Source: Candidatus Bathyarchaeota archaeon (GTDB lineage: Archaea; Thermoproteota; Bathyarchaeia; 40CM-2-53-6). From it: a stretch of 64,000 nucleotides of DNA. Each line of letters starts with the position of its first letter. Within the stretch, counting starts at the first letter, position 1. The notes under the pieces were generated by a model that ran no database searches, was not told the origin of the DNA, and saw only the letters and a program-made list of their open reading frames with translations. A program made the translations under genes and the position numbers. The DNA lies in NCBI GenBank assembly GCA_963733055.1, contig CAVTBR010000002.1, forward strand, positions 128,001-192,000. The letters are read 5' to 3'. Positions 1-64,000 of this stretch are shown here, in pieces.

Positions 1-1417
1 AAGCGAGAACTGATCCATCAACCGCTTCCCGAGTTTCTCGGAGGTCTCCGGTAGTTGCGCCTTGAGCGTGGATACGTACTCGTCAGGTATGGGAGTCTCC
101 GGGACGTCGGTTTCAGGGTACATTCGGGCCGCACCTGGGCGAGGTCGCATGTACCTGGTAGTCCCGTCGGGCATAGCAGTACGAGTTTCTTCGGGAACCC
201 CAACTAGTGCTTCGGTTGCTCGATCAACGACCGCGTCCAGCGCATCCTTTGCCTTCGCACTATCGTCTGCAACGAGAACGAACGCATCTTCGTCTGCCAG
301 ACCGAGTCGATCCCTCATCGGGCCAACATCGGCTTCTGAAATTCCGTAGGCAGGTAACTCATCCGAATGAAATATTCCTCCCACCCCTGCCCAGAAGGAT
401 GCCCGATTGGAGAGCTCGGTGCCCAATCGTAGCCCTGGTTCAAGCTCTCTTCCCAGTAGGCCTTTGAACTTGGGCAGTCTGACCCCCAAGACCACTCCCC
501 CCTTGCTCAGTGCTGTCTTGATGACTCTCGCTTCTGATTTCAAGAAAAGTTCGGATAGGTTGAGGTACTTTCTCTCTATCTGGTTAGGCTTCAGGTTTCT
601 GGAGGATAATTCTTTGCGAATGGCTAGCAGGGTTTGCTGGCGGTTCACCTCTAGCTCGACGGCTTTGCCTAGAATCTCCAATTCCTGAACGCCTTTGATT
701 TCAATGAGGGCTCCGTCTGGAATGGATACATTCAGATCCTGCCTAATACTTCCAAGCCCTCGCTTCACCTTGCGTGTTGCTCTCAGAACGGTACCGATTG
801 CGTATGCGACTTTCTCGACCTCGTCGGGCGATTCCAACACGGGGCCGGTGGTGACTTCGATTAGTGGAACGCCTAGCCGATCGATTAGGTATCCAGCCGC
901 AGTCTGGGACTGCGAGGCTTTCCGTGCCGCGTCCTCCTCTAACGAGATCTGTGTAATCGGAATCGTCTTCTCGTCAACTTTCAACTCACCATTTAATGCC
1001 ACGACCGCGGTTCGTTGGAAACCCGTCGTGTTCGACCCGTCTATGACCACCTTACGCATTACATGAATCTCGTCCACGGGTTTCGCGCCCATCAACAAGG
1101 CCGCTGTAAGACAGACATCGACGGCCTCCCGGTTTAGTCTGGCCGGCGGTTCCTCGTCCATCTCGACCAGGCATGAGGTTTGGTGATCAGACTCGTATAG
1201 GATGCTTCTACCGCGATGAAATTCGAACATCGCAGCTTGATCAATCTGCCCAAGCTCGCTCTGAGTTGGCCTGAGCCGGCGCAGAAACTTAACTTCCGGT
1301 TCGGATTCCTGCGAACTCGGTTGGGCAGCTGCAGAAGAGCTTACGTTCCGTGTCTAGCTGACGGTGAATCTCTATTCCCACTTTGAGCTTGGGTTTCGCG
1401 ATCTCCCCGCCACTCAT
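1..1417 (-). CDS. gatE: Glu-tRNA(Gln) amidotransferase subunit E (runs off left edge; apparent +1 frameshift near 1313)
   Basis: Manual minus-strand translation: [31 protein letters not shown], then in a shifted frame [19 protein letters not shown] and later [19 protein letters not shown] overlaps the gatD stop (ATGA). Confidence 0.93.
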
Positions 1418-2771
1418 TCGATTTCCGCCTCTAGTTCGCGTCTATCCGAGAGTTCGTTTGCTAGATTTGTCGTCATAATCTTCTTGACTTTCTCAGGATC
1501 CTTCTCCTGGCCGAAGGCCCACATCATTTTCACTAGGGCCGTTTCCGAGAGCATATCCCCTAATGGGAGAACTCCCATCCTCAGTAGGTCCCGGCCAGTT
1601 GAGTAGACGTTCATGTGAACCCGGCCCCAGATGCATTGCGAACACATTCCAACCACAACCCCGTCATTCACCGCCCGTTCGATGGACGAGAACAACGCGT
1701 CGCCCACGTGTCCCAATCCCGATCCTTCCAGGACAATTCCCTTGAACCCAGTCGCCGTCGCCCAGTCGACAATTCCCACGGAAATTCCGGGGTGGAATTT
1801 GATGAGAGCAACGTTAGGGTCGAATTGTGATTTGACGGTGAGGGCTGTGCCCTTCCTTCTCTCCCGATAACTCGTGGCATTGAGACTTAGCGTGCGATGA
1901 ATGAGGTCGTAATATGCGATTGGCTTTTGGTTTACGCTCCTGAAACGCGTCCCTTCTGCTCGTATGGCATTTTCGGACCTTTGTGCCTCTATGTACCGCA
2001 ACCCTCTCGTCCGATATCCAATCATGCATTGCAACCACGACCTCAGCGAACGGCGCCTGCCCCGCAACTGCAGTTGCGGCCAACAGGTTCGAGGCGGCAT
2101 CCGAACTCGGGCGATCCGATGAGCGTTGTGAACCAACTAATACGACTGGGATTGGCAAGTCGGGTAGCGCGAAGCTGAGGGCCGCCGCCGTATAACCAAG
2201 AGTGTCCGTTCCATGCGCGATTACAACTCCATCAGCTCCCTTTCGGGCCTGCTCTGCAACGAATTCTGCTATCTTCGGCCAATTTTGTGGGCCTATGTTT
2301 TCGCTAAACAGGGAGTAGAGCACCTTTGCTTCAATCTCGGCTATGCCCGCTAACTCTGGGACGACGCTGTAGAGATCCTCTGCGTCAAGGGCGGGTTTCA
2401 CGGCTCCGGTCCTATAGTCAACTTTGCTCGCAATTGTGCCGCCTGTGCTCACGATCGAAACCTTGGGAAGACCAAGCTTCTGGGAGGGCGGAGGCGGACG
2501 CGGTAAACTGGGGCTGTTGTCCTTTGCCAAGCTGAGTGATCTTAGTTGATGAATCGACCCTGACTCCTACGTTATACCCGGTTTTGAGTTTAACCACGAC
2601 ATAGTTCTCTTCGGATTCGGTACGGTACCGAGGCATAAGCAGGCCCTCAACCACTTCTTCCCCCGCTGCGCGTTTGAGTTCCAACCGTATTCGGTCACCA
2701 ATTCGGACTCCAGCCTTCGCGAGTAATTCATGTGCCAGTCCGATGTAGCCACTCAATTCTTCTTGCGGCAA
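1414..2771 (-). CDS. gatD: Glu-tRNA(Gln) amidotransferase subunit D (split over three ORFs by frameshifts near 2500 and 1945)
   Basis: [59 protein letters not shown] and [13 protein letters not shown] motifs across ORFs 2418-2771, 1814-2530 and 1414-2136. Confidence 0.95.
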
Positions 2772-2837
2772 TGTTCTCCCCAGTTGGTCTGAGGAAAGAA
2801 AACCTGTGCGCCTTAAGATGGTTGCGACGTGAGCTAG

Positions 2838-4436
2838 TCAGTTCATCTCTTTGCCCATGTAAGGGCCGACGTGCGAGTACCCCAATCGTTCATAGTACTG
2901 TTTCGTTCCGAGACCACTCAAAACAAGGACCTTGCTCGCACCAGCCTCACCAGCCTTTCTCTCTGCCTCAGCCAAGAGCCGTCGCCCGTAACCAGCGTGT
3001 TGCCACGCTCCAGACCTGTGTTGTCCTACGGGAACCTCGGGGCCGTAGACGTGAAGCTCACGTACCAGTGCTGATGAACCGTCAACTTCCTGCCTAGTAG
3101 CATTCTTCGACGGAATTCTGAGGCGCACATATCCGATGAGAACGTCGGTTTCTGAATCTTCCATCGAGATGAAGAATTCTTTCCCGTTTGATGCGTCGTA
3201 TTCCATAACCTTCATCTCAATTTGGCCAGGGTTTAGGAGTAATCCTTCCTTCAGCGCTCTATGGCCGACTTCTCGGCATCGTATACACCTGCATCTCTTC
3301 CCTCTCTCCCGAATGCGAGCAAGTGCAAGCTCACGCAAATTGCCGCTCTTCACACCTGCTTGAATGAGGTGTACTGGGAACTCCCGATGAACGCGCATAA
3401 TCCTAACCCACGGGGGCACGAACTCCTTCACCTGAGCTATGAGCTCAACCGCCTGTGCCGTATCAAAAGCCTGGTACTCACCTCGTTTCCACCACTCGTA
3501 CAACTCAGTTCCTTCCATGACGAGACAAGGGTAAATCTTCATCATGTCCGGGCGAAAACGCGAGTCCGAGAACAGAGTCCTGAACGACGCCAGATCTTTC
3601 TCAAAATCAGACCCAGGCAAACCGGGCATCATATGGGCGACGATTTTGAATCCGGCGTCTCTAGATATTTGGAAGGCTTCAACAACATCTTGAACCGAGT
3701 GGCCACGATTCGTGAGAGTATAGACGGCGTCGTCGATTATCTGTACGCCGATCTCTACGCGGGTACAACCGAAACGCAGCATTTGGTCTACGTGTGGGTG
3801 CTTGCACCAGTCTGGTTTCGTTTCAATCGTTAGGCCAACGTTTCTGATTTCTCCCGTCTCAGCGTGAAGTTTAGCCTCGTTGAGGGTCGGGGAGTTGATG
3901 CCGGTTATGGCGTCGAGGCAACGCTTCACGAATTCCTCCTGATAGTCGTTCGGTGCGGCTAGGAAGGTGCCGCCCTGGATTACGAGTTCCACTTTCGACG
4001 GTTCATGCCCGATTGCTTTCAGCTGCTCGACACGGCCCGTTATTTGTACGAATGGATCGTAGTCTGATTGCAAGCCACGCATCGCGGCCGGTTCTCCGGA
4101 TGTGTAGCTCATTGGGAACCCTTTCTCCATCGGGCAAAACACGCACCTACCATGTGGACAACCGCGAGGTGAACTCATGACGCCGATCACGTTGACTCCT
4201 GAAACACTTCGCACCTTCTTTATGCGAAGATGTTCCGAAAACTTCTGCCGAATGTCAGGAGGGAGCGCGTTTAGGATGTCTGAATTCCGCGGCATCCAAC
4301 TCAGTCGATGTTCACGACAAAACTCTAGCTTGGCTTTGTTTAGGTCGTCTTGATAGATAATATGACGTTCCGTTATCTTGGAGACGAGTTCAGAAAGCGG
4401 GAAGTCTTGAAGTTGCGAACTCAATTGCGCGCACAT
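2838..4436 (-). CDS. elp3: Elp3 tRNA uridine(34) acetyltransferase (radical SAM + KAT)
   Basis: CPHGRCVFC, QGGTF, ETKPD, VRELHVYG and WQHAGYG motifs. Confidence 0.95.
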   Translation of the reverse strand: MCAQLSSQLQDFPLSELVSKITERHIIYQDDLNKAKLEFCREHRLSWMPRNSDILNALPPDIRQKFSEHLRIKKVRSVSGVNVIGVMSSPRGCPHGRCVFCPMEKGFPMSYTSGEPAAMRGLQSDYDPFVQITGRVEQLKAIGHEPSKVELVIQGGTFLAAPNDYQEEFVKRCLDAITGINSPTLNEAKLHAETGEIRNVGLTIETKPDWCKHPHVDQMLRFGCTRVEIGVQIIDDAVYTLTNRGHSVQDVVEAFQISRDAGFKIVAHMMPGLPGSDFEKDLASFRTLFSDSRFRPDMMKIYPCLVMEGTELYEWWKRGEYQAFDTAQAVELIAQVKEFVPPWVRIMRVHREFPVHLIQAGVKSGNLRELALARIRERGKRCRCIRCREVGHRALKEGLLLNPGQIEMKVMEYDASNGKEFFISMEDSETDVLIGYVRLRIPSKNATRQEVDGSSALVRELHVYGPEVPVGQHRSGAWQHAGYGRRLLAEAERKAGEAGASKVLVLSGLGTKQYYERLGYSHVGPYMGKEMN

Positions 4437-4499
4437 TTCAACGACCCCGTCAACAGAAGCCCAAACACGGCCAGTTCGGCGTCGCGGTCTGGGACGCGT

Positions 4500-4745
4500 T
4501 TAGGCGGGTTGCTTGGTCGCGTCGACGCAGATGTAGAGTATGTTGCTTCCTCGCAGGATTACGTTCCCGTAGTTTGCCGTCGGCGAGTTACCACGATACT
4601 CGGTGGCCCCTTCAAGTATAATGTTCATGTGGCTATCGGCATCAATCATCTTGCCGCGGTATTCTACGTCGTTCTTCAGCCGAATGTTGACATCGCCGTT
4701 TAGCTTCTTCACGAGTAAGTTGAGAGGTTTTCTCGAAGGTTCCAA
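4500..4745 (-). CDS. Lsm/Sm-like small nuclear ribonucleoprotein
   Basis: Sm1 (YRGKMIDADSHMNIIL) and Sm2 (VILRGSNILYI) motifs. Confidence 0.9.
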   Translation of the reverse strand: MEPSRKPLNLLVKKLNGDVNIRLKNDVEYRGKMIDADSHMNIILEGATEYRGNSPTANYGNVILRGSNILYICVDATKQPA

Positions 4746-4856
4746 GGGCTTCCCACTGATTCTTCTGGCAAGTCACGATCCTACGGTAAATAAGCTTGCC
4801 CCCTCCACATCGGCTTACTCTACACCTAGCGATTTGCACTGTAAAAATCCGGACAG

Positions 4857-5628
4857 TTACGAGAGGAACTGGCTTAGTTTTGTATCCTTCCGACTCTTCA
4901 AGACCGTGAAACACTTTTCCGGGGCGAGCCGGACAAACTCTAATTTCAATGTGTTCAAGGAGGGTTGCGCGTTCTTCCGGAGCTCCGGAGCAACTACGAG
5001 GCCTCTGATTGGTCGGCTGATTCGTTTTCGGAGCGTGTCGAGGTATCTCTGCAGCTGCATTACCGCATCCTTAGAGGCCGGAACCCGCTTAATCTCTACC
5101 ACCACAAGGTTACCTTGTTTGTCCTCGGCGAAGATGTCAGTAAACCCTGCCTCGCCCAAGCTCTTCTCTTGCTGAAGAGGTTTCAGACCCACCTCCACAA
5201 GGTCGGGCGCAACAAGTATGGCCTGTTTCATTTGCTCCTCCGTAACGTGAAGTGCAAATTCACCTGAGTCTGCGAGTTTCCCGGTGGCGACCAAAGTGAT
5301 TGCTTTGAATTCGATGGAAACTGTTTCTTTAGGCTGAGGTCGGGACAGCGTTGACTACTAAGGCGCCGTCGTCAAGCTTTACGCTCATCATGCATTTTGG
5401 TGGTTGCCAGTTTACTGGTTCGTATCCAGTCGGCCGATGAACCAGCACGGATCCATCTTCTTTGATCATGACAATTCTTTCGCCCCATTCCAATGTTGAT
5501 GACGCGCGACCTTCGTAGTCGACTCTGCAATTGCCAACGATGATGACCAGACTTCTTGCACGAAACGCTTTCTCGAGAATTTCCGCCGCCTCCGGAAGCG
5601 GTGGATTACTCTTAACCGTGATGGTCAT
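4857..5628 (-). CDS. nucS: Endonuclease NucS/EndoMS (apparent +1 frameshift near 5342)
   Basis: N-half CRVDYEGRA..IKEDGSVLVH..PVNWQP; C-half EEQMK..GFTDIFAED..VVVEIKR..QLQRY. Removing one C from the CCC run at about 5342 joins the frames. Confidence 0.9.
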
Positions 5629-5697
5629 TGGCGTCCGTTCCCGAGGGTTCTGTGCGATTGTTTCAAGGGTTTCGTCGGTACTTTCATCCTCCTCTCT

Positions 5698-5712
5698 CCG
5701 TTATATCAAGCA
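5698..5712. promoter_or_regulatory. Probable bidirectional TATA region between nucS and radA
   Basis: TTATAT on + and GATATAA on -, between two divergent DNA-repair genes. Confidence 0.35.
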
Positions 5713-5760
5713 ACGCAGCTATGAAATCTAGCCAATCTTGAAATACGCAGGGTGTTAGTG

Positions 5761-6891
5761 TTGTCAACGACTCAAGTCTTGAAAGAGAAAGCTAAGGGAA
5801 AGGAGACTAAGGAGAAGGCGGAGAAAGAGACCCGGGAGGAAATTCCCGAGGAAAAACGAGAGGAACCCTTACCCTTAGAAGAAGAAAAAACTGAGGCGGC
5901 TGTCGAAGAACCGAAAAAGAAGAAGTTCGAGTTCATAGAAGACATACCGGGCGTTGGCCCCGCAACAGCTGAAAAACTTAGAGAGATGGGCTTTCACACC
6001 GTCGAATCACTCGCCACAGCCACGATCAAAGAATTGACCACAGCGGGGGTCGGCGAAAAACAGGCGGCTAAAGTAGTCTCAGAGGCGAGAGATAGTATCG
6101 CGCTTAGCTTCATCAGAGCAGACGAACTAATCAAGATGAGGCAGAACGTACGACGCCTCACAACCATCAGCAGGCAAGTTGATGAACTTCTGGGCGGAGG
6201 ATTAGAAACCCAAACGATCACAGAATTTTATGGCGAATACGGCGTTGGCAAAAGTATACTCTGCCACCAACTCGCAGTAAACGTCCAACTACCCGAAGAA
6301 AAAGGCGGCCTGAATGGCTCAGCTCTCTACATTGATACGGAAAACACGTTCCGCCCCGAATGGATAGTCCGCATGGCCAAAGCACTCGGACTCGACCCCA
6401 CCGAGACCGCGAAGAGGATTATCTATTCGGAAGCGTTTAACAGCGATCATCAAATCCTTCTTCTTGAGAAAGCGGATCAGGTTATACAAGAAAACAATGT
6501 GAAGCTAATCATAGTGGATTCCCTCACCGCACACTTCCGGAGTGAGTACCTTGGCCGAGAGATGCTTGCTGAGAGGCAGCAGAAGCTTAACAGTCATTTG
6601 CACCGTTTGGTTAGGCTTTCTCGGGCCTTCAATGCGTGTGCTGTGGTTACGAATCAGGTTATGTCTAAACCCGACGCGTTCTTCGCTATGGTTGTGGAGC
6701 CGGTCGGAGGACATATAGTATCCCACACCAGCCATACTAGGGTGTTCCTGAGGCGCACGGCAAGTGGCCCGGTTAGGATATGTAGGCTCATCTCCAGCCC
6801 GTACCTACCCGAAGGGGAACGCATATTCAAGGTAACTGAGGAAGGTATCAAAGATATCACCGAAGAAGACGAAGTCAAACGCAGACGCTGA
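5761..6891 (+). CDS. radA: DNA repair and recombination protein RadA with a charged N-terminal extension
   Basis: HhH (IPGVGPATAEKL), Walker A GEYGVGKS, YIDTENTFRPE, IIVDSLT, GGHIVSH. TTG start after GGGTG; GTG at 5752 is also possible. Confidence 0.96.
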   Translation: MSTTQVLKEKAKGKETKEKAEKETREEIPEEKREEPLPLEEEKTEAAVEEPKKKKFEFIEDIPGVGPATAEKLREMGFHTVESLATATIKELTTAGVGEKQAAKVVSEARDSIALSFIRADELIKMRQNVRRLTTISRQVDELLGGGLETQTITEFYGEYGVGKSILCHQLAVNVQLPEEKGGLNGSALYIDTENTFRPEWIVRMAKALGLDPTETAKRIIYSEAFNSDHQILLLEKADQVIQENNVKLIIVDSLTAHFRSEYLGREMLAERQQKLNSHLHRLVRLSRAFNACAVVTNQVMSKPDAFFAMVVEPVGGHIVSHTSHTRVFLRRTASGPVRICRLISSPYLPEGERIFKVTEEGIKDITEEDEVKRRR

Positions 6892-6988
6892 GAAACCCAC
6901 ACCCAAACCAGAACCTACCCCGACCTTCAATACGGACAGACTCCTCCAAGCACTCATCGAGAGAAGAATCGCTGACGCAGAGAAAGAA

Positions 6989-7285
6989 TTGGATACAATC
7001 CGAGCAACTCTTCCCTCCACGGAATCCGCGAAGGGCTACCTAAAGGCGCTTGAAGGCCTGCTCCTAACCGCAAAATCCAACGAAGACAAGTACCTTTACC
7101 TTTCGAAGATCGAGAAGACGCCCAAGAACCTCAAGAACCTTCGCAGAGAATTCACCCAACAAACAAAGAATGCGTTGCACGGAGACTTCGACCGTGGATA
7201 CTTCCAAGCCCTGGAAAGTTACCTGAGAAAACTGGAACATGCCGGACCCGCCGCAGAGCCCGCTACGCCAAAGAAGGCGGATTGA
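6989..7285 (+). CDS. Hypothetical helical protein, probably starting further upstream
   Basis: ORF with repeated (K/R)GY(L/F)xAL motifs. The frame is open back to 6836 with no ATG/GTG/TTG. Confidence 0.7.
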   Translation: MDTIRATLPSTESAKGYLKALEGLLLTAKSNEDKYLYLSKIEKTPKNLKNLRREFTQQTKNALHGDFDRGYFQALESYLRKLEHAGPAAEPATPKKAD

Positions 7286-7291
7286 TTTCCC

Positions 7292-7627
7292 TTAGTGTGC
7301 GATCGTGTAGAAGAGCACGGTCACCATGATCCATACGAAAATGAAAGTGCCGCCGCCCAAGGTTATGTCGCGATTTTTACCCCTGAGCTCAGCCGCGCCG
7401 TAGTGAAGCATATGACGTATGATTAAGACAGAGAGAAGATAGAACGCGACGCCTAGCCCGATCCCAACATAGGTCGCAGCGTCGCCGAAATTGGTTGAAT
7501 TGATATGGAGTATTTGGTTGGATAGGCCCGCGAGGATGGCTAGGACGAAACGCATCCAATAGACGACCGACGAGGGTTTGAGGAAAGGCTTTGGTTGATC
7601 CTGAGTAGTGAGTGTAGGTGTAGTCAA
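7292..7627 (-). CDS. EMC6/Rab5ip-like three-TM membrane protein
   Basis: YWMRFVLAILAG..G..FY..GGGTFIFVWIMVTVLFYT pattern; SD GGGAG before TTG. Confidence 0.7.
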   Translation of the reverse strand: MTTPTLTTQDQPKPFLKPSSVVYWMRFVLAILAGLSNQILHINSTNFGDAATYVGIGLGVAFYLLSVLIIRHMLHYGAAELRGKNRDITLGGGTFIFVWIMVTVLFYTIAH

Positions 7628-7753
7628 CTCTCTCCCGTTCCAACTTACCCTTTGCGCCCCCTATCACGCGTCTCTAGATAATACTTACCTGTCGCTCCCA
7701 GATGGCCAGCAAAGTCCTTAAGACCTCGCAAAAGATTCCATTTGTGACTCGAA

Positions 7754-8338
7754 TTGACAACCGCTGCCACTGCCCCGGACGTGAAGGTAGAGGATTTGAT
7801 GTCAAGCCCAGTCATAACCATCAACGACACGGATACAGCACTCACTGCAACTAAACTCATGAAGAAACATGGAATAGGCTGCGTCGTCGTAGTCGACAAA
7901 ACAGGCAAACCCCTAGGCCTAATGACGGAGCGAGATGTCGTAAGAAGAGTAGCAGCCCTCGACCTACTCCCAAGTAAGGTGAAGGCAAGTAAATCCATGA
8001 CCAAACCAGCATCGACAGTAGACGCCACCGCAAACGTAACCGATGCCGCAACAAAGATGCGACAGTTGAAAATCCGGAGATTGGTTGTTGTTCAAGGTGG
8101 CAAGCTAACTGGCATCATTACCAGTAACGATATTGTAGACATCACCCCTGCGTTGATCGATGTTATGGCGGAGAAATCGCAGGTCTCACCAGTTCAGAAA
8201 ACCAAAGAGCCAGCCACGCTGAGCGGATACTGCGACAAGTGTGGTTCGTGGGCCGAAGAAATGAAGTCGCAAGATGGCCAATTCCTATGCGACGACTGCG
8301 CGGCGGAAGTTGAAGGCCCGGCAGAAGAGGAAGACTGA
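7754..8338 (+). CDS. CBS-pair protein with C-terminal Zn ribbon
   Basis: Two CBS repeats (GLMTERD, GIITSND) plus GYCDKCG..LCDDC. Confidence 0.9.
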   Translation: MTTAATAPDVKVEDLMSSPVITINDTDTALTATKLMKKHGIGCVVVVDKTGKPLGLMTERDVVRRVAALDLLPSKVKASKSMTKPASTVDATANVTDAATKMRQLKIRRLVVVQGGKLTGIITSNDIVDITPALIDVMAEKSQVSPVQKTKEPATLSGYCDKCGSWAEEMKSQDGQFLCDDCAAEVEGPAEEED

Positions 8339-8396
8339 GCCAAGGCATTAATCTGCTGGATTCGGTGGTAGGACGGCAGATGGTGCGTAGAGATAC

Positions 8397-9725
8397 TTGG
8401 CATCGACCCTAATCGAATCTGCCCAAATCCCAATAGGTGATGAACTTACCCGGGGAAACATTCTGATCGAAGGCGACAAGATCAGAAAAATCACAAAACT
8501 GAAACCAACATCTCCAACAGACCTGACCATAAATGCCGAAGGCCTGCTGGCCCTACCTGGCATGATAGACGTCCACGTCCACCTCCGTGACCTAGAGCTT
8601 TCCTATAAGGAAACATTCGAAACAGGCACCCAGGCCGCGGCGGTCGGAGGATTCACCACAGTTCTGGATATGCCTAACACCAAGCCCCCGACCAGTTCCA
8701 CTTCGAACCTGAAGGAGAAAATGTCGCGCGCTGACGGGCGCATTTACTCGAACGTGGCTTTCCAAGGCTCCCTTCTCACTAACCCAGCCGAACTGAAAAC
8801 CATGGTTCAGGCGGGAGCGATCGCATTCAAACTCTACCTGAACAAGTCCCTCGAAATATTCGATTCAAGTGACCAGATCAACCTGACCAACGCCCTTCAA
8901 GCCGCGAAAGACAACAACGCTCTCGTAACTGTTCACGCGGAAGACGGAGATTTGATTCGGAAGGTCCAGCAGCAGAGCCTAGCACAAGGCAAGGACGCTG
9001 TTCGAGACTTTCTGAAAGCGCATCCGGACAGGATTGAGGTTTCCGCGGTTAGGCGAATATTGGGCTTGAGTCAACAAATTGGAGCGAGAGTCCACATCTG
9101 TCACATCACCATCCCGGAATCTGTGAAACTCGTTAAGAAGACGCCTAACGCGACATGCGAGGCTAGCGCCCACCATCTATTGCTCAACCAATCCGTATTT
9201 CGCGAGTTCGGGACACTAGCGATTTGTGTACCCCCGATTAGAACCGAGAAAGACAGGAGTGGACTTTGGAAACTGTTCAGTCGGGGGGAAGTGGACATTC
9301 TCGCAAGCGACCACGCCCCGCATAGGCTCGAAGAGAAGATTACGTCTAACGCATGGCAAGCCGCCTCTGGAGTTCCAGGATTAGAAACCTCCCTACCGCT
9401 CATGTTCACGCAACTCGCGAATCGGAAACTTACCTTGAGAAGACTCATTGAAGCGACCGCTAGCCTCCCAGCAAGAATTTTCAACCTCCCCAGAAAAGGT
9501 GTTCTCAAGGAAGGTTACGACGCGGACATTGTGCTCGTAGATCCTAAGGAGAAGTTTCGAGTTGACCCGGAAGGTTTCCTGAGCAAAGCAAGATACTCGC
9601 CCTTCAAGGGCGTTGAGTGCGTAGGAAGAGCCGTGTATACGATCGTGAATGGGACGGTCGTCGCGGAGAAAGGGAAGATTGTAGGCCCGCCCGCGGGGCG
9701 GATAACCAAGCGTGAACCTGCTTGA
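8397..9725 (+). CDS. pyrC: Dihydroorotase (amidohydrolase family)
   Basis: IDVHVHLRD, DMPNT, VHAE, HICH, ASDHAPH and GVPGLET motifs. Confidence 0.85.
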   Translation: MASTLIESAQIPIGDELTRGNILIEGDKIRKITKLKPTSPTDLTINAEGLLALPGMIDVHVHLRDLELSYKETFETGTQAAAVGGFTTVLDMPNTKPPTSSTSNLKEKMSRADGRIYSNVAFQGSLLTNPAELKTMVQAGAIAFKLYLNKSLEIFDSSDQINLTNALQAAKDNNALVTVHAEDGDLIRKVQQQSLAQGKDAVRDFLKAHPDRIEVSAVRRILGLSQQIGARVHICHITIPESVKLVKKTPNATCEASAHHLLLNQSVFREFGTLAICVPPIRTEKDRSGLWKLFSRGEVDILASDHAPHRLEEKITSNAWQAASGVPGLETSLPLMFTQLANRKLTLRRLIEATASLPARIFNLPRKGVLKEGYDADIVLVDPKEKFRVDPEGFLSKARYSPFKGVECVGRAVYTIVNGTVVAEKGKIVGPPAGRITKREPA

Positions 9726-10240
9726 AGTTTCTGCTAGATGGCATGCTAGGAAAGCTGTCGAGATGGCTTCGCATGCTCGGATACGAAACAGAGTATCAAA
9801 ATGACCAGTCGGATAGGGACCTTCTCGCCGAAGCGAAACAGAATTCTTTCATCCTGCTAACCTCTGACGAAGAACTTTATCGTATAGCGTCTATCCGCGG
9901 CCTTGAAGCGTTCCTTGTACAAGGACGCACCGAACCGGAAAGGTTGGCGAATCTCGCAAAACGTTACAAACTCAGACTTGAAATCAATCCTAAAGATTCG
10001 AGGTGCCCAACCTGCGGCTCACAGATCAAGGAAACACCTAAGCAAGAAGTAGAAAACGCGGTGCCCCCAGCAACTTTTAAAGTGTACTCGACTTTTTGGG
10101 TCTGCACGAACCCAAAGTGCGCCAAAGTCTACTGGCAAGGAAGCCACTGGAAGAAGATCGAGCAAACGCTCGTGACGGCGAAAAACATTCTTGACGCCAA
10201 CCCAAGCCCCTCAACTGGCCCAAAGCAAGCTAAACCTTGA
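9722..10240 (+). CDS. Mut7-C RNase (PIN) domain protein with Zn ribbon
   Basis: KFLLDGMLGKLSRWLRMLG, RCPTCG, C..CAKVYWQGSHW. Confidence 0.92.
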   Translation: MKFLLDGMLGKLSRWLRMLGYETEYQNDQSDRDLLAEAKQNSFILLTSDEELYRIASIRGLEAFLVQGRTEPERLANLAKRYKLRLEINPKDSRCPTCGSQIKETPKQEVENAVPPATFKVYSTFWVCTNPKCAKVYWQGSHWKKIEQTLVTAKNILDANPSPSTGPKQAKP

Positions 10241-10838
10241 GGAAGGCACGCTCCTTGTCCGAACGGCACGGACCGCGATCACAAAATACCTAGAATCGAA
10301 GCAGACCATCAAGGTACCGAACGAAGTCCCGGGGAAGTTACGAAGGAAATCGGGCGTATTCGTGACCCTTAACAAGATTAAACCCGTTCGCGAGTTGCGC
10401 GGATGTATCGGTTTCCCTTACCCAGAAGACACGCTCATCAACTCCACGATTAGGGCCGCCATATTCGCCGCGACAGAGGATCCGAGGTTCCCGCCAGTGT
10501 CACCTCCAGAATTCAAGACATCAATTACAATCGAACTTACCGCACTCACTCAACCGCAGGTCTTGAAAGCGCCGGACAGGAAAACACTCCCCAACATGAT
10601 TCAAGTTGGACGACACGGTTTGATAGTTGAAGGTCTGGGGACTTCGGGCTTGCTTTTACCTCAGGTCGCTACTGAGTGGAAGTGGGATGCTTCTGAGTTT
10701 CTCATGAATTGTTGTCTAAAGGCGGGCCTAACACCGGACTCATGGCTCCTCCCAGGAGTTGAGGTAAAAGTTTTCGAAGGAGAAATTTTCGAAGAACTCG
10801 AACCCGCCGGGCAAGGTCAGGAGAAAGGCATCCGGTGA
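10191..10838 (+). CDS. AMMECR1 / TIGR00296 family protein (C-terminus probably shifted by an extra G near 10811)
   Basis: GVFVTL, LRGCIG, DPRF, GLLLPQV and KAGL motifs. Confidence 0.92.
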   Translation: MTPTQAPQLAQSKLNLEEGTLLVRTARTAITKYLESKQTIKVPNEVPGKLRRKSGVFVTLNKIKPVRELRGCIGFPYPEDTLINSTIRAAIFAATEDPRFPPVSPPEFKTSITIELTALTQPQVLKAPDRKTLPNMIQVGRHGLIVEGLGTSGLLLPQVATEWKWDASEFLMNCCLKAGLTPDSWLLPGVEVKVFEGEIFEELEPAGQGQEKGIR

Positions 10839-10847
10839 AGACTGAGA

Positions 10848-12059
10848 ATGCGCGTCTACATGGCACCATGCGGAATCGGCCTAGGCCACATAACGCGATT
10901 GCACCCGATCGCGGAAGAACTCAATAAACGCGGAATCTCAACTGCCTTCTCCACATATCTAGATGGCTTAGATTATGCGAAGCACAATAGGCTGAATACC
11001 TTCGAAGCGGTTCCGCTAAACTTCCGGGTTACACCCGACGGAACAATAGATTTCAAGATGACGGCAGCAACCGCAGGCTTCTCTTTAGGAATCAGAACCT
11101 TTCTAAGGCAAGTCACACGGGAAATACAGTTTCTGAAGCAATTTAGGCCTGACGTGGTGGTTTCCGACTCCCGAGCCTCATCCCTCGTCGCAGCCCGCCT
11201 ACTCCGAATCCCAGTAGCCCTGGTCCTCAACCAATTCCGCGTAGAAATAATGAGACGCCCTACCGGACGAAAGTTGAGCTTGCATGATAGGTTGTTTTTC
11301 TTTATTGCAAATATTGGTTGGCTTTTCATTCGTACTGCGATTCAACTAGTCTGGGGCACTAGCCAAGTCATACTGATCCCAGACCTCCCCGCGCCGTACA
11401 CAATCTCACTCGGAAACTTGGCGATTCCTAATCGGTACAATGGAAAAGTGAAATTGATTGGGCCGACGATTGTGAGTCGTGATGGTTCTGCTAACGCGAA
11501 GAAACTAGCTAGACGCGTTCTCGGTTTCGACAATAGTGAGCCTGTAATCTACGGGGCGGTCAGCGGGCCGAAAATTGAGCGTGGAGTGTTAGCGCGAATA
11601 CTCCTGGAATCCTTTGAGCAGCTACCCCGCGGCCTCCAAATAGTACTCTCGCGTGGAGCCGCCAACGGCTCAAAGAAGAGTTACCGGGAAGGAGGTGTGA
11701 AGGTTTTCGATTGGTTGGAGAACCAAGATGATTTCATCAGTGCAAGCGATATCGTGGTGAGTAGGGCGGGCCACGGAACCATCATGAAGTCTCTCCTCTA
11801 CGGCAAACCCATGATTCTCATACCTATCCCAGACCATACGGAACAAATCGGCAACGCGAGCCGGGCCCTCCAACTCCACGTCGCTAGAGTGATCGACCAA
11901 AACGCATTGAACGGAGAAAACTTGGAATTGAACATCGAGGAGATCCTAAACTCTGAAGAGTATCGTACGAAGGCTGCAGAAATCAGCCGAATAGCCAAAT
12001 CCATGGATGCGATCCCCACAGCCTGCGACATTATCGAAAAACTAGGCAGTCGAAACTAA
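10848..12059 (+). CDS. GT-B glycosyltransferase (GT28/MurG-like)
   Basis: CGIGLGHITR, PDVVVSD, SRAGHGT and PDHTEQ motifs. Confidence 0.88.
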   Translation: MRVYMAPCGIGLGHITRLHPIAEELNKRGISTAFSTYLDGLDYAKHNRLNTFEAVPLNFRVTPDGTIDFKMTAATAGFSLGIRTFLRQVTREIQFLKQFRPDVVVSDSRASSLVAARLLRIPVALVLNQFRVEIMRRPTGRKLSLHDRLFFFIANIGWLFIRTAIQLVWGTSQVILIPDLPAPYTISLGNLAIPNRYNGKVKLIGPTIVSRDGSANAKKLARRVLGFDNSEPVIYGAVSGPKIERGVLARILLESFEQLPRGLQIVLSRGAANGSKKSYREGGVKVFDWLENQDDFISASDIVVSRAGHGTIMKSLLYGKPMILIPIPDHTEQIGNASRALQLHVARVIDQNALNGENLELNIEEILNSEEYRTKAAEISRIAKSMDAIPTACDIIEKLGSRN

Positions 12060-13168
12060 AACTTCAGTTCACGCACTAGATGGCCGAACTCCGTAGTGAA
12101 CCCAATATCCCTACCCTGGAGGTTCGACAGACTGTACTTCAATTCTTCATTGAGCATTAACTCATCGTTGCTCACCCTAGCTAGGCTAGATAACTCGGCT
12201 AGATCCTCCGCGTCTAAGCCCAACAAAGGGGAGAAGACGGGCAGCTCAGCTTTCGTCACAGTCGATGCTTCCAGGTTGCCAGATACGTCTCCAAGCACGA
12301 TCGCCTTGAACCTCTTTTCCTTTGCAAATCTCGCTGCAAGGGATCTAACCAATGGCTTCCACGCCCCTGTTAGGAGATGACTTCGATCGGAGTTTTTCTC
12401 AAGTAACTGGTCGATTTCTAGAGTGAACGCCTTGTGGTTTGGTCGTGTCACAAGCTGATCCAGCCGCCGTGCTAGCGCCAGCTGAGTTTGAGCCGCAAGT
12501 CCTTCTACTGTTCCTGAGGTTGGGATGAATAGCTCCACCACGCATCCCCGCCGCATCATCGCGTAAGCCGCAAGAACCGAAAGTGGACCAGAATCGAGGA
12601 CCGCGAGCATTTTCCATTGCGAAGATAATGGTAGTCCCCCAGGACCCGGCAGCCTTTCACAATACACGTAAGCGTCATCCCCCACCAGATCAACGTAGAA
12701 AGTTAGATCTGGATCATCTAGATCGACTGTAACACCCTGCTGTTTCATAGATTGCAGAACCTCCGCGCCGCCGTTTATCTCCACATCACGCCGTGAGATA
12801 TTGCCCGGGGTCGAGCGATGTGCGCGAACTGCGAACGATTGACCAGCTCCTAGGCGCTGTTCGGCCACGGCTCTGATCGTTCCGGTAACATCCGCGAGGG
12901 AGACATTCATGAGCAGTTGTGCTGGAGCCGCGTAAGCGACTCCGAATACACTACTACAGTGGATCGCAGGATTCCCCGGTCCCTTCGCGCCAATGACCAC
13001 CAGCCTCGCCGCATTCTTCTCGATCCTGAAACCATCGAAACCTGCACGCGTGAGCGCGAATTTCAAGTCGTCAATAAGGCGCTGCTCCAAAGTCCGCCTG
13101 ACCGGGTAACTCTTCAAGGTGAACTCTGCGGATGCAACCAGTACAACTGGTTGAGCGGCGCCGGGCAA
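12056..13168 (-). CDS. ThiI-like THUMP-domain protein with a degenerate PP-loop
   Basis: EFTLKS..R, THUMP (SFAVRAHR..VDLDDPD) and GPGGLP, but LDSGPLS replaces SGGxDS. Confidence 0.8.
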   Translation of the reverse strand: MPGAAQPVVLVASAEFTLKSYPVRRTLEQRLIDDLKFALTRAGFDGFRIEKNAARLVVIGAKGPGNPAIHCSSVFGVAYAAPAQLLMNVSLADVTGTIRAVAEQRLGAGQSFAVRAHRSTPGNISRRDVEINGGAEVLQSMKQQGVTVDLDDPDLTFYVDLVGDDAYVYCERLPGPGGLPLSSQWKMLAVLDSGPLSVLAAYAMMRRGCVVELFIPTSGTVEGLAAQTQLALARRLDQLVTRPNHKAFTLEIDQLLEKNSDRSHLLTGAWKPLVRSLAARFAKEKRFKAIVLGDVSGNLEASTVTKAELPVFSPLLGLDAEDLAELSSLARVSNDELMLNEELKYSLSNLQGRDIGFTTEFGHLVRELKF

Positions 13169-13219
13169 CTGGAACTCCCTATGGAGGGATTGGGGATGGG
13201 GCTACATTAGGATGGGTAA

Positions 13220-13276
13220 GGAAGAGAAAAGCAGGGTGTCATACAGGGTATGACACATTACGGGTGTCTTACACCC
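13220..13276 (-). terminator. Tandem hairpins and pyrimidine tract after the thermosome gene
   Basis: GTGTCATAC-agg-GTATGACAC (13236-13256, 9-bp stem) and GGGTGT-ctt-ACACCC (13262-13276), followed on - by CTTTTCTCTTCC. Confidence 0.6.
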
Positions 13277-13294
13277 CAGGTGTTGGGTGCTGTT

Positions 13295-14959
13295 TTAGTA
13301 GTCTTCTCCGCCCGGCATTCCGCCCATGCCGCCTGGTCCACCTGGGGGCATTCCGCCTGGTGGTCCGCCGCCTTTGCCTCCCTTGGAGGCTACTACGTCG
13401 TCGATTCGGAGAATCATTGATGCGGCTTCAGTGGCAGACTTCACTACCTGTAGCTTCACTCGAAGAGGCTCTAGGACATTTATGGTTCGCATGTCCCTGA
13501 CCTTTCCTGAAAACACGTTTACACCGAACCATCGGTTTGCAGGGTCTTCGTGCTTGGCGCGTAGTTCGACCATGATGTCGATTGGGTCTAGGCCGGCGTT
13601 TTCCGCGAGTGCGAGTGGAATGCTCTCCATGGCGTCGGCGAAAGCCTCGATGGCCAATTGCTCACGTCCGCCCACCTTGACGGCATATTCTCTAAGTTGC
13701 TTCGACGTCTCTGCTTCAGGCGCACCGCCGCCGGCAACCATCTTGCCATCCTCGATAGCGTCACGGACAACGCACAGCGCGTCATGTAGCGATCTGTCGG
13801 CTTCGTCTACGACGTGTTCTGTTCCGCCCCGTATCACGACGGTGACGGCCATCGGGTTTTTGGCGTCGCGTACGTAGGTTAGTTTGTCGTCGCCGATTTT
13901 TGTTTCTTCGATGAGCTTTGCCTCTCCGAGAGATGCTGAGTCTAGGTCTTTGACGCTGGCGACGATCTTGGCTCCGGTTGCTTTGGCGAGCTTCTCCATA
14001 TCCCCGCTGCTCATGTTCTTGACCGCGGAGATCCCTTTCTTGGATAGGAAGTGTAGGGCTATGTCGTCGATTGATTTTTCGCAGAAGACGAAGTTAGTGC
14101 CGCTCTTGACGACATCGTCAACCATTTCTTTGAGCATTCTTTCCTCTTCGTCGAGGAACATTTTCATTTGGTCTGGGCTGTTGATGTTGATTTTTGCGTC
14201 GAACTCGGTCTTCTCTATTTCGAGTTTGGCGTTTAGGAGTGCGATCTTGGCGTTGTCGATGCGTTTTGGCATCTGCGGGTGAGCAATCTCCTTGTCCACC
14301 ACGATGCCACGTACGAGTTCCGTTTCTTCAAGGCTCCTGCCGTGTTTCTTGAGCACCTTGACGAGGTCTACGTCGACCTTTGTCTTGCCGTCCCTTGTCT
14401 CCTTGACAAGGAGAGCTGCATCGACTGCAATCTTGGCTAGGTGGTCCTTTGCGCCGGTAACGCCCTTCGTGCTCATGGCGGTCATGGCGATTTTTCCGAG
14501 GGTGTCGGCGTCGTTGGGGTCTATTTTTTCGCTCAGGCTGTCGAGAATTTCCCGGGCCTTATCAGCCGCCTTCCGGTACCCTTCAACGATAACGGTTGGG
14601 TGAACATCCTTGTCGAGAAGCGCCTCCGCCTTGTCCAATAATTCGCCAGTTAGAATTACTGCGGTAGTAGTTCCGTCGCCCACTTCGTTGTCTTGCGTCT
14701 TGGCGACTTCGACAAGCATCTTAGCCGCAGGATGCTGAACATCCAGTTCCTTCATGATCGTGGCGCCGTCGTTCGTGATCACCACGTCCCCTATCGTACT
14801 GACAAGCATCTTGTCCATACCCCGTGGGCCGAGTGTAGTTTTAACGGTCTCGGCAACAACCTTCGCCGCAAGTATGTTATTGCGTTGCGCATCCTTGCCG
14901 GTAGATCGTTGAGTTCCTTCCTTCAAAATTACTACGGGAATTGACTGTTGGTTAGACAT
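13295..14959 (-). CDS. ths: Thermosome (group II chaperonin) subunit
   Basis: [30 protein letters not shown] and a GGM-rich tail. Confidence 0.97.
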
Positions 14960-14997
14960 GTGAAACAATCACTTTTGTTACTGCAGGTAAAAAATCC

Positions 14998-15014
14998 TAT
15001 ATAAAAATTTCGGG
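14998..15014 (-). promoter_or_regulatory. BRE-TATA promoter of the thermosome gene
   Basis: Minus strand CCCGAAA-TTTTTATATA about 40 nt upstream of the ATG. Confidence 0.75.
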
Positions 15015-15131
15015 CGCGGGTTGTGTTGCGTCCTTGGGACATGTTGGGACGCTCAAAGGGGTGTTGCGAGGCGGGACACGACAGCCATCTCTTATACTCA
15101 AGTCACAGAGCAAAGGCGCGGTTGACGACAC

Positions 15132-15989
15132 TTGGATTTTGACCTCAGAAGTAGCCTCGTCGGCACCATTCCAACCTACATTGTTTGGAAGGTGCTAGAT
15201 TATTTGTGGCCTTGGTTTCTGTCGAATGTTCCAAGTCTATCGGGCGTGAACCCGAGTCTTCAAAGTTTCCTAAATCTAGTCATATCTTTCCTCGTCGTAT
15301 TCGGCCTATTCACACTTGTAACCATGAAGCGCGGCTCAACTGAGGGTCTGCGTGCTCACTTGTTCTTTCCAAAAGGAACACAAGAAAACAACAAAACCCC
15401 TGATTATCACGAATCCCATCTCAACCATCGGCTCATAGTCAACCACAAAACATCTCCGCCAATCGCCTACATACTATCACCCGGCTCTTACGGTTGGTCG
15501 CTCGTCAAGAAGCACAAAGGAATGTTAGTCAATGAAACCGATTCTGACCCAGATGACCCGAAGTTCTCGCAGGAATGGTGCAAGGAAAGGGACTATGTTC
15601 TAAGTCCAGAAGTTCCAGAGCGTAAATATCTGCTGTTCAGAGGGCGAATCACTAAGCGGCATAGTCTTGACCCTAAGTACAAGCATATGCGGTACGAGGG
15701 TTTCTTTCCATTCTATTGCTATGTGCTTCCGATGATGATTAAAGGTGTGCCACATAGACGCATATTGATGAATGTTGCCACCAAGAAGGCGTTTCCGATG
15801 GACGCCGAACAATGGTATTGGGCAATTAGCGGTAGGATTGACGGACATATGGGGATAGCCAGTCCAAGGCTTCACCATGCACAGAAGTGGGCGGAAGAGC
15901 AGAAGCCGCCTTTCAAATGGGTACAATTTCCAAAGAAAGACGAAGTGTTCTCCAAGAAGACCGAGAACGGGGCGAACATTGAGAAATGA
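15132..15989 (+). CDS. Hypothetical protein with N-terminal hydrophobic helices (element cargo)
   Basis: 285-aa ORF inside the TIRs; one or two TM-like segments then an unrecognised soluble domain. Confidence 0.7.
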   Translation: MDFDLRSSLVGTIPTYIVWKVLDYLWPWFLSNVPSLSGVNPSLQSFLNLVISFLVVFGLFTLVTMKRGSTEGLRAHLFFPKGTQENNKTPDYHESHLNHRLIVNHKTSPPIAYILSPGSYGWSLVKKHKGMLVNETDSDPDDPKFSQEWCKERDYVLSPEVPERKYLLFRGRITKRHSLDPKYKHMRYEGFFPFYCYVLPMMIKGVPHRRILMNVATKKAFPMDAEQWYWAISGRIDGHMGIASPRLHHAQKWAEEQKPPFKWVQFPKKDEVFSKKTENGANIEK

Positions 15990-16002
15990 GAGAGTTACGC
16001 TA

Positions 16003-16149
16003 TTATCTAGACTTGAAGTATTCTCCGAGGACGGCTCTCACTGCTTCCGGTATTGATTCAAGCTTCCTTGCCTTCCGTTCCTGTTCTAGTGCTTTTACCA
16101 TGTCGTCGGACATGGCGACCATTATTTTGTTCATTGCCAAGTTGGACAC
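16003..16149 (-). CDS. Ribbon-helix-helix (CopG-like) small regulator, 48 aa, not in the ORF track
   Basis: Manual translation MSNLAMNKIMVAMSDDMVKALEQERKARKLESIPEAVRAVLGEYFKSR: alternating beta strand KIMVAM then two helices; divergent from the transposase. Confidence 0.8.
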   Translation of the reverse strand: MSNLAMNKIMVAMSDDMVKALEQERKARKLESIPEAVRAVLGEYFKSR

Positions 16150-16211
16150 GCTACCATTGTATAGCGATAGCAACCTTTATAGCTTTTGGCTGTGTATTGC
16201 TATGTGTAGCG
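16149..16211. promoter_or_regulatory. Divergent promoter/operator between the RHH and transposase genes
   Basis: Central TTTATA (16176-16181) flanked by inverted pairs ATAGCAA/TTGCTAT (16167/16197) and CGCTAC/GTAGCG (16149/16206). Confidence 0.6.
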
Positions 16212-16219
16212 ATTGGAAC

Positions 16220-17368
16220 ATGGCAACTGTCACAATAACCCGTGAAGAACGGGGAAGAATGATTGCCCAACAACCAAATCAGATTCAGCGGTTAGATGAA
16301 CGTGCGTACAAAGTGGCTTCCCAGTCAAGGGATTGCAGTTATGATGTGGTCAGAAGTGAGAAGTTCGCAATGCGTTGGATATGCAACTGCCCCGACTGGA
16401 CCCATCGCCAAGTCAAATGCAAGCACATCTGGGCGGTTGAGTTCTCACTAGCTTTGAGGAACAAAGTCAAGCAGAGCGTCGTGATTGAGCCACTTAGTCC
16501 TAGCGTTTGCCTCTACTGCGCGGGAACTAAGCTAGTTCGACATGGCCTAAGACACAACAAGTACGGAAACCTACAACGCTTCTCATGCCGAAGTTGTGGT
16601 AAGCGGTTCTCGCAGAACTTGGGCTTCGAGGGCATGAAAGCGAATCCGCAATCAATCACTTCTGCTATGCAACTCTACTTCACGGGAGAATCACTGCGGA
16701 ATGTTCAGAAGTTTCTAAGGTTGCAAGGCGTTGAAGTTCACCATACGACTGTTTATCGTTGGATTGAGAAGTACACGGAAATTATGGAACGCTACTTAGA
16801 ACAAATGCAACCCCAAGTCGGCAACACATGGCGAGCAGACGAATTATTCCTCAAGGTCAAGGGCAACATGAAGTACCTTTACGCTCTCATGGACGATGAA
16901 ACACGGTTCTGGATTGCGAAAGAAGTTTCCGACACCAAGTATCATGCTGACGTTCACGACTTATTCAAGCAAGGTCGAGTGATAACGGGCAAAGCCCCGT
17001 CCCACATCATAACGGATGGTGCACCGAACTTTCACGCAGGGATTGAAGCTGAGTTCTACCGCGAGAAGAAACAGCTTGCGTTAGCGCATGAGCGTGATAT
17101 TCGGTTTGGTGGGGAGATTCACAACAATAAGATGGAACGCATGAACGGGGAGATTCGGGATAGGGAGAAGGTGGTTAGGGGCGTTAAGAAGTCTGATAGC
17201 CCACTGATTGCAGGGCTTCAAATCTACCACAACTACGTTAGGCCACATATGGGGCTAGATGGTAAAACTCCAGCCGACTTAGCGGGTATCGATGTGCGGG
17301 GAGAGAACAAGTGGGTTACGATAATTCAGAATGCTCGCAAGAGGGATGATTCATGTTCTCAAAAGTAG
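16220..17368 (+). CDS. IS6-family DDE transposase with N-terminal SWIM finger and Zn ribbon
   Basis: SWIM CNC-x9-CKH; CLYC..CRSC ribbon; HTH (SLRNV..HTTVYRW); DDE triad WRADE / IITDG / NNKMER; YHNYVRPH..GKTPA. Confidence 0.93.
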   Translation: MATVTITREERGRMIAQQPNQIQRLDERAYKVASQSRDCSYDVVRSEKFAMRWICNCPDWTHRQVKCKHIWAVEFSLALRNKVKQSVVIEPLSPSVCLYCAGTKLVRHGLRHNKYGNLQRFSCRSCGKRFSQNLGFEGMKANPQSITSAMQLYFTGESLRNVQKFLRLQGVEVHHTTVYRWIEKYTEIMERYLEQMQPQVGNTWRADELFLKVKGNMKYLYALMDDETRFWIAKEVSDTKYHADVHDLFKQGRVITGKAPSHIITDGAPNFHAGIEAEFYREKKQLALAHERDIRFGGEIHNNKMERMNGEIRDREKVVRGVKKSDSPLIAGLQIYHNYVRPHMGLDGKTPADLAGIDVRGENKWVTIIQNARKRDDSCSQK

Positions 17369-17634
17369 CGCGACAGGATGCGTTTAACCCCGAGCCTTGG
17401 GTGGACACAAAGCAAGAACCTAATCCATCAATGCTGATTTTGGCTTGGGGCGTATTCCTCTTGATTGTTGGGTTCATTTTGCTTCTTGTTTCGGCTGTGT
17501 ACGGTAGCACAATCGGGATTCTTGGGCTTGCATCGATGGTATTGGGCTTGTTAGTGGCTATTTACGGAGTAAGGACGTTTCGTCACCCTGTCCCGAAAAG
17601 CAACACGAAAACCGAGGAAAATGGTGTCCCATGA
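17353..17634 (+). CDS. Small two-TM membrane protein (element cargo)
   Basis: Two hydrophobic helices; the stop codon lies within the right TIR. Confidence 0.6.
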   Translation: MFSKVARQDAFNPEPWVDTKQEPNPSMLILAWGVFLLIVGFILLLVSAVYGSTIGILGLASMVLGLLVAIYGVRTFRHPVPKSNTKTEENGVP

Positions 17635-17655
17635 ACGCAACAGTACCCGGGCGCG

Positions 17656-17704
17656 GGTTCTGTTACCTTGTAGGGGCTTGTTTTGTGGTGTTACCTGTCG
17701 GGAC
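17656..17704 (+). mobile_element. Left end (relic) of a second, related IS6-type element
   Basis: GGTTCTGTTACCTTGTAGGGGCTTGTT matches the first element's left end 19/27; internal GGTGTTACCTGTCGGGAC matches its subterminal repeat GGTGTTGCGAGGCGGGAC 14/18. Confidence 0.6.
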
Positions 17705-17710
17705 TTTAGG

Positions 17711-18463
17711 TTAGTCTCGGGTTTTGTGTCTGATAACACCGTAGGCGAGTACCGTAAGGATTGCAAGTAAGGGCAACCCGTAGGGATATTCAGGTATAAC
17801 TGCTCCGCATGCCGCGCCACCATTCATGACGGGGTTTCCGGTGACGGTGCCGATTATAGTGCCACCGCAGTTGGTGATTGTGCCAGAGTTCTGGATTGAT
17901 TTTCCTGCAACAACGGATATGGTGCCGAAGTTCACGATGGTGCCAGAGTTAATGAGGTTGCCAGTGCCCGGTGCGAGTGTTCCACCGCTTTTGACTGTGA
18001 TGCTTCCAGAATTAGTTATGTCACCTGTTCCGCTGGTGAATGATCCTCCGTTGTTGACAGTGACACTTCCACCGTTACTTATTCCAGTGTCGCCAAAGAT
18101 AAGGCCAGAAGGTCCAGTAATAGTGACAACGCCGCCAACACCAATGCCAATAACGGTACTAAAAGTGAGATCACACGAGTTACAGACTACTGTTCCTCCA
18201 ACCGTGAGGCTCCTTGCAATTTGTGACGTACTTGCCGTGGCGGTATCCCCCGAAGGAACGGCAGCATCATCTAAAGCAAAAAGCGTCGGCACATGGCCGC
18301 AACTCCAGTTGGCTGCTGTCTCCCAAGTACCGCTGCTTACCTGAAAGGTGCAAGTGCCTGCATGAGCTTGTGGGATTGGAACGAGAACTACAGCTGCCAG
18401 ATACAAAATAGCCACAAAAGCAATTGTCGTCGGCTTTAACCATCGATTTTGCAACGTAATCAA
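17711..18463 (-). CDS. Secreted beta-helix-like repeat protein with PEF-CTERM-type (PEY) anchor
   Basis: Signal peptide ending AHA; WETAANWS..VP; roughly 20-aa Gly/Thr/Asn repeats (I.NSG.I.V); C-terminal IPEYP + TM + basic tail. Confidence 0.8.
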   Translation of the reverse strand: MITLQNRWLKPTTIAFVAILYLAAVVLVPIPQAHAGTCTFQVSSGTWETAANWSCGHVPTLFALDDAAVPSGDTATASTSQIARSLTVGGTVVCNSCDLTFSTVIGIGVGGVVTITGPSGLIFGDTGISNGGSVTVNNGGSFTSGTGDITNSGSITVKSGGTLAPGTGNLINSGTIVNFGTISVVAGKSIQNSGTITNCGGTIIGTVTGNPVMNGGAACGAVIPEYPYGLPLLAILTVLAYGVIRHKTRD

Positions 18464-18700
18464 TCAGCAAGTGAGCACCAGTGTTCATTCATTATATAAT
18501 ACATATTGCGGGAAAGGGAGAGTTACAGTAACGTTTCGATTAAGAAACACTCAATACCTATACCTACTTTTCTTAGCACTCGCATTCTGAATCAGAGTCA
18601 ACCACTTATCCTCTCCCTCGACTTCGATTCCCGCCAAGTCTGCGGTGAACCGTTAAGAAGGAATTTTGTTGCCACCACTGCGGGCCAGGCATTGAGGCTC

Positions 18701-19609
18701 TTATTGCTGCTCTATTCTGCGATAGAGTTGGAGCGCTTCGGTCAGCCGCTTGCGCGATTCGGGGCTGTAGGGCTCGCATTGAAACATGATATGCTGCACG
18801 CCGAGTTCCGCATACCCACGCATTGCCGCCGCAATCTCCTCCACCGTACCCGTCAGGGGATTGTCGAAGAACTTCGGTTTCTTTTCTTGGAGGTCGGGGA
18901 ACCAGAGGCCGATGAGCGCCGTGATTCCAATCGTCGCCGGGTCGCGTCCGACCTCGCGGCATGCGGCTTCGATTTTGGCGAACCGTTCGGACATTGTTTC
19001 AGGTTTGCCCATATAGCCAGTGTTCCAGAGGTCGGCATACTGTGCGGTCAGCTTGAGCATGCGCGGACCTTCGCTTCCCACCAACAACGGCGGCCCCTCT
19101 GACCGCGGGCCGCGCGGCACGTTATCGCAGTTTCGCGCTTGGTAATACTGTCCCGCGAAATCGACATGCCCTTCACGCAGCAGTGGCTTGAGGATCTGCA
19201 ATGCTTCTTCGAACCGGTCCACGCGACGATCGAAGGGCAACCCGAACGCCTGATACTCCGGCTCGTTCCATCCCGCGCCAACACCAAGGACCAAGCGCCC
19301 GTGGCTCACCTCATCGACGGTCGTCGCCATTTTCGCCAGGAGCGCCGGATTGCGGAAGGAACTGCACGTCACCATGGTGCCGATCTCCACGCGGTGTGTC
19401 GCTTCGGCCAGCGCCGCCAGCATCGTCCAGCACTCCCAAACTCCCCTGGTCGGCTCACCAGGATTGCGATAGAGGAAGTGGTCAGCGAGCCAGATGCTGT
19501 CAAAGCCATCCGTCTCCGCCTGTTGCACGACTGAGCGGATCGAATCATAAGGACGCTTGCTGTTATTTTCACGGTCGTTCGCCGTAAAGACCATCAGCCC
19601 AATCTTCAC
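18701..19609 (-). CDS. LLM-class flavin/F420-dependent oxidoreductase
   Basis: GFDSIWLADH, RNPALLAKMA, GRLVLGVGAGW..EY. GTG start at 19609; visibly GC-richer than its neighbours. Confidence 0.92.
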   Translation of the reverse strand: MKIGLMVFTANDRENNSKRPYDSIRSVVQQAETDGFDSIWLADHFLYRNPGEPTRGVWECWTMLAALAEATHRVEIGTMVTCSSFRNPALLAKMATTVDEVSHGRLVLGVGAGWNEPEYQAFGLPFDRRVDRFEEALQILKPLLREGHVDFAGQYYQARNCDNVPRGPRSEGPPLLVGSEGPRMLKLTAQYADLWNTGYMGKPETMSERFAKIEAACREVGRDPATIGITALIGLWFPDLQEKKPKFFDNPLTGTVEEIAAAMRGYAELGVQHIMFQCEPYSPESRKRLTEALQLYRRIEQQ

Positions 19610-19859
19610 TTCTTGCTCACTCGAACCTTCTCTTTGGGCATCGGTGCTCTCGCACGGAACCTTCAAACCTGAACCCACGATCGGCAAATCCACGAGGCCG
19701 CCTTTTTAAGCGATGAAGGGGCAACCGTGCTAGTTATCTGCTAAACGCGCCAGCAGCGCGCAACGGTGTCTAGACACTTGGCTCGAGCGTGAATCTAAGC
19801 CTGATTAGAGGAGAAGAAAATATGATGGGTGGGAATGCTCCGCATGCCTTTCCGGGAGA

Positions 19860-20096
19860 TCAGGATTTTGCGGTTTCAGGTTTGTGAACTGTGTAGGCGT
19901 GCCCCGTAATTCCCATACCGAGTCTCTCTACGCCGAGAAGGATCATAGCGAAGGCCAGGATGTAAACCACAACGAGTAACCCGAATCCTGGGAAGACGAG
20001 CACCAGTATCCCTGCTACGAGTGTCACCAACCCTACTACGACGGCGAGAGCTCGCGCCCAACCCGGCAACTTTTGACTTTGCATTTCCATTTCCAA
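19860..20096 (-). CDS. DUF308/HdeD-like small membrane protein
   Basis: Two TM helices with a G..LVFPG motif; SD GGGGTGAG. Confidence 0.7.
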   Translation of the reverse strand: MEMEMQSQKLPGWARALAVVVGLVTLVAGILVLVFPGFGLLVVVYILAFAMILLGVERLGMGITGHAYTVHKPETAKS

Positions 20097-20244
20097 CTCA
20101 CCCCCTCCACACTCTAAAGGCGAGACCTGCGGTCCAGTGCATATAAGACCTAACGAACTTTCGGATCGTTCAGAACAGAATTAGCAAGGTTGATTCAGCG
20201 AATCCCTCCTTTGTACAATGAAGTTCAGCGAAGAATTTTGCAAA

Positions 20245-20577
20245 TCACTTGGGGACTATGCAGATGAACTTGAGAGTGTCCGTGCCTGCTTGGAACTGAT
20301 GCTTCTTGTCGGGTGGGATTAGGATGGCGTCCCCGGGTTGGATTACTTCCTCACGGTCCTCGTACCGAACCTTTCCTCGCCCCTCAAGGATGTAGACTTC
20401 GTGCTCCCAATGATGGTTATGAAACGGCGTGAAGCCACCGGCTTCGAGCGTGAAATGGCGCATGAGAACGGTGGGTGCTCCATCCTTTTCATTGATGAGC
20501 CACTTTATCCTCGCCCCTTTAGATCCCTCTTCCGTAACAGGAGCATCGGCCACCGCGGTCACGTTTACCTTATGCAA
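20245..20577 (-). CDS. Cupin domain protein
   Basis: TPFHNHHWEHEVYILEG..PGD..IPP..HQF. TTG at 20577 is preferred; the ORF extends to 20634. Confidence 0.9.
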   Translation of the reverse strand: MHKVNVTAVADAPVTEEGSKGARIKWLINEKDGAPTVLMRHFTLEAGGFTPFHNHHWEHEVYILEGRGKVRYEDREEVIQPGDAILIPPDKKHQFQAGTDTLKFICIVPK

Positions 20578-20986
20578 CCCTGACCTTAATGGTTCGACTC
20601 GAGCGGGAAAATAAAGGTGCGGCTTGAGGCTCACAGCACTCTTTCGACCTTATCGGAATCCGCGGTTAGAGGATGACTTGGATGTATCGGAAGAATGCTG
20701 TGTAATCGCCTGTGATGACGAAGATTGCGGCGATTCCTAAGGGTAGGTATTTGGCGATATTCGAGCGTCCCATGGATAGCACAGTAACGTACCACAGAAT
20801 TCGTGTAGTACACTCAGACACATATAAAGGTCAACTCAAAGATCGACATACATCGAAAAGACGAATGGTCGATAACCGACCCATCCAATTTGGAGTTAAC
20901 ATAAACGTACGAATAACCATGCGAATCAATGGACAACGAGAGACCAAACCATATCCCGAACCCGTCCCGTTCTCCACTGAACTGCC

Positions 20987-21274
20987 TTACCTCGTGAAAT
21001 CGAGCAAGCTTCGGTCATCGCTCTTGCCCCCGGCCTCGGGAGCACTCTTAGCCTTCCCTCCCTCGCCGCGCGTCTCAGCCAGCAGTACCAGGGATTCCCC
21101 CTTCGGAATGTTCAACCGTACAGCCAGTTCGTCGGGGGATATGTCCGGCATCTCCTTGAGCATCACATCCTGAACGTACCGCTTATGGCTCTTGTACATG
21201 AGAAGGGCATGTGCGGTGTCAACCAGCGCCTTCCACAACTCTTCTTTCTCAACAGCATTCGGAGCGTTTGACAT
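20987..21274 (-). CDS. Hypothetical protein with possible HTH
   Basis: PDISPDELAVRLNIPKGES; follows gltX in the same direction. Confidence 0.7.
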   Translation of the reverse strand: MSNAPNAVEKEELWKALVDTAHALLMYKSHKRYVQDVMLKEMPDISPDELAVRLNIPKGESLVLLAETRGEGGKAKSAPEAGGKSDDRSLLDFTR

Positions 21275-21294
21275 TCAATTCCCCTATGCCCAAG

Positions 21295-23031
21295 TCACTG
21301 ATGCGCGAAATACACAGTTATCCCACTCGCCGTAGAAGCGTCAACCCTTCCAAACCCAAACCTAACAAACTGAATAACGGATCCGACCGATTCTGCTCGC
21401 AGGCCCTCCTCCGCAAAACCGTGCGTACTGGTTGCGTCTGGCATCACGACCGTTACAGGAATCTTTTGTTCGCTCGGAACCCATTGTATGATCGGAATGT
21501 TGTCGGCCTTTGCAGTGGAATCCCCTTGATATACGCCCTTCAGTTCTCCATTCGAAAAGCCTTCTAGGCGCATGGTAAGTAGCCCCATCAACCTTACCGT
21601 TTTGTCAGTTACCAGCAGTGCCCTATCGGTCCCGGCCAGAAGTAGCTTTACGCTTCCATTGAGGGTTTGCAATCTTAGAGTTCTGGCGCCCATTTCTGGG
21701 TGTTGTGGATGCAGCGGAGCTTGTACTTCCAGGTTCTTCTCGACGCCACTCACGACCGTTGTGATCGGGTCTGGAGCGAAGTAGAATCGGTGCGAGGTAG
21801 GGTCGATGAGTTTACGATTCATGGCGTTGATGTTGTCCCAGCTTATGGTCACGTCCACGGGCTTCGGCCCCACGTCCCACATCAGCTGCCTAATCGTCTC
21901 CGCCCGGTACCCCCGCCTTCTGAGCGCCGCCAGCGTCCCAAGTCTAGGATCGTCAACCGTTTTGTATTCTCCCTCGTCAAGTGCTCTCATCATCTTCGAT
22001 TTGCTCAGGTTCATTCCTTCGACCTTCAACCTGCCGAAGTGAATTGCATCTGGATAATGCCAGCCTAGGTGATGGTACATGTACAGTTGCCGAGCCATGT
22101 TGGTCAAATGCTCTTTGCCTCGAATCACGTGGGTTATTCCGAGTTCGTGGTCGTCCACTCCCGACGCCATGTTATACAGGGGCCAGACTCTAAATTTCGA
22201 ACCTACGCGCGGGTGAGGGTTCTTGAGTGTGTCGACGATTCGGAATCCGGGCCAGTCTCGGACGGCGGGGTTCGGATGGTTCAGATCAGTTTTCACTCTA
22301 TAGACTGCCTGCCCTTCACCATATCCTCCATTCAGCATCTTCTCCCATCTTTCGATTTGTTTCTTCACTCCCAACTCCCTGTGCGGGCACGCGGTTTTGC
22401 TGCTCACTAGTGCGCGCCATTGCTCTTGGGGGCATTCGCACACGTAGGCCACATCCTTAGTCAGGAGAGTTCTACCGACTTCGTAGTAGTTCGGAAGACG
22501 ATCACTTTGGATGTATTCTTCGTCCCAACTGCAGCCTAGCCATTTCAGGTCCTCGCGAATAATGTCGTAGTATTGGAGCTGCGCTTTCTTGAGACGGGGG
22601 TCAGTGTCCTCGAATCTAACTATGAATTTCCCGTTGTACATTCTAGCGTAGTCGTGGCTGAGGACCGCGGCTCGCGCGTTGCCGATGTGAAGCACAAAGT
22701 CGGGGTTGGGTGCGACCCGAGTTACGATTGTTGAATATTTGTTCGCGTTTGGGAGCGGTGGGAGCTTTCGTTCTTCTTCCGGCTTTTCCTTCGCCAGTTC
22801 CTCAGGCCATTTCTCGGACGCCTCTCGATTCAACTGCTCTAGCGCAATTGAGTTAACTTCTTGGACAATGCGCCGGACGGATGCCATGAGTTCCTTAGCT
22901 TTCGGCTTCAGGTCGCTGTTTTCCCCGAGCAGATTCCCTAGCACAGCGCCAGGATCCGCGTTGCCATTGTGTTTGATCGCGTTTAGAGCCGCGGCTTTCC
23001 GGATTTTCTCGTCGATGCTGGGGTTTGGCAT
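21295..23031 (-). CDS. gltX: Glutamyl-tRNA synthetase (archaeal, likely non-discriminating)
   Basis: APNP..LHIGN (HIGH), RFEDTDP, IRGKEH and LSKS motifs; GatDE present in the window. Confidence 0.96.
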   Translation of the reverse strand: MPNPSIDEKIRKAAALNAIKHNGNADPGAVLGNLLGENSDLKPKAKELMASVRRIVQEVNSIALEQLNREASEKWPEELAKEKPEEERKLPPLPNANKYSTIVTRVAPNPDFVLHIGNARAAVLSHDYARMYNGKFIVRFEDTDPRLKKAQLQYYDIIREDLKWLGCSWDEEYIQSDRLPNYYEVGRTLLTKDVAYVCECPQEQWRALVSSKTACPHRELGVKKQIERWEKMLNGGYGEGQAVYRVKTDLNHPNPAVRDWPGFRIVDTLKNPHPRVGSKFRVWPLYNMASGVDDHELGITHVIRGKEHLTNMARQLYMYHHLGWHYPDAIHFGRLKVEGMNLSKSKMMRALDEGEYKTVDDPRLGTLAALRRRGYRAETIRQLMWDVGPKPVDVTISWDNINAMNRKLIDPTSHRFYFAPDPITTVVSGVEKNLEVQAPLHPQHPEMGARTLRLQTLNGSVKLLLAGTDRALLVTDKTVRLMGLLTMRLEGFSNGELKGVYQGDSTAKADNIPIIQWVPSEQKIPVTVVMPDATSTHGFAEEGLRAESVGSVIQFVRFGFGRVDASTASGITVYFAHQ

Positions 23032-23060
23032 GGGCTTGTTCTCGGTAAATCTACTGCGGC

Positions 23061-24131
23061 TTACTCGATCACACCTGTGATCGTTGCGACTTTCTGGGCA
23101 GCATCTTGGGTCAGGCCACTTTCTCCTAGAATCGTGTAACGTTCGGGCCTTATGGAGTGTGCCATGGTTAGCGCCTTGAGAATGTACTCGGATTCAATTT
23201 GCAATTCCTTCGCCGTCGTCGGCGCGTTGATTTTGTGGAGGAACTCTTTGATCAGTTGCCAATTTGCTCCATGCAAATACGCACACATGATCGTGCCTAC
23301 GCCACATTGCTCACCGTGCAATGCTGGTTTCGGAGCGATCATGGCGAGGGAATGGCTGAAGAGGTGTTCCGCTCCGCTGCAAGGCCGGCTTGTACCTGCG
23401 ATGCTCATCGCTACGCCACAACTGATCAGCGCCTCCACCAAGGTTCTCACTCCTGAATCGGACATCGCCCGAATGCTGCTCGCGTTCTTAATCACGACGC
23501 GGGAACTCATTAGAGCAAGTTCGGCTGCATAGTCACCATAGTATTCGTTCTTTATTCGATGAGCCAGCTTCCAGTCCCGTACGGCCGTATACTTTGCAAC
23601 CACGTCACCGCAGCCGCTGGCGATTAGACGGTATGGTGACTTGGCTATGATACTGGTGTCTGCGACGATCGCGATTGGAGAATGCGCGACGTAGGAATAG
23701 GGACGGTCCATGCCCTTCATCGAGACGAGCGGGCTGGCGATGCCGTCGTGTGATGCCGCGGTTGGAACGCTTAGGAATCGCGTGCCTGCCCTCATGCTGC
23801 TGAGCTTGGCTACGTCAATATCCTTGCCGCCCCCAACACCGACGACTACGTCGGGTTTCATGTCACGGATTCTGTTTTCTACCCTGGCAACTTCCTCAGT
23901 CGTGGAACTGTTAACAGTCATAGTTTCCGTTTTGAAGCCACGAAGTTTCAACGATTCAAGGACGATATCTCCTGCAATCGAGATGACCTTCTCACCGGTA
24001 ACGACAAGCGCCGGGCCATGAAACCCGAGCCGGGTTAGCGTCTCGCCTACCAACGGCGCAACATTGTTTCCAATTAGAACTTCCCGCGGAAGCTGCATGT
24101 AATGTGAATCGCGAGGTATGGAAGGGATCAT
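23061..24131 (-). CDS. egsA: sn-glycerol-1-phosphate dehydrogenase
   Basis: GVGGGKDIDVAK, PTAASHDGIASP, SRPCSGAEHLFSH and HGEQCG motifs; ATG at 24131. Confidence 0.95.
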   Translation of the reverse strand: MIPSIPRDSHYMQLPREVLIGNNVAPLVGETLTRLGFHGPALVVTGEKVISIAGDIVLESLKLRGFKTETMTVNSSTTEEVARVENRIRDMKPDVVVGVGGGKDIDVAKLSSMRAGTRFLSVPTAASHDGIASPLVSMKGMDRPYSYVAHSPIAIVADTSIIAKSPYRLIASGCGDVVAKYTAVRDWKLAHRIKNEYYGDYAAELALMSSRVVIKNASSIRAMSDSGVRTLVEALISCGVAMSIAGTSRPCSGAEHLFSHSLAMIAPKPALHGEQCGVGTIMCAYLHGANWQLIKEFLHKINAPTTAKELQIESEYILKALTMAHSIRPERYTILGESGLTQDAAQKVATITGVIE

Positions 24132-24133
24132 AC

Positions 24134-25948
24134 TTACACCAGAAAGAGCAGAGACAAGATTGTGATTGCTACTACCATTGGGAATAGCGTGAGGGCGGTC
24201 ATTTTCGAAACTCGGTAAACCATGCCCATTACGCGCCTTAGTGATTTCTGGCCGAGCGTTGTAACCGGAATTTGACCGGAGACCACACCGACTTCTGCCT
24301 CCTCTAAGTTGCTTAATGCCTCTCGGCATTCGGCGGTGATTTCTTCTATGATTGGACCATGCGGAGCAACTTCGCCTACGGGGTGGTAGCCCATTCGCGC
24401 GGATACAATCCCATTAACCATGTGAGTGTCCGTTGTCATGACCTCTCCATCTTCAAACCCTAATCCCTTCACGCTCTTTAGAATCTCCTCCCTCAGCCCT
24501 CTAATCATGTTGTTCCCGTCGATCGTTATGTAAGCGAACCTCTGACCCTCGACTTCGACAGCAATTACCGAAATTCCGCCCGGCCCGAACCCATCCTTTA
24601 ACGAAAAGTGCTCCGGTTTCTTATGCGCAACTCCGACCTGGAAGTTCGTTGGCTTTCGCTCTGAAGAAATCTGTAACGAAGCCAATGCCGCTTCCTGCAG
24701 CGCCCCCACTTTCTGAGGGGTCATAGTTGTGGGGCCGGTGAGGCAATTGTGGGCGTCAATCAATGCTAAGCTTCGAAACTTGCCGTGAGTGAGGCCGGAG
24801 AGGTTCTTTGCAAGTTCAGACGGGACATCCTCCATGTCGAGGGGAGAGGTGGTCATCGTTACCAGGGCGCAGCCGTCGAAGATTTGCGACGTTGCGGTAG
24901 CTACTTCGTTGGCCGTTCTTTCAACCGGTGTCGCCTCCTTGTAATATTCGGTTTTTCCGAGGTTAGTGAACACCCAGTTGAGAATTCTTTCATTCTGCTC
25001 TTGGGACACTAAGTTCAGCTCATGTCCGGACACGCCGTGCGGAACCATAGCGACCGCATTCAATTCCCTCTGCATGACAGATTCGAATAGAAATGGCAAG
25101 ACGCTGCTACCGACGTTCAGGAATGGACCTGGGTGTACGGTGGATACTAGAATTACACCCTTAACGTTCTGACTTCCTTTCTTGCGAAACGCAAATGCGG
25201 CCGCATCTATTTCCGTTTCCACTCCCAGCTCGTGAAGGTACGATTCTAGCTCAACGTTCTCCGTCTCTAGCCAATCAGTCAGAAAGGCACGAAACATACG
25301 GATAGGAGAGAACCCGATCGCCTTGCGGCCCGTTGACTCGATCGTAGAGATCAGCGCAAAGGCGAACGACAAACCCACAGTGGAGGCGAGCAAAAGACCC
25401 GTTATCATTCGCCCGGCGGGAAGCCCGAACACAAGTACTGAAGTCAACGCGACGAGGCAGGGCTCGAGTAAGGCGAAAACCAATCTCCGGGCGAAGCTGG
25501 TCCGTGACATTGAAAACACGGCTAAGGCCCTAGGCGGGATAACAGCGAACAGCCCGACGATAATCGCGAAGTCGGGAAAGATAAACCTCGGATCGATAAC
25601 GGCGATGACCGCGGTGATCAAGAACACTGCGACCATCGTGATCGTCATAAAGAATGAAAGAGCGAGGCAGCGCCTGAGGTAGAATAAGGGGTCTTTCTTC
25701 ATTATGGTAAAGTAGAGAACAATGTCCGAGGTGAAAGCCGGTATGGTGAGCGCCATTACTCCCCATGCCATGCCGTAGAGGAAAGACCCTAGGGTACCTT
25801 TGGTGATTAAGAATGAAAAGCCGATTCCGAATGTTGTGAAGAGAATCGAATTGAGAAGGATCGACCTAGTGGACGGAAACGCTATGCGCCTAATCATATT
25901 GTAGTATGGCGTCGTGCCAATTATGCGTCTTGAGGAAGAATGCGCCAA
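24134..25948 (-). CDS. DUF2070 membrane protein (predicted lipid hydrolase-like)
   Basis: Several N-terminal TMs; HPGPF..VGSS, PHG..GHE, DAHN, DGNNM and TTDTH motifs. Confidence 0.88.
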   Translation of the reverse strand: MAHSSSRRIIGTTPYYNMIRRIAFPSTRSILLNSILFTTFGIGFSFLITKGTLGSFLYGMAWGVMALTIPAFTSDIVLYFTIMKKDPLFYLRRCLALSFFMTITMVAVFLITAVIAVIDPRFIFPDFAIIVGLFAVIPPRALAVFSMSRTSFARRLVFALLEPCLVALTSVLVFGLPAGRMITGLLLASTVGLSFAFALISTIESTGRKAIGFSPIRMFRAFLTDWLETENVELESYLHELGVETEIDAAAFAFRKKGSQNVKGVILVSTVHPGPFLNVGSSVLPFLFESVMQRELNAVAMVPHGVSGHELNLVSQEQNERILNWVFTNLGKTEYYKEATPVERTANEVATATSQIFDGCALVTMTTSPLDMEDVPSELAKNLSGLTHGKFRSLALIDAHNCLTGPTTMTPQKVGALQEAALASLQISSERKPTNFQVGVAHKKPEHFSLKDGFGPGGISVIAVEVEGQRFAYITIDGNNMIRGLREEILKSVKGLGFEDGEVMTTDTHMVNGIVSARMGYHPVGEVAPHGPIIEEITAECREALSNLEEAEVGVVSGQIPVTTLGQKSLRRVMGMVYRVSKMTALTLFPMVVAITILSLLFLV

Positions 25949-25967
25949 GCGCTAGCCTCGCCAACTG

Positions 25968-26717
25968 TCACTGTATGGCTCGGATAATCTCGTGCAGTTT
26001 CCTCACAGACGCATTTTCCGCAATAGTACCGGTAACAATTAGATCCACGCCCGCCTTCACGAGTTTTACGGCTTGGGGTGGAGACCTGATTCCTCCGCCT
26101 GCTATGATGTGCATCCGGCACGTTTTCCGCACCGCTGAAACCATTTCCGAGGAAACGATCTGTCTCGCTCCTGAACCTGCCTCAAGGTACACGAATCTCA
26201 TCCCGAGGTATTCAGCGGCTAGTGCATAGATCGCCGCTAGCTCGGGCTTGTCGTAGGGGATCGGGTTTGCGTTACCCACAAACCCCGCAGCGCCAGCATG
26301 TTCCCCGATAATCAAGTAGGCCAGCGGAATCGGTTCGATGCCGTATCGCTTCACTAGCGGAGCGCCGAGTGCCTGCGCTCCCGAGAGGTAGTAGGGGTTT
26401 ATCGAATTCAGGAGGGACATGAAGAAGACGGCGTCGGCATGTCGACTCAATCCGGCAACGTCGTTTGGAAAAAGAATGACCTTGAGGCCTGATGTTCTGA
26501 TCGCCTTAACGATTGCATCGAGTTCATAGACTGAGGTGGAGGTGGAACCTCCGACCATAGCCGCGGCGGTACCGGCCTTCTTGGCCTCGGATGCCAATCT
26601 CTTGGCGGCAAACGGCGTTAGTTTTTCTGGATCGAAAAGGGTTAGGTGGGCAACTCCTTTTTCCTTAATCACAGTCAGTAGATGATTCTCTACGGTCCCG
26701 ATTTTGATTTCGGACAA
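25968..26717 (-). CDS. Geranylgeranylglyceryl phosphate synthase
   Basis: HLTLFDPEK, MVGGS, FMSLLNS, YLEAGSGA and GGGIRS motifs; likely start TTG at 26717. Confidence 0.93.
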   Translation of the reverse strand: MSEIKIGTVENHLLTVIKEKGVAHLTLFDPEKLTPFAAKRLASEAKKAGTAAAMVGGSTSTSVYELDAIVKAIRTSGLKVILFPNDVAGLSRHADAVFFMSLLNSINPYYLSGAQALGAPLVKRYGIEPIPLAYLIIGEHAGAAGFVGNANPIPYDKPELAAIYALAAEYLGMRFVYLEAGSGARQIVSSEMVSAVRKTCRMHIIAGGGIRSPPQAVKLVKAGVDLIVTGTIAENASVRKLHEIIRAIQ

Positions 26718-26805
26718 GGAATGAGGCACCCAACATCTTGGAGTGTTGATGAGATTGATTGTTGCTGAAACTGGGCGTGATACTATTAAAATGGTGGGTT
26801 GGAGA

Positions 26806-27702
26806 GTGGTCACGCAGCACGAAGTAGGCCCGAAAGCGTTGCAGTCGAACTCGAATTCCTCCGCGGTCCAGAAAATCGTTGCGCTCCTAACAATGATGCG
26901 CTTGCCCAACTGCGCGATGATAGGTTTCGCGGTCATCGTCGGAGAGATCATATCCTCTTCAATTGTTCCTGTTAGGGCGTTGTTCTACGGATTCGGGGCC
27001 GGGTTCTTCCTTTTGGCCGCGTCAATGGTAGTGAACGATTATTTTGACCGCGAGATCGATTCGATCAATGAACCAAAACGACCTCTCCCGTCGGGCGTAG
27101 TTAGTTCGAAGGAGGCGCTGTCGTTTGCTGCGATTCTGGGATCCCTCGGACTTCTCTCAGCGTCCTACACTGGAATTCCAACTCTAGTAATCGCTTTGCT
27201 GAGCCTTGTGATTATGATGTCGTACAATGCTAGGTTGAAGAAGACGGGTCTTCTTGGCAACGTGTTAGTGAGCACAAATGTTGCGATACCGTTCGTCTAT
27301 GGCGGATTCGCCGTTGCTAGCTTGAACTGGTCCTTGGGGATATTCGCATTGCTTGCTTTTCTCTCAAGCGTAGGAAGGGAGATTGTGAAAGGGATCGTTG
27401 ATGTTCCCGGCGATACTTCGAGAGGAGTTCGGTCGATCGCCACAACTAAGGGGAATGCGGTAGCCGGGAAATATGGCGCGTCGCTCTTCTTGGCCGCAGT
27501 TGCGCTGAGCGCTGTTCCATTGTTATTCGGTTTGGTTACATACTACTACATACCATTGGTTGCGATATGCGACATTGGATTCGTGCTGACAGCATACTCT
27601 ATTTTGAGTAATGCCAGCCCCAGAAACGCCAAGCGTAACAAGAAGTACATCCTCCTATGGATGACCTTCGGTCTGCTAGCATTCGTAGTTGGATCAGTGT
27701 AA
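26806..27702 (+). CDS. Digeranylgeranylglyceryl phosphate synthase (UbiA family)
   Basis: NDYFDREID..NEPKRPLPSG and REIVKGIVDVPGD motifs; multiple TMs. Confidence 0.92.
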   Translation: MVTQHEVGPKALQSNSNSSAVQKIVALLTMMRLPNCAMIGFAVIVGEIISSSIVPVRALFYGFGAGFFLLAASMVVNDYFDREIDSINEPKRPLPSGVVSSKEALSFAAILGSLGLLSASYTGIPTLVIALLSLVIMMSYNARLKKTGLLGNVLVSTNVAIPFVYGGFAVASLNWSLGIFALLAFLSSVGREIVKGIVDVPGDTSRGVRSIATTKGNAVAGKYGASLFLAAVALSAVPLLFGLVTYYYIPLVAICDIGFVLTAYSILSNASPRNAKRNKKYILLWMTFGLLAFVVGSV

Positions 27703-27772
27703 CCCAGCGCCACGTATGGGAGAGAAAACAGAGTGTACAAAGCCTTTTATGAGATAAAATCCGTAAGGCATC

Positions 27773-28153
27773 TTGGAAGGGTATGGTTTGAAAGTGAATG
27801 ATACCCGTATAACACGAATTCGCGGGATTGAATCTCGCGGAAAACGAAAACTTTCCAAAGAGTCCCTGACTGCCTTTCCGAAAGAAATTGTTGGAACATT
27901 TGCCCACCTACCCAAGGTCTTCAAGAAAGTAGACATCGACCGCTTAATGGGAGACCAGATCTCGCGCAGCATGAAGTGGCGCTATATTCGCCGTATGGAG
28001 CGCCTCGGAATCGTAAAGCATGCAACCAAGAAATATTACAGAAAGATGTACGATACGATTTCCGAATGGATGGAGAAAGACGCGATTCCGAAGGTACGCC
28101 GGCTCGAAATGCTCGTCGAAGTCGAGACACCGTCTTCCGCGACTACCGTTTAG
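27773..28153 (+). CDS. Hypothetical basic protein, winged-helix-like
   Basis: SRSMKWRYIRRMERLGIVKH pattern; convergent with HMG-CoA reductase. Confidence 0.6.
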   Translation: MEGYGLKVNDTRITRIRGIESRGKRKLSKESLTAFPKEIVGTFAHLPKVFKKVDIDRLMGDQISRSMKWRYIRRMERLGIVKHATKKYYRKMYDTISEWMEKDAIPKVRRLEMLVEVETPSSATTV

Positions 28154-29411
28154 TCAGCTCTTCGAGTAATTCCTTCGCACGATCCACCCTTACTTTTCTT
28201 TCCGCCACCATACGTGCCGAAATCTTATCGATCAAATCGCCTTTCGCACCAACACTGATCGCTACGTTCCGCGCATGCAGGCCCATATGGCCACGTTGGA
28301 TACCCTCACTTGCGAGAGCGCGCAAGGCCGCCAGATTTTGAGCCAAGCCAACCGAGACCATCACTTCCGCTAGATCCCTTGCGGTTTTTATCCCAAGAAT
28401 CTTCACAGCGATCTTCGCAATTGGATTCGATGCGGTCGCTCCCCCAACGATTCCGACGGCCATCGGCATTTCCAGGGTTCCCACTAGGTCACCGTTAGCG
28501 TCTCTCTCCCACGATGTAAGAGAGGTATAGTGCCCCGACCTAGAGGCGTAGGAGTGGGCGCCGGCTTCGATCGCCCGTGTATCATTACCTGTCGCAAGTA
28601 CGACAGCGGTGACCCCGTTCATGATACCCTTGTTATGAGTTGCGCATCGGTAAGGGTCTGCGGCAGCAAAAGCGTACGCGTTCACGATCCCGTCAACAAC
28701 CTCCGCTCCACCAAGCGCATCCTTCGGAAAGGTTGCTTTGGCACGGGCAAGTCTCTTCACCGCTAGGTTGGAGATAATACGTAGAAGAACCCGTCCACCC
28801 GAGATCTTCTCAATGAGGGGAGCAACCGCCTCAGTCATCGTATTGACCGCATTCGCTCCCATCGCATCTCGACAATCAACTAACAGTTCAGCGATAACCA
28901 TCTTTCCTTGAAAAGTGTCGATAATCCGGACTTCTAGGTCTCGAGCCCCTCCGCCCAGGGATACGAGTACAGGGTCTTGTGCGTTGGCATGCTTCAAAAG
29001 TTCCGTTTTTTGAGCTAGAATTTCGAATCTAGCCCTATGCGCGTCGTGAACGCCCACGACCTGAATTTGTCCAATCATAACGGGGTCCGTCGTTGTGGCT
29101 TGGAATCCCCCTTTCGCCCGAGTCATCTTAGCCGCGTTACTCGCCGCAGCAATAACAGAAGGTTCCTCAATCGCCATCGGGATCATCACCTCTCTTCCGT
29201 TTATGAGAAAGTTCATTGCTACACCCATCGGAACCGGCATTACGCCGATAACATTCTCAACCATGCGATTCGCAACATCAAACCCTAGAGCCCCGGGGGT
29301 CTGAAGCGAAGCAGTTTCTTCCTCGTTAAGGCCAGCGAAATCCTTCACTGCCTTTACGCGATCGGCAACGGAGAGCTTGTAGAATCCTGAGAGTTCGGAA
29401 CTCTTGGCCAT
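28143..29411 (-). CDS. mvaA: HMG-CoA reductase, class II (degradative-type family)
   Basis: ENVIG, EEPSVIAA, DAMGAN, THNKGIMNG, GNDTRA and GIQRGHMGLH motifs. Confidence 0.95.
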   Translation of the reverse strand: MAKSSELSGFYKLSVADRVKAVKDFAGLNEEETASLQTPGALGFDVANRMVENVIGVMPVPMGVAMNFLINGREVMIPMAIEEPSVIAAASNAAKMTRAKGGFQATTTDPVMIGQIQVVGVHDAHRARFEILAQKTELLKHANAQDPVLVSLGGGARDLEVRIIDTFQGKMVIAELLVDCRDAMGANAVNTMTEAVAPLIEKISGGRVLLRIISNLAVKRLARAKATFPKDALGGAEVVDGIVNAYAFAAADPYRCATHNKGIMNGVTAVVLATGNDTRAIEAGAHSYASRSGHYTSLTSWERDANGDLVGTLEMPMAVGIVGGATASNPIAKIAVKILGIKTARDLAEVMVSVGLAQNLAALRALASEGIQRGHMGLHARNVAISVGAKGDLIDKISARMVAERKVRVDRAKELLEELTKR

Positions 29412-29529
29412 AGGGACATCAATTGAATCCCAAGTAGCTACTTACCTTTAGAACTTGGGATTGGAGACTACGCAAATTTTTTCTTCAAAGTGGATAACTC
29501 TTATAACGCGAATAGTTCGCTCGAACCTT

Positions 29530-30567
29530 GTGCTAGCAGTAGGCGTTGAGAGCCCAACCAACATTGCGCTCGTAAAATATTGGGGCAAACACCCGAAATA
29601 CGAACATCTTCTCATACCCACCAAGAGCTCTGTCTCCTTCACAATTGCGGGGCTCCACGCAAAGACCCTCCTCAAGGTTGAGAGCGGAAAAAGAGAAATC
29701 ACATTTCACTTGAATGGAAAGAAGATAAACGAAACACAAAGCGAATACGATTACGTCAGGGACTTCTTTGACAAAATTACGAGAACATACAAGTTCGCCA
29801 ATGATTATCGGTACGAAATATCCTCTCAAAATGACTTCCCGACCGCATCAGGGTTTGCATCATCTGCCGCGGGGTTTTCCGCGCTAGCGCTCGCATTCGC
29901 AAAGGCCATGACTAAACTAGACCGCTTGCCCCAGCTGAATGAAAGACAACTTTCAGTACTGGCGAGACTAGGATCCGGCTCCGCAGCCCGTTCAGTCCCT
30001 CCTCGAGGCGGATTGGTTATCTGGCACAGAGGTTTTGACAACGCAACCTCAGAGTCTGAGGTCTCCGACCTATCCTATGCCGAAACGCTCTACGAACCAT
30101 CATATTTCGCTGACCTGTCCGTAATCTACGCCAAAGTCGAATCGGAAAAAGAGAAGAAAACAAAAAGCCGAGCAGGCATGAAGGAAAGCGTCCGAAGCGT
30201 ATACGACTACTGGCAATGGGTAGAATACGAAGAAAAAACGCTCCTCCCGACCATTCTCAAAGCGGTTAAGGAAAGGGATTGGGCTCAAATGTTCCAGCTG
30301 ACCAAGCAGGCCTCGAACAACTTTCACGCGGTGTGTTGGAGGACAGACCCGCCCATCATCTACCTAAACGACAAGAGCACCGAAATCATAAACACCATCC
30401 AACCATTACCTCATGCCGCCTACACATTTGACGCGGGCCCCAACGCAGTCGTATTTTCACTAAGAAAACACGCGGAGGAAGTGGAGGACAGTTTGAAGGC
30501 CATTGTTGGGAAGGGAAATACGTACAGAACTGAAGTTGGCGGCGGGCCCAAGGACGCTGAATCGTAA
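29530..30567 (+). CDS. mvaD: Diphosphomevalonate decarboxylase family protein
   Basis: PTNIALVKYWGK, FPTASGFASSAAG, RLGSGSAARS, SRAGM and YTFDAGPN motifs; GTG at 29530. Confidence 0.9.
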   Translation: MLAVGVESPTNIALVKYWGKHPKYEHLLIPTKSSVSFTIAGLHAKTLLKVESGKREITFHLNGKKINETQSEYDYVRDFFDKITRTYKFANDYRYEISSQNDFPTASGFASSAAGFSALALAFAKAMTKLDRLPQLNERQLSVLARLGSGSAARSVPPRGGLVIWHRGFDNATSESEVSDLSYAETLYEPSYFADLSVIYAKVESEKEKKTKSRAGMKESVRSVYDYWQWVEYEEKTLLPTILKAVKERDWAQMFQLTKQASNNFHAVCWRTDPPIIYLNDKSTEIINTIQPLPHAAYTFDAGPNAVVFSLRKHAEEVEDSLKAIVGKGNTYRTEVGGGPKDAES

Positions 30568-31701
30568 TTGCCCGCTCAGCCCAAGGCAGACACCATAAAC
30601 GTTCCCGGGAAGGTCCTCTTCTTCGGCGGATACTCCGTCCTAGAACTAGGTCACATTTCCCTCTCCTTGGCAGTGGTCGACGATAAAGGAGAGGGGGTAA
30701 CCGGTGCAGTCGAACAGGCGAACTCAGATGTGCTAGTCGCCAAACAATTTGGGCTTGACATGAAGATCGATTCTCCCGAGCTAACCAGAAAGAACATCGC
30801 TGCCTCAACATTCTTCCTAACCAAACTTTACCTGAAATCCAAGGGAGCTTCCAGCAGTCAGATCGTTTCCCTCACGAATAGTTCAATCTTTGGAATAGAG
30901 CACAAATCTGGGCTTGGAAGTTCAGCGGCCGCGACGGTCGCTGTCGTCAAAGCTCTATTCTTCGCAAACGGAATGAAAGACATCGCTCACAGCGATATTA
31001 TCCATAAGCTATCTCAATACTGCGGCGCTGCTTTCACAAACAAGATCGGCTCCGGCTTTGATATCGCCACTTGCGCAGCCGGCCACAGCATAATCTACAA
31101 GCGATTCAACCCCAGCTCAATCAACTTACCCTCAGACTTCAACAACGTAACAGAAACGACCGAAAGGATTCTCTCTTCGATCGAAAGGCCGTGGCCAGAT
31201 TTGCAAACGCAGCCGGTCTCATTGCCCTCGAAATACGGCTTGCTCTTCTTCAACATCGAGGGAGGAAAGACCTCAACCGTTAGCAACGTACGGACAGTCG
31301 GCGAATGGAAACGTCAACACCCAACCGAATACGCTGAACTCATGGAGAATCAAAATGCGGATGAAATCGAGGCTACCGGGAGGCTGCTAGACGGCGACAA
31401 CGATGGGCTAAGACGCTACACACACTCAGCGAGGGATATTCATAGAAAACTGCAGCAAGTGGTCGCGCAATCCTATGCACTCCTGGACCCGATAGAACCC
31501 GAACCGCTCACGAAGCTGATAGAGTTTGCAGAGAAGATTCACGGTGTCATCGCAGGACGGTGTCCCGGCGCGGGCGGATGGGATGGGCTGGCGTTCATAA
31601 TAGACAAAGACCGATTCGACAAAAACGGAATCATTGCGATCGTTGCCAAGGCGAAGGAGTACAATCTCGCGTTGACACACCTTCCCTTGCAGCTGTTATG
31701 A
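30568..31701 (+). CDS. Phosphomevalonate kinase (ERG8/Sulfolobales-like GHMP kinase)
   Basis: PGKVLFFGGYSVL, KSGLGSSAA, KIGSGFDIA and PGAGGWD motifs; directly follows mvaD. Confidence 0.82.
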   Translation: MPAQPKADTINVPGKVLFFGGYSVLELGHISLSLAVVDDKGEGVTGAVEQANSDVLVAKQFGLDMKIDSPELTRKNIAASTFFLTKLYLKSKGASSSQIVSLTNSSIFGIEHKSGLGSSAAATVAVVKALFFANGMKDIAHSDIIHKLSQYCGAAFTNKIGSGFDIATCAAGHSIIYKRFNPSSINLPSDFNNVTETTERILSSIERPWPDLQTQPVSLPSKYGLLFFNIEGGKTSTVSNVRTVGEWKRQHPTEYAELMENQNADEIEATGRLLDGDNDGLRRYTHSARDIHRKLQQVVAQSYALLDPIEPEPLTKLIEFAEKIHGVIAGRCPGAGGWDGLAFIIDKDRFDKNGIIAIVAKAKEYNLALTHLPLQLL

Positions 31702-31731
31702 GAGGCGTGAACTGTGGCGAGGGGCAGTTGT

Positions 31732-32664
31732 CTATATGCCGATCATGGTTCGAAGCGTTTGGGAACCTTGCCGTTCGATTTCCTTCGCCACGCGATCCTG
31801 AAGTTCTCGCCCTGGCGTTAGTGCAACCATGTAGCCTCCCCTTCCCCCTCCGGTAAGTTTCGCGCCAACTGCCCCAGCGTCCCGAGCCAGCTTCACGAGC
31901 GCGTCCAACTCTGGGGAGGACACTCCTATCTCCTGGAGCAACTTGTGGTTTTCGTTCATGTACGCGCCCACCCTTTCGAGGTTGAAAGCCTCAAGCTCCT
32001 TCCTCGCATTCCGTACTAATTGGTCAGCGTTTTGAAAGAGACGCCCGTATTTTTCAGGCTCCTTTTCTTTCCGTTCCCTTACTCCCGCTACGACAACCTT
32101 CGTGTCCGCGACTTTCCCGGTATTCCCCATTACGATCTCCACGGGCTTTCGGAGTCGCATGCGTTCCATCAATTGCGCTGCACCCTCTCGTCTGTACCAA
32201 ATCAAACCGCCGTACGTTGCGGCCGTGTTATCAATCCCAGACGGAGTTCCGTGGTACCCCTTTTCTCCCTCGTAAGCTACTTCATTCACTCTTTCGTCTG
32301 GGAAGTTGAGGTTGAGTTCTTCTGAAATTGCGCGGGCGATTGCAGCGCATGAGGCCGCGCTCGCTCCCACACCACTCGCAGCAAGCAAGTCGCCGCCCAG
32401 CGTGACCGTATAGTGATGGAGCTGTGTGTCAATCTTCATGAATTTCAGCATGATACCTAATGATTCATTTTGCTGCTCAAATTTCTCAGCCTTGTATCCC
32501 GGCGTCTCAGGCCTTTCATCCTTGAGCTCCACCCCGGTCCCGGCATTCCGCTCGACCGTGGCGGTTGTTTTGGCTCCGATGGCTGAGGCGATTGCGGGAA
32601 TTCCGTATACGACGAAGTGCTCGTTGAAGAGAATCACTTTACCGAACCCAACACCTTGGCCCAA
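31732..32664 (-). CDS. mvk: Mevalonate kinase
   Basis: GKVILFNEHFVVYG, GVGASAA, HGTPSGIDN and KLTGGGRGG motifs. Confidence 0.92.
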   Translation of the reverse strand: MGQGVGFGKVILFNEHFVVYGIPAIASAIGAKTTATVERNAGTGVELKDERPETPGYKAEKFEQQNESLGIMLKFMKIDTQLHHYTVTLGGDLLAASGVGASAASCAAIARAISEELNLNFPDERVNEVAYEGEKGYHGTPSGIDNTAATYGGLIWYRREGAAQLMERMRLRKPVEIVMGNTGKVADTKVVVAGVRERKEKEPEKYGRLFQNADQLVRNARKELEAFNLERVGAYMNENHKLLQEIGVSSPELDALVKLARDAGAVGAKLTGGGRGGYMVALTPGRELQDRVAKEIERQGSQTLRTMIGI

Positions 32665-32728
32665 GGAAATTCTCCCATCAATAGGTTCCTGTGTCCGCTA
32701 CAAAAATCAAACGGCCTGTCGTGCTACC

Positions 32729-33581
32729 TTAGTTACGAGTAAAAACCAGCGACGAGTACCCGACCACTGCCGACTTATCACCGGTGATGTCGCCGCTCGT
32801 CTTGTACGCTAATAGATCGGCTCTCGTGTTCCCGACCATTTTTGCCGCCGCAATCAACGTCGTTATCGGGCCGTAGCCACACATCGTAACGCGGTTACTG
32901 TCGCCTAGCTCGTTCAATTGCTTATCATCTAGCTTCAGGATCGCGCCGATCGCTTCCTTATCCTTCCTGTTCGCGATGGCTTGGGGTTCGTAGTGGGTGA
33001 AATCACTGGACGACGATTATCGCAACGCTCTTTCCTTTCGTGCTTTCAACGATGGCCCTCGCAACTTCTATGGATGTTGTGAGGTCTTGCATCATCATGC
33101 ATATGGGAACGAATTCTATGGCGTCCTTGAATAGGAACTGGAGGAACGGAAGTTGGACCTCGATTGAGTGTTCGCTTTCGTGTGCCGTTTCGTCGATGTC
33201 GATTATGCTACTTGACTGTTGGATTCTCTTGGCCAAGTCTGAGTTGATTCGGGTGATACCGACCGGCGTTTCCCACGCTCCTTCCGTCTCAATGGAGAGC
33301 CCGCTGCCGAGTCCGCTGTGGTTTGGTCCGAGAATTATGCAGACATCGGGTGGGCCGTCCGCAGCTAACTTAGCGTATCCATTAGCCGCCACTGGCCCCG
33401 AGTACATGTAGCCCGCGTGTGGGCAGACTAGTCCTAGGATCCGTCGTGGGCCTTGCTGGTTTGCTTTTGGGACCTGCCCGGGCCCGAAGGGGTGGTTGAA
33501 GCAGTCGGTTATTTGTTTGGTGAGTGAGGTTTTGGTTCCTGCGTAGAATGCGTTTGCGACATATGGCTTGCGTATTTTCAA
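32729..33581 (-). CDS. MEMO1 family (AmmeMemoRadiSam protein B) protein; apparent +1 frameshift near 33013
   Basis: PHAGYMYSG, GPNH and EHSIEVQLPFLQ, then SSDFTHYE..TMCGYGP..VVGY in the next frame. Confidence 0.9.
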
Positions 33582-34243
33582 AGCTCACCGCCCGATCTTG
33601 GGGCGATAGCTGCCAGTTTTGTTTCGAAGTCGTCGACGGTGGCGGTTATGGTTCCGTCGGCGGGTAGTTCTCCTCGGTCACGTAGAACTTGTCTGGCTAA
33701 GAGCCAGTATAGCATCGCTAGTGCGCGGCGGCCTTTGTTGTTCACGGGTATGGCGAGGTCGACGCCGCTGAATACGTTGTCAGTGTCGCAGAGTGCAATG
33801 ACTGGAACGCCTGCGGTTGAGGCTTCCTTGATCGATTGCCAGTCCGCTCTAGGATCGGTTACCATGATGACTTGCGGGTCGGCGTGGTATGGTTGCAGCG
33901 GGTTTGAGATTAGGCCAGGCATGAAACGCCCAACCATCGGAACGGTCCTCGTTATCTCACAGAATTTCTCAACGGGAGTCTTCCCGTAGAGCCTCGAGGA
34001 AATTATGAGGGTTCGTTCCGGCTCGAACCTAGCTATGAACCGTGAGGTCGTTCGGATCTTCTCGTCTGTCTTTCCAATGTTCAGGATGAATAGGCCGTCG
34101 GGTCTGACGCGGTAGATGTAGGGTTCCATGTCACCAGTTTTGATTCTGGTTCCGATATGGAGGCCTGCTGCCAGAAGATCCTCTAGGGGGATCAGTAGGT
34201 CCTCTGACTTCGGCATCCCCTCTTTTTCTTCGACTTCTGACAT
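33578..34243 (-). CDS. rps2: 30S ribosomal protein S2
   Basis: AAGLHIG, GRFMPG, TDPRAD and NNKGRRAL motifs. Confidence 0.96.
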   Translation of the reverse strand: MSEVEEKEGMPKSEDLLIPLEDLLAAGLHIGTRIKTGDMEPYIYRVRPDGLFILNIGKTDEKIRTTSRFIARFEPERTLIISSRLYGKTPVEKFCEITRTVPMVGRFMPGLISNPLQPYHADPQVIMVTDPRADWQSIKEASTAGVPVIALCDTDNVFSGVDLAIPVNNKGRRALAMLYWLLARQVLRDRGELPADGTITATVDDFETKLAAIAPRSGGEL

Positions 34244-34255
34244 TCTGCTTGATTC

Positions 34256-34480
34256 CTATTCGAATTGTGCCCGGCGTTTCGCTGTAACCTGGGTGTAGCG
34301 TAGGAGGTCGTCGATGACGTCCGCCTGTGATATGAACATGCGCCGGCAGCAGTATCGGTTCATTCCCATGTCATCCAGAACCTTCTTCGGTCTCTCTCCC
34401 GCTTTAACGCACCTCGCGAACTCTTCCCAGTGGTCGGCGACGAGTTTTCCACATGTGAAGCAGCGGACGGGGATTATCAT
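34256..34480 (-). CDS. rpoN: RNA polymerase subunit N (Rpo10)
   Basis: [19 protein letters not shown]. Confidence 0.97.
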
Positions 34481-34486
34481 GTCATT

Positions 34487-34951
34487 CTACCTGTATGATT
34501 TCTGTTCTCGTCTTCGGGCTCCGGGTCCGCCGAATTTCTTGGGTTCTTTTCTTCGCGGGTCTCCAGCGAGCATGGTTCGGTCGTAGTTTGTCATCGCCTT
34601 CCTAAGTTCGGAGCTGCGTGTCCACTGTACCAAGCCTTTTGCAACGGCCATCCGTGACGCTTCAGCTTGACCCATGAAGCCCCCTCCTGCGACCTTCACA
34701 TTGATGTCAACGTTCTTCGACCTCTCTCCTGAGAGCACGAGGGCTTCGTTGATCTTCATCCTCGCAATTTCCGGGGTGAAGGTGGCTAGCGGGATGCCGT
34801 TTATGAAAACGTTACCCGACCCGTTTCTGATTATTGCTCTTGCGATCGCGGTCTTTCTTTTCCCTGTAATCAGTATCAACCGCTTTCTTTCGAGTTTCTC
34901 GGCCTTCTGAGCCTTCTCGGGCTTTTCCAATTTTTCGAGTGTTTCGCTCAA
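34487..34951 (-). CDS. rps9: 30S ribosomal protein S9
   Basis: [15 protein letters not shown] and [17 protein letters not shown] motifs. Confidence 0.97.
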
Positions 34952-35391
34952 CTCGTATCAGGTCTCCATATCTCTTTCGCCAAGTCTTCGAGCGTCATGT
35001 ACGCTGTCCTAAGTTTAATTGCATCCGCTCCAGGGACTCTCGCTGCTTTCTTCTTGGAATATTCTTCGGGTACGCCCATGTATACGAAGACCCGATGAAA
35101 CGCGGCTTTGCCCTTCGCCTTCTTCCAAGGCAGCATACCGCGGACAACCCTTCTGAAGTATAAGTCGGGGCGGCGTTGGTGCATTGGTGCCGTGGTTTGG
35201 TTAGCGAGTGTTCTGGTCTTGAGTCGGCGCATAGCCTCTTCGACAATGTTGCTCTTCCTTCCCGAGATGACGGCCTTCTCTGCGTTGAGTACGATTACCA
35301 TGTTTCCGCTAAGCGCGCTCTTGGCGGCGTAACTGGCCAATCTGCCCATGACTTGGTCTGTAGCGTCCAATAGAATTGGTTCTGTAGACAT
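34948..35391 (-). CDS. rpl13: 50S ribosomal protein L13
   Basis: [15 protein letters not shown] and RVVRGMLP motifs. Confidence 0.95.
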
Positions 35392-35398
35392 TCTTCTA

Positions 35399-35779
35399 TC
35401 ACCTGAGAATTTGAACGTTCGACCCCTTAGGATGCTTTCCGACGAAGTCCTTGATTCCGATACATTTGCCGCCAGCCTGTTCGATCTTCAACTTGGCGTC
35501 GTGCGTGAATTGGAAGGCCCCGATGGTAACGGGATGTTTGATGCGACCCGAAGCTAGCACCTTGCCGGGTACGAGAAGGAGCGAATCGGGTTTGGAGGCC
35601 CGGGATATATGGTTCAAGTCAAGTTCTGCCCGGCCTCTCCTTGCCTTGGATAGTTGTTCGGCCGCGTCCGTCCATATTTCGGCTTCGTTCTCCCTTGCCT
35701 TCACTTTGAGAAAGCGAATTGTTTCGAGTAATTCGGGGTTTGTTATATGGCGCCGCAACTTTAGTCCTCTCTTATTCAA
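35399..35779 (-). CDS. rpl18e: 50S ribosomal protein L18e
   Basis: TNPEL..VPGKVLASG..AKLKIEQAGG. Confidence 0.95.
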   Translation of the reverse strand: MNKRGLKLRRHITNPELLETIRFLKVKARENEAEIWTDAAEQLSKARRGRAELDLNHISRASKPDSLLLVPGKVLASGRIKHPVTIGAFQFTHDAKLKIEQAGGKCIGIKDFVGKHPKGSNVQILR

Positions 35780-36599
35780 GTCCTTTCTTTACAAGGTCTG
35801 CGAGGTTGGTTGATTTCTTGTCTAGAACCTTCGACGCCTCGCTCACGATCCTCTTGGGAGGAAGAGCGCCGGTCGTTTCAACGTAGAATATGAATGCCGT
35901 ATCGTCCTCTTCAACTTTGACGGGGAAAGGTTTCTTGGAATCTATCGGAGTGGCTTTCTCAACGCAATCCATGCATAGCGTACACGCCAGCTCATCGCGT
36001 ATCGCAATTTTATTCTCAGGATCGCTCACGTATACGTCGGTGGGGCAGACTTGAATTACCTCGGCCGGATTCGCTAGATTGTCAGCGTTCAATGTTACTT
36101 TTGGGAGATATTTGTATGCGCAAGCCGTGGTAGGTTGCCATTTGGCATGCTCGAGACCTCGACCGAGCTTCGCGTACAATTCGAGTTTCAGCTTCTGTGA
36201 CGGACCAAGTTTCACGATAGGAATGCTACCGCTTACAGGGGTTACGTCGCTGTCCCCTTTCAAGTCGGATGAATAAACCATCACGGGTTCATCAACCGAT
36301 TCGACTTCGAGAGTGAATGAGGCCCTGCACTTGCTGCAGCCCAGTTCGCTCTTGCAGTCACATTCTTCAGGAAGAACGAATGTGTCCAGATCTGTTTTAA
36401 GCGGGATCAGTCCGAGCCTGTGTGCGATGACTTCGTCGTAGAGAACTGACGTGTTCTCAATAATGATGACGTCCTCAATGGCCATCGCCGGAACTTCCGC
36501 CATCATTGCACGCCGCAAGGCATTGGCGTGGGCGTGGCTGGTTCCTTTCAATAGGAACCGAAGCGAGTTATCTTTCTCTTCAAGAATCTTAATTTCCAA
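35772..36599 (-). CDS. rpoD: RNA polymerase subunit D (Rpo3) with Fe-S-type domain
   Basis: ANALRR, NTSVLYDEVIAHRLGLIP, HAKW and CP..CTLCMDC motifs. Confidence 0.96.
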   Translation of the reverse strand: MEIKILEEKDNSLRFLLKGTSHAHANALRRAMMAEVPAMAIEDVIIIENTSVLYDEVIAHRLGLIPLKTDLDTFVLPEECDCKSELGCSKCRASFTLEVESVDEPVMVYSSDLKGDSDVTPVSGSIPIVKLGPSQKLKLELYAKLGRGLEHAKWQPTTACAYKYLPKVTLNADNLANPAEVIQVCPTDVYVSDPENKIAIRDELACTLCMDCVEKATPIDSKKPFPVKVEEDDTAFIFYVETTGALPPKRIVSEASKVLDKKSTNLADLVKKGLE

Positions 36600-36750
36600 G
36601 GCCTACGGACCCCGCAGGTAGAACGGCAACTCTCGTGGGCCGTTTACGGCAAGTTTTCGGCCTGAATCCTGATTTTCGGGTCCGAAGTCCACGACAATTC
36701 ACTTCTACGTAAAGAGAATTTTCAGGTAGGCTCTGGTGCTTATAAACTAT
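36600..36750 (-). promoter_or_regulatory. TATA plus putative structured 5' leader of the rpoD operon
   Basis: TTTATAAG near 36739-36746; nested complementary pairs GTAGAA/TTCTAC and TCGTGG/CCACGA; hairpin GCCG-TAAA-CGGC. Confidence 0.5.
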
Positions 36751-36838
36751 TACGACCCTCAACGGGATTTGAAGAGAAAAAATCTGGAAGAGTTAAAGTC
36801 CGCGACTCACCCGAGTTATTTTGAATAAGTGATACCCT

Positions 36839-37102
36839 TTGGACGCGCCCTCGGTCACTGAGGTCGGTTTCATTCTGATCATTTTCGGATTTGTTCTGGC
36901 CTTCGCAGCAATGATTCTTCTAGCGTTTCGTTCTCCTCGTGGCTCGGGCAAAACTCGGGCTGCCGGAGTCCTCCTCATTGGTCCTATTCCCATAATATTT
37001 GGTACAGACAAGGATTCGGTGAAGGGACTGATGATTCTGGCGATTGTGTTAGTGCTCGTTGTTCTCCTCTTTATGCTTCTGCCATACCTTTTCGGAAGGT
37101 GA
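36839..37102 (+). CDS. DUF131/TIGR00304 membrane protein
   Basis: GVLLIGPIPIIFGTD motif. Confidence 0.88.
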   Translation: MDAPSVTEVGFILIIFGFVLAFAAMILLAFRSPRGSGKTRAAGVLLIGPIPIIFGTDKDSVKGLMILAIVLVLVVLLFMLLPYLFGR

Positions 37103-37524
37103 ATGACCTGCCAGCCCCACTCTGTGCTGTTTGCGGGAAGGCATCCGCGACTTACGTTTGTCAAAACTGCGGTAGGCCAACATGCATCAACTGCTTCGAT
37201 GCGACCAGTTGGACCTGTAGAGACTGTGGCGAGAAAGTTTCAGTTGCTCGCGGTCAAGCGAACTATTCTCAGCAATTCCAATTTTCTTGGATAAGCATGT
37301 TGTTTCTGGTGGCTTTCGCGGCCATATTTGTTGGGACGTTGCTGATTGCTTTAGGTTCGATCTCGAATTTGGGCTCCGGCAGCGCGGGTGCGGTCATTCT
37401 GATTGGGCCGATTCCGATAATTCTTGGATCGGGACCGTATTCCTTCCCGCTCATTGCATTATCCGTGGGCGTAACGATAGTGGCGATAGTCTTCTTTCTT
37501 GTGCTGAGAAGACGGGTTTTCTGA
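37099..37524 (+). CDS. Zn-finger plus DUF131 membrane protein
   Basis: CAVC..CQNC..CINC..CRDC then VILIGPIPIILG. Confidence 0.85.
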   Translation: MNDLPAPLCAVCGKASATYVCQNCGRPTCINCFDATSWTCRDCGEKVSVARGQANYSQQFQFSWISMLFLVAFAAIFVGTLLIALGSISNLGSGSAGAVILIGPIPIILGSGPYSFPLIALSVGVTIVAIVFFLVLRRRVF

Positions 37525-38076
37525 CTAGGACTCAGCGACGGCCTGGCCAGCCGCGGTTGCCGTGATGACCTTCCTCGCCGAGTGGTCCGCCTTCGCTAGC
37601 GGGCTTTGCGAGAAGTACTTGAGCTTCCCTTCCTCTTCGCGTTTAACCATGTAGCCTGGGACGGAGATTATCTTGCCACCGACCGTTATGTGGCCATGCG
37701 AAACGAATTGTCTCGCCTGGAACAGCGTCTTCGCCAATCCTCTTCTGAATACCATTGTCTGCAATCGACGTTCGAGAAGGTCCCGTATGTCAAGGTCGAG
37801 AACGTTGTCGATCGTTGCGGATTCAGATAGCACTCCCATCCTACCCAGCTTAGAGAGGTATTCCTGCTCAAGGCGTGCGCGCTGCTCTTCCGTTGCACCG
37901 AGTAGTGACCGCGCGATACCTCTGACCTCAGAGAGCATTGTCTTGTAACGCCACAGCTCCCTCTTATTGCGCAGCCCGAAATCTCCCATCAGGTGAAGTT
38001 CCACTTCCAGTTGGTCTCTACGCCAAGGATGTCTTGGCGTCTCGTAGCTCTTTCTAGTTCTCTTTGGATCGCCCGT
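37525..38076 (-). CDS. rps4: 30S ribosomal protein S4 (conserved N-terminus begins at ACG)
   Basis: (ACG)GDPKRTRKSYETPRHPW..GLRNKRELW..LERRLQT..QARQFVSHGHI; SD AGGTGA 6 nt upstream of the ACG. Confidence 0.95.
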   Translation of the reverse strand, partial: TGDPKRTRKSYETPRHPWRRDQLEVELHLMGDFGLRNKRELWRYKTMLSEVRGIARSLLGATEEQRARLEQEYLSKLGRMGVLSESATIDNVLDLDIRDLLERRLQTMVFRRGLAKTLFQARQFVSHGHITVGGKIISVPGYMVKREEEGKLKYFSQSPLAKADHSARKVITATAAGQAVAES

Positions 38077-38086
38077 AGCGCGTCAC

Positions 38087-38587
38087 CTACTTCTTCTCTT
38101 CCTTCTCGCCGGCTGCGGCCGCAGCTCGAGCTGCTTCCATTATTACTTTCTTGGCAACCCCAACCGCTCTACCTTTGCGGCCGGTCGTGCGTGTTCGTTG
38201 CCCGCGAACCTTCAAGCCCAGAGAGTGCCTTACCCCCTTCCAGCTCCGGATGTCGGTCATGAAATCGATATCGCTCTTCGTGCTCAGCGCGAGGTCGGCC
38301 CCTATCAAATGCATATCCCGACCTGAATCGAGGCCTTTGCGGTGGTTGAAAAGTCGTGGTGGCAGACCATACTTTGCCGGGTCCCGCATCGCGTCTTCGA
38401 GCTTCTGCACTTCAGCTTCAGATAAGTCGCCCATTCTACCCTCAGGCTTGATCTCCGTGGCTTTCACTATGGCCGCTGCGTAGCTTGGCCCTACACCCCT
38501 AATGTGGCCTATTCCATAGGCGATCTTCTTAGTGCCGTCGATGTTTGCGCCGGCAACGCGTAGGACAAGCCTGAATTCCTTGGACAT
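38087..38587 (-). CDS. rps13: 30S ribosomal protein S13
   Basis: IRGVG, SWKGVRH..GLKVRGQRTRTTGR; ATG at 38587. Confidence 0.96.
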   Translation of the reverse strand: MSKEFRLVLRVAGANIDGTKKIAYGIGHIRGVGPSYAAAIVKATEIKPEGRMGDLSEAEVQKLEDAMRDPAKYGLPPRLFNHRKGLDSGRDMHLIGADLALSTKSDIDFMTDIRSWKGVRHSLGLKVRGQRTRTTGRKGRAVGVAKKVIMEAARAAAAAGEKEEKK

Positions 38588-38964
38588 GGTTCGTTCACTG
38601 AATTTTACGTTAGCGAACAGGCAGAACGATATTAAACTTTGCCGGAGTCCGGACCTGGAATAAACCCAGAACCTTCTATTGCTCGCTCGAATGCCTATTG
38701 TATCCATAGCTGGCGCAGCTTTTCTCTACGGTGCCTGCAATCGTCACGGCTCTGCCCACGGCGGTGGGATGGTGTAGGCTGGCTTGGACAGCCCGCAATT
38801 GACTTACAATTTCCGCGTAATTGACATCCAACTGCGCCTAAGGTAGAGCAGATAGTTGTAGACCTCGATAGCGCTCGCCGGCTTGTTCAGCAGGATTGCT
38901 GCGGACCCACCCAATCTTTCCACCGTCATCGGCTCTCGGTACCATGAATTATGTGGAATCATGT

Positions 38965-39007
38965 TACTGCAATGAATTACATGGAAATCTGCTAAATTCA
39001 TGCAGTA
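38965..39007. repeat. Imperfect inverted repeat in the intergenic region
   Basis: TACTGC(A)ATGAATT ... AATTCATGCAGTA, 13-bp stem with one bulge. Confidence 0.5.
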
Positions 39008-39137
39008 GGCAATTTACAGTGACGAAAATGACACGGACAAAGAAAAAACACGCGAACTCAGTGCACGAATTTGCGCCTTCTGAGGGCGACGCGTGGTTCG
39101 CGGAGTAAGTAGGATACCACAATCGGGTGGTTGGCCG

Positions 39138-39296
39138 ATGGAGAAGGAAATCGGAGACGAGTGCCCGAACTGCGGACTCCTAAGTCTCACATCGTACTAT
39201 GACGATGGGGATTCACCGATAGGTGCGAAGTGCGACAATTGCGGGTTCAAGGGATTCTACATGAAGAAGAATCTCGTTCCGCTAGCCGCGGTTTGA
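39138..39296 (+). CDS. CPxCG-type zinc-finger microprotein (52 aa)
   Basis: CPNCG..KCDNCGF; SD-like GGGTGG upstream. Confidence 0.7.
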   Translation: MEKEIGDECPNCGLLSLTSYYDDGDSPIGAKCDNCGFKGFYMKKNLVPLAAV

Positions 39297-39313
39297 CAGC
39301 TTGGTGAAATGCT

Positions 39314-39502
39314 TTGGTTGAGCGAAGACAGAGCAGATATGGGATGATATACGTTTGCGAGCTGTGCGGCTTCGGGTATACAGATGTCGAAGTCGCCGAA
39401 TCCTGCGAGGAGTTTTGTGGGCTGCACGGAGGTTATGCGGTCAACATCACTGCTAGGGCTGTCTTCCGGCCCCGAATCCACGTCGTCTCGGTTTCCGAAT
39501 AG
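39314..39502 (+). CDS. Small Cys-rich protein (62 aa)
   Basis: YVCELCGFGY..AESCEEFC..H; SD GGTGA. Confidence 0.7.
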   Translation: MVERRQSRYGMIYVCELCGFGYTDVEVAESCEEFCGLHGGYAVNITARAVFRPRIHVVSVSE

Positions 39503-39517
39503 CGCGCAGATCCTGCT

Positions 39518-40636
39518 CTATGGTTCGGCCTCGATACCATCCGATTGGTCCAACATTTTTTGAATAGTTGAGTTAAGGACTACTTCCGCAACATCAGTCG
39601 CGTACTCGCCGATTCTTCTCAGGCTCTCCGAGATTAAGCGGATCGCCGAGAGGTCACCCGCGGGAAGCTTCTCCTTGAGCAACCTCTCAACCAGTTTCGA
39701 TTCGAGGTCGGTAACTTTGTTCCCTTCAAATAGTACGGTCTCCGCGAGTTTGTAATCGTAGGCGAAGAGAGCTCGCAGGGAGGTTTCCATCATTTTGGAG
39801 GATTGCATGCTCAGCGCGTTCGCGTCCTTGAACAAAGATGCTGAGGGAGCCTGTTGCAGGAGTAGCACGTTCACTCCGATTCTTGCGGCGTGATCCGCAG
39901 ACCTCTCAACGCTCTTGCTAATGATACGATATCCCAGGCATTCGACGGGGGAGGTTAAACCTATTCTCGAAAGCAGCGTGGGATGTTTTACGGCCCACTT
40001 AAGTTGCCTAATCACATACAAGCTGAACCTGTCGATCTCATCGTCAATCTTCACAACCTGATTTGCCAATTCTTTGTCTAGTCTCGAAAATGCCTGCATG
40101 GAATCCTGCTGCATTGCGTTCAGAATTGATAGCATCCTTCTCAGAGCATCCGGTACAAGCAGCTGTGGGTAACTTAACAGAACTTGCAAAGTTGCGCTCT
40201 GGGCAGACTCCGTAACTAACTCCGTGCCCACCAGCTTACCCCTCGCGACATCACGAATGGTATCCCGAATGGGGGCGGCGAGGTTTCCGGACTTAGACCT
40301 AATTTCAATAGTCGAGTAACCCGCAACGTAGAGCGAGATGATCATTCTAGTTAGAGCGTCGGGGTCAATGTTGGGGTTAAGAGACATTGTGCATCGGGTG
40401 CGTTCGTCGTCGTACTTCGTGCTGCCGAATGGAGTGAGAGTGAGTCCCCAGTTTTCCTGCTTGCTAAACTCGACGCGGCCTCCCTTTCTGAGACCTGCTT
40501 CCTGAACCCAAGGCTTGGGGAGTGACACTATGTAGGATCCGCGGCCCGTCACCTGGACGCGTCGTACATATCGATCCTCAGCGGCTGATGGTTCTTCTCC
40601 TGTCTCCTTCTTTGGATCCGGGGGATTTGCTTTCAT
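39518..40636 (-). CDS. AbrB-PhoU phosphate uptake regulator
   Basis: RRVQVTGRGSYIVSLPKPW (AbrB) plus two PhoU domains (ERSADHA, RRIGEY). Confidence 0.92.
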   Translation of the reverse strand: MKANPPDPKKETGEEPSAAEDRYVRRVQVTGRGSYIVSLPKPWVQEAGLRKGGRVEFSKQENWGLTLTPFGSTKYDDERTRCTMSLNPNIDPDALTRMIISLYVAGYSTIEIRSKSGNLAAPIRDTIRDVARGKLVGTELVTESAQSATLQVLLSYPQLLVPDALRRMLSILNAMQQDSMQAFSRLDKELANQVVKIDDEIDRFSLYVIRQLKWAVKHPTLLSRIGLTSPVECLGYRIISKSVERSADHAARIGVNVLLLQQAPSASLFKDANALSMQSSKMMETSLRALFAYDYKLAETVLFEGNKVTDLESKLVERLLKEKLPAGDLSAIRLISESLRRIGEYATDVAEVVLNSTIQKMLDQSDGIEAEP

Positions 40637-40640
40637 GATC

Positions 40641-41267
40641 TCAAGTCTTCGATCCGGTTACGATGTAAACTACTGAGTCTCCGATGTAACATGCGTGATC
40701 AGCAATTCTCTCCAGATACCTCAACACCAAGGTTGACGCGAGAGCGCATCTGACTGTGAGTGTCTTATCATTGGCCATCGCGGCGGCGTACTTGTAGTAT
40801 ACCTTGTCAACCTCATCGTCGTCTTTCCTTAGCGAGCGCGCAAGTTCCGTGTCGCGAGTCTTGAACGATTGAATACTTCTCTCAATCATGCTTGTAACTT
40901 TCTCACTTAACTCGTGAATTACAGACTTGTCGCAAGCTGACAAATCTCCGTAGGTCTTGAGAACCAGTGCGATGTCGTAGGCGTATCGTCCGAATCTGGA
41001 AAAACCATACGCGATTTCTAGACATGATTTGATGAAGCGTAAATCCGTTGCTACGGGTTGATAACGTGCTAAGAGGTCGACGCCGAGCTCCTCAACTTCC
41101 GCGGTTAGCTGCGCCAGCTGAGCTGCTCTCTTCCGCGCAGCATCGGTCGCCTTCTGCCCCTTTTCGTAGGCTTCGAGGGCCTTGACTACGGAATCTTGAG
41201 CTAGGTTGGACATGTCGACGATTGCGCTGGAGAGTCTTTCCTCACCCATGTCCATTAGCCGCGGCAT
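40641..41267 (-). CDS. phoU: Phosphate signalling protein PhoU
   Basis: ARYQPVATDLR, DDEVD and YLERIADH motifs. Confidence 0.93.
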   Translation of the reverse strand: MPRLMDMGEERLSSAIVDMSNLAQDSVVKALEAYEKGQKATDAARKRAAQLAQLTAEVEELGVDLLARYQPVATDLRFIKSCLEIAYGFSRFGRYAYDIALVLKTYGDLSACDKSVIHELSEKVTSMIERSIQSFKTRDTELARSLRKDDDEVDKVYYKYAAAMANDKTLTVRCALASTLVLRYLERIADHACYIGDSVVYIVTGSKT

Positions 41268-41273
41268 CGAGAT

Positions 41274-42104
41274 TCACCCGAACTTTCCACTGATGTATCG
41301 TTCCGTGAGTTCGTTGTGTGGGTTCTGGAAGATTTCTGTCGTCGGCCCATACTCGATGAGCCTACCGAGGTAAAGGAATCCGGTAAGGTCGGAGATGCGC
41401 GCTGCCTGTTGCATATTGTGTGTTACAACGATTACTGTGTAGGTCGCCTTCAGTTTTGTTATGAGTTCCTCAATCTTTGCGGTCGCAATGGGGTCGAGTG
41501 CTGAGCAGGGTTCGTCCATGAGGATAACTTCAGGTTCCACGGCTAGGGTGCGTGCGATGCACAGTCTCTGCTGTTGTCCACCAGATATACTCGCCCCGGA
41601 TTCCTTTATTCTGTCACCGATCTCGTCCCAAAGGAATGATTTCTTGAGGTTCTCCTCAACTCTTTCTGCGATGACCTTCCGATCGTGAACTCCATTAAGC
41701 CGAAGGCCTGCCGCGACATTGTCGTATATTGACATTGTTGGGAATGGGTTTGGTTTTTGGAATACCATTCCTATCCTTCGACGCACGACGACAGGATCCA
41801 TTGACGAGGAAAGAATGTCTTCGCCGTCAAGTATTATGTGACCATTGGTCCACGCGTCAGGGGTGACCTCATGCATTCTATTTAGGCAGCGGATGAATGT
41901 GGATTTGCCGCACCCTGAGGGACCAATTATGGCGGTGACTGTATTTTCCTTGAATGAGATGGATATGTCATCTAGGACTTTTTTTCGGCCGAATCCAGCG
42001 TTTAGGCCTGTTACCTGCATTTTCTCCTTTAAATTGGACAAATCGAGGACTCTCTTGTCGGCTTCCGGAGTACTATCTAACTGTGTTACGAGTTCTGAAC
42101 TCAT
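41274..42104 (-). CDS. pstB: Phosphate ABC transporter ATPase
   Basis: GPSGCGKS, FQKPNPFP, SGGQQQRL, DEPCSALDP and YISGKFG motifs. Confidence 0.96.
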   Translation of the reverse strand: MSSELVTQLDSTPEADKRVLDLSNLKEKMQVTGLNAGFGRKKVLDDISISFKENTVTAIIGPSGCGKSTFIRCLNRMHEVTPDAWTNGHIILDGEDILSSSMDPVVVRRRIGMVFQKPNPFPTMSIYDNVAAGLRLNGVHDRKVIAERVEENLKKSFLWDEIGDRIKESGASISGGQQQRLCIARTLAVEPEVILMDEPCSALDPIATAKIEELITKLKATYTVIVVTHNMQQAARISDLTGFLYLGRLIEYGPTTEIFQNPHNELTERYISGKFG

Positions 42105-42156
42105 GGTTAGCTACCGACCATGGCTTACTGTGAGGATTGGGTAATTGAATGCGAGT

Positions 42157-42171
42157 TATATGAATCATATA
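42157..42171. promoter_or_regulatory. Palindrome in the divergent pstB/pstS promoter
   Basis: TATATGA-A-TCATATA, perfect 7-1-7 dyad. Confidence 0.55.
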
Positions 42172-42258
42172 GATAACAGTGCTGACACATGTGCACGCAT
42201 GTTCACAATGCGTTTTCGCTAAATAAGAATCGGCGTCTACGTGCCTCCGATGATTCGT

Positions 42259-43530
42259 ATGTCTAGCAAGACCTCGAAACGTAATGTCGGAATAGTTGCT
42301 CTTGTTGTCGTCATCCTGGCGGCAGTTGCAGGAGGATACTACTTCACGACAATGAACAACAGTCAAAGCACGTCAGCAACATCCATGATGACCTCTGATA
42401 CCTCGATGATATCTTCAGAGTCATCGATAATGACTTCAGCAACCATGACTGAAACCTCCATGGCCTCGTCAACATCTTCTGTCGCAGGATACCAACCAAC
42501 CACGCCCGTCTCGCTTCTTGGAGCGGGGGCAACGTTTCCCGCCCCGTTACTTCAGAAATGGACGGTCACATACAACCAGCTATACCCCGCAGTCACCATA
42601 AGCTACAACCCGATCGGCAGTGGGGGCGGAATACAACAGATATCAGCAAAGACGGTGGACTTCGGAGCCTCGGACGCTCCGCTAAATAGCGCACAGTTCG
42701 CGGCGGCGCCAGGTCTATCTCTCTTCCCTGAGACACTTGGTGGCGTAGCTATAACCTACAATCTGGCGGCATGGGGCGTCGGCAATAACGTTACGTTGAA
42801 CTTCACGCCGGAAGTCATCGTTGGCATCTACTTGGGGAACATACTCAAATGGAATGACCCAGCTCTCGTAGCACTCAACCCTGGAGTGAATCTACCGAAC
42901 GGCTTCATCACCACAGTGCACAGGTCAGATGGCAGCGGAACCACATATGCATTCACGAACTACCTTTCCGTTGTCAGCCCAAACTGGGCATCGCAAGTAG
43001 GCTACAGCACGTCCGTTACTTGGCCTGCTGACACGAAACTTGGGGCCATCGGTGTTGGTTCAAAGGGTAATTCCGGAGTTGCAGGCACAGTCGCGAACAC
43101 CAATGGGGCAATAGGATATGTTGACCTCATCTACGCAGTCCAGAACAATCTTGGAGTAGGAGCCGTCAAGAATGCAGCAGGCAATTTCGTTGTACCGACT
43201 CTACAAACGATTCTCTACGCAGCCCAGAACGCAACCGGCACCCCCAACCCCGCAGACCTTCGAGTGCACATAGTTAACGCCGCAGGAGCACAATCCTATC
43301 CGATCGCAACCTACACCTACATACTCGTCTACAAAGACCTGTCAGCAAACCCTAGCACGACTCACGACAAAGCAGTAGCGCTAGTTCACTTCCTTTGGTG
43401 GGCGATCCACGATGGACAGCAGTATTCATCGCCCTTGGACTACGTGCCACTCCCTGCCAATGTCGTTGCAGCGGATGAACAATTCCTGATGACTCTGAAC
43501 TATCAAGGCACAGTCCTCCTAACCGGATAG
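42259..43530 (+). CDS. pstS: Phosphate-binding protein PstS with TM anchor and S/T/M-rich stalk
   Basis: GAGATFP, GSGGG, DFGASD, HRSDGSGTT and YPI motifs. Confidence 0.95.
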   Translation: MSSKTSKRNVGIVALVVVILAAVAGGYYFTTMNNSQSTSATSMMTSDTSMISSESSIMTSATMTETSMASSTSSVAGYQPTTPVSLLGAGATFPAPLLQKWTVTYNQLYPAVTISYNPIGSGGGIQQISAKTVDFGASDAPLNSAQFAAAPGLSLFPETLGGVAITYNLAAWGVGNNVTLNFTPEVIVGIYLGNILKWNDPALVALNPGVNLPNGFITTVHRSDGSGTTYAFTNYLSVVSPNWASQVGYSTSVTWPADTKLGAIGVGSKGNSGVAGTVANTNGAIGYVDLIYAVQNNLGVGAVKNAAGNFVVPTLQTILYAAQNATGTPNPADLRVHIVNAAGAQSYPIATYTYILVYKDLSANPSTTHDKAVALVHFLWWAIHDGQQYSSPLDYVPLPANVVAADEQFLMTLNYQGTVLLTG

Positions 43531-43544
43531 AAGTCAGCTACGCA

Positions 43545-44519
43545 ATGCAAGAGCAACTTGAGAAAAGCCGTGTTCCGAAAAGGACACGGCGCCACGATTT
43601 TTTGCACTTTGCCCTAATTATCGCCGCGGTAGCAATTCCAGTTGTCGCGGCTCTTACCGTGTACTCGCTTTACAATGGAAGTTTAGACTCTATTCAAGCC
43701 CTAGGCTTCAGCTTTTTGACCGGTACCCTATGGGTTCCAAATCCTCCCAACGGTGGGGCTCCAATCTTGGGAGCAGTCCCCGCAATGTATGGGTCAATAG
43801 TCACGACGTTAATTGCGCTGCTATTTGCGGTTCCAATTAGCTTGGGTGTCGCTCTATTTCAATCAGAGTTGGCTCCCAGCAAAATACGACTCCCTTCAAT
43901 CTTTCTAGTTGAATTACTTGCTGCCGTGCCGAGCGTAGTGTATGGACTCTGGGGACTCTTCTACCTCGTTCCATTCATGAGCAATTACATAGATCCAGGA
44001 CTCCTCGGCTCACTCGGGTTCATCCCACTATTCCAGGGCGAAACAAATGGGCTCGGAATGCTGACGGCCGGTCTCATTTTGGCGATCATGATCACCCCCT
44101 ACGCGTCCGCAGTTATGCGAGAGGTTGTCGCAGCAGTCCCACGTAGTCAACGAGAGGCTTGCATCGCGTTGGGCGGAACAAGGCTAGAGACAATCCGAAT
44201 GGCAGTCGTTCCTTATGCCAGCACGGGCATAATCGCGGCCATCGTCCTAGCAATGGGCAGGGCAATCGGAGAAACCATGGCGGTCATCATGGTCATCGGC
44301 AACGTCGCAAGAATCAGCCCTTCATTGTTCCTTCCTGCAGAAACCATTCCAAGCGTGATCGCCAATGAGTTCACAGAAGTAGCGGGAAACAACATTTATC
44401 TCGCCGCGCTATTCGAGCTCGGTTTGATTCTTTTCGTGATCGCTTTTCTAATGAATCTAGTGGGTAGGGTACTAATTTCGAGACTGAGTTTCCATCCCGG
44501 AAGGTCAACAGATGTTTAG
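43545..44519 (+). CDS. pstC: Phosphate ABC transporter permease PstC
   Basis: ELLAAVPSVVYGLWG and GRAIGETMAV motifs. Confidence 0.95.
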   Translation: MQEQLEKSRVPKRTRRHDFLHFALIIAAVAIPVVAALTVYSLYNGSLDSIQALGFSFLTGTLWVPNPPNGGAPILGAVPAMYGSIVTTLIALLFAVPISLGVALFQSELAPSKIRLPSIFLVELLAAVPSVVYGLWGLFYLVPFMSNYIDPGLLGSLGFIPLFQGETNGLGMLTAGLILAIMITPYASAVMREVVAAVPRSQREACIALGGTRLETIRMAVVPYASTGIIAAIVLAMGRAIGETMAVIMVIGNVARISPSLFLPAETIPSVIANEFTEVAGNNIYLAALFELGLILFVIAFLMNLVGRVLISRLSFHPGRSTDV

Positions 44520-45357
44520 ATCCCTGAGTAGACGAAGGTTCAACGATAGGTTGTTTACGGCTCTAGCTACAGTTGCTTTCCTAATTCCCATAATCCCACT
44601 CGCCTCAATCCTCTACGAAACCGCCTCCCTAGGCCATAGCGTGCTGAATCTCAACTTTTTCACACAGGTCACTCCTCCGATTGGTGGAAGTGGCGGTGGC
44701 ATATTGAATGCGGTAGAGGGTAGCTTGGTCGTGGTCGGAATAGCGTCTATAATCGGTATACCCATAGGACTCTTCGCCGGGGCCTATCTATCCGAATACC
44801 CGGGTAGGCTCGCAAACAATATCAGGCTTGTCGCGGAGGTTCTGACGGGGGTTCCGTCCATCGTGACGGGCATCGTTGTATACGTTTTGATCGTGGCCAC
44901 ATTACACAGATTTTCAGCCCTCGCCGGCGGGATTGCTTTAAGTTTCATGATGATACCCATTGTGGCGATATCGACACACGAGTCCCTCAGACTTGTGCCC
45001 TCTTATATCAAGGAGGGCGGCTTGGCTCTCGGAATATCGAGGTCAAAGACGCTCCTCTACATCCTCGTGTCGAGTGCCAAGAGTGGAATCATTACGGGCA
45101 TTGCTCTGGCGGTTGCTCGAATCATGGGGGAAACCGCTCCCCTGCTCTTCACCGCTCTCGGCAGCCAATTCTTGATGAACAGCGTTTTCGACCCGACAGC
45201 CACTATGACCGTGCTGATCTTTGACTTTGGAACTTCCCCGTACCCGAACGCGCATGCCTTTGCTTGGGGCGCAGCCTTCACACTACTGATGATAGTCTTG
45301 AGCCTGAATATAGTAGTCCGAGTCGCGTCAAGATTGAAACCCACGGTCCCCATTTGA
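44512..45357 (+). CDS. pstA: Phosphate ABC transporter permease PstA
   Basis: GVPSIVTG and ARIMGETAPL motifs. Confidence 0.95.
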   Translation: MFRSLSRRRFNDRLFTALATVAFLIPIIPLASILYETASLGHSVLNLNFFTQVTPPIGGSGGGILNAVEGSLVVVGIASIIGIPIGLFAGAYLSEYPGRLANNIRLVAEVLTGVPSIVTGIVVYVLIVATLHRFSALAGGIALSFMMIPIVAISTHESLRLVPSYIKEGGLALGISRSKTLLYILVSSAKSGIITGIALAVARIMGETAPLLFTALGSQFLMNSVFDPTATMTVLIFDFGTSPYPNAHAFAWGAAFTLLMIVLSLNIVVRVASRLKPTVPI

Positions 45358-45426
45358 CTTCCGAGTTCTTCAACCTACTTCAGGTAACAAAACGCCTGAA
45401 TTGTGTTTCTGCTTGAGAATTGGATC

Positions 45427-47205
45427 TCAGGCCATGTTGATCAGTTGCTTCGGCGTGAGCAGCCAGATCAGGGTTGCACACTTTCCCATCTGCAACTTCT
45501 CAACCTGTAGCTTGCAAACGCTTCCCTTCTTGAGTAGCGGTCTCGCGCTAGCGCTTCCGGTCGTCAGGGTTGAGATCAAAGCGCTCAGTTGGGGTTCGTG
45601 TCCCACCATGAGCAAACGCCTGCATGGTGAGTATTTTTCTTGCACTGCTCTGATGGCTTCTTCCGGAAGTACTTCGGGTCTTAGCGCCTGTGAGGTTTGA
45701 ATTATCTGCCCCACCCCATACTCGCGTGCAACGACGAACGCCGTCTCCAAAGCCCGCCTATACGGGCTCGTCAAGATCAAATCAAACTGAACATTTAGGC
45801 GACGTAATCCTTTGGCGATCCGACGGAGCCTTTTCATACCCTTCATCGTTAGGGGTCGATCCGAGTCCAGCGGGTAAGCCGCATCGCCCCGAGTAACTGC
45901 GATCCCATGCCTAAGGATGAACAGCGTCTTTGAAGGGGAGGATGCTACGCCGGTCTGCTCATGAATAACTGGCTTCCAGATGCTGCCGAATTTTGGAACA
46001 GACTTTAGAAAGCGTTCGGTCGCCTCAATCTTCCGCCTTTCGAGGTCCAACCATATCTCCGCAACGGCAGATGGTACATTCTCTTTCTTCCATCTGAACT
46101 CAACTAGATCTTTCATGAGGACCTCAAGGTCTTGAATTTGACCCATTAGTCGAGCGAGGAGCGTGGCGGTTCTAAGTTGCCTGCTTTCCAATCCCACTAC
46201 TGGCTGTAGCATCTCGATTGTGTACCGTAGTGGTTTGAAGGCGAGTCGTACTCTATGAATCGACGCGTAATCCGCGGGGGTCAGTGCTTCAATTTTCTTG
46301 CTCAAGTTATCAAAGGAGACATCTAATGAGGCATCGACAATCCTGTGAGAGTTCTCTGATGTTGTAGTGGCGCAACGCGCGTTGAGTCTAATCCTTGCTC
46401 GGTTGACGGCGTTCTCAATGAATTTTCTATCTGATTTCCAGGGAATCTTATTGGCCGACTTGAGGTACGCGGTTTCTCTGTCCCGGAGCTCGTCATAGAA
46501 TTCTTTCATCTCTGGAAGTTCTTTGAGAAAACCGCGTGTCCTTACCATTTCGATGTGTACGTCTCGAAGGACGCTTAGCTCTTTGAGTTGGTCTTTTAGT
46601 TTGACGCGGGCTTGTCTGAGGATGTTATCTGGATTGAACCTGTCAATCAAGTCGATGGTTGTGGTGAGGCGTCGAATACTGACGCGGAGGTCGTGCACGT
46701 TTTTGACCGACGCGAGTTGCTGGTAGCGCTTCAAGCTCTCTACATAATCGTTCCATCGCTTGTCCAAGGCGATGATTATGAAATTAAGGACGTCCGGCTT
46801 GGCTGATCTTCGTCGTATGGGAGCCTTCACGGCGACTCTGCGTTGTGAGACTCTCTTGGGGGCAACAGTCTTCACAGGTTTCAAAATCGGTTTTGGTTTC
46901 TGTATGGTTTTTGGTTTCGGCCGTGGTCGCGGCTTCTGTACCGCTTTCGGTTTCAGCCGTGATTGCGTACTTGGTTTCGGCGGTGGTTGCGGTTTTGATT
47001 TCTTGACCGGTTTTAACCTCTTGATGGGCTTTTGGGTAACATGCCGGGACTTGCTTCGCTGTACTTTACTTGCACGTACTCGTCTGACTTGAATTCTTTC
47101 CCTTGAACCGCTCGCTCTGCTTGGTCTCGCTCTGCTTGGTGCCCGCACCGCGACTCGGCGCTTCTTCGGGACCACTATCTTTCTTACCCTGCTCCTTCTT
47201 CTCAA
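45427..47205 (-). CDS. Polybasic tail + CHAD + SixA-type histidine phosphatase fusion
   Basis: About 135-aa K/R/P-rich N-terminus; CHAD motifs VHDLRVSIRRL, LRDVHI, IHRVRLAFKPLRY, GQIQDLEV; SixA motifs LRHG, DRPLT, SPYRRA, VGHEP. TTG overlaps the upstream stop (TTGA). Confidence 0.9.
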   Translation of the reverse strand: MRRRSRVRKIVVPKKRRVAVRAPSRARPSRASGSRERIQVRRVRASKVQRSKSRHVTQKPIKRLKPVKKSKPQPPPKPSTQSRLKPKAVQKPRPRPKPKTIQKPKPILKPVKTVAPKRVSQRRVAVKAPIRRRSAKPDVLNFIIIALDKRWNDYVESLKRYQQLASVKNVHDLRVSIRRLTTTIDLIDRFNPDNILRQARVKLKDQLKELSVLRDVHIEMVRTRGFLKELPEMKEFYDELRDRETAYLKSANKIPWKSDRKFIENAVNRARIRLNARCATTTSENSHRIVDASLDVSFDNLSKKIEALTPADYASIHRVRLAFKPLRYTIEMLQPVVGLESRQLRTATLLARLMGQIQDLEVLMKDLVEFRWKKENVPSAVAEIWLDLERRKIEATERFLKSVPKFGSIWKPVIHEQTGVASSPSKTLFILRHGIAVTRGDAAYPLDSDRPLTMKGMKRLRRIAKGLRRLNVQFDLILTSPYRRALETAFVVAREYGVGQIIQTSQALRPEVLPEEAIRAVQEKYSPCRRLLMVGHEPQLSALISTLTTGSASARPLLKKGSVCKLQVEKLQMGKCATLIWLLTPKQLINMA

Positions 47206-48784
47206 TTGGTGGTTGCAGGCTCCTGATCGTGATGAGTCTCAATGGGGGGTAATCTCGTTAGAACCTTTTCGACTTTGGATCTCAATTCCTTGTGGATGGC
47301 AAGCGGTGACCTGTTTCCGTTAATGGTATCGAACTTGTAGTCTAGCGTCAGGCGTTGGAATTCCGTGCGCATTCTTCGCTGATAATCGACGAAGCATTGG
47401 TACATATCTCCCGAGCGGCGAATGTCCATCCCAGATTCCCAAAAGTCGAGCATCCCGCTCTTCATCAGGTTTCGTTCGCGAGGATGCGGGGGTTGACGGC
47501 GAGGTAGAATACCGCGTCGGGGACTAAGGCGATACTGTAAACTTTCTGCACCCATTCCCTACTCATCCCCCTGACGACCTCCCGCGCCATGAGAGTGTAG
47601 ATGTAGCGGTCCGCGAGCACTACGAAACCCGCTTTCAGGGCTGGGATGATGTTGTTCTCGAGCTGGTCCGCGAAGTCAGTCGCGTAGAAGATGGTCATTG
47701 TGACCGGACTTAATGTATTGCCCAGCAGAGCTTCCTGCAACTCCGCGGATACGAGACGCGACCTCTTTAGACCAACATCTATTGTCGGATAACCTAGGAC
47801 TTCTAGATGCTTGTGCAGCAGATCAATTTGCGTAGACCTACCTGACCCATCCGACCCTTCGACGACCAGCAGCTTTCCCTTGAGTTGACCAAGGTTAACC
47901 TTTGGGAGCCCTCTTCCAAAGAAGTGCTTCTCAGAACCGTTATTCTGGAACGGAAATGTCACGTCTCCGGCATCCGCTAGGGTCAGTTCGTCATTAGAGG
48001 GGGTCATGGCTTGCAGCGGTTTCTCTTCAGACGCCTCCCTCAAGGCACTCCTAAATTTCTGCTCCGGGTACTGTACCCCGCGCAGACCCGGCGGAACGGG
48101 GAGCGGTCCCTTCGCTTTATGCTTCGATAGATCGATTCGCTGGTTGACAAAATCACGAATAGCCTGCTGCTGGTCATCCGGAGGCCGACTTGCGTCGATT
48201 ACAATGAAGTTATACTTTCGAGCGATGTTGTGGTATTCATTGTTCAGCATGCCCGCGAATATCCGGAAGCTCTCATATGGGTCTGGGGAGAGGTTGAGGT
48301 CCATTCCAGCTTCGTGGTACTTCAGTTGCGGACGGCTTTCGAGAATTCGTGCGAGTGCCGTCTCCAATGGAACGTCAAAGAAGAATGTAGCGTCTGGGTG
48401 TCGTGCGAAACTATAGAGGTTCCTCACCCATTCCGGATCGCATCCCCGAACCACGTCACGCACGAACGCAGTGTACACGTACCGGTCAGCGAGTACCAGA
48501 TAGCCAGCTCTTAGTAACGGGAGAATTTGCCTCTCATATCTATCCGCAAAGTCAGTGCAGTGAATCAGAGAGAACGTGGTCGGGGTCAGCAGGCGTTTCT
48601 TCTTTCCCCTCCGTGTTGCCTTCTTGACCAGAGAGGATGAATTCCATTCCGTGAAAATGACCTTGTACCGTTCTAGCTCAAGCCACCGGCGTAGAAGATA
48701 GATCTGAGTAGACTTCCCCGACCCGTCAATGCCTTCGACGGCGATCAGTTTTCCGGGCAAAGGGTCTTGTTCCGACGAAATCAT
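47202..48784 (-). CDS. Tandem two-domain thymidylate-kinase-like P-loop kinase (apparent -1 frameshift near 47477)
   Basis: Domain 1 VEGIDGSGKST..ADRY; domain 2 VEGSDGSGRST..ADRY. ATG at 48784 overlaps the ppx stop; the C-terminus continues in ORF 47202-47555. Confidence 0.88.
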
Positions 48785-50292
48785 GACGTGATCACTATCT
48801 TCTTCTTGTATGTCTTCTCGAATAGCCGCGCTCCGTAGTTCAGCGCCCACTTTTCAAGAAGCAAGTCCCCCTTCCCTTTAAGCATCAAGATTACTTTCCT
48901 CTTTCTAACAGTGACTTTCACGCTTTCCACTCTGCCGGAGTGTTCTCGGTCGAGCCCTTCCGCGAGTCGAAGCAGACTGGCTAACTTAACGACCGTTCGT
49001 CGTTGTTTCGGAGACAGATCCATGTACTCCCTGTGGCTGGCTTTGGGGAAGGAACGGCTGTGGTAGCGGGTTACTGCAGCGATAACCGCCTTATCAGAGT
49101 CATCTACACCTATCAAAGGGGACGCGTTGATCAGATACAAGGAATTCTTATGATGATTCTTCGTTCCAATGTAATATCCAATGTCATGAAGGAGCGAAGC
49201 CACTTCAAGCAAAGTTCGTTCGGTTGCGCCTAATTTGTGGAGTTTTTTCGTCCCGTCAAAGAGCGCGATGGCAAATCTTGTAACAGTTTGCGCATGCTCT
49301 GCTTCATAATCATATTTTCTCCCCAAAAGCCTCGCGGAAGTGACGAGCTGGGTTCGATCTGGTGGGCCCGAGTCGCGCCCCAATCCGCGTGCCATATCAA
49401 TAAGTAAACCCTCTCTGACTCCGACACGCGGAATCTCGATTTCTTGTATCCTTGCTTCCTTGGCCACAATTTGGAGAACTATTATGGCGGGTATGATAAC
49501 GTCGGCTCTATCCGGCCGAAGTCCGAAATCTCTGATCCTCTCTTCGTAGGATCTTGATTGTAATTGTTTGAGAATTGAGTCGAGGTCATCGAGTGTTATG
49601 GAGGCGTCACTGTCTGCGTCGCATAATTGCACGCGGAGGCCGCCCAGCGATTCGACGTTACCTCCCGTAGCGATACAGAGGTCTACTGCGTGTTCGCCGA
49701 TTTCCTTTCTGAGCCGAGTTCCGGAAACGTTGATGTATTCTCGGGCGAGTTGACGGAAGACTCTATCTCCTCGTTTCCTTTGTTCGAGCATTTGCAGAAG
49801 CCTTACGGTACCAATACTGAAACTCTCCGTTGCGATAATCTCGTGTTCAGTTGCGAGGCTGACCTCTACGCTTCCGCCGCCAATATCGACGAGTAGGGCG
49901 ACTTTACCGTTGAGGCGAATGGCCTTTGATACGGCTACGTAGATCAGGCGCGCTTCTTCCTCGGCGCTGATTATGTCTATCATTATCTCTGTGGCTTTGG
50001 AGATTTGCCTAATGCAGTACTCTCGGTTCCTGGCTTCTCTTAGAGCGCTGGTTCCTACCGCCCTCACCGATTTGACTTTGTGTTGATTGATCAATTTCCG
50101 AAACTTGAGGAACGCATTCATCGCTTCAACAAGGCGCGCATCGGTTATCTCACCGCTCGCGAAAACGTCGGCACCTAGGCGGACAGGCTCACGGTCCGTA
50201 TGTATTATGTGGATTCGACCCTCATCGTCAGCTGACGCAATAGCTAGCCGCATCGCATTCGAGCCAACATCGATTGCGGCAAGCTTGGGCAT
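48781..50292 (-). CDS. ppx: Ppx/GppA exopolyphosphatase with HD domain
   Basis: AIDVGSNAMRL, GTSALREA, EEARL, DIGGGSVE and LLHDIG motifs. Confidence 0.94.
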   Translation of the reverse strand: MPKLAAIDVGSNAMRLAIASADDEGRIHIIHTDREPVRLGADVFASGEITDARLVEAMNAFLKFRKLINQHKVKSVRAVGTSALREARNREYCIRQISKATEIMIDIISAEEEARLIYVAVSKAIRLNGKVALLVDIGGGSVEVSLATEHEIIATESFSIGTVRLLQMLEQRKRGDRVFRQLAREYINVSGTRLRKEIGEHAVDLCIATGGNVESLGGLRVQLCDADSDASITLDDLDSILKQLQSRSYEERIRDFGLRPDRADVIIPAIIVLQIVAKEARIQEIEIPRVGVREGLLIDMARGLGRDSGPPDRTQLVTSARLLGRKYDYEAEHAQTVTRFAIALFDGTKKLHKLGATERTLLEVASLLHDIGYYIGTKNHHKNSLYLINASPLIGVDDSDKAVIAAVTRYHSRSFPKASHREYMDLSPKQRRTVVKLASLLRLAEGLDREHSGRVESVKVTVRKRKVILMLKGKGDLLLEKWALNYGARLFEKTYKKKIVITS

Positions 50293-50439
50293 ACAACGAG
50301 CCTCTTTTCAATTTAGACGAGAACAATATGGCTGCCTCTCGCCTTATCAAAAGTTCGTACGCTAGGATCCGTTCGCATATCTCTATGCGAAATGTCAACA
50401 TTCCGTTATCTAAGCCAATTCAAATTAGACCCCGCACCG

Positions 50440-50811
50440 TTAGGTCTTCCCGGAATCATAGGCAGATGCAGCTAGATCACTGGAAATAGTGCTCGTTTTC
50501 CAACGAACAATTAGGCCGTAAGGATCAACGATTCCAGTCGTGGTCGTAGAGTGGCCGCGGGTCTGAATTAATGATTCTCCAGCGTTTATCCCGTATGTAC
50601 GGCTCTCCGGCGAAGCGTATAGGTAACAGTCGCCGGTCTCAGCGTTCTTCCCCAGTTCCATGATTATTGCTTTGGCGATTTCCGAGATCCTAGACCAATA
50701 GCCGTTGGGAGTTTGTTCGGGTTTGGATGTGCTACTTCGCACGTTTGTGGAGGATCTTGACGGATTAAATGGGACGCCTCGACGGACGGCCTTGGAACTT
50801 CCATGCGTCAA
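50440..50811 (-). CDS. Hypothetical protein
   Basis: 123-aa ORF with SD GAGGA before TTG, 10 nt after the zinc-finger microprotein; no recognisable motif. Confidence 0.35.
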   Translation of the reverse strand: MTHGSSKAVRRGVPFNPSRSSTNVRSSTSKPEQTPNGYWSRISEIAKAIIMELGKNAETGDCYLYASPESRTYGINAGESLIQTRGHSTTTTGIVDPYGLIVRWKTSTISSDLAASAYDSGKT

Positions 50812-50821
50812 TCCTCTGTCC

Positions 50822-50983
50822 CTACGCCGGAATCGAGCACATTTCTACGTGATACAAGTAGATCTCTTCATTGACGGCCCAGAATCCACAATTGTCGCAG
50901 ACAAGCGCCTCATCCGAAAAGTCAAGAAAATCTCTATCCATTGAAACCCCAACGGGGCGTCGTTCTATCTCTGCTGTCTTCAT
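50822..50983 (-). CDS. C2HC zinc-finger microprotein (53 aa, not in the ORF track)
   Basis: MKTAEIERRPVGVSMDRDFLDFSDEALVCDNCGFWAVNEEIYLYHVEMCSIPA; spacing C-x2-C-x12-H-x3-C. Confidence 0.55.
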   Translation of the reverse strand: MKTAEIERRPVGVSMDRDFLDFSDEALVCDNCGFWAVNEEIYLYHVEMCSIPA

Positions 50984-51218
50984 TTTGCTTCAAGCCCGAT
51001 ATACGCGAAAGTGACTCTTAGTCGAATCCCACATAGAGCTCGCGCCACTCTGCTACAACACACGACTCACGTGACGACATGAGCGCGCATTCTTACGTAG
51101 AGTACGAAGTCTCAGTTCCTGTCGGTTTGTTCAAGGCGTCCACTATCGGGTGAAGGACGGCGCATCGTCCCAAATCGGTTAAGTACACTCGGCTCCCATA
51201 AGCGCCTGAGATTCTGCT

Positions 51219-51638
51219 TTGTCGCCACAAAGAACGGTCGAGGTGGAAGGTGATCAGGGTTCTCGTGAATTCCTCTGCGTCGCAACCATACTGCCGATCC
51301 GAAGTTGGCAGGACATCATTCCCTTCTTCTGGATGACCGGTAAGGTCCAGAAGCAGCTGGAGCAGTCTAAAGGCCTAGTCAGATATGGTCTGAAGACCGA
51401 TTTGCCGCACAAACGTTTCTGGACGTTCTCTGTTTGGCGGGATAGAGAGTCTATGGAGAACTTCGCGGGAATGAACCCTCACACCGATGCAATATCGAAA
51501 TTCTCGGACTGGGCTGGAGAGGGCGCAGCCTTCGTTGAATGGAAAGCTACGAATGGAGCGGTGGATTGGGATCTGGCGTCGAAGCAACTTGAGAACCCAA
51601 CATTCCGCTACCAACGAGACGAGAACAAGTCCGCGTGA
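51219..51638 (+). CDS. ABM/DUF3291-like dimeric alpha-beta barrel protein
   Basis: FWTFSVWRDRESMENF..PH motif. Confidence 0.75.
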   Translation: MSPQRTVEVEGDQGSREFLCVATILPIRSWQDIIPFFWMTGKVQKQLEQSKGLVRYGLKTDLPHKRFWTFSVWRDRESMENFAGMNPHTDAISKFSDWAGEGAAFVEWKATNGAVDWDLASKQLENPTFRYQRDENKSA

Positions 51639-51650
51639 CAGGCGTTTAGG

Positions 51651-53504
51651 TCAATTGAGAGTTAGGGAACGCAACTGTCGTAGCATTGATGTTTTCTTTC
51701 TTTGATGTGTTTCCATTCTTCGTAGTATGTCGTTGAGTGCCGTAACCGCCTTCACCATATATGGGCCTTTGTTCAGCATAACGCAATCCGCGCGGACACC
51801 CATTGCTGCATCTGTTATTTCAGCCCGAGAGGGCATGCCTTTCTTCGCTAGAGTTTCGAGAACTTCCGACGCCCATATTACCGGGGTGTGGGCCGCTTCG
51901 CAGATCCACAAAATCTCTTCCTGTACTTCAGCCAATCGTTCGTAACCGCACTCGACGGCGAGGTCCCCACGTGCTATCATCACACCGACAGCATCTGTCC
52001 ACCGCATTGCTGCGAACAACATGGATGGAAGGTTTTCGAAGCCTTCTCTAGTCTCGATCTTCAGAACGATCCCTTTTCGGCGGCTCTTCAACTTCTTAAG
52101 CTGCATTATCAGCGCTTCAACATCTTCCTTATTTTTCGCAAAGGAAAGGGCCACACTATCGGCGCATTTCGTTGCAACCGAAAGAGCTTCGAAGTCTTTC
52201 TGACCGAGGGCATCTGTGTCCAACCTAGTGTCAGGTAAGTTAATTCCCCTATCAGGTCTTAGTTTGGACCCCGCCGGTTTAGCGTGTGTAATGCGGACGC
52301 GGACTTGACCCTCGGTCTTGGCTTCTATTACGCCACCGATCTTACCGTCGTCGAACCAGATCGATTGACCAGGCTTCAAACCCGCAAGTGCTTCCCGAGT
52401 GAGACCGCCAACCTTGGGCAACTCCTCTCCGCCTTGACCCTCTGACCCTGCCGCAGGGTTGCCTGTTAGAAGCAGTTTGTCGCCAATCCGAAGGAGTATG
52501 CTAGTTTCAACCGGCTTCATGTCGCCGATTCTACTTTCAGCTGGCTGAGATTCGGTTTCCGGTTTCGTCTTCAGCAGTGTGTCTGGGCCAACGTAGGCCG
52601 TGCTCTGGGATTCAGCCCAGCGTGACTCGTCGACTTCTCCAGTAATTGTTAGAAGCCGTTTTTTCCCGCGCAGATCCGTGAATCTAATCATTGAGCCAAC
52701 CGCTAAGGAGGCTAACCAGTCGCCTTGAACCGGCAACCATGCATCTGCGTTTTCGTTCGGTATGGTTGGTCGCTCGTAGGGGGTTAACCAGATTCGTGCA
52801 GGGTGAATTACGTTTCCAACTTCATCTCGCTTCGGTCCCCACTTAATGACACGAGGTCCAGGTCCAATTTGTCCAGTGCGTAGTTTGCGTCCTGGCAAAT
52901 CGAATTCGACTTGGCAATCCTTTTCGAGTTCCTTCGAAGCCTGACGAAGGTTACGCACCATTCGGTGCCAGATAGACGCGTCATCTCTTGCACAATTTAT
53001 CCGCACACAATCAGTTCCGCAATCGATCAGATCGCGAACCAAAGTGTAATCGTCTGCGGCCTCAGTAGGGACGGTCACCATTATCCGTACGGCCCTATCG
53101 ATTGGTCTCCGTCCCAAGAGTTTCCGAGTATGTTCCTCGAGAAGCCTCGCGCCTTCTTGGAACCTTAGAGCGGGATGCTTAGCCGGGCGCAAGGCTTCCT
53201 CGCCCATTAAGCGTAGGAGGATGTTGAGGACGGATTCGATAGTAATCAGAACGTGACTTTCGCTTCGTCCAAGTGAGGATAAGCCAATCTCGGCTAATTC
53301 AGCTTGTAACTCGCGCATATCGAAGCGCCTGAGCGCGAGATAGTGGACTAGATTTCGAGCACTCTCTCTCCAAGAAGGGTCTGTGGACCGGATGAGTTGA
53401 GCAAAGTGTTCCTCCGCTTCCAACAAATTCACATGAATACGCCGTAACTCATTGATGAGTTTGGTAAGGGTCTTATCGTAACTTGACCTCTGTGGGTTTT
53501 TCAT
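51651..53504 (-). CDS. pyk: Pyruvate kinase, long Pyk2-like form
   Basis: RIMVT, RINCA, DLPGRKLRTG, LKIET, MIARGDL, RAEITDAA and VMLNKG motifs; N-terminal GLSSLGRSESHV extension. Confidence 0.9.
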   Translation of the reverse strand: MKNPQRSSYDKTLTKLINELRRIHVNLLEAEEHFAQLIRSTDPSWRESARNLVHYLALRRFDMRELQAELAEIGLSSLGRSESHVLITIESVLNILLRLMGEEALRPAKHPALRFQEGARLLEEHTRKLLGRRPIDRAVRIMVTVPTEAADDYTLVRDLIDCGTDCVRINCARDDASIWHRMVRNLRQASKELEKDCQVEFDLPGRKLRTGQIGPGPRVIKWGPKRDEVGNVIHPARIWLTPYERPTIPNENADAWLPVQGDWLASLAVGSMIRFTDLRGKKRLLTITGEVDESRWAESQSTAYVGPDTLLKTKPETESQPAESRIGDMKPVETSILLRIGDKLLLTGNPAAGSEGQGGEELPKVGGLTREALAGLKPGQSIWFDDGKIGGVIEAKTEGQVRVRITHAKPAGSKLRPDRGINLPDTRLDTDALGQKDFEALSVATKCADSVALSFAKNKEDVEALIMQLKKLKSRRKGIVLKIETREGFENLPSMLFAAMRWTDAVGVMIARGDLAVECGYERLAEVQEEILWICEAAHTPVIWASEVLETLAKKGMPSRAEITDAAMGVRADCVMLNKGPYMVKAVTALNDILRRMETHQRKKTSMLRQLRSLTLN

Positions 53505-53593
53505 TTACTCAGGCTTCTTTCAATTCGAGCGCTTGAACCGTCACTTCGAAGAATCCTATCTACAATGCCTATCATGGTAGGCTCTATTATAAT

Positions 53594-53636
53594 GAAAAAA
53601 GAGAAAGAGGGTACGGGCGCCTTGCGGCGCTCGGAC
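53594..53636 (-). terminator. Hairpin plus U-rich terminator of the surface-protein gene
   Basis: Minus strand GCGCC-GCAA-GGCGC (GNRA loop) followed by CTCTTTCTCTTTTTT. Confidence 0.7.
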
Positions 53637-53638
53637 GC

Positions 53639-56600
53639 TTAAACGCGTCTTCGTTTGAGTATGTATACTGATGCTGCTAACGCTGCGAAAGCGACAACCG
53701 CTACTGCGCCGAATTCTGGGACAGGTATGTTGCTTTGTTCTAGGTACACGTTCTGACCCGATCCGCTCTGGCCTGGTGAGACCGAGACGGACCAAGTTTG
53801 AGGCGCATACCCTGCTTGACTGATGCTGAACTTGTAGTTGCCTGCGGGTAGGAAGGCTTGGTAAACGCCGTCGTAGGTGTAGAAGTTCCACGACGCCCCG
53901 CTAGCGCCAGTCACAGTGACTGTGCCCCAGCTGAGAGTGCGGAACTCATTACTCCACGTGAAAGCGAGTACGTTACCTGAGACGAACCCGTTCAGGTCAA
54001 CCTCAAAGACTGCGCTTGCTTCACCACTGTTGTGTGTTCCAGCTATCTGCCAGACACCTTCTTGCGAGTACGGGCCTAGGTGGTTCGCGGCCATGGTGTG
54101 GCCGACGAAAGCGCTGCCTGGTGGCGATACGTACTCATTCAGTGCAGTGTCTTCGGTCAGGCTGATGCCTGAGAGTGCGGTCGTGCCTGGGATGATGTGA
54201 TACGATTCACCCATCAACAGACCGTTGACCGGCGGATAGTACTGCGCAAAGATGTTTGTGTATGGGCTGGTTGGTGCTTGTCCGCCGCCGCTTGCGGCTT
54301 CCATTGTGCTTGTGTTGTTGGCGTACCATGGGACGAAGTCAGCCTCTGCTGTCCATCCACCCGTGTAGTCTGGAGCACCCGCGATTCCCGTGGAGGGGTA
54401 CGGATACTGACCATACGGGGCAGGGAAGCACCATAGGTTGAAGTCGCAGACACCAAAGGCACCGCCACCGGTCGATAGGGGGTCGCTGAAGTATGCCGGG
54501 TTGCCGAGGAGGAATCCTGCTGGCGGTTGTTGTGGTAAGCCAGCTGTGAGGACATGCAATAGCGTTGTTCCGCCTGGTAGGAAGTTATATGCTTTCAGCC
54601 CGGAAGCGGGTTTCTGTAGGCCCGCTTGGTCGCTGAATGGGTATTGTGGGGAAGTTGGGTTCACGAACCCGCTCGCTACGGTTGCGCCGTTGGCTGCTAT
54701 GGCGTGGCCAGTGCGGTCAACGTATGTGCCCTCACTGGACATCCATTCTGCTACCAACTGGCTTTGGTCGTTGAAGAAGCGGACTCGTGCGGACATGTTC
54801 ATGTTTGTTGGTGTGATGATGCTCTCTTTCTTGAAGAGAATATCAACCGTTAGGTTCACGCCAATGATCAGGTTGATTTTCATGTCCGCAACCTGCCCGC
54901 ATTGTGCGTAGGCTGTGAAGTCCTTGTCCTGTACGTAACCATACGTGTAGGCTGCGAGGTTGTAGGGGCCTGGGTTGAATGATAGCGGCCAGACGACTCT
55001 GGCTTGGTTGAACATAACATCCGTCAAGAGTTTCGCCTGGGTGGTGAATCCGTTCTTGCCAGCAGTATACCCGCCTACGAACGCATAACGTGCTGATGCT
55101 CCGTAGTAGACATCGTGCGAGTTAGAGAATCCTTGCAGTACGTTGCGTCCACCGCCATCCATTTCAGAGCAATTCAGTGAGTAGGTTTGTGCTCCCAATG
55201 GTTCCTTGAACCCGTCGGTCTGTGATGGGTTGAAGCAGTCTACTGCTTCCGGACCTTGGTAGAGGTGTGTGGTGTAGATGCTTGGTGGGAGGTAGAAGAC
55301 GCTGGAGACATCGCCGGCCGTGTCCCAGACCTTGCCGGCAGTGCCGTTCACTACAGGGTAGAAACCGACGTCGATCTCAGACCCTAGACAGCCATTATCT
55401 TTGCCGGCGTTGCCGTTGCCGATGTTGCCTTTCCCAGTTGCGAGGCCGAACGCCATTCCGTCTTGGCATCCGGACCAGACCCAGTTTCTGCTAACTCTTG
55501 GTCGTTCCCAGTCGATGCTGAATACTGATACGTTGAAGCCTGGTGTGAGGAATAGGTGATCGCTGATGAGGGTCGGATTACCGCTCAGGGTGACTGAGAC
55601 CTGTTGCGTATAGCCTGGCCCGCATGGAGCAACTTCAGTGTAGCCGTCTGTGGCTACATTCGGAGTGTATGTTCCGGATGGGATGCCGTAGTTTTCGCCA
55701 CCCCACGTGTCGTTGAGGCCCCAGAATTGTATAACAGCTCTGCCGCTTGCGATGGCGTCTTTGTTGAGGTGAGCTCTGTCGAGTTGGTCAGTTGTTCCTG
55801 GGCATGATACGGTTGGTGCGCCTGTTTCGCCGGAGCCGAGGAAGCTACCATAGCTTGAGAATGTCCCTAGGTTACTTGATTGTCTGCCGTTAGAGTTAAC
55901 ATCGTAGGCACAGTTTGAGTAGTATTTGTCGTTGTATCCTAGGTTGGTTACGTTGTGGGCGTAAATGTGTCCGTCGGCACCTACTAAGTTACCCCAAAGG
56001 TAACCTGCGCCGCTGTGGATTGGGCTTGTTACGATTGTGTTTGGTGTGTCGTGGAAGTAGACGGTCTTGTTAACCCAGCTTGAGAGGCGTATGTCGATTG
56101 GTAATGTCACATCTCCTGCCCACTCGTTGGGTGTTACGTCAAAGTAATACTCCTGGAAGGTAGAACCGTCCAGAGCAGTTTGCACGTAACGGAAGGTCCA
56201 GGCTCGCACGTAATAGCGGCCGGCTGTGAGGCCGTTGATCCAAGTCGCGTAGACCTGCGGAACTTCTCCCGACAAGTCTCTTGGAGCACCGTACTCACCC
56301 TTCAAACCAAACTCAAAGTGGAACGGAGTCGTGGTGTTACCAGCAACGTACCATTGTTGCGGTGGGCCGACTCCTTCGGGGTCGGATGTTAGGAAGGTGC
56401 ATGCGAAGTTGCCTGGCGCACATTTGTTGCTCCAGGAAACGTCGCGGCTGTAGCCGTTCGTCGCACCCGTAAAGGGGTTCGGCACGTCGCCATAGGCTGC
56501 GCCGTTGACTGTGCTGTACTCATGCCACGGAAACGCAATCGCGCTTCCGAGTCGTGGGTCACCACAGAGCCCGGCTGCACGGCGACCGTAGTACTTCTCT

Positions 56601-58027
56601 TGTCCTCCCGCGGTGCAGGGTAACGGGGACCAAGAGACTGGTGGACCAGCGCTCGGGTCAACTTGGTTGCTAAGAGTTGCTGCTGAGTAGAGTTCAATTT
56701 TCATGTATTGGCCTACAGTAGTTGTGACGCCGAGTCCAGAATCAATCGATGCTGGCCATGGTTGGTCACCGAACTGATGTTTCGTGTACACGTTACCGTG
56801 AACCACGGGCCCTGGTTGTAGGAAGCAATCGAAGTGAAGGGATTGACCCTTCAGAACCGTTACTCCACTATTGCACAACACCTGAGGATAACCAGCGGCT
56901 TCAGCATAAATGTCGTAAACGCCTGGCGCGAGGCCTTCTAATTCATAGTGGCCGTTTGCAGTTGCATTGATGAACGCCTGCGAGTTAATGGTTGCTAGGT
57001 CGGGCCGGTTTTGGCCGGTGTATGGATCGATGCGCATGGTCATGTTCGCCCAAACCATTCCAGCCTCCGCGATCGGTAGTTGATAGAGAGTTGAGTTGTA
57101 GCCCGCATACCGGAGAGTTCCGGTTATGATGGCCGGATCAGTCTCACCCTTCACCAACATCACTGGCCAGTTCTGTGGCGGAACCCAAACGTCTGGATTC
57201 TCTACGGTCGCGCTTGCGGCCGAGGATTGGGTTGGTCCGACGCCGTACTGGTTAGCGCCGGGCGCATTGTTTGAGTAGAGCATCATTTTGAAGAAGTATC
57301 GTCCCGCGGTGGATGGTGCGGTTACGCCGTTGATGCGGACGTAGTACCATTCACCGGCGGTTGTGAAGTTGAGGAATTGATGGTTGTAGCCCGGGTTTAT
57401 GATAGCGTCTGCCTGTATCAGGACTAAGGTCCAGCCTGGCGCATATCTATCGTCAGGCCCGAGCCTACCCACATATACGTTGGCGTAGTTGTTCGTCAGG
57501 GTGGATACGATTTGAGACGCGTCCTTGACTGTGAATTCGGGGGGGATCATGATGCTTATCGTGTCCCAACCCAAATTGTTCTTCAAGGTAGATTGAATCT
57601 CAGTCTTGCTTGTAGCGGCGCATCCAGTGCTCCAATTTGCTGGCAAGCAAGTCGCGTTAATCGCGAAGATCAAGTCACCCGTTGAACTTGTTAGTACTGC
57701 TCCGAATGGGGCATACGTGTCCGATTGAAGCTGATACCAACTGTTGCTCGGTGCACCCGGCGGATTACCGTTCGGGTAAGGTGACTGATAACCTGGCGAG
57801 CAGCTGTTGCTCACCGAGTTCGGATTACCCTGATACGCACATTGACCGCTGCCAGGCCAAACATAACCAATAGGCCCAGCAACATGCGGGTCAAAATTGT
57901 TATTGTCGTACGGATTGGTTCCGGATAGGTTGCCCAAGGTAAAGTGCGCTTGGGTGGGAACCATCACCGCCAACGTGCTGATTACGAATATTGCGATTGC
58001 TAGCGTTGCAGCTAATTTCTTACGCAA
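53639..58027 (-). CDS. Large secreted PEF-CTERM surface glycoprotein (S-layer candidate) with carboxypeptidase-regulatory-like domains
   Basis: Signal peptide ending TQA; NGHYELEGLAPGVYDIYAEAAGY; many N-x-S/T sequons; C-terminal VPEFG + TM + KRRR. Confidence 0.88.
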   Translation of the reverse strand: MRKKLAATLAIAIFVISTLAVMVPTQAHFTLGNLSGTNPYDNNNFDPHVAGPIGYVWPGSGQCAYQGNPNSVSNSCSPGYQSPYPNGNPPGAPSNSWYQLQSDTYAPFGAVLTSSTGDLIFAINATCLPANWSTGCAATSKTEIQSTLKNNLGWDTISIMIPPEFTVKDASQIVSTLTNNYANVYVGRLGPDDRYAPGWTLVLIQADAIINPGYNHQFLNFTTAGEWYYVRINGVTAPSTAGRYFFKMMLYSNNAPGANQYGVGPTQSSAASATVENPDVWVPPQNWPVMLVKGETDPAIITGTLRYAGYNSTLYQLPIAEAGMVWANMTMRIDPYTGQNRPDLATINSQAFINATANGHYELEGLAPGVYDIYAEAAGYPQVLCNSGVTVLKGQSLHFDCFLQPGPVVHGNVYTKHQFGDQPWPASIDSGLGVTTTVGQYMKIELYSAATLSNQVDPSAGPPVSWSPLPCTAGGQEKYYGRRAAGLCGDPRLGSAIAFPWHEYSTVNGAAYGDVPNPFTGATNGYSRDVSWSNKCAPGNFACTFLTSDPEGVGPPQQWYVAGNTTTPFHFEFGLKGEYGAPRDLSGEVPQVYATWINGLTAGRYYVRAWTFRYVQTALDGSTFQEYYFDVTPNEWAGDVTLPIDIRLSSWVNKTVYFHDTPNTIVTSPIHSGAGYLWGNLVGADGHIYAHNVTNLGYNDKYYSNCAYDVNSNGRQSSNLGTFSSYGSFLGSGETGAPTVSCPGTTDQLDRAHLNKDAIASGRAVIQFWGLNDTWGGENYGIPSGTYTPNVATDGYTEVAPCGPGYTQQVSVTLSGNPTLISDHLFLTPGFNVSVFSIDWERPRVSRNWVWSGCQDGMAFGLATGKGNIGNGNAGKDNGCLGSEIDVGFYPVVNGTAGKVWDTAGDVSSVFYLPPSIYTTHLYQGPEAVDCFNPSQTDGFKEPLGAQTYSLNCSEMDGGGRNVLQGFSNSHDVYYGASARYAFVGGYTAGKNGFTTQAKLLTDVMFNQARVVWPLSFNPGPYNLAAYTYGYVQDKDFTAYAQCGQVADMKINLIIGVNLTVDILFKKESIITPTNMNMSARVRFFNDQSQLVAEWMSSEGTYVDRTGHAIAANGATVASGFVNPTSPQYPFSDQAGLQKPASGLKAYNFLPGGTTLLHVLTAGLPQQPPAGFLLGNPAYFSDPLSTGGGAFGVCDFNLWCFPAPYGQYPYPSTGIAGAPDYTGGWTAEADFVPWYANNTSTMEAASGGGQAPTSPYTNIFAQYYPPVNGLLMGESYHIIPGTTALSGISLTEDTALNEYVSPPGSAFVGHTMAANHLGPYSQEGVWQIAGTHNSGEASAVFEVDLNGFVSGNVLAFTWSNEFRTLSWGTVTVTGASGASWNFYTYDGVYQAFLPAGNYKFSISQAGYAPQTWSVSVSPGQSGSGQNVYLEQSNIPVPEFGAVAVVAFAALAASVYILKRRRV

Positions 58028-58055
58028 ATTTTCATTTCTCCTTTATTCTTTATTA

Positions 58056-58105
58056 TGCGTAATTGTTACGCAAAAATCGCTACGGCGAGCTAGTGCTTTA
58101 TTAAA
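58056..58105 (-). promoter_or_regulatory. TATA box and 5' hairpin of the surface-protein gene
   Basis: TTTAATAA near 58098-58105; perfect TGCGTAA-n3-TTACGCA at 58056-58072. Confidence 0.55.
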
Positions 58106-58324
58106 TGACCAGTCGAAACCCAGAAAACTCAGCTCTGAGTTACATGAAATCACGCGCCGGAATACGATGTACCGTAATTACCGGAAATTGGGGAGTCTTT
58201 GCGTTAATTGATTCGATAATCATGACGAAATCCCGCCTCCCAATTTCCAAAGGGCAGTACAGAAAATCGCGTAAAACTAATCAAAAAACAGGGTATTTAG
58301 AATGTTCCAAGTCCTGGCTTGTCA

Positions 58325-58468
58325 TTACTTGGTAGTCAGCTTGTGGGTGTAGGCGTCGGCGAATTTCCCAAGCTTCCACGCAAGGAACACCACCGTCGCA
58401 ACAATGGCCACGCCTAGGATCGCCCTGATCACCAAGCCCACAAAAAGTAGGCCAATTGGAAGAGGCAT
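58325..58468 (-). CDS. Small single-TM membrane protein (47 aa)
   Basis: SD GGTGA, ATG, hydrophobic helix, basic tail. Confidence 0.55.
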   Translation of the reverse strand: MPLPIGLLFVGLVIRAILGVAIVATVVFLAWKLGKFADAYTHKLTTK

Positions 58469-58729
58469 TTTTTCTTCACCTTCAACGCGAACCGAGTCAT
58501 TTCTTGATAAAAGGAATTGCGTACGAATCATTCAGACCTATCAGTCATTTTTCGAAAATAGATCCACCAAACGTATCGTCAGGAAATTGACGAATGATCC
58601 GCCAACTTCCTGTAAGTGCCAATTCTTGTCGAATCTCGGCATTAGAAGTATGCAACATACTTTCGCTCGCACTTTCCGCGTGGTCAGAGGTGTTCACGAA
58701 CGAGGCAGTAGATCGTTAGGAGCAAGATG

Positions 58730-59248
58730 CTAAACGTCTTCGCCTGCTTTTGATCGGAGTTCGCTATACCAATCTGCCAGATTGTAGCTTTCGGCCCTGT
58801 AGTCTCCTCGGTATGGTTTGATGTCTAGGATGGGGGTTCCATCGAAGAAGTCCAACCCGCGGACCACCAACTTCCCTCCATCAATCTTCATCAGCTTCAC
58901 CAAGGTCAGACCAATTGGGTTAGGCCGGGTCGGGGAATCAATAGCGAATACGCCAACGAGGGGTAGCTCTTCAAGTTTGAACCCTTTCGCTAACATCCTT
59001 CGAGGTTTAACCTTCAACACCCCCTTCTGATCGGGTCTTAGTTTGTTCAAGTAGCTGAGAACGAAAATATGGGAGAACCCTTGCAAACCGTCTATCGCGT
59101 CCTGAAACTCGGGGTATATTTCAATCGTTGACTCAGCTTCCTTGCTTCGAAACCTCACGTCGTCGTCAGAACCTGTAGTGTGAACGACGCCAACGGGGCG
59201 AAAGACTACGCCGTTACTTGATACCATGCGGTCTACTTCGCTATTCAT
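58730..59248 (-). CDS. TrmO/TsaA (YaeB-like) SAM-binding family protein
   Basis: GLQGFSHI, GVFA..SP.RPNPIG and GLD..DGTPILDIKPY motifs. Confidence 0.9.
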   Translation of the reverse strand: MNSEVDRMVSSNGVVFRPVGVVHTTGSDDDVRFRSKEAESTIEIYPEFQDAIDGLQGFSHIFVLSYLNKLRPDQKGVLKVKPRRMLAKGFKLEELPLVGVFAIDSPTRPNPIGLTLVKLMKIDGGKLVVRGLDFFDGTPILDIKPYRGDYRAESYNLADWYSELRSKAGEDV

Positions 59249-59273
59249 CCATTTAGAGATGATTCAATCTCAT

Positions 59274-60794
59274 TCACGAATAGACGTTCTCAAACTCGGG
59301 TCGGAGTCTATCGTATACGTTCTTGTATGCCGAGAAAGCGTCACTATATACTGCAGCCGTGCGGGTTTGCGGCCGTTTGGTTTCTCTTACCCGCACGAGT
59401 CCTTTGACCGTGCTCGCAAGGTTAGAGAAGACGCCGGAACCATAGCCTGCCAATAGCGCAGTGCCGAAGACGGTTGCTTCCACGTGTGAAGTGAGTTCCA
59501 CCGATTTCCCTGTCACGTCGGCTTTGATGCCTCTCCACAGTTCGCTTCTCGCTTGGCCGCCGGACAGTCTGATCTTATGCACTTTGATTCCTTGTCGTTC
59601 TATCATCTCGATGTTATGTCTTGTCGCGTATGCTGAGGCTTCAAGAACTGCTCGCACAAGATCCTGCCTTCGATGGGATAGGGTTAGTCCAAAAATTACG
59701 CCATGAGCATACGGATCCCATATCGGCGAGCGTTCTCCTCCAGGAGCAAAATACGGTAGCACGATCAGGCCATTTGCGCCCGGCGGTGATCTCGCCGCAT
59801 CCGCGTCCATTAGCGCATAAGCGTTGCCACCTGCTTCGGAAGGGTATCCTCCCAGCAAATCTTTCAGCCACCGCAGCAATCCCCCAGTAGTGCTCGAAGC
59901 CGCAACAGCCAACCAACGGTCTGGGATGACGTGACATCTGTTAAGAGTTCCAGTTGGAAAACGCGGCTTGCTCAAACATACCGCGAGTTTTGTTGCTGTT
60001 CCGCCATCCTCCATCGCGTCTCCGTCCTCGAGCGCTCCGACCCCGAGGGCAGCACAAGCAGTATCGGCACCTCCCGCGATGACTGGGGTTCCCTTTCTTA
60101 GGCCTGTTTCGCGGGCGGCGGTTGAAGTTACTTCTCCCACGACATCCCATGGCGCCTTGAGATTGGGCAGCTTATCGACAGGGACGCCAAGTTCCTCGCA
60201 AAGTTTAGACGACCATCGCTTTCGACCCTTTGTTTCGAAGAGGAGAGTAAATGATGCGTTCGACCAATCCATAGTGAACTCATTCGTCAAATAACTCTCT
60301 AGAAAGCCGTTGCCGTGCACGAACTTGAAGGTCTTCGCATAAACTCCCGGGTGGGTTCTCTTTATCCAAAGAATTATTGGAGCCGAGTAGGCTGAGTGGG
60401 AAATCCTGTTTCCCGTTATCATAAAGAATTTCTCACTACCGATTTCTCTTTCCATCCAGTTTGCTTGCGCGATACTTCTACGATCCATGAAGAAGATTGA
60501 GTTCATGAGCGGCTTGCCGCTTCGATTGACTGGGATCAGTGACGGGCAGAGGCAGTCGACTGACGCGGCCACGATTTGTTTCGCAGAAATGCGTCCTTTT
60601 CGAATTACTCTGCGAATTACACTCCTGCATGAGGCTAACCAATTCGAGGCGCTATGTTCCCCGGCTAGGGGTTCGTTATGCAAGATGGGGTATTCATCGT
60701 ACGTTAAAGCAACTTGCCGCCCTTGTGTATCGAATAGGGCTGCTTTCATTCGGGTTGAACCGATATCGACTCCCAGCAGGAGATCTTTGGGCAT
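59274..60794 (-). CDS. FGGY-family carbohydrate kinase (xylulokinase-like)
   Basis: GVDIGST, GGADTACAALG, GERSPIWD and SGGQARS motifs; ATG at 60794. Confidence 0.92.
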   Translation of the reverse strand: MPKDLLLGVDIGSTRMKAALFDTQGRQVALTYDEYPILHNEPLAGEHSASNWLASCRSVIRRVIRKGRISAKQIVAASVDCLCPSLIPVNRSGKPLMNSIFFMDRRSIAQANWMEREIGSEKFFMITGNRISHSAYSAPIILWIKRTHPGVYAKTFKFVHGNGFLESYLTNEFTMDWSNASFTLLFETKGRKRWSSKLCEELGVPVDKLPNLKAPWDVVGEVTSTAARETGLRKGTPVIAGGADTACAALGVGALEDGDAMEDGGTATKLAVCLSKPRFPTGTLNRCHVIPDRWLAVAASSTTGGLLRWLKDLLGGYPSEAGGNAYALMDADAARSPPGANGLIVLPYFAPGGERSPIWDPYAHGVIFGLTLSHRRQDLVRAVLEASAYATRHNIEMIERQGIKVHKIRLSGGQARSELWRGIKADVTGKSVELTSHVEATVFGTALLAGYGSGVFSNLASTVKGLVRVRETKRPQTRTAAVYSDAFSAYKNVYDRLRPEFENVYS

Positions 60795-60796
60795 AG

Positions 60797-61417
60797 CTAG
60801 CTCTTCGGCAAGTTGGCGATGAGACCAGTGAACAGTGCGGCCCTCGCCACGTCTTCCGCCCAATCCATAAAATTGAATGCATCGAAAATCGTTTTGCCCG
60901 CGGCTACCAGCCCATGGCCTTTCATGATGACCACTCGCACCGATTCGTCCTGAAAAGCCTCGGTGACCATTTTCGCCAATTCAGCCGAACCCGACGGCGC
61001 CCTTTCAACCATGGGAATCCTCTTCAACCAAGCCTTGGAGGGCGCGGTTACAAGTGGAAAGACGGTGCCCGCTATCGCCCAAGATGTTGCGTATGGAGGA
61101 TGGGCGTGCACAATGCCTCCCACATCACCGCGTTTTGAGTAGATGCCCAAGTGGAAGCCTACTTCTTTCGAAGGTCGACCCTCACCTGTAAGAATCTTGC
61201 CGACCTGGTCAATCTTGAGAAGTGCGTCTGATTTGGTCCACGTCATAGCCTCCCCAGTGGCTTTTATCAAAAAACTATTGGTGTCGGGTATTCTTACGCT
61301 TGTATTGCCACTGCTGCCGGGGGCCCAGCCTCGTTCGGCGACTTTTTTCGTAACCGCTAGAAGATCTTCTCTCAGCTTGACTTCGTCCATGCTAACCGTT
61401 CGTGGCGAATAGTTCAT
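60797..61417 (-). CDS. Class II aldolase/adducin family protein
   Basis: SGNTSVR, PSKE..FH, HAHP and GHG motifs. Confidence 0.92.
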   Translation of the reverse strand: MNYSPRTVSMDEVKLREDLLAVTKKVAERGWAPGSSGNTSVRIPDTNSFLIKATGEAMTWTKSDALLKIDQVGKILTGEGRPSKEVGFHLGIYSKRGDVGGIVHAHPPYATSWAIAGTVFPLVTAPSKAWLKRIPMVERAPSGSAELAKMVTEAFQDESVRVVIMKGHGLVAAGKTIFDAFNFMDWAEDVARAALFTGLIANLPKS

Positions 61418-61554
61418 CGCATATTAAGCGATTTCTCGTGCGATCAATTTCAAAAGCGAAACGATTCTTGATTCTTATCGAGCACACCTCTATTGTGATT
61501 TAGTAAGCAGGAATAAATCCGTCCAGGTCAAACAAGTGCTGACGCGTCTGAAAA

Positions 61555-62949
61555 ATGACTCAATCTAAGAAAGAAAACTTCGACTCCTCAACGTACGAAC
61601 ACCTCTTCCTCGATTTCATGCAAATGAAGGAATTCTCGAAGCACCCTATCGTCATGAAGAGCGCCAAAGGAGTATGGTACGAAGACGTTGACGGAAACAA
61701 GTACCTCGACGGTATATCGGGCATCTTCGTCGTGAACGTCGGCCACGGTAATTCGCGAATAATCCACGCGATGAAAGAACAGCTCGATCAAATCACATTC
61801 AATCCTCCGCTCCAATCAACAAATCTGAGAGCCCTAGAATTGGCGGAATTGATTACCTCGCTAACCCCGGGAGATCTGCGCACGGTCAAATTGTTCAGTG
61901 GTGGTTCGGAGGCAACTGAGGCAGCGATGAAGCTTGCAAGGCAGTATCACAGACAGACTGGGAACCCTGGTAAGTACAAAGTGATCTCCTTGTATGACGG
62001 TTACCACGGAGCGACCATGGGCGCCCTCGGTGCCTCAGGCGTAGCCAAGAGGAAGACATCATTCGAGCCCTTAGGCCCCGGGTACATTCACGTCTTTCCT
62101 CCCACCTGCTACCGATGCCCTTACGGGCTTGACTACCCTAACTGTGACGTTTTATGCGCCACGATTGTCGAGCAAATTGTGAGGAAAGAAGACCCGTCCA
62201 CAGTCTCGGCTTTCATCGTGGAACCGATCAGCAATACGGGAGGGATAGTTACGCCCCCTAATTCGTATTTCAGAATTTTGCGTGAAATATGTGATAAGTT
62301 TGGTATCCTCCTAATCTTCGATGAGGTAATCACCGGTTTCGGCAGGACGGGAGAAATGTTCGCGGCGCAAACCTTCGGAACAACTCCTGACATTATCTGC
62401 ATGGGCAAGGGAATGGCAAGCGGTTACGCCCCAATCGGTGGAATAGCTTTCAGCGACAAAATAGCTGACTCCTTCCTTGGAAGCGAAGAGGAACAGGTCC
62501 AATTCAATCACGGTCACACATTCGGAGGAAACCCACTATCCTGCGCGGCCGCAATCGCCAACATCGGCGAACTAAAGGAAAGAGACCTCCTCAAGAAGGC
62601 CCGCGAGAGCGGAACGAGAATCATCAAGAGATTGCAGGAACTGGATCATCTAGGCGTGATCGGTGACATTCGTGGAAAGGGGCTGCTTATTGGCGCTGAG
62701 TTCGTGCGAAACCGGAAAACCAAGGAGCAATTTGAGGAACGACTCCGTTTCGGCGTCGGTGTTGGGAAGACGGCCATGCAGAAAGGGCTCATTCTCAGGT
62801 ACGACCCCAACTGGCTCGCTTTCGCTCCACCTCTAATCATCGAGAACAATGAAATCGACACCATGATGGACAGATTCGGCGGGAGTCTTGAGGAAATGTT
62901 GGCGGTTGCGAATCCGGGTAAATCAAATACGCCACCTTCCCGTATGTAG
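61555..62949 (+). CDS. Class III (omega-type) PLP aminotransferase
   Basis: SGGSEATEAA, GYHG, DEVITGFGRTG, GKG (PLP Lys) and HGHTFGG motifs. Confidence 0.93.
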   Translation: MTQSKKENFDSSTYEHLFLDFMQMKEFSKHPIVMKSAKGVWYEDVDGNKYLDGISGIFVVNVGHGNSRIIHAMKEQLDQITFNPPLQSTNLRALELAELITSLTPGDLRTVKLFSGGSEATEAAMKLARQYHRQTGNPGKYKVISLYDGYHGATMGALGASGVAKRKTSFEPLGPGYIHVFPPTCYRCPYGLDYPNCDVLCATIVEQIVRKEDPSTVSAFIVEPISNTGGIVTPPNSYFRILREICDKFGILLIFDEVITGFGRTGEMFAAQTFGTTPDIICMGKGMASGYAPIGGIAFSDKIADSFLGSEEEQVQFNHGHTFGGNPLSCAAAIANIGELKERDLLKKARESGTRIIKRLQELDHLGVIGDIRGKGLLIGAEFVRNRKTKEQFEERLRFGVGVGKTAMQKGLILRYDPNWLAFAPPLIIENNEIDTMMDRFGGSLEEMLAVANPGKSNTPPSRM

Positions 62950-62970
62950 CATGACTTGCTCTAGCCTGGG

Positions 62971-63981
62971 TTAGATCGGCTTCGAATGGGGTGACAGTTC
63001 GACGTCTATGTCACACGTGAGGCTTTGGCCCGGGGTTAGGTGTGAGGTACGCCCTTCGGTTATCGCCTTCCCTAAGTCGTAGGGGTAGCTTGTGCTGGGT
63101 TCGATGACAGCAGTGTACAATGATCTATACCCTCCGTAGGCTAGGAATAGCCAAATGTTGTTTAGGATTTGCTTAGGGAAGCTCAGCTTTACGTCCACGT
63201 TGCCCTGTGGATTCACCAACTTCACGGCACCATCTTCAAGGTCGGTTACGTAATGCAAGGTGCAAGTGTGAGCAGTCGGTGGCGGCACTCTGCTCACATC
63301 AACTCGCTCGCCACCCTTGCACTGAGCAATCGGCCAGCGATATCTGTCGCTCGATTCTGAGTAAAGATGAGTGTACCGTGGGTCAACAATTCCTGTCTTA
63401 GCGGAAATCTCAATGCTGCAGGTTTCATTGATTTGGAACGCGGGGTGAATCTTCCATAAGAATTTCAGGTCATCGCGACCCAAGTTCTCGAGCAAATATC
63501 GCAGGTGAATTTTAGGTTCGCCAACACGTATTGCTAGAGACCTAGTGATTCTGCAAGGTGTAATCGGAGTGAGAACAGATGTTACCAAAGTTGCTGTTTC
63601 ATGGAGGTCATCCGGTTTGACTATTGAATAACTCCACTCGGTTGACCAAGCCTCACCCATGTCAGGGTACCGCTCTTTGTTGATAGAGCACGGAGCGTCA
63701 TTCGGAAAGATCTCGTCCCAACCTCCACACCAGACGTCATCGAACGCTGCACCCAGGGCAACCTTGGTTGGCCTGATTTGCGGATTATGCCAAAGCACGT
63801 TCTTTTGACTGGGCTTATAGATCAAGTCGTATATCTTAGCGCCCAATTCGGGAAAGACAAGAACTCGAACAAATTCGTTTTCCAGCACGACCGAACGAAT
63901 GCCCCTATAGCTCCAGTCATCGTTTACCGTTACGTCCTCACGGCTCATGGCCAATCTCTCCCTCAGACATTTTACCGCCAT
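62971..63981 (-). CDS. Galactose-mutarotase-like / DUF5107 protein
   Basis: LENE..V.VFPELGAKI, GGWDEIFP, WKIHPA and IEP motifs. Confidence 0.78.
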   Translation of the reverse strand: MAVKCLRERLAMSREDVTVNDDWSYRGIRSVVLENEFVRVLVFPELGAKIYDLIYKPSQKNVLWHNPQIRPTKVALGAAFDDVWCGGWDEIFPNDAPCSINKERYPDMGEAWSTEWSYSIVKPDDLHETATLVTSVLTPITPCRITRSLAIRVGEPKIHLRYLLENLGRDDLKFLWKIHPAFQINETCSIEISAKTGIVDPRYTHLYSESSDRYRWPIAQCKGGERVDVSRVPPPTAHTCTLHYVTDLEDGAVKLVNPQGNVDVKLSFPKQILNNIWLFLAYGGYRSLYTAVIEPSTSYPYDLGKAITEGRTSHLTPGQSLTCDIDVELSPHSKPI

Positions 63982-64000
63982 TATCCTTGCAGCGGATAAT

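Follow-up and report, generated by a model that had tools for sequence, protein, structure and literature searches.

The window analysed here is a 64,000-nt stretch of a bathyarchaeal contig (contig C2 of the assembly). Three minus-strand ORFs in it, for an exopolyphosphatase (ppx), a tandem thymidylate kinase (TMK)-like kinase and a CHAD-SixA protein, make up one operon, and plus-strand pstS/permease genes (42241..45357) converge on its 3′ end. The genes of the locus, with Pfam E-values, are as follows.

48781..50292, minus strand: ppx, exopolyphosphatase, 503 aa, operon gene 1 (Ppx-GppA 7.9e-50, Ppx-GppA_III 8.4e-28)
47202..48784, minus strand: fused cPPK3-rPPK3 gene (assignment argued below), 527 aa when the deletion is read through (two Thymidylate_kin stretches, 6e-40)
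45427..47205, minus strand: CHAD-SixA fusion protein, 592 aa (CHAD 4.7e-20, His_Phos_1 3.3e-09)
43545-44519 and 44512-45357, plus strand: two permeases, pstC/pstA-like (BPD_transp_1 2.3e-11 and 1.3e-15)
42241-43530, plus strand: pstS-like binding protein (PBP_like_2 8.3e-34)
41274-42104, minus strand: pstB-like ABC ATPase (ABC_tran 5e-32)
40641-41267, minus strand: PhoU (PhoU 1.2e-32)
39518-40636, minus strand: MazE/AbrB-PhoU (PhoU 2e-24, MazE_antitoxin 1.2e-07)

The kinase starts with ATG at 48784, overlapping the ppx stop as ATGA; CHAD-SixA starts with TTG, overlapping the kinase stop as TTGA. The three coupled genes, both overlaps and the neighbouring pstSCA/pstB/phoU/AbrB-PhoU genes are thus all present where the initial annotation had described them, as judged from ORFs and Pfam matches. 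The CHAD-SixA protein has a polybasic N-terminal region (aa 1-150, 46756-47205, with 54 K+R, 3 D+E and 21 P; pI 12.0), a CHAD domain at aa 166-364 and a histidine phosphatase part with an RHG motif from aa 428 to the C-terminus.

As assembled, the kinase ORF encodes 439 aa followed by a tail in another frame. With the missing base restored, the features of the gene are these.

48098..48784, minus strand: domain 1, catalytic cPPK3-like, aa 1-229; Walker A GSGKST (K24), DRY (R101)
47927..48097, minus strand: linker, about aa 230-286, predicted disordered
47903..47926, minus strand: pre-domain motif HFFGRGLP, aa 287-294, N-terminal in the r subunit of split systems
47202..47908, minus strand: domain 2, regulatory rPPK3-like pseudokinase, aa 293-527; Walker A GSGRST (R316)
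47476..47477, minus strand: frameshift site, one base missing in alignment with the same-genus genomes G043 and G038

The translation bears out the earlier reading of the two P-loops, intact in domain 1 and with Lys replaced by Arg in domain 2. Domain 1 also carries the basic residues K61, K62, R82, R85, R151 and K155, which are specific to catalytic (c) units; domain 2 keeps DRY and has lost c-specific basic residues (R82Q, R85N, K155D). The linker is poorly conserved in the alignment, and AF2 gives its residues 230-284 pLDDT <50 when modelling the G043 orthologue (mean pLDDT 81.4, pTM 0.78), to which the 439-aa frame of the window is 91% identical.

A kinase pair next to ppx in Sulfolobus acidocaldarius was described by Hofmann et al. 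(bioRxiv 2024; J Biol Chem 2026, PMC12995831) as polyphosphate kinase 3 (PPK3), consisting of cPPK3 (Saci_2019) and rPPK3 (Saci_2020), in the operon sixA-ppx-cPPK3-rPPK3-CHAD. According to that paper, Saci_2019 makes polyphosphate (polyP) from ATP and is without dTMPK activity; Saci_2020 is inactive itself and activates Saci_2019 at 1:1, through oligomerisation; its inactivity is explained by replacement of the DRX arginine. The paper names STK_15430/ST1543 of S. tokodaii (PDB 2plr, 4nzy, 4rzx, 5h70) as a crystallised homologue of cPPK3. In a phmmer search of PDB, domain 1 matched this protein (2plr, 5h70) over its full length (E 1.6e-64, 221 bits), the best canonical TMK giving 2.7e-14; domain 2 of the G043 orthologue matched STK_15430 at 1e-36 and canonical TMKs at 2.2e-12. 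Foldseek placed ST1543 chains at all top ranks for the G043 model (TM 0.92-0.96, rmsd 1.2-2.0 Å), with canonical TMKs at TM ~0.76-0.85. Domain 1 is 50-52% identical to Sulfolobaceae-like c units.

We built a tree of 77 rows with the quick method of IQ-TREE and SH-aLRT supports. Both halves of the window kinase fall in a PPK3 clade split from single TMKs with support of 97, so that canonical TMKs stand apart. All 35 of the r/domain-2 rows, including the Sulfolobaceae-like r subunits and domain 2 of the window, formed one clade (support 98). Domain 1 was placed among the 35 c rows, which were not supported as a clade of their own (61). The nearest relatives of both halves in this tree are split pairs from bacteria, not the pairs of Sulfolobaceae-like genomes or ammonia oxidisers.

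The window kinase is very probably a single-chain polyphosphate kinase of the PPK3 family, an exapted thymidylate-kinase paralogue and operon partner of Ppx and CHAD-SixA. The initial annotation had taken the protein not for a dTMP kinase but for a polyP kinase or polyP:nucleotide phosphotransferase, one half perhaps catalytic and the other regulatory, and the STK_15430 match, the position in the PPK3 clade and a separate tmk gene favour this view. Its novelty is another matter: the enzyme had been presented as a new and uncharacterised polyP kinase, and its family has been characterised biochemically as PPK3, as the paper cited reports (PMC12995831).

By homology to SaPPK3, the N-terminal domain would be the catalytic unit, transferring phosphate reversibly between ATP/ADP and polyP; the Sulfolobus experiments suggest that it probably favours synthesis of ATP from polyP and ADP. 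The C-terminal domain would then be an rPPK3 pseudokinase with an activating role, held 1:1 to the catalytic half by a disordered linker of ~55 residues. The five modules of the S. acidocaldarius operon are packed here into three translationally coupled ORFs beside Pst/PhoU uptake genes. What is said here on activity, on its direction and on activation by domain 2 is read across from Sulfolobus proteins ~50% identical to domain 1, and the characterised r subunit differs from domain 2 at the very motif said to explain its inactivity (DGY versus DRY). Prediction of a complex of domains 1 and 2 passed weakly (score 0.58, best control 0.00). Out of 80 solved complexes 58 reach this mark, as do 2 mismatched pairs out of 110, but only 7 of the solved complexes, and both of these mismatches, reach it with a score of 0.60 or lower. 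The predicted contacts agreed among runs to at least 93%, with partner pLDDT of at least 83; since TMK homodimers have been solved, the pass may merely mirror likeness to them.

At 75 of the 115 loci compared, ppx adjoins the two kinase units; the Sulfolobaceae-like locus L120 has the gene order ppx-c-r-CHAD, as in the window. Single-sequence phmmer searches found CHAD in at least 22 and SixA in at least 16 of the 115 loci. These are lower bounds from an insensitive method, as a CHAD gene visible in L120 and L123 was missed and the locus flanks span only 1.5 kb.

The same 115 loci were used to compare c and r units by alignment column (denominators for r units are 110, 112 or 113, depending on the column). 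The Walker-A Lys and the DRX Arg are present in every c unit (115/115 for both). Among r units the Walker-A Lys is replaced by Arg in 106 of 110, within a near-invariant P-loop G-x-x-G-R-S/T, and the DRX Arg is kept in 98 of 112, the other 14 having Gly and all belonging to the Sulfolobaceae-like family f31. Domain 2 of the window, with its DRY, thus lacks the arginine replacement ascribed to rPPK3. The Walker-A Lys-to-Arg change does better than loss of the DRX Arg as a family mark of r subunits. With DRX loss peculiar to Sulfolobaceae-like genomes, the published explanation of r inactivity may not generalise. Between 96 and 100% of the 115 c units have a basic residue at each of positions 61, 62, 82, 85, 151 and 155; for the 113 r units the share is 0-4% at positions 82, 85 and 155, 26-27% at 62 and 151 and 58% at 61. 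This pattern would fit the polyP cleft described as conserved in c and not in r (PMC12995831).

Upstream of the r domain, the expression [FYHL][FYL]G.{1,2}[GAS].P for the pre-domain motif matched at 5 of 6 loci of the window's own family and in 61 of the 76 r ORFs from bacteria. None of the 14 Sulfolobaceae-like r ORFs matched, and none of the 14 from ammonia oxidisers, though a WYG...GIP-like variant is seen in the latter.

It is possible, if somewhat doubtful, that the Sulfolobus label 'regulatory, inactive' is not transferable to domain 2, either because both halves are active or because domain 2 is an allosteric sensor of nucleotide or polyP. The r units outside the Sulfolobaceae-like family keep the DRX Arg, the P-loop with Arg is nearly invariant, and 96% of r units have a basic residue at R146 in the lid region. 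Conservation of this degree suggests continued binding of a ligand. P-loop kinases as a rule lose activity when Arg replaces the Walker-A Lys, however. The loss of c-specific basic residues from domain 2 also speaks against activity, as do fused forms of the Alicyclobacillus type, in which the second P-loop is destroyed (GSDYSGHYQ), and the reported inactivity of Saci_2020 (PMC12995831). A related reading, which we put forward tentatively and consider rather unlikely, is that the typical PPK3 regulatory unit would be a ligand-binding pseudokinase (for nucleotide or a polyP end) that sets the response to the ATP/ADP ratio rather than a dead scaffold. It draws on the nearly invariant P-loop, the retained DRX Arg and the N-terminal FYGxG[IL]P motif; if true, the fused proteins hard-wire the sensor 1:1 to the catalytic half.

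Fusion of c and r is real and recurrent: besides this archaeal lineage, at least three other parts of the tree have fused forms, Alicyclobacillus among them. Some lie near the base of both tree halves, and the family may have begun as a tandem-domain protein and split later. The cited paper mentions one single-chain case, which it takes to be perhaps a fused gene, perhaps an error of assembly (PMC12995831). The recurrence of the fusion, the family-wide Walker-A Lys-to-Arg change in r units and the confinement of DRX loss to Sulfolobaceae-like genomes look undescribed.

The fusion in the window has to be read through a frameshift. Frame A ends at a TGA (47465-47467), and the remainder is open in the other frame down to 47202. 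Orthologues are intact in G043 (527/549 aa) and G038 (526 aa). Programmed frameshifting at 47476/47477 was ruled out, as the site has no slippery heptamer or homopolymer; synonymous changes across the site in G038 and the prevalence of intact genes also count against it. Were the 1-nt deletion real, the gene would be a pseudogene here, yielding a truncated product (domain 1 and domain 2 minus its last ~90 residues) and leaving polyP turnover to PPK2 and Ppx. We regard this as quite unlikely, although the frameshift is present in the assembly, databases list an identical product of 439 aa for a 535-kb contig (P0133), a Logan contig of a different strain has an independent 1-nt deletion two codons upstream (P0129 and P0134) and an intact PPK2 exists in the genome. 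Against it, a 270-nt contig from metagenome run X1 is identical over 47256-47524 (269 bases) save for an additional C after 47476 that makes the frame whole again (contig depth is 2.9, and X1 may be the source sample of the assembled genome itself). Moreover, no further lesion occurs across 1.58 kb, and the tail frame is free of stops and ~89% identical to G043, a level close to that elsewhere in the protein. Intact 527-aa forms prevail in the 90% cluster, and the same-genus assembly G050 is broken at many different points, in keeping with assembly error. The further runs X2 and X3 contained almost none of the sequence words looked for, and no RNA run was among those listed. Most probably the frameshift is an error of assembly, or else a variant that arose very recently in this strain; the nearby deletion in the second strain leaves some room for a gene that is truly inactivated or a site prone to mutation.

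It is highly improbable that the protein is a genuine thymidylate kinase of an unusual kind: the Pfam match (Thymidylate_kin 6e-40), the database name 'dTMP kinase' and the PDB titles and original crystal papers of ST1543 point that way, but the genome has a separate canonical tmk, the gene is set in a ppx/CHAD/SixA operon, and in the account of PMC12995831 dTDP was formed by Saci_0893 and not by Saci_2019 or Saci_2020, and dTMP-binding residues are unconserved.

That canonical tmk lies at C1:1202624-1203151 (114.6 bits, 205-aa open frame) and is 28% identical to the TMK-like gene of the window. A PPK2 gene was found at C3:410527-411204 (242 bits), an intact single-domain ORF of 269 aa and the sole PPK2 match genome-wide; PPK1 (PP_kinase, PF02503) had no match in the genome, which is 96% complete. 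The absence of a PPK noted at first holds for the window, where neither ppk1 nor ppk2 matched, and does not hold for the genome. With PPK2 encoded on contig C3, the genome does not need PPK3 to complete its polyP metabolism. Hofmann et al. state that the 'majority' of PPK3 carriers are without PPK1 and PPK2, with no strict requirement in the text cited (PMC12995831); the present genome departs from this trait, and PPK2 also occurs in all four fused-gene genomes of the genus. The host lineage is a non-ammonia-oxidising archaeon, mesophile-like and soil-associated. Members of the kinase clusters carry the MAG labels 'Candidatus Bathyarchaeia archaeon', 'Candidatus Acidoferrales bacterium' and 'Terriglobales bacterium', which contradict one another. 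PPK3 was also found in hundreds of bacterial species-level genomes.

The window kinase shares with SaPPK3 and STK_15430 the dTMPK fold, the pairing of catalytic and regulatory paralogues and the ppx/CHAD/SixA partners; as with SaPPK3, a canonical tmk is located elsewhere in the genome and the basic residues are in the catalytic, not the regulatory unit. Unlike in SaPPK3, c and r are in one polypeptide, as are CHAD and SixA; domain 2 has DRY and an N-terminal FFGxGLP motif, whereas Sulfolobaceae-like r units have DGY and are without the motif; and the host belongs to another class, is mesophile-like and soil-associated and has PPK2. With canonical TMKs (PF02223) the kinase shares fold, P-loop, DRX motif, lid and Pfam family; it differs by a separate, well-supported tree branch and by the c-unit-specific basic residues of KKxxxxGKKK and RYER.

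A Pfam scan of the kinase gave Thymidylate_kin, AAA_22, dNK and AAA_17 only, with no match to the PPK2 profile (PF03976). The two-domain PPK2 of P. aeruginosa (PA3455) is similar in having tandem P-loop kinase domains, one of them inactive and serving oligomerisation, and polyP as substrate; it is of a different family, and its inactive domain is N-terminal (PPK2C), that of the window kinase C-terminal, as far as described in PMC12995831. The genome's own PPK2, in contrast, is separate and single-domain. That paper places PPK3 in the dTMPK superfamily and PPK2 outside it, the latter being alignable with dTMPKs in the P-loop core only, so that the likeness to two-domain PPK2 fusions drawn earlier is one of analogy.

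The enzyme by which archaea lacking PPK1 and PPK2 form or consume polyP was identified in print between 2024 and 2026, and the locus confirms that identification. The presence of PPK2 in the four fused-gene genomes questions the simple picture in which PPK3 replaces PPK1/2. The host range of PPK3 is wider than 'a few bacteria', taking in non-ammonia-oxidising soil archaea and hundreds of bacteria, and the Walker-A Lys-to-Arg change gives a better sequence signature for r units. A natural single-chain PPK3 of fixed 1:1 stoichiometry is a convenient construct for structural work and for ATP-regeneration biocatalysis.

The locus comprises three head-to-tail ORFs, identified by ORF reading and Pfam searches:

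48781-50292, minus strand: ppx, exopolyphosphatase, 503 aa, first ORF (Ppx-GppA, 7.9e-50; Ppx-GppA_III, 8.4e-28)
48784 (ATG start) to 47202 (end of the last frame), minus strand: double TMK-like kinase, second ORF (PF02223, 6e-40, in two stretches)
45427-47205, minus strand: CHAD plus branch-1 histidine phosphatase, 592 aa, third ORF (CHAD, 4.7e-20; SixA-like phosphatase, 3.3e-09, with RHG motif)

The kinase start overlaps the ppx stop (ATGA), and the CHAD-SixA gene has a TTG start overlapping the kinase stop (TTGA). The Walker A motif is GSGKST in kinase domain 1 and GSGRST in domain 2. Genes for a PstS-like binding protein and two permeases converge on the operon, and beyond them are genes for an ABC ATPase, PhoU and a MazE/AbrB-PhoU protein. 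This layout, as described in the initial annotation (ORFs, overlaps, Walker A forms, Pst/PhoU neighbours), was borne out in every detail checked. Ppx, CHAD-SixA and the adjoining Pst/PhoU genes form a phosphate-storage island.

The first 150 residues of CHAD-SixA (46756-47205, minus strand) are polybasic, proline-rich and of low complexity (54 K+R, 3 D+E, 21 P, pI 12.0); the N-terminus of the orthologue in the same-genus genome G038 is also basic and poorly conserved. This extension might bind polyP or nucleic acid. In a 617-aa ORF at 51651-53504 (minus strand), a match to the pyruvate kinase barrel domain begins only at residue 321 (and at profile position 69); it leaves the N-terminal part of ∼320 residues unexplained.

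The proposal that such a kinase makes polyP was presented as new; it had already been published. Hofmann et al. (bioRxiv 10.1101/2024.08.28.610084; J Biol Chem 2026, PMC12995831) tested TMK-like genes beside ppx as the missing archaeal polyphosphate kinase, PPK3. In their account, the Sulfolobus acidocaldarius operon is sixA-ppx-saci_2019-saci_2020-CHAD; Saci_2019 (cPPK3, the catalytic subunit) makes polyP from ATP and is without dTMP kinase activity, the real dTMPK being Saci_0893. Saci_2020 (rPPK3, the regulatory subunit) is inactive, yet boosts activity at a 1:1 ratio via oligomerisation, cPPK3 alone being roughly ten-fold less active. The holoenzyme, whose polyP synthesis from ATP was assayed with ATP recycling, works in both directions, with polyP + ADP -> ATP preferred (PMC12995831). 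In the window CHAD and SixA are fused as well, so that the five modules of the Sulfolobus operon lie on three ORFs. Apart from Hofmann et al., our literature search found no paper using cPPK3/rPPK3 in the PPK3 sense.

The window kinase (47202-48784, minus strand) belongs to the PPK3 family. Domain 1 matched the crystallised cPPK3 homologue ST1543/STK_15430 over its whole length with E 1.6e-64, canonical TMKs reaching only ∼1e-14; domain 2, taken from the intact gene of the same-genus genome G043, matched it with 1e-36. The G043 protein was modelled with AlphaFold2 (32-row alignment; pLDDT 81.4, pTM 0.78); in the model a disordered linker (230-284) connects one TMK-like domain (residues 7-229) to another (285-514). 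The model's eight best Foldseek matches were ST1543 chains (TM 0.92-0.96, rmsd 1.2-2.0 Å), with canonical TMKs ranking behind. Prediction of a complex of domain 1 with domain 2 gave 'weak support' (0.58 versus 0.00 for the best control). Of 80 solved complexes, 58 pass this mark, as do 2 of 110 mismatched pairs; among those passing, only 7 of the 80 solved complexes and both mismatches scored at or below 0.60. Contact agreement between runs was at least 93% and partner pLDDT at least 83. Since TMK homodimers have been solved, the predicted contact may only show likeness to them.

For phylogenetic analysis, catalytic (c) and regulatory (r) units were collected from the window's family, from 401 genomes across the phylum (29 with a strong match), from 80 bacterial loci and from six fused database proteins. 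The tree (IQ-TREE, LG+C20, quick mode) had 77 rows: 29 of 115 loci chosen for spread, the six fused proteins cut into halves and seven single TMKs. One of the loci, L120 (genome G281), has the operon ppx-c-r-CHAD, and one of its products has exactly the ST1543 sequence; the r subunit could thereby be tied to a named system. The PPK3 clade, which holds both halves of the window kinase, stood apart from the single TMKs (SH-aLRT 97). All 35 r or domain-2 rows fell in one clade (SH-aLRT 98), Sulfolobaceae-like r subunits among them, with the window's domain 2 in it and its domain 1 among the c rows. The earlier reading of the kinase as a polyphosphate kinase, possibly with a catalytic and a regulatory half, was right in substance. 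Both halves nest in split pairs of bacteria (Bdellovibrionota, Terriglobia, Planctomycetales), apart from other archaeal pairs; this placement agrees with the repeated transfer from bacteria favoured in PMC12995831.

Seven loci of genus g5 of the window's family (L012-L018) carry single TMK-like genes with open frames of 203-229 aa. Their scores against domain 1 are 62-81 bits, compared with 29 bits for the tmk of the window genome. They form a clade of their own (97) adjoining the PPK3 clade. Each of these genomes has one such match, and the gene may be its sole TMK.

Motifs were counted from alignment columns over the 115 loci, which are not independent, the bacterial ones having been picked as best matches to domain 1. 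The Walker A position is Lys in 115 of 115 c units versus Arg in 106 of 110 r units, the four Lys exceptions all being from the Sulfolobaceae-like family f31. At the DRX position Arg is found in all 115 c units and in 98 of 112 r units; the other 14 have Gly, again all in f31. Hofmann et al. put r-subunit inactivity down to loss of the DRX arginine (PMC12995831); this loss is confined to the Sulfolobaceae-like family, and the family-wide mark of r units is the Walker A Lys-to-Arg replacement spotted in the initial annotation. Fused proteins of the Alicyclobacillus type have wholly lost the second P-loop (GSDYSGHYQ). Six positions, K61, K62, R82, R85, R151 and K155 (window numbering), have a basic residue in 96-100% of c units; the share among r units is 0-4% at positions 82, 85 and 155, 26-27% at 62 and 151, and 58% at 61. 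At the sequence level, these c-unit residues correspond to the basic polyP cleft that PMC12995831 describes. Outside the Sulfolobaceae-like family, r units carry a short N-terminal FYGxG[IL]P-like motif, which survives in the fused protein as HFFGRGLP (47903-47926) at the linker end.

The fusion of c and r units is real and recurrent. In the window's family, 7 of 59 genomes have PPK3, fused in four (the window's own genome G000, G043, G038 and G050) and split in three (G055, G004 and G010). In the protein database, ∼40 of 120 clusters among the matches listed span at least 80% of the 528-aa fused query, including Alicyclobacillus tolerans and an Alicyclobacillaceae MAG, annotated as 'dTMP kinase' or hypothetical. 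On the tree, where 9 of 35 rows are fused, the fused or split state requires at least four changes, in either direction, in each half. PMC12995831 mentions a single case of this kind, as a possible assembly error or gene fusion.

At least 600 domain-1-like stretches were found in genome contigs, 581 of those listed being confirmed. The best 80 matches to domain 1 (L025-L104; 63-73% identical) all come from bacterial MAGs, mostly Verrucomicrobiota, with Bdellovibrionota, Planctomycetota, Sumerlaeota, Chloroflexota and Acidobacteriota; in 77 of these 80 loci the c and r units are encoded by two neighbouring ORFs, and no locus has a fusion. PPK3-type c units are frequent in bacteria, beyond the 'few bacteria' of the PMC12995831 abstract.

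In the same-genus genome G055, the 3-kb contig C234 (L009) has c and r as separate genes with ppx behind them. The encoded proteins fall among bacterial pairs and seem richer in G+C-encoded residues than those of the window; the contig may be a contaminant or a separate transfer.

As assembled, the kinase frame has 439 aa with a stop at 47465-47467, the last 89 codons lying in another frame to 47202. Alignment with G043 and G038 (91 and 80% protein identity) places one missing base between 47476 and 47477. That the gene is a real pseudogene we consider rather improbable: it is a single open frame in G043 (527/549 aa) and G038 (526 aa), and a 270-nt contig of the soil-metagenome run X1 (depth 2.9; perhaps the genome's own source sample) equals the window over 47256-47524 except for one C inserted behind 47476, which restores the frame. 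The three gene copies of G050, another genome of the same genus, are each broken at different places, which suggests frequent indel errors in these assemblies. What counts against a simple assembly error is a second truncated form in the kinase's 90%-identity cluster, P0129, with its tail called separately as P0134; both come from one 5.9-kb Logan contig of a G043-like strain with a 1-nt deletion two codons upstream of the window's and the same 439-aa length (compared with P0126). Two independent indels within ∼8 nt of a 1.58-kb gene indicate a hot spot, of either assembly error or mutation. Programmed recoding was rejected because the site has no slippery sequence and G038 has synonymous changes across it.

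A separate canonical tmk, the subject of a check proposed with the initial annotation, is present on contig C1 (114.6 bits). The statement that there is no PPK is true of the window but not of the genome: an intact PPK2 with one domain (269 aa, 242 bits) lies far from the polyP operon at C3:410527-411204 (L004 1456-2265, minus strand); PPK1 (PF02503) was not found in the genome, which is 96% complete. Of the 59 family genomes, 28 have PPK2, including all four with fused PPK3; it was not found in the three with split PPK3, each only 52-80% complete. Archaeal AmoA is absent from the window genome and G043 and present in the PPK3-bearing families f16 (3 of 3 tested) and f60 (1 of 1 tested), related to the window genome at the same-phylum level only. 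Hence this is a non-ammonia-oxidising lineage, in a class other than that of the ammonia oxidisers; a 96%-identical kinase protein is labelled 'Candidatus Bathyarchaeia archaeon' at NCBI.

By analogy with the Sulfolobus experiments, domain 1 would transfer phosphate from ATP to polyP and back, its main role probably being the regeneration of ATP from polyP at high ADP, and domain 2 would activate it via oligomerisation; as a dimer, the fused chain would be equivalent to the α2β2 complex. The elements that remain new are modest: a single-chain architecture that recurs, an improved signature of the regulatory unit, the co-occurrence of PPK3 with PPK2, and PPK3 in a further archaeal lineage.
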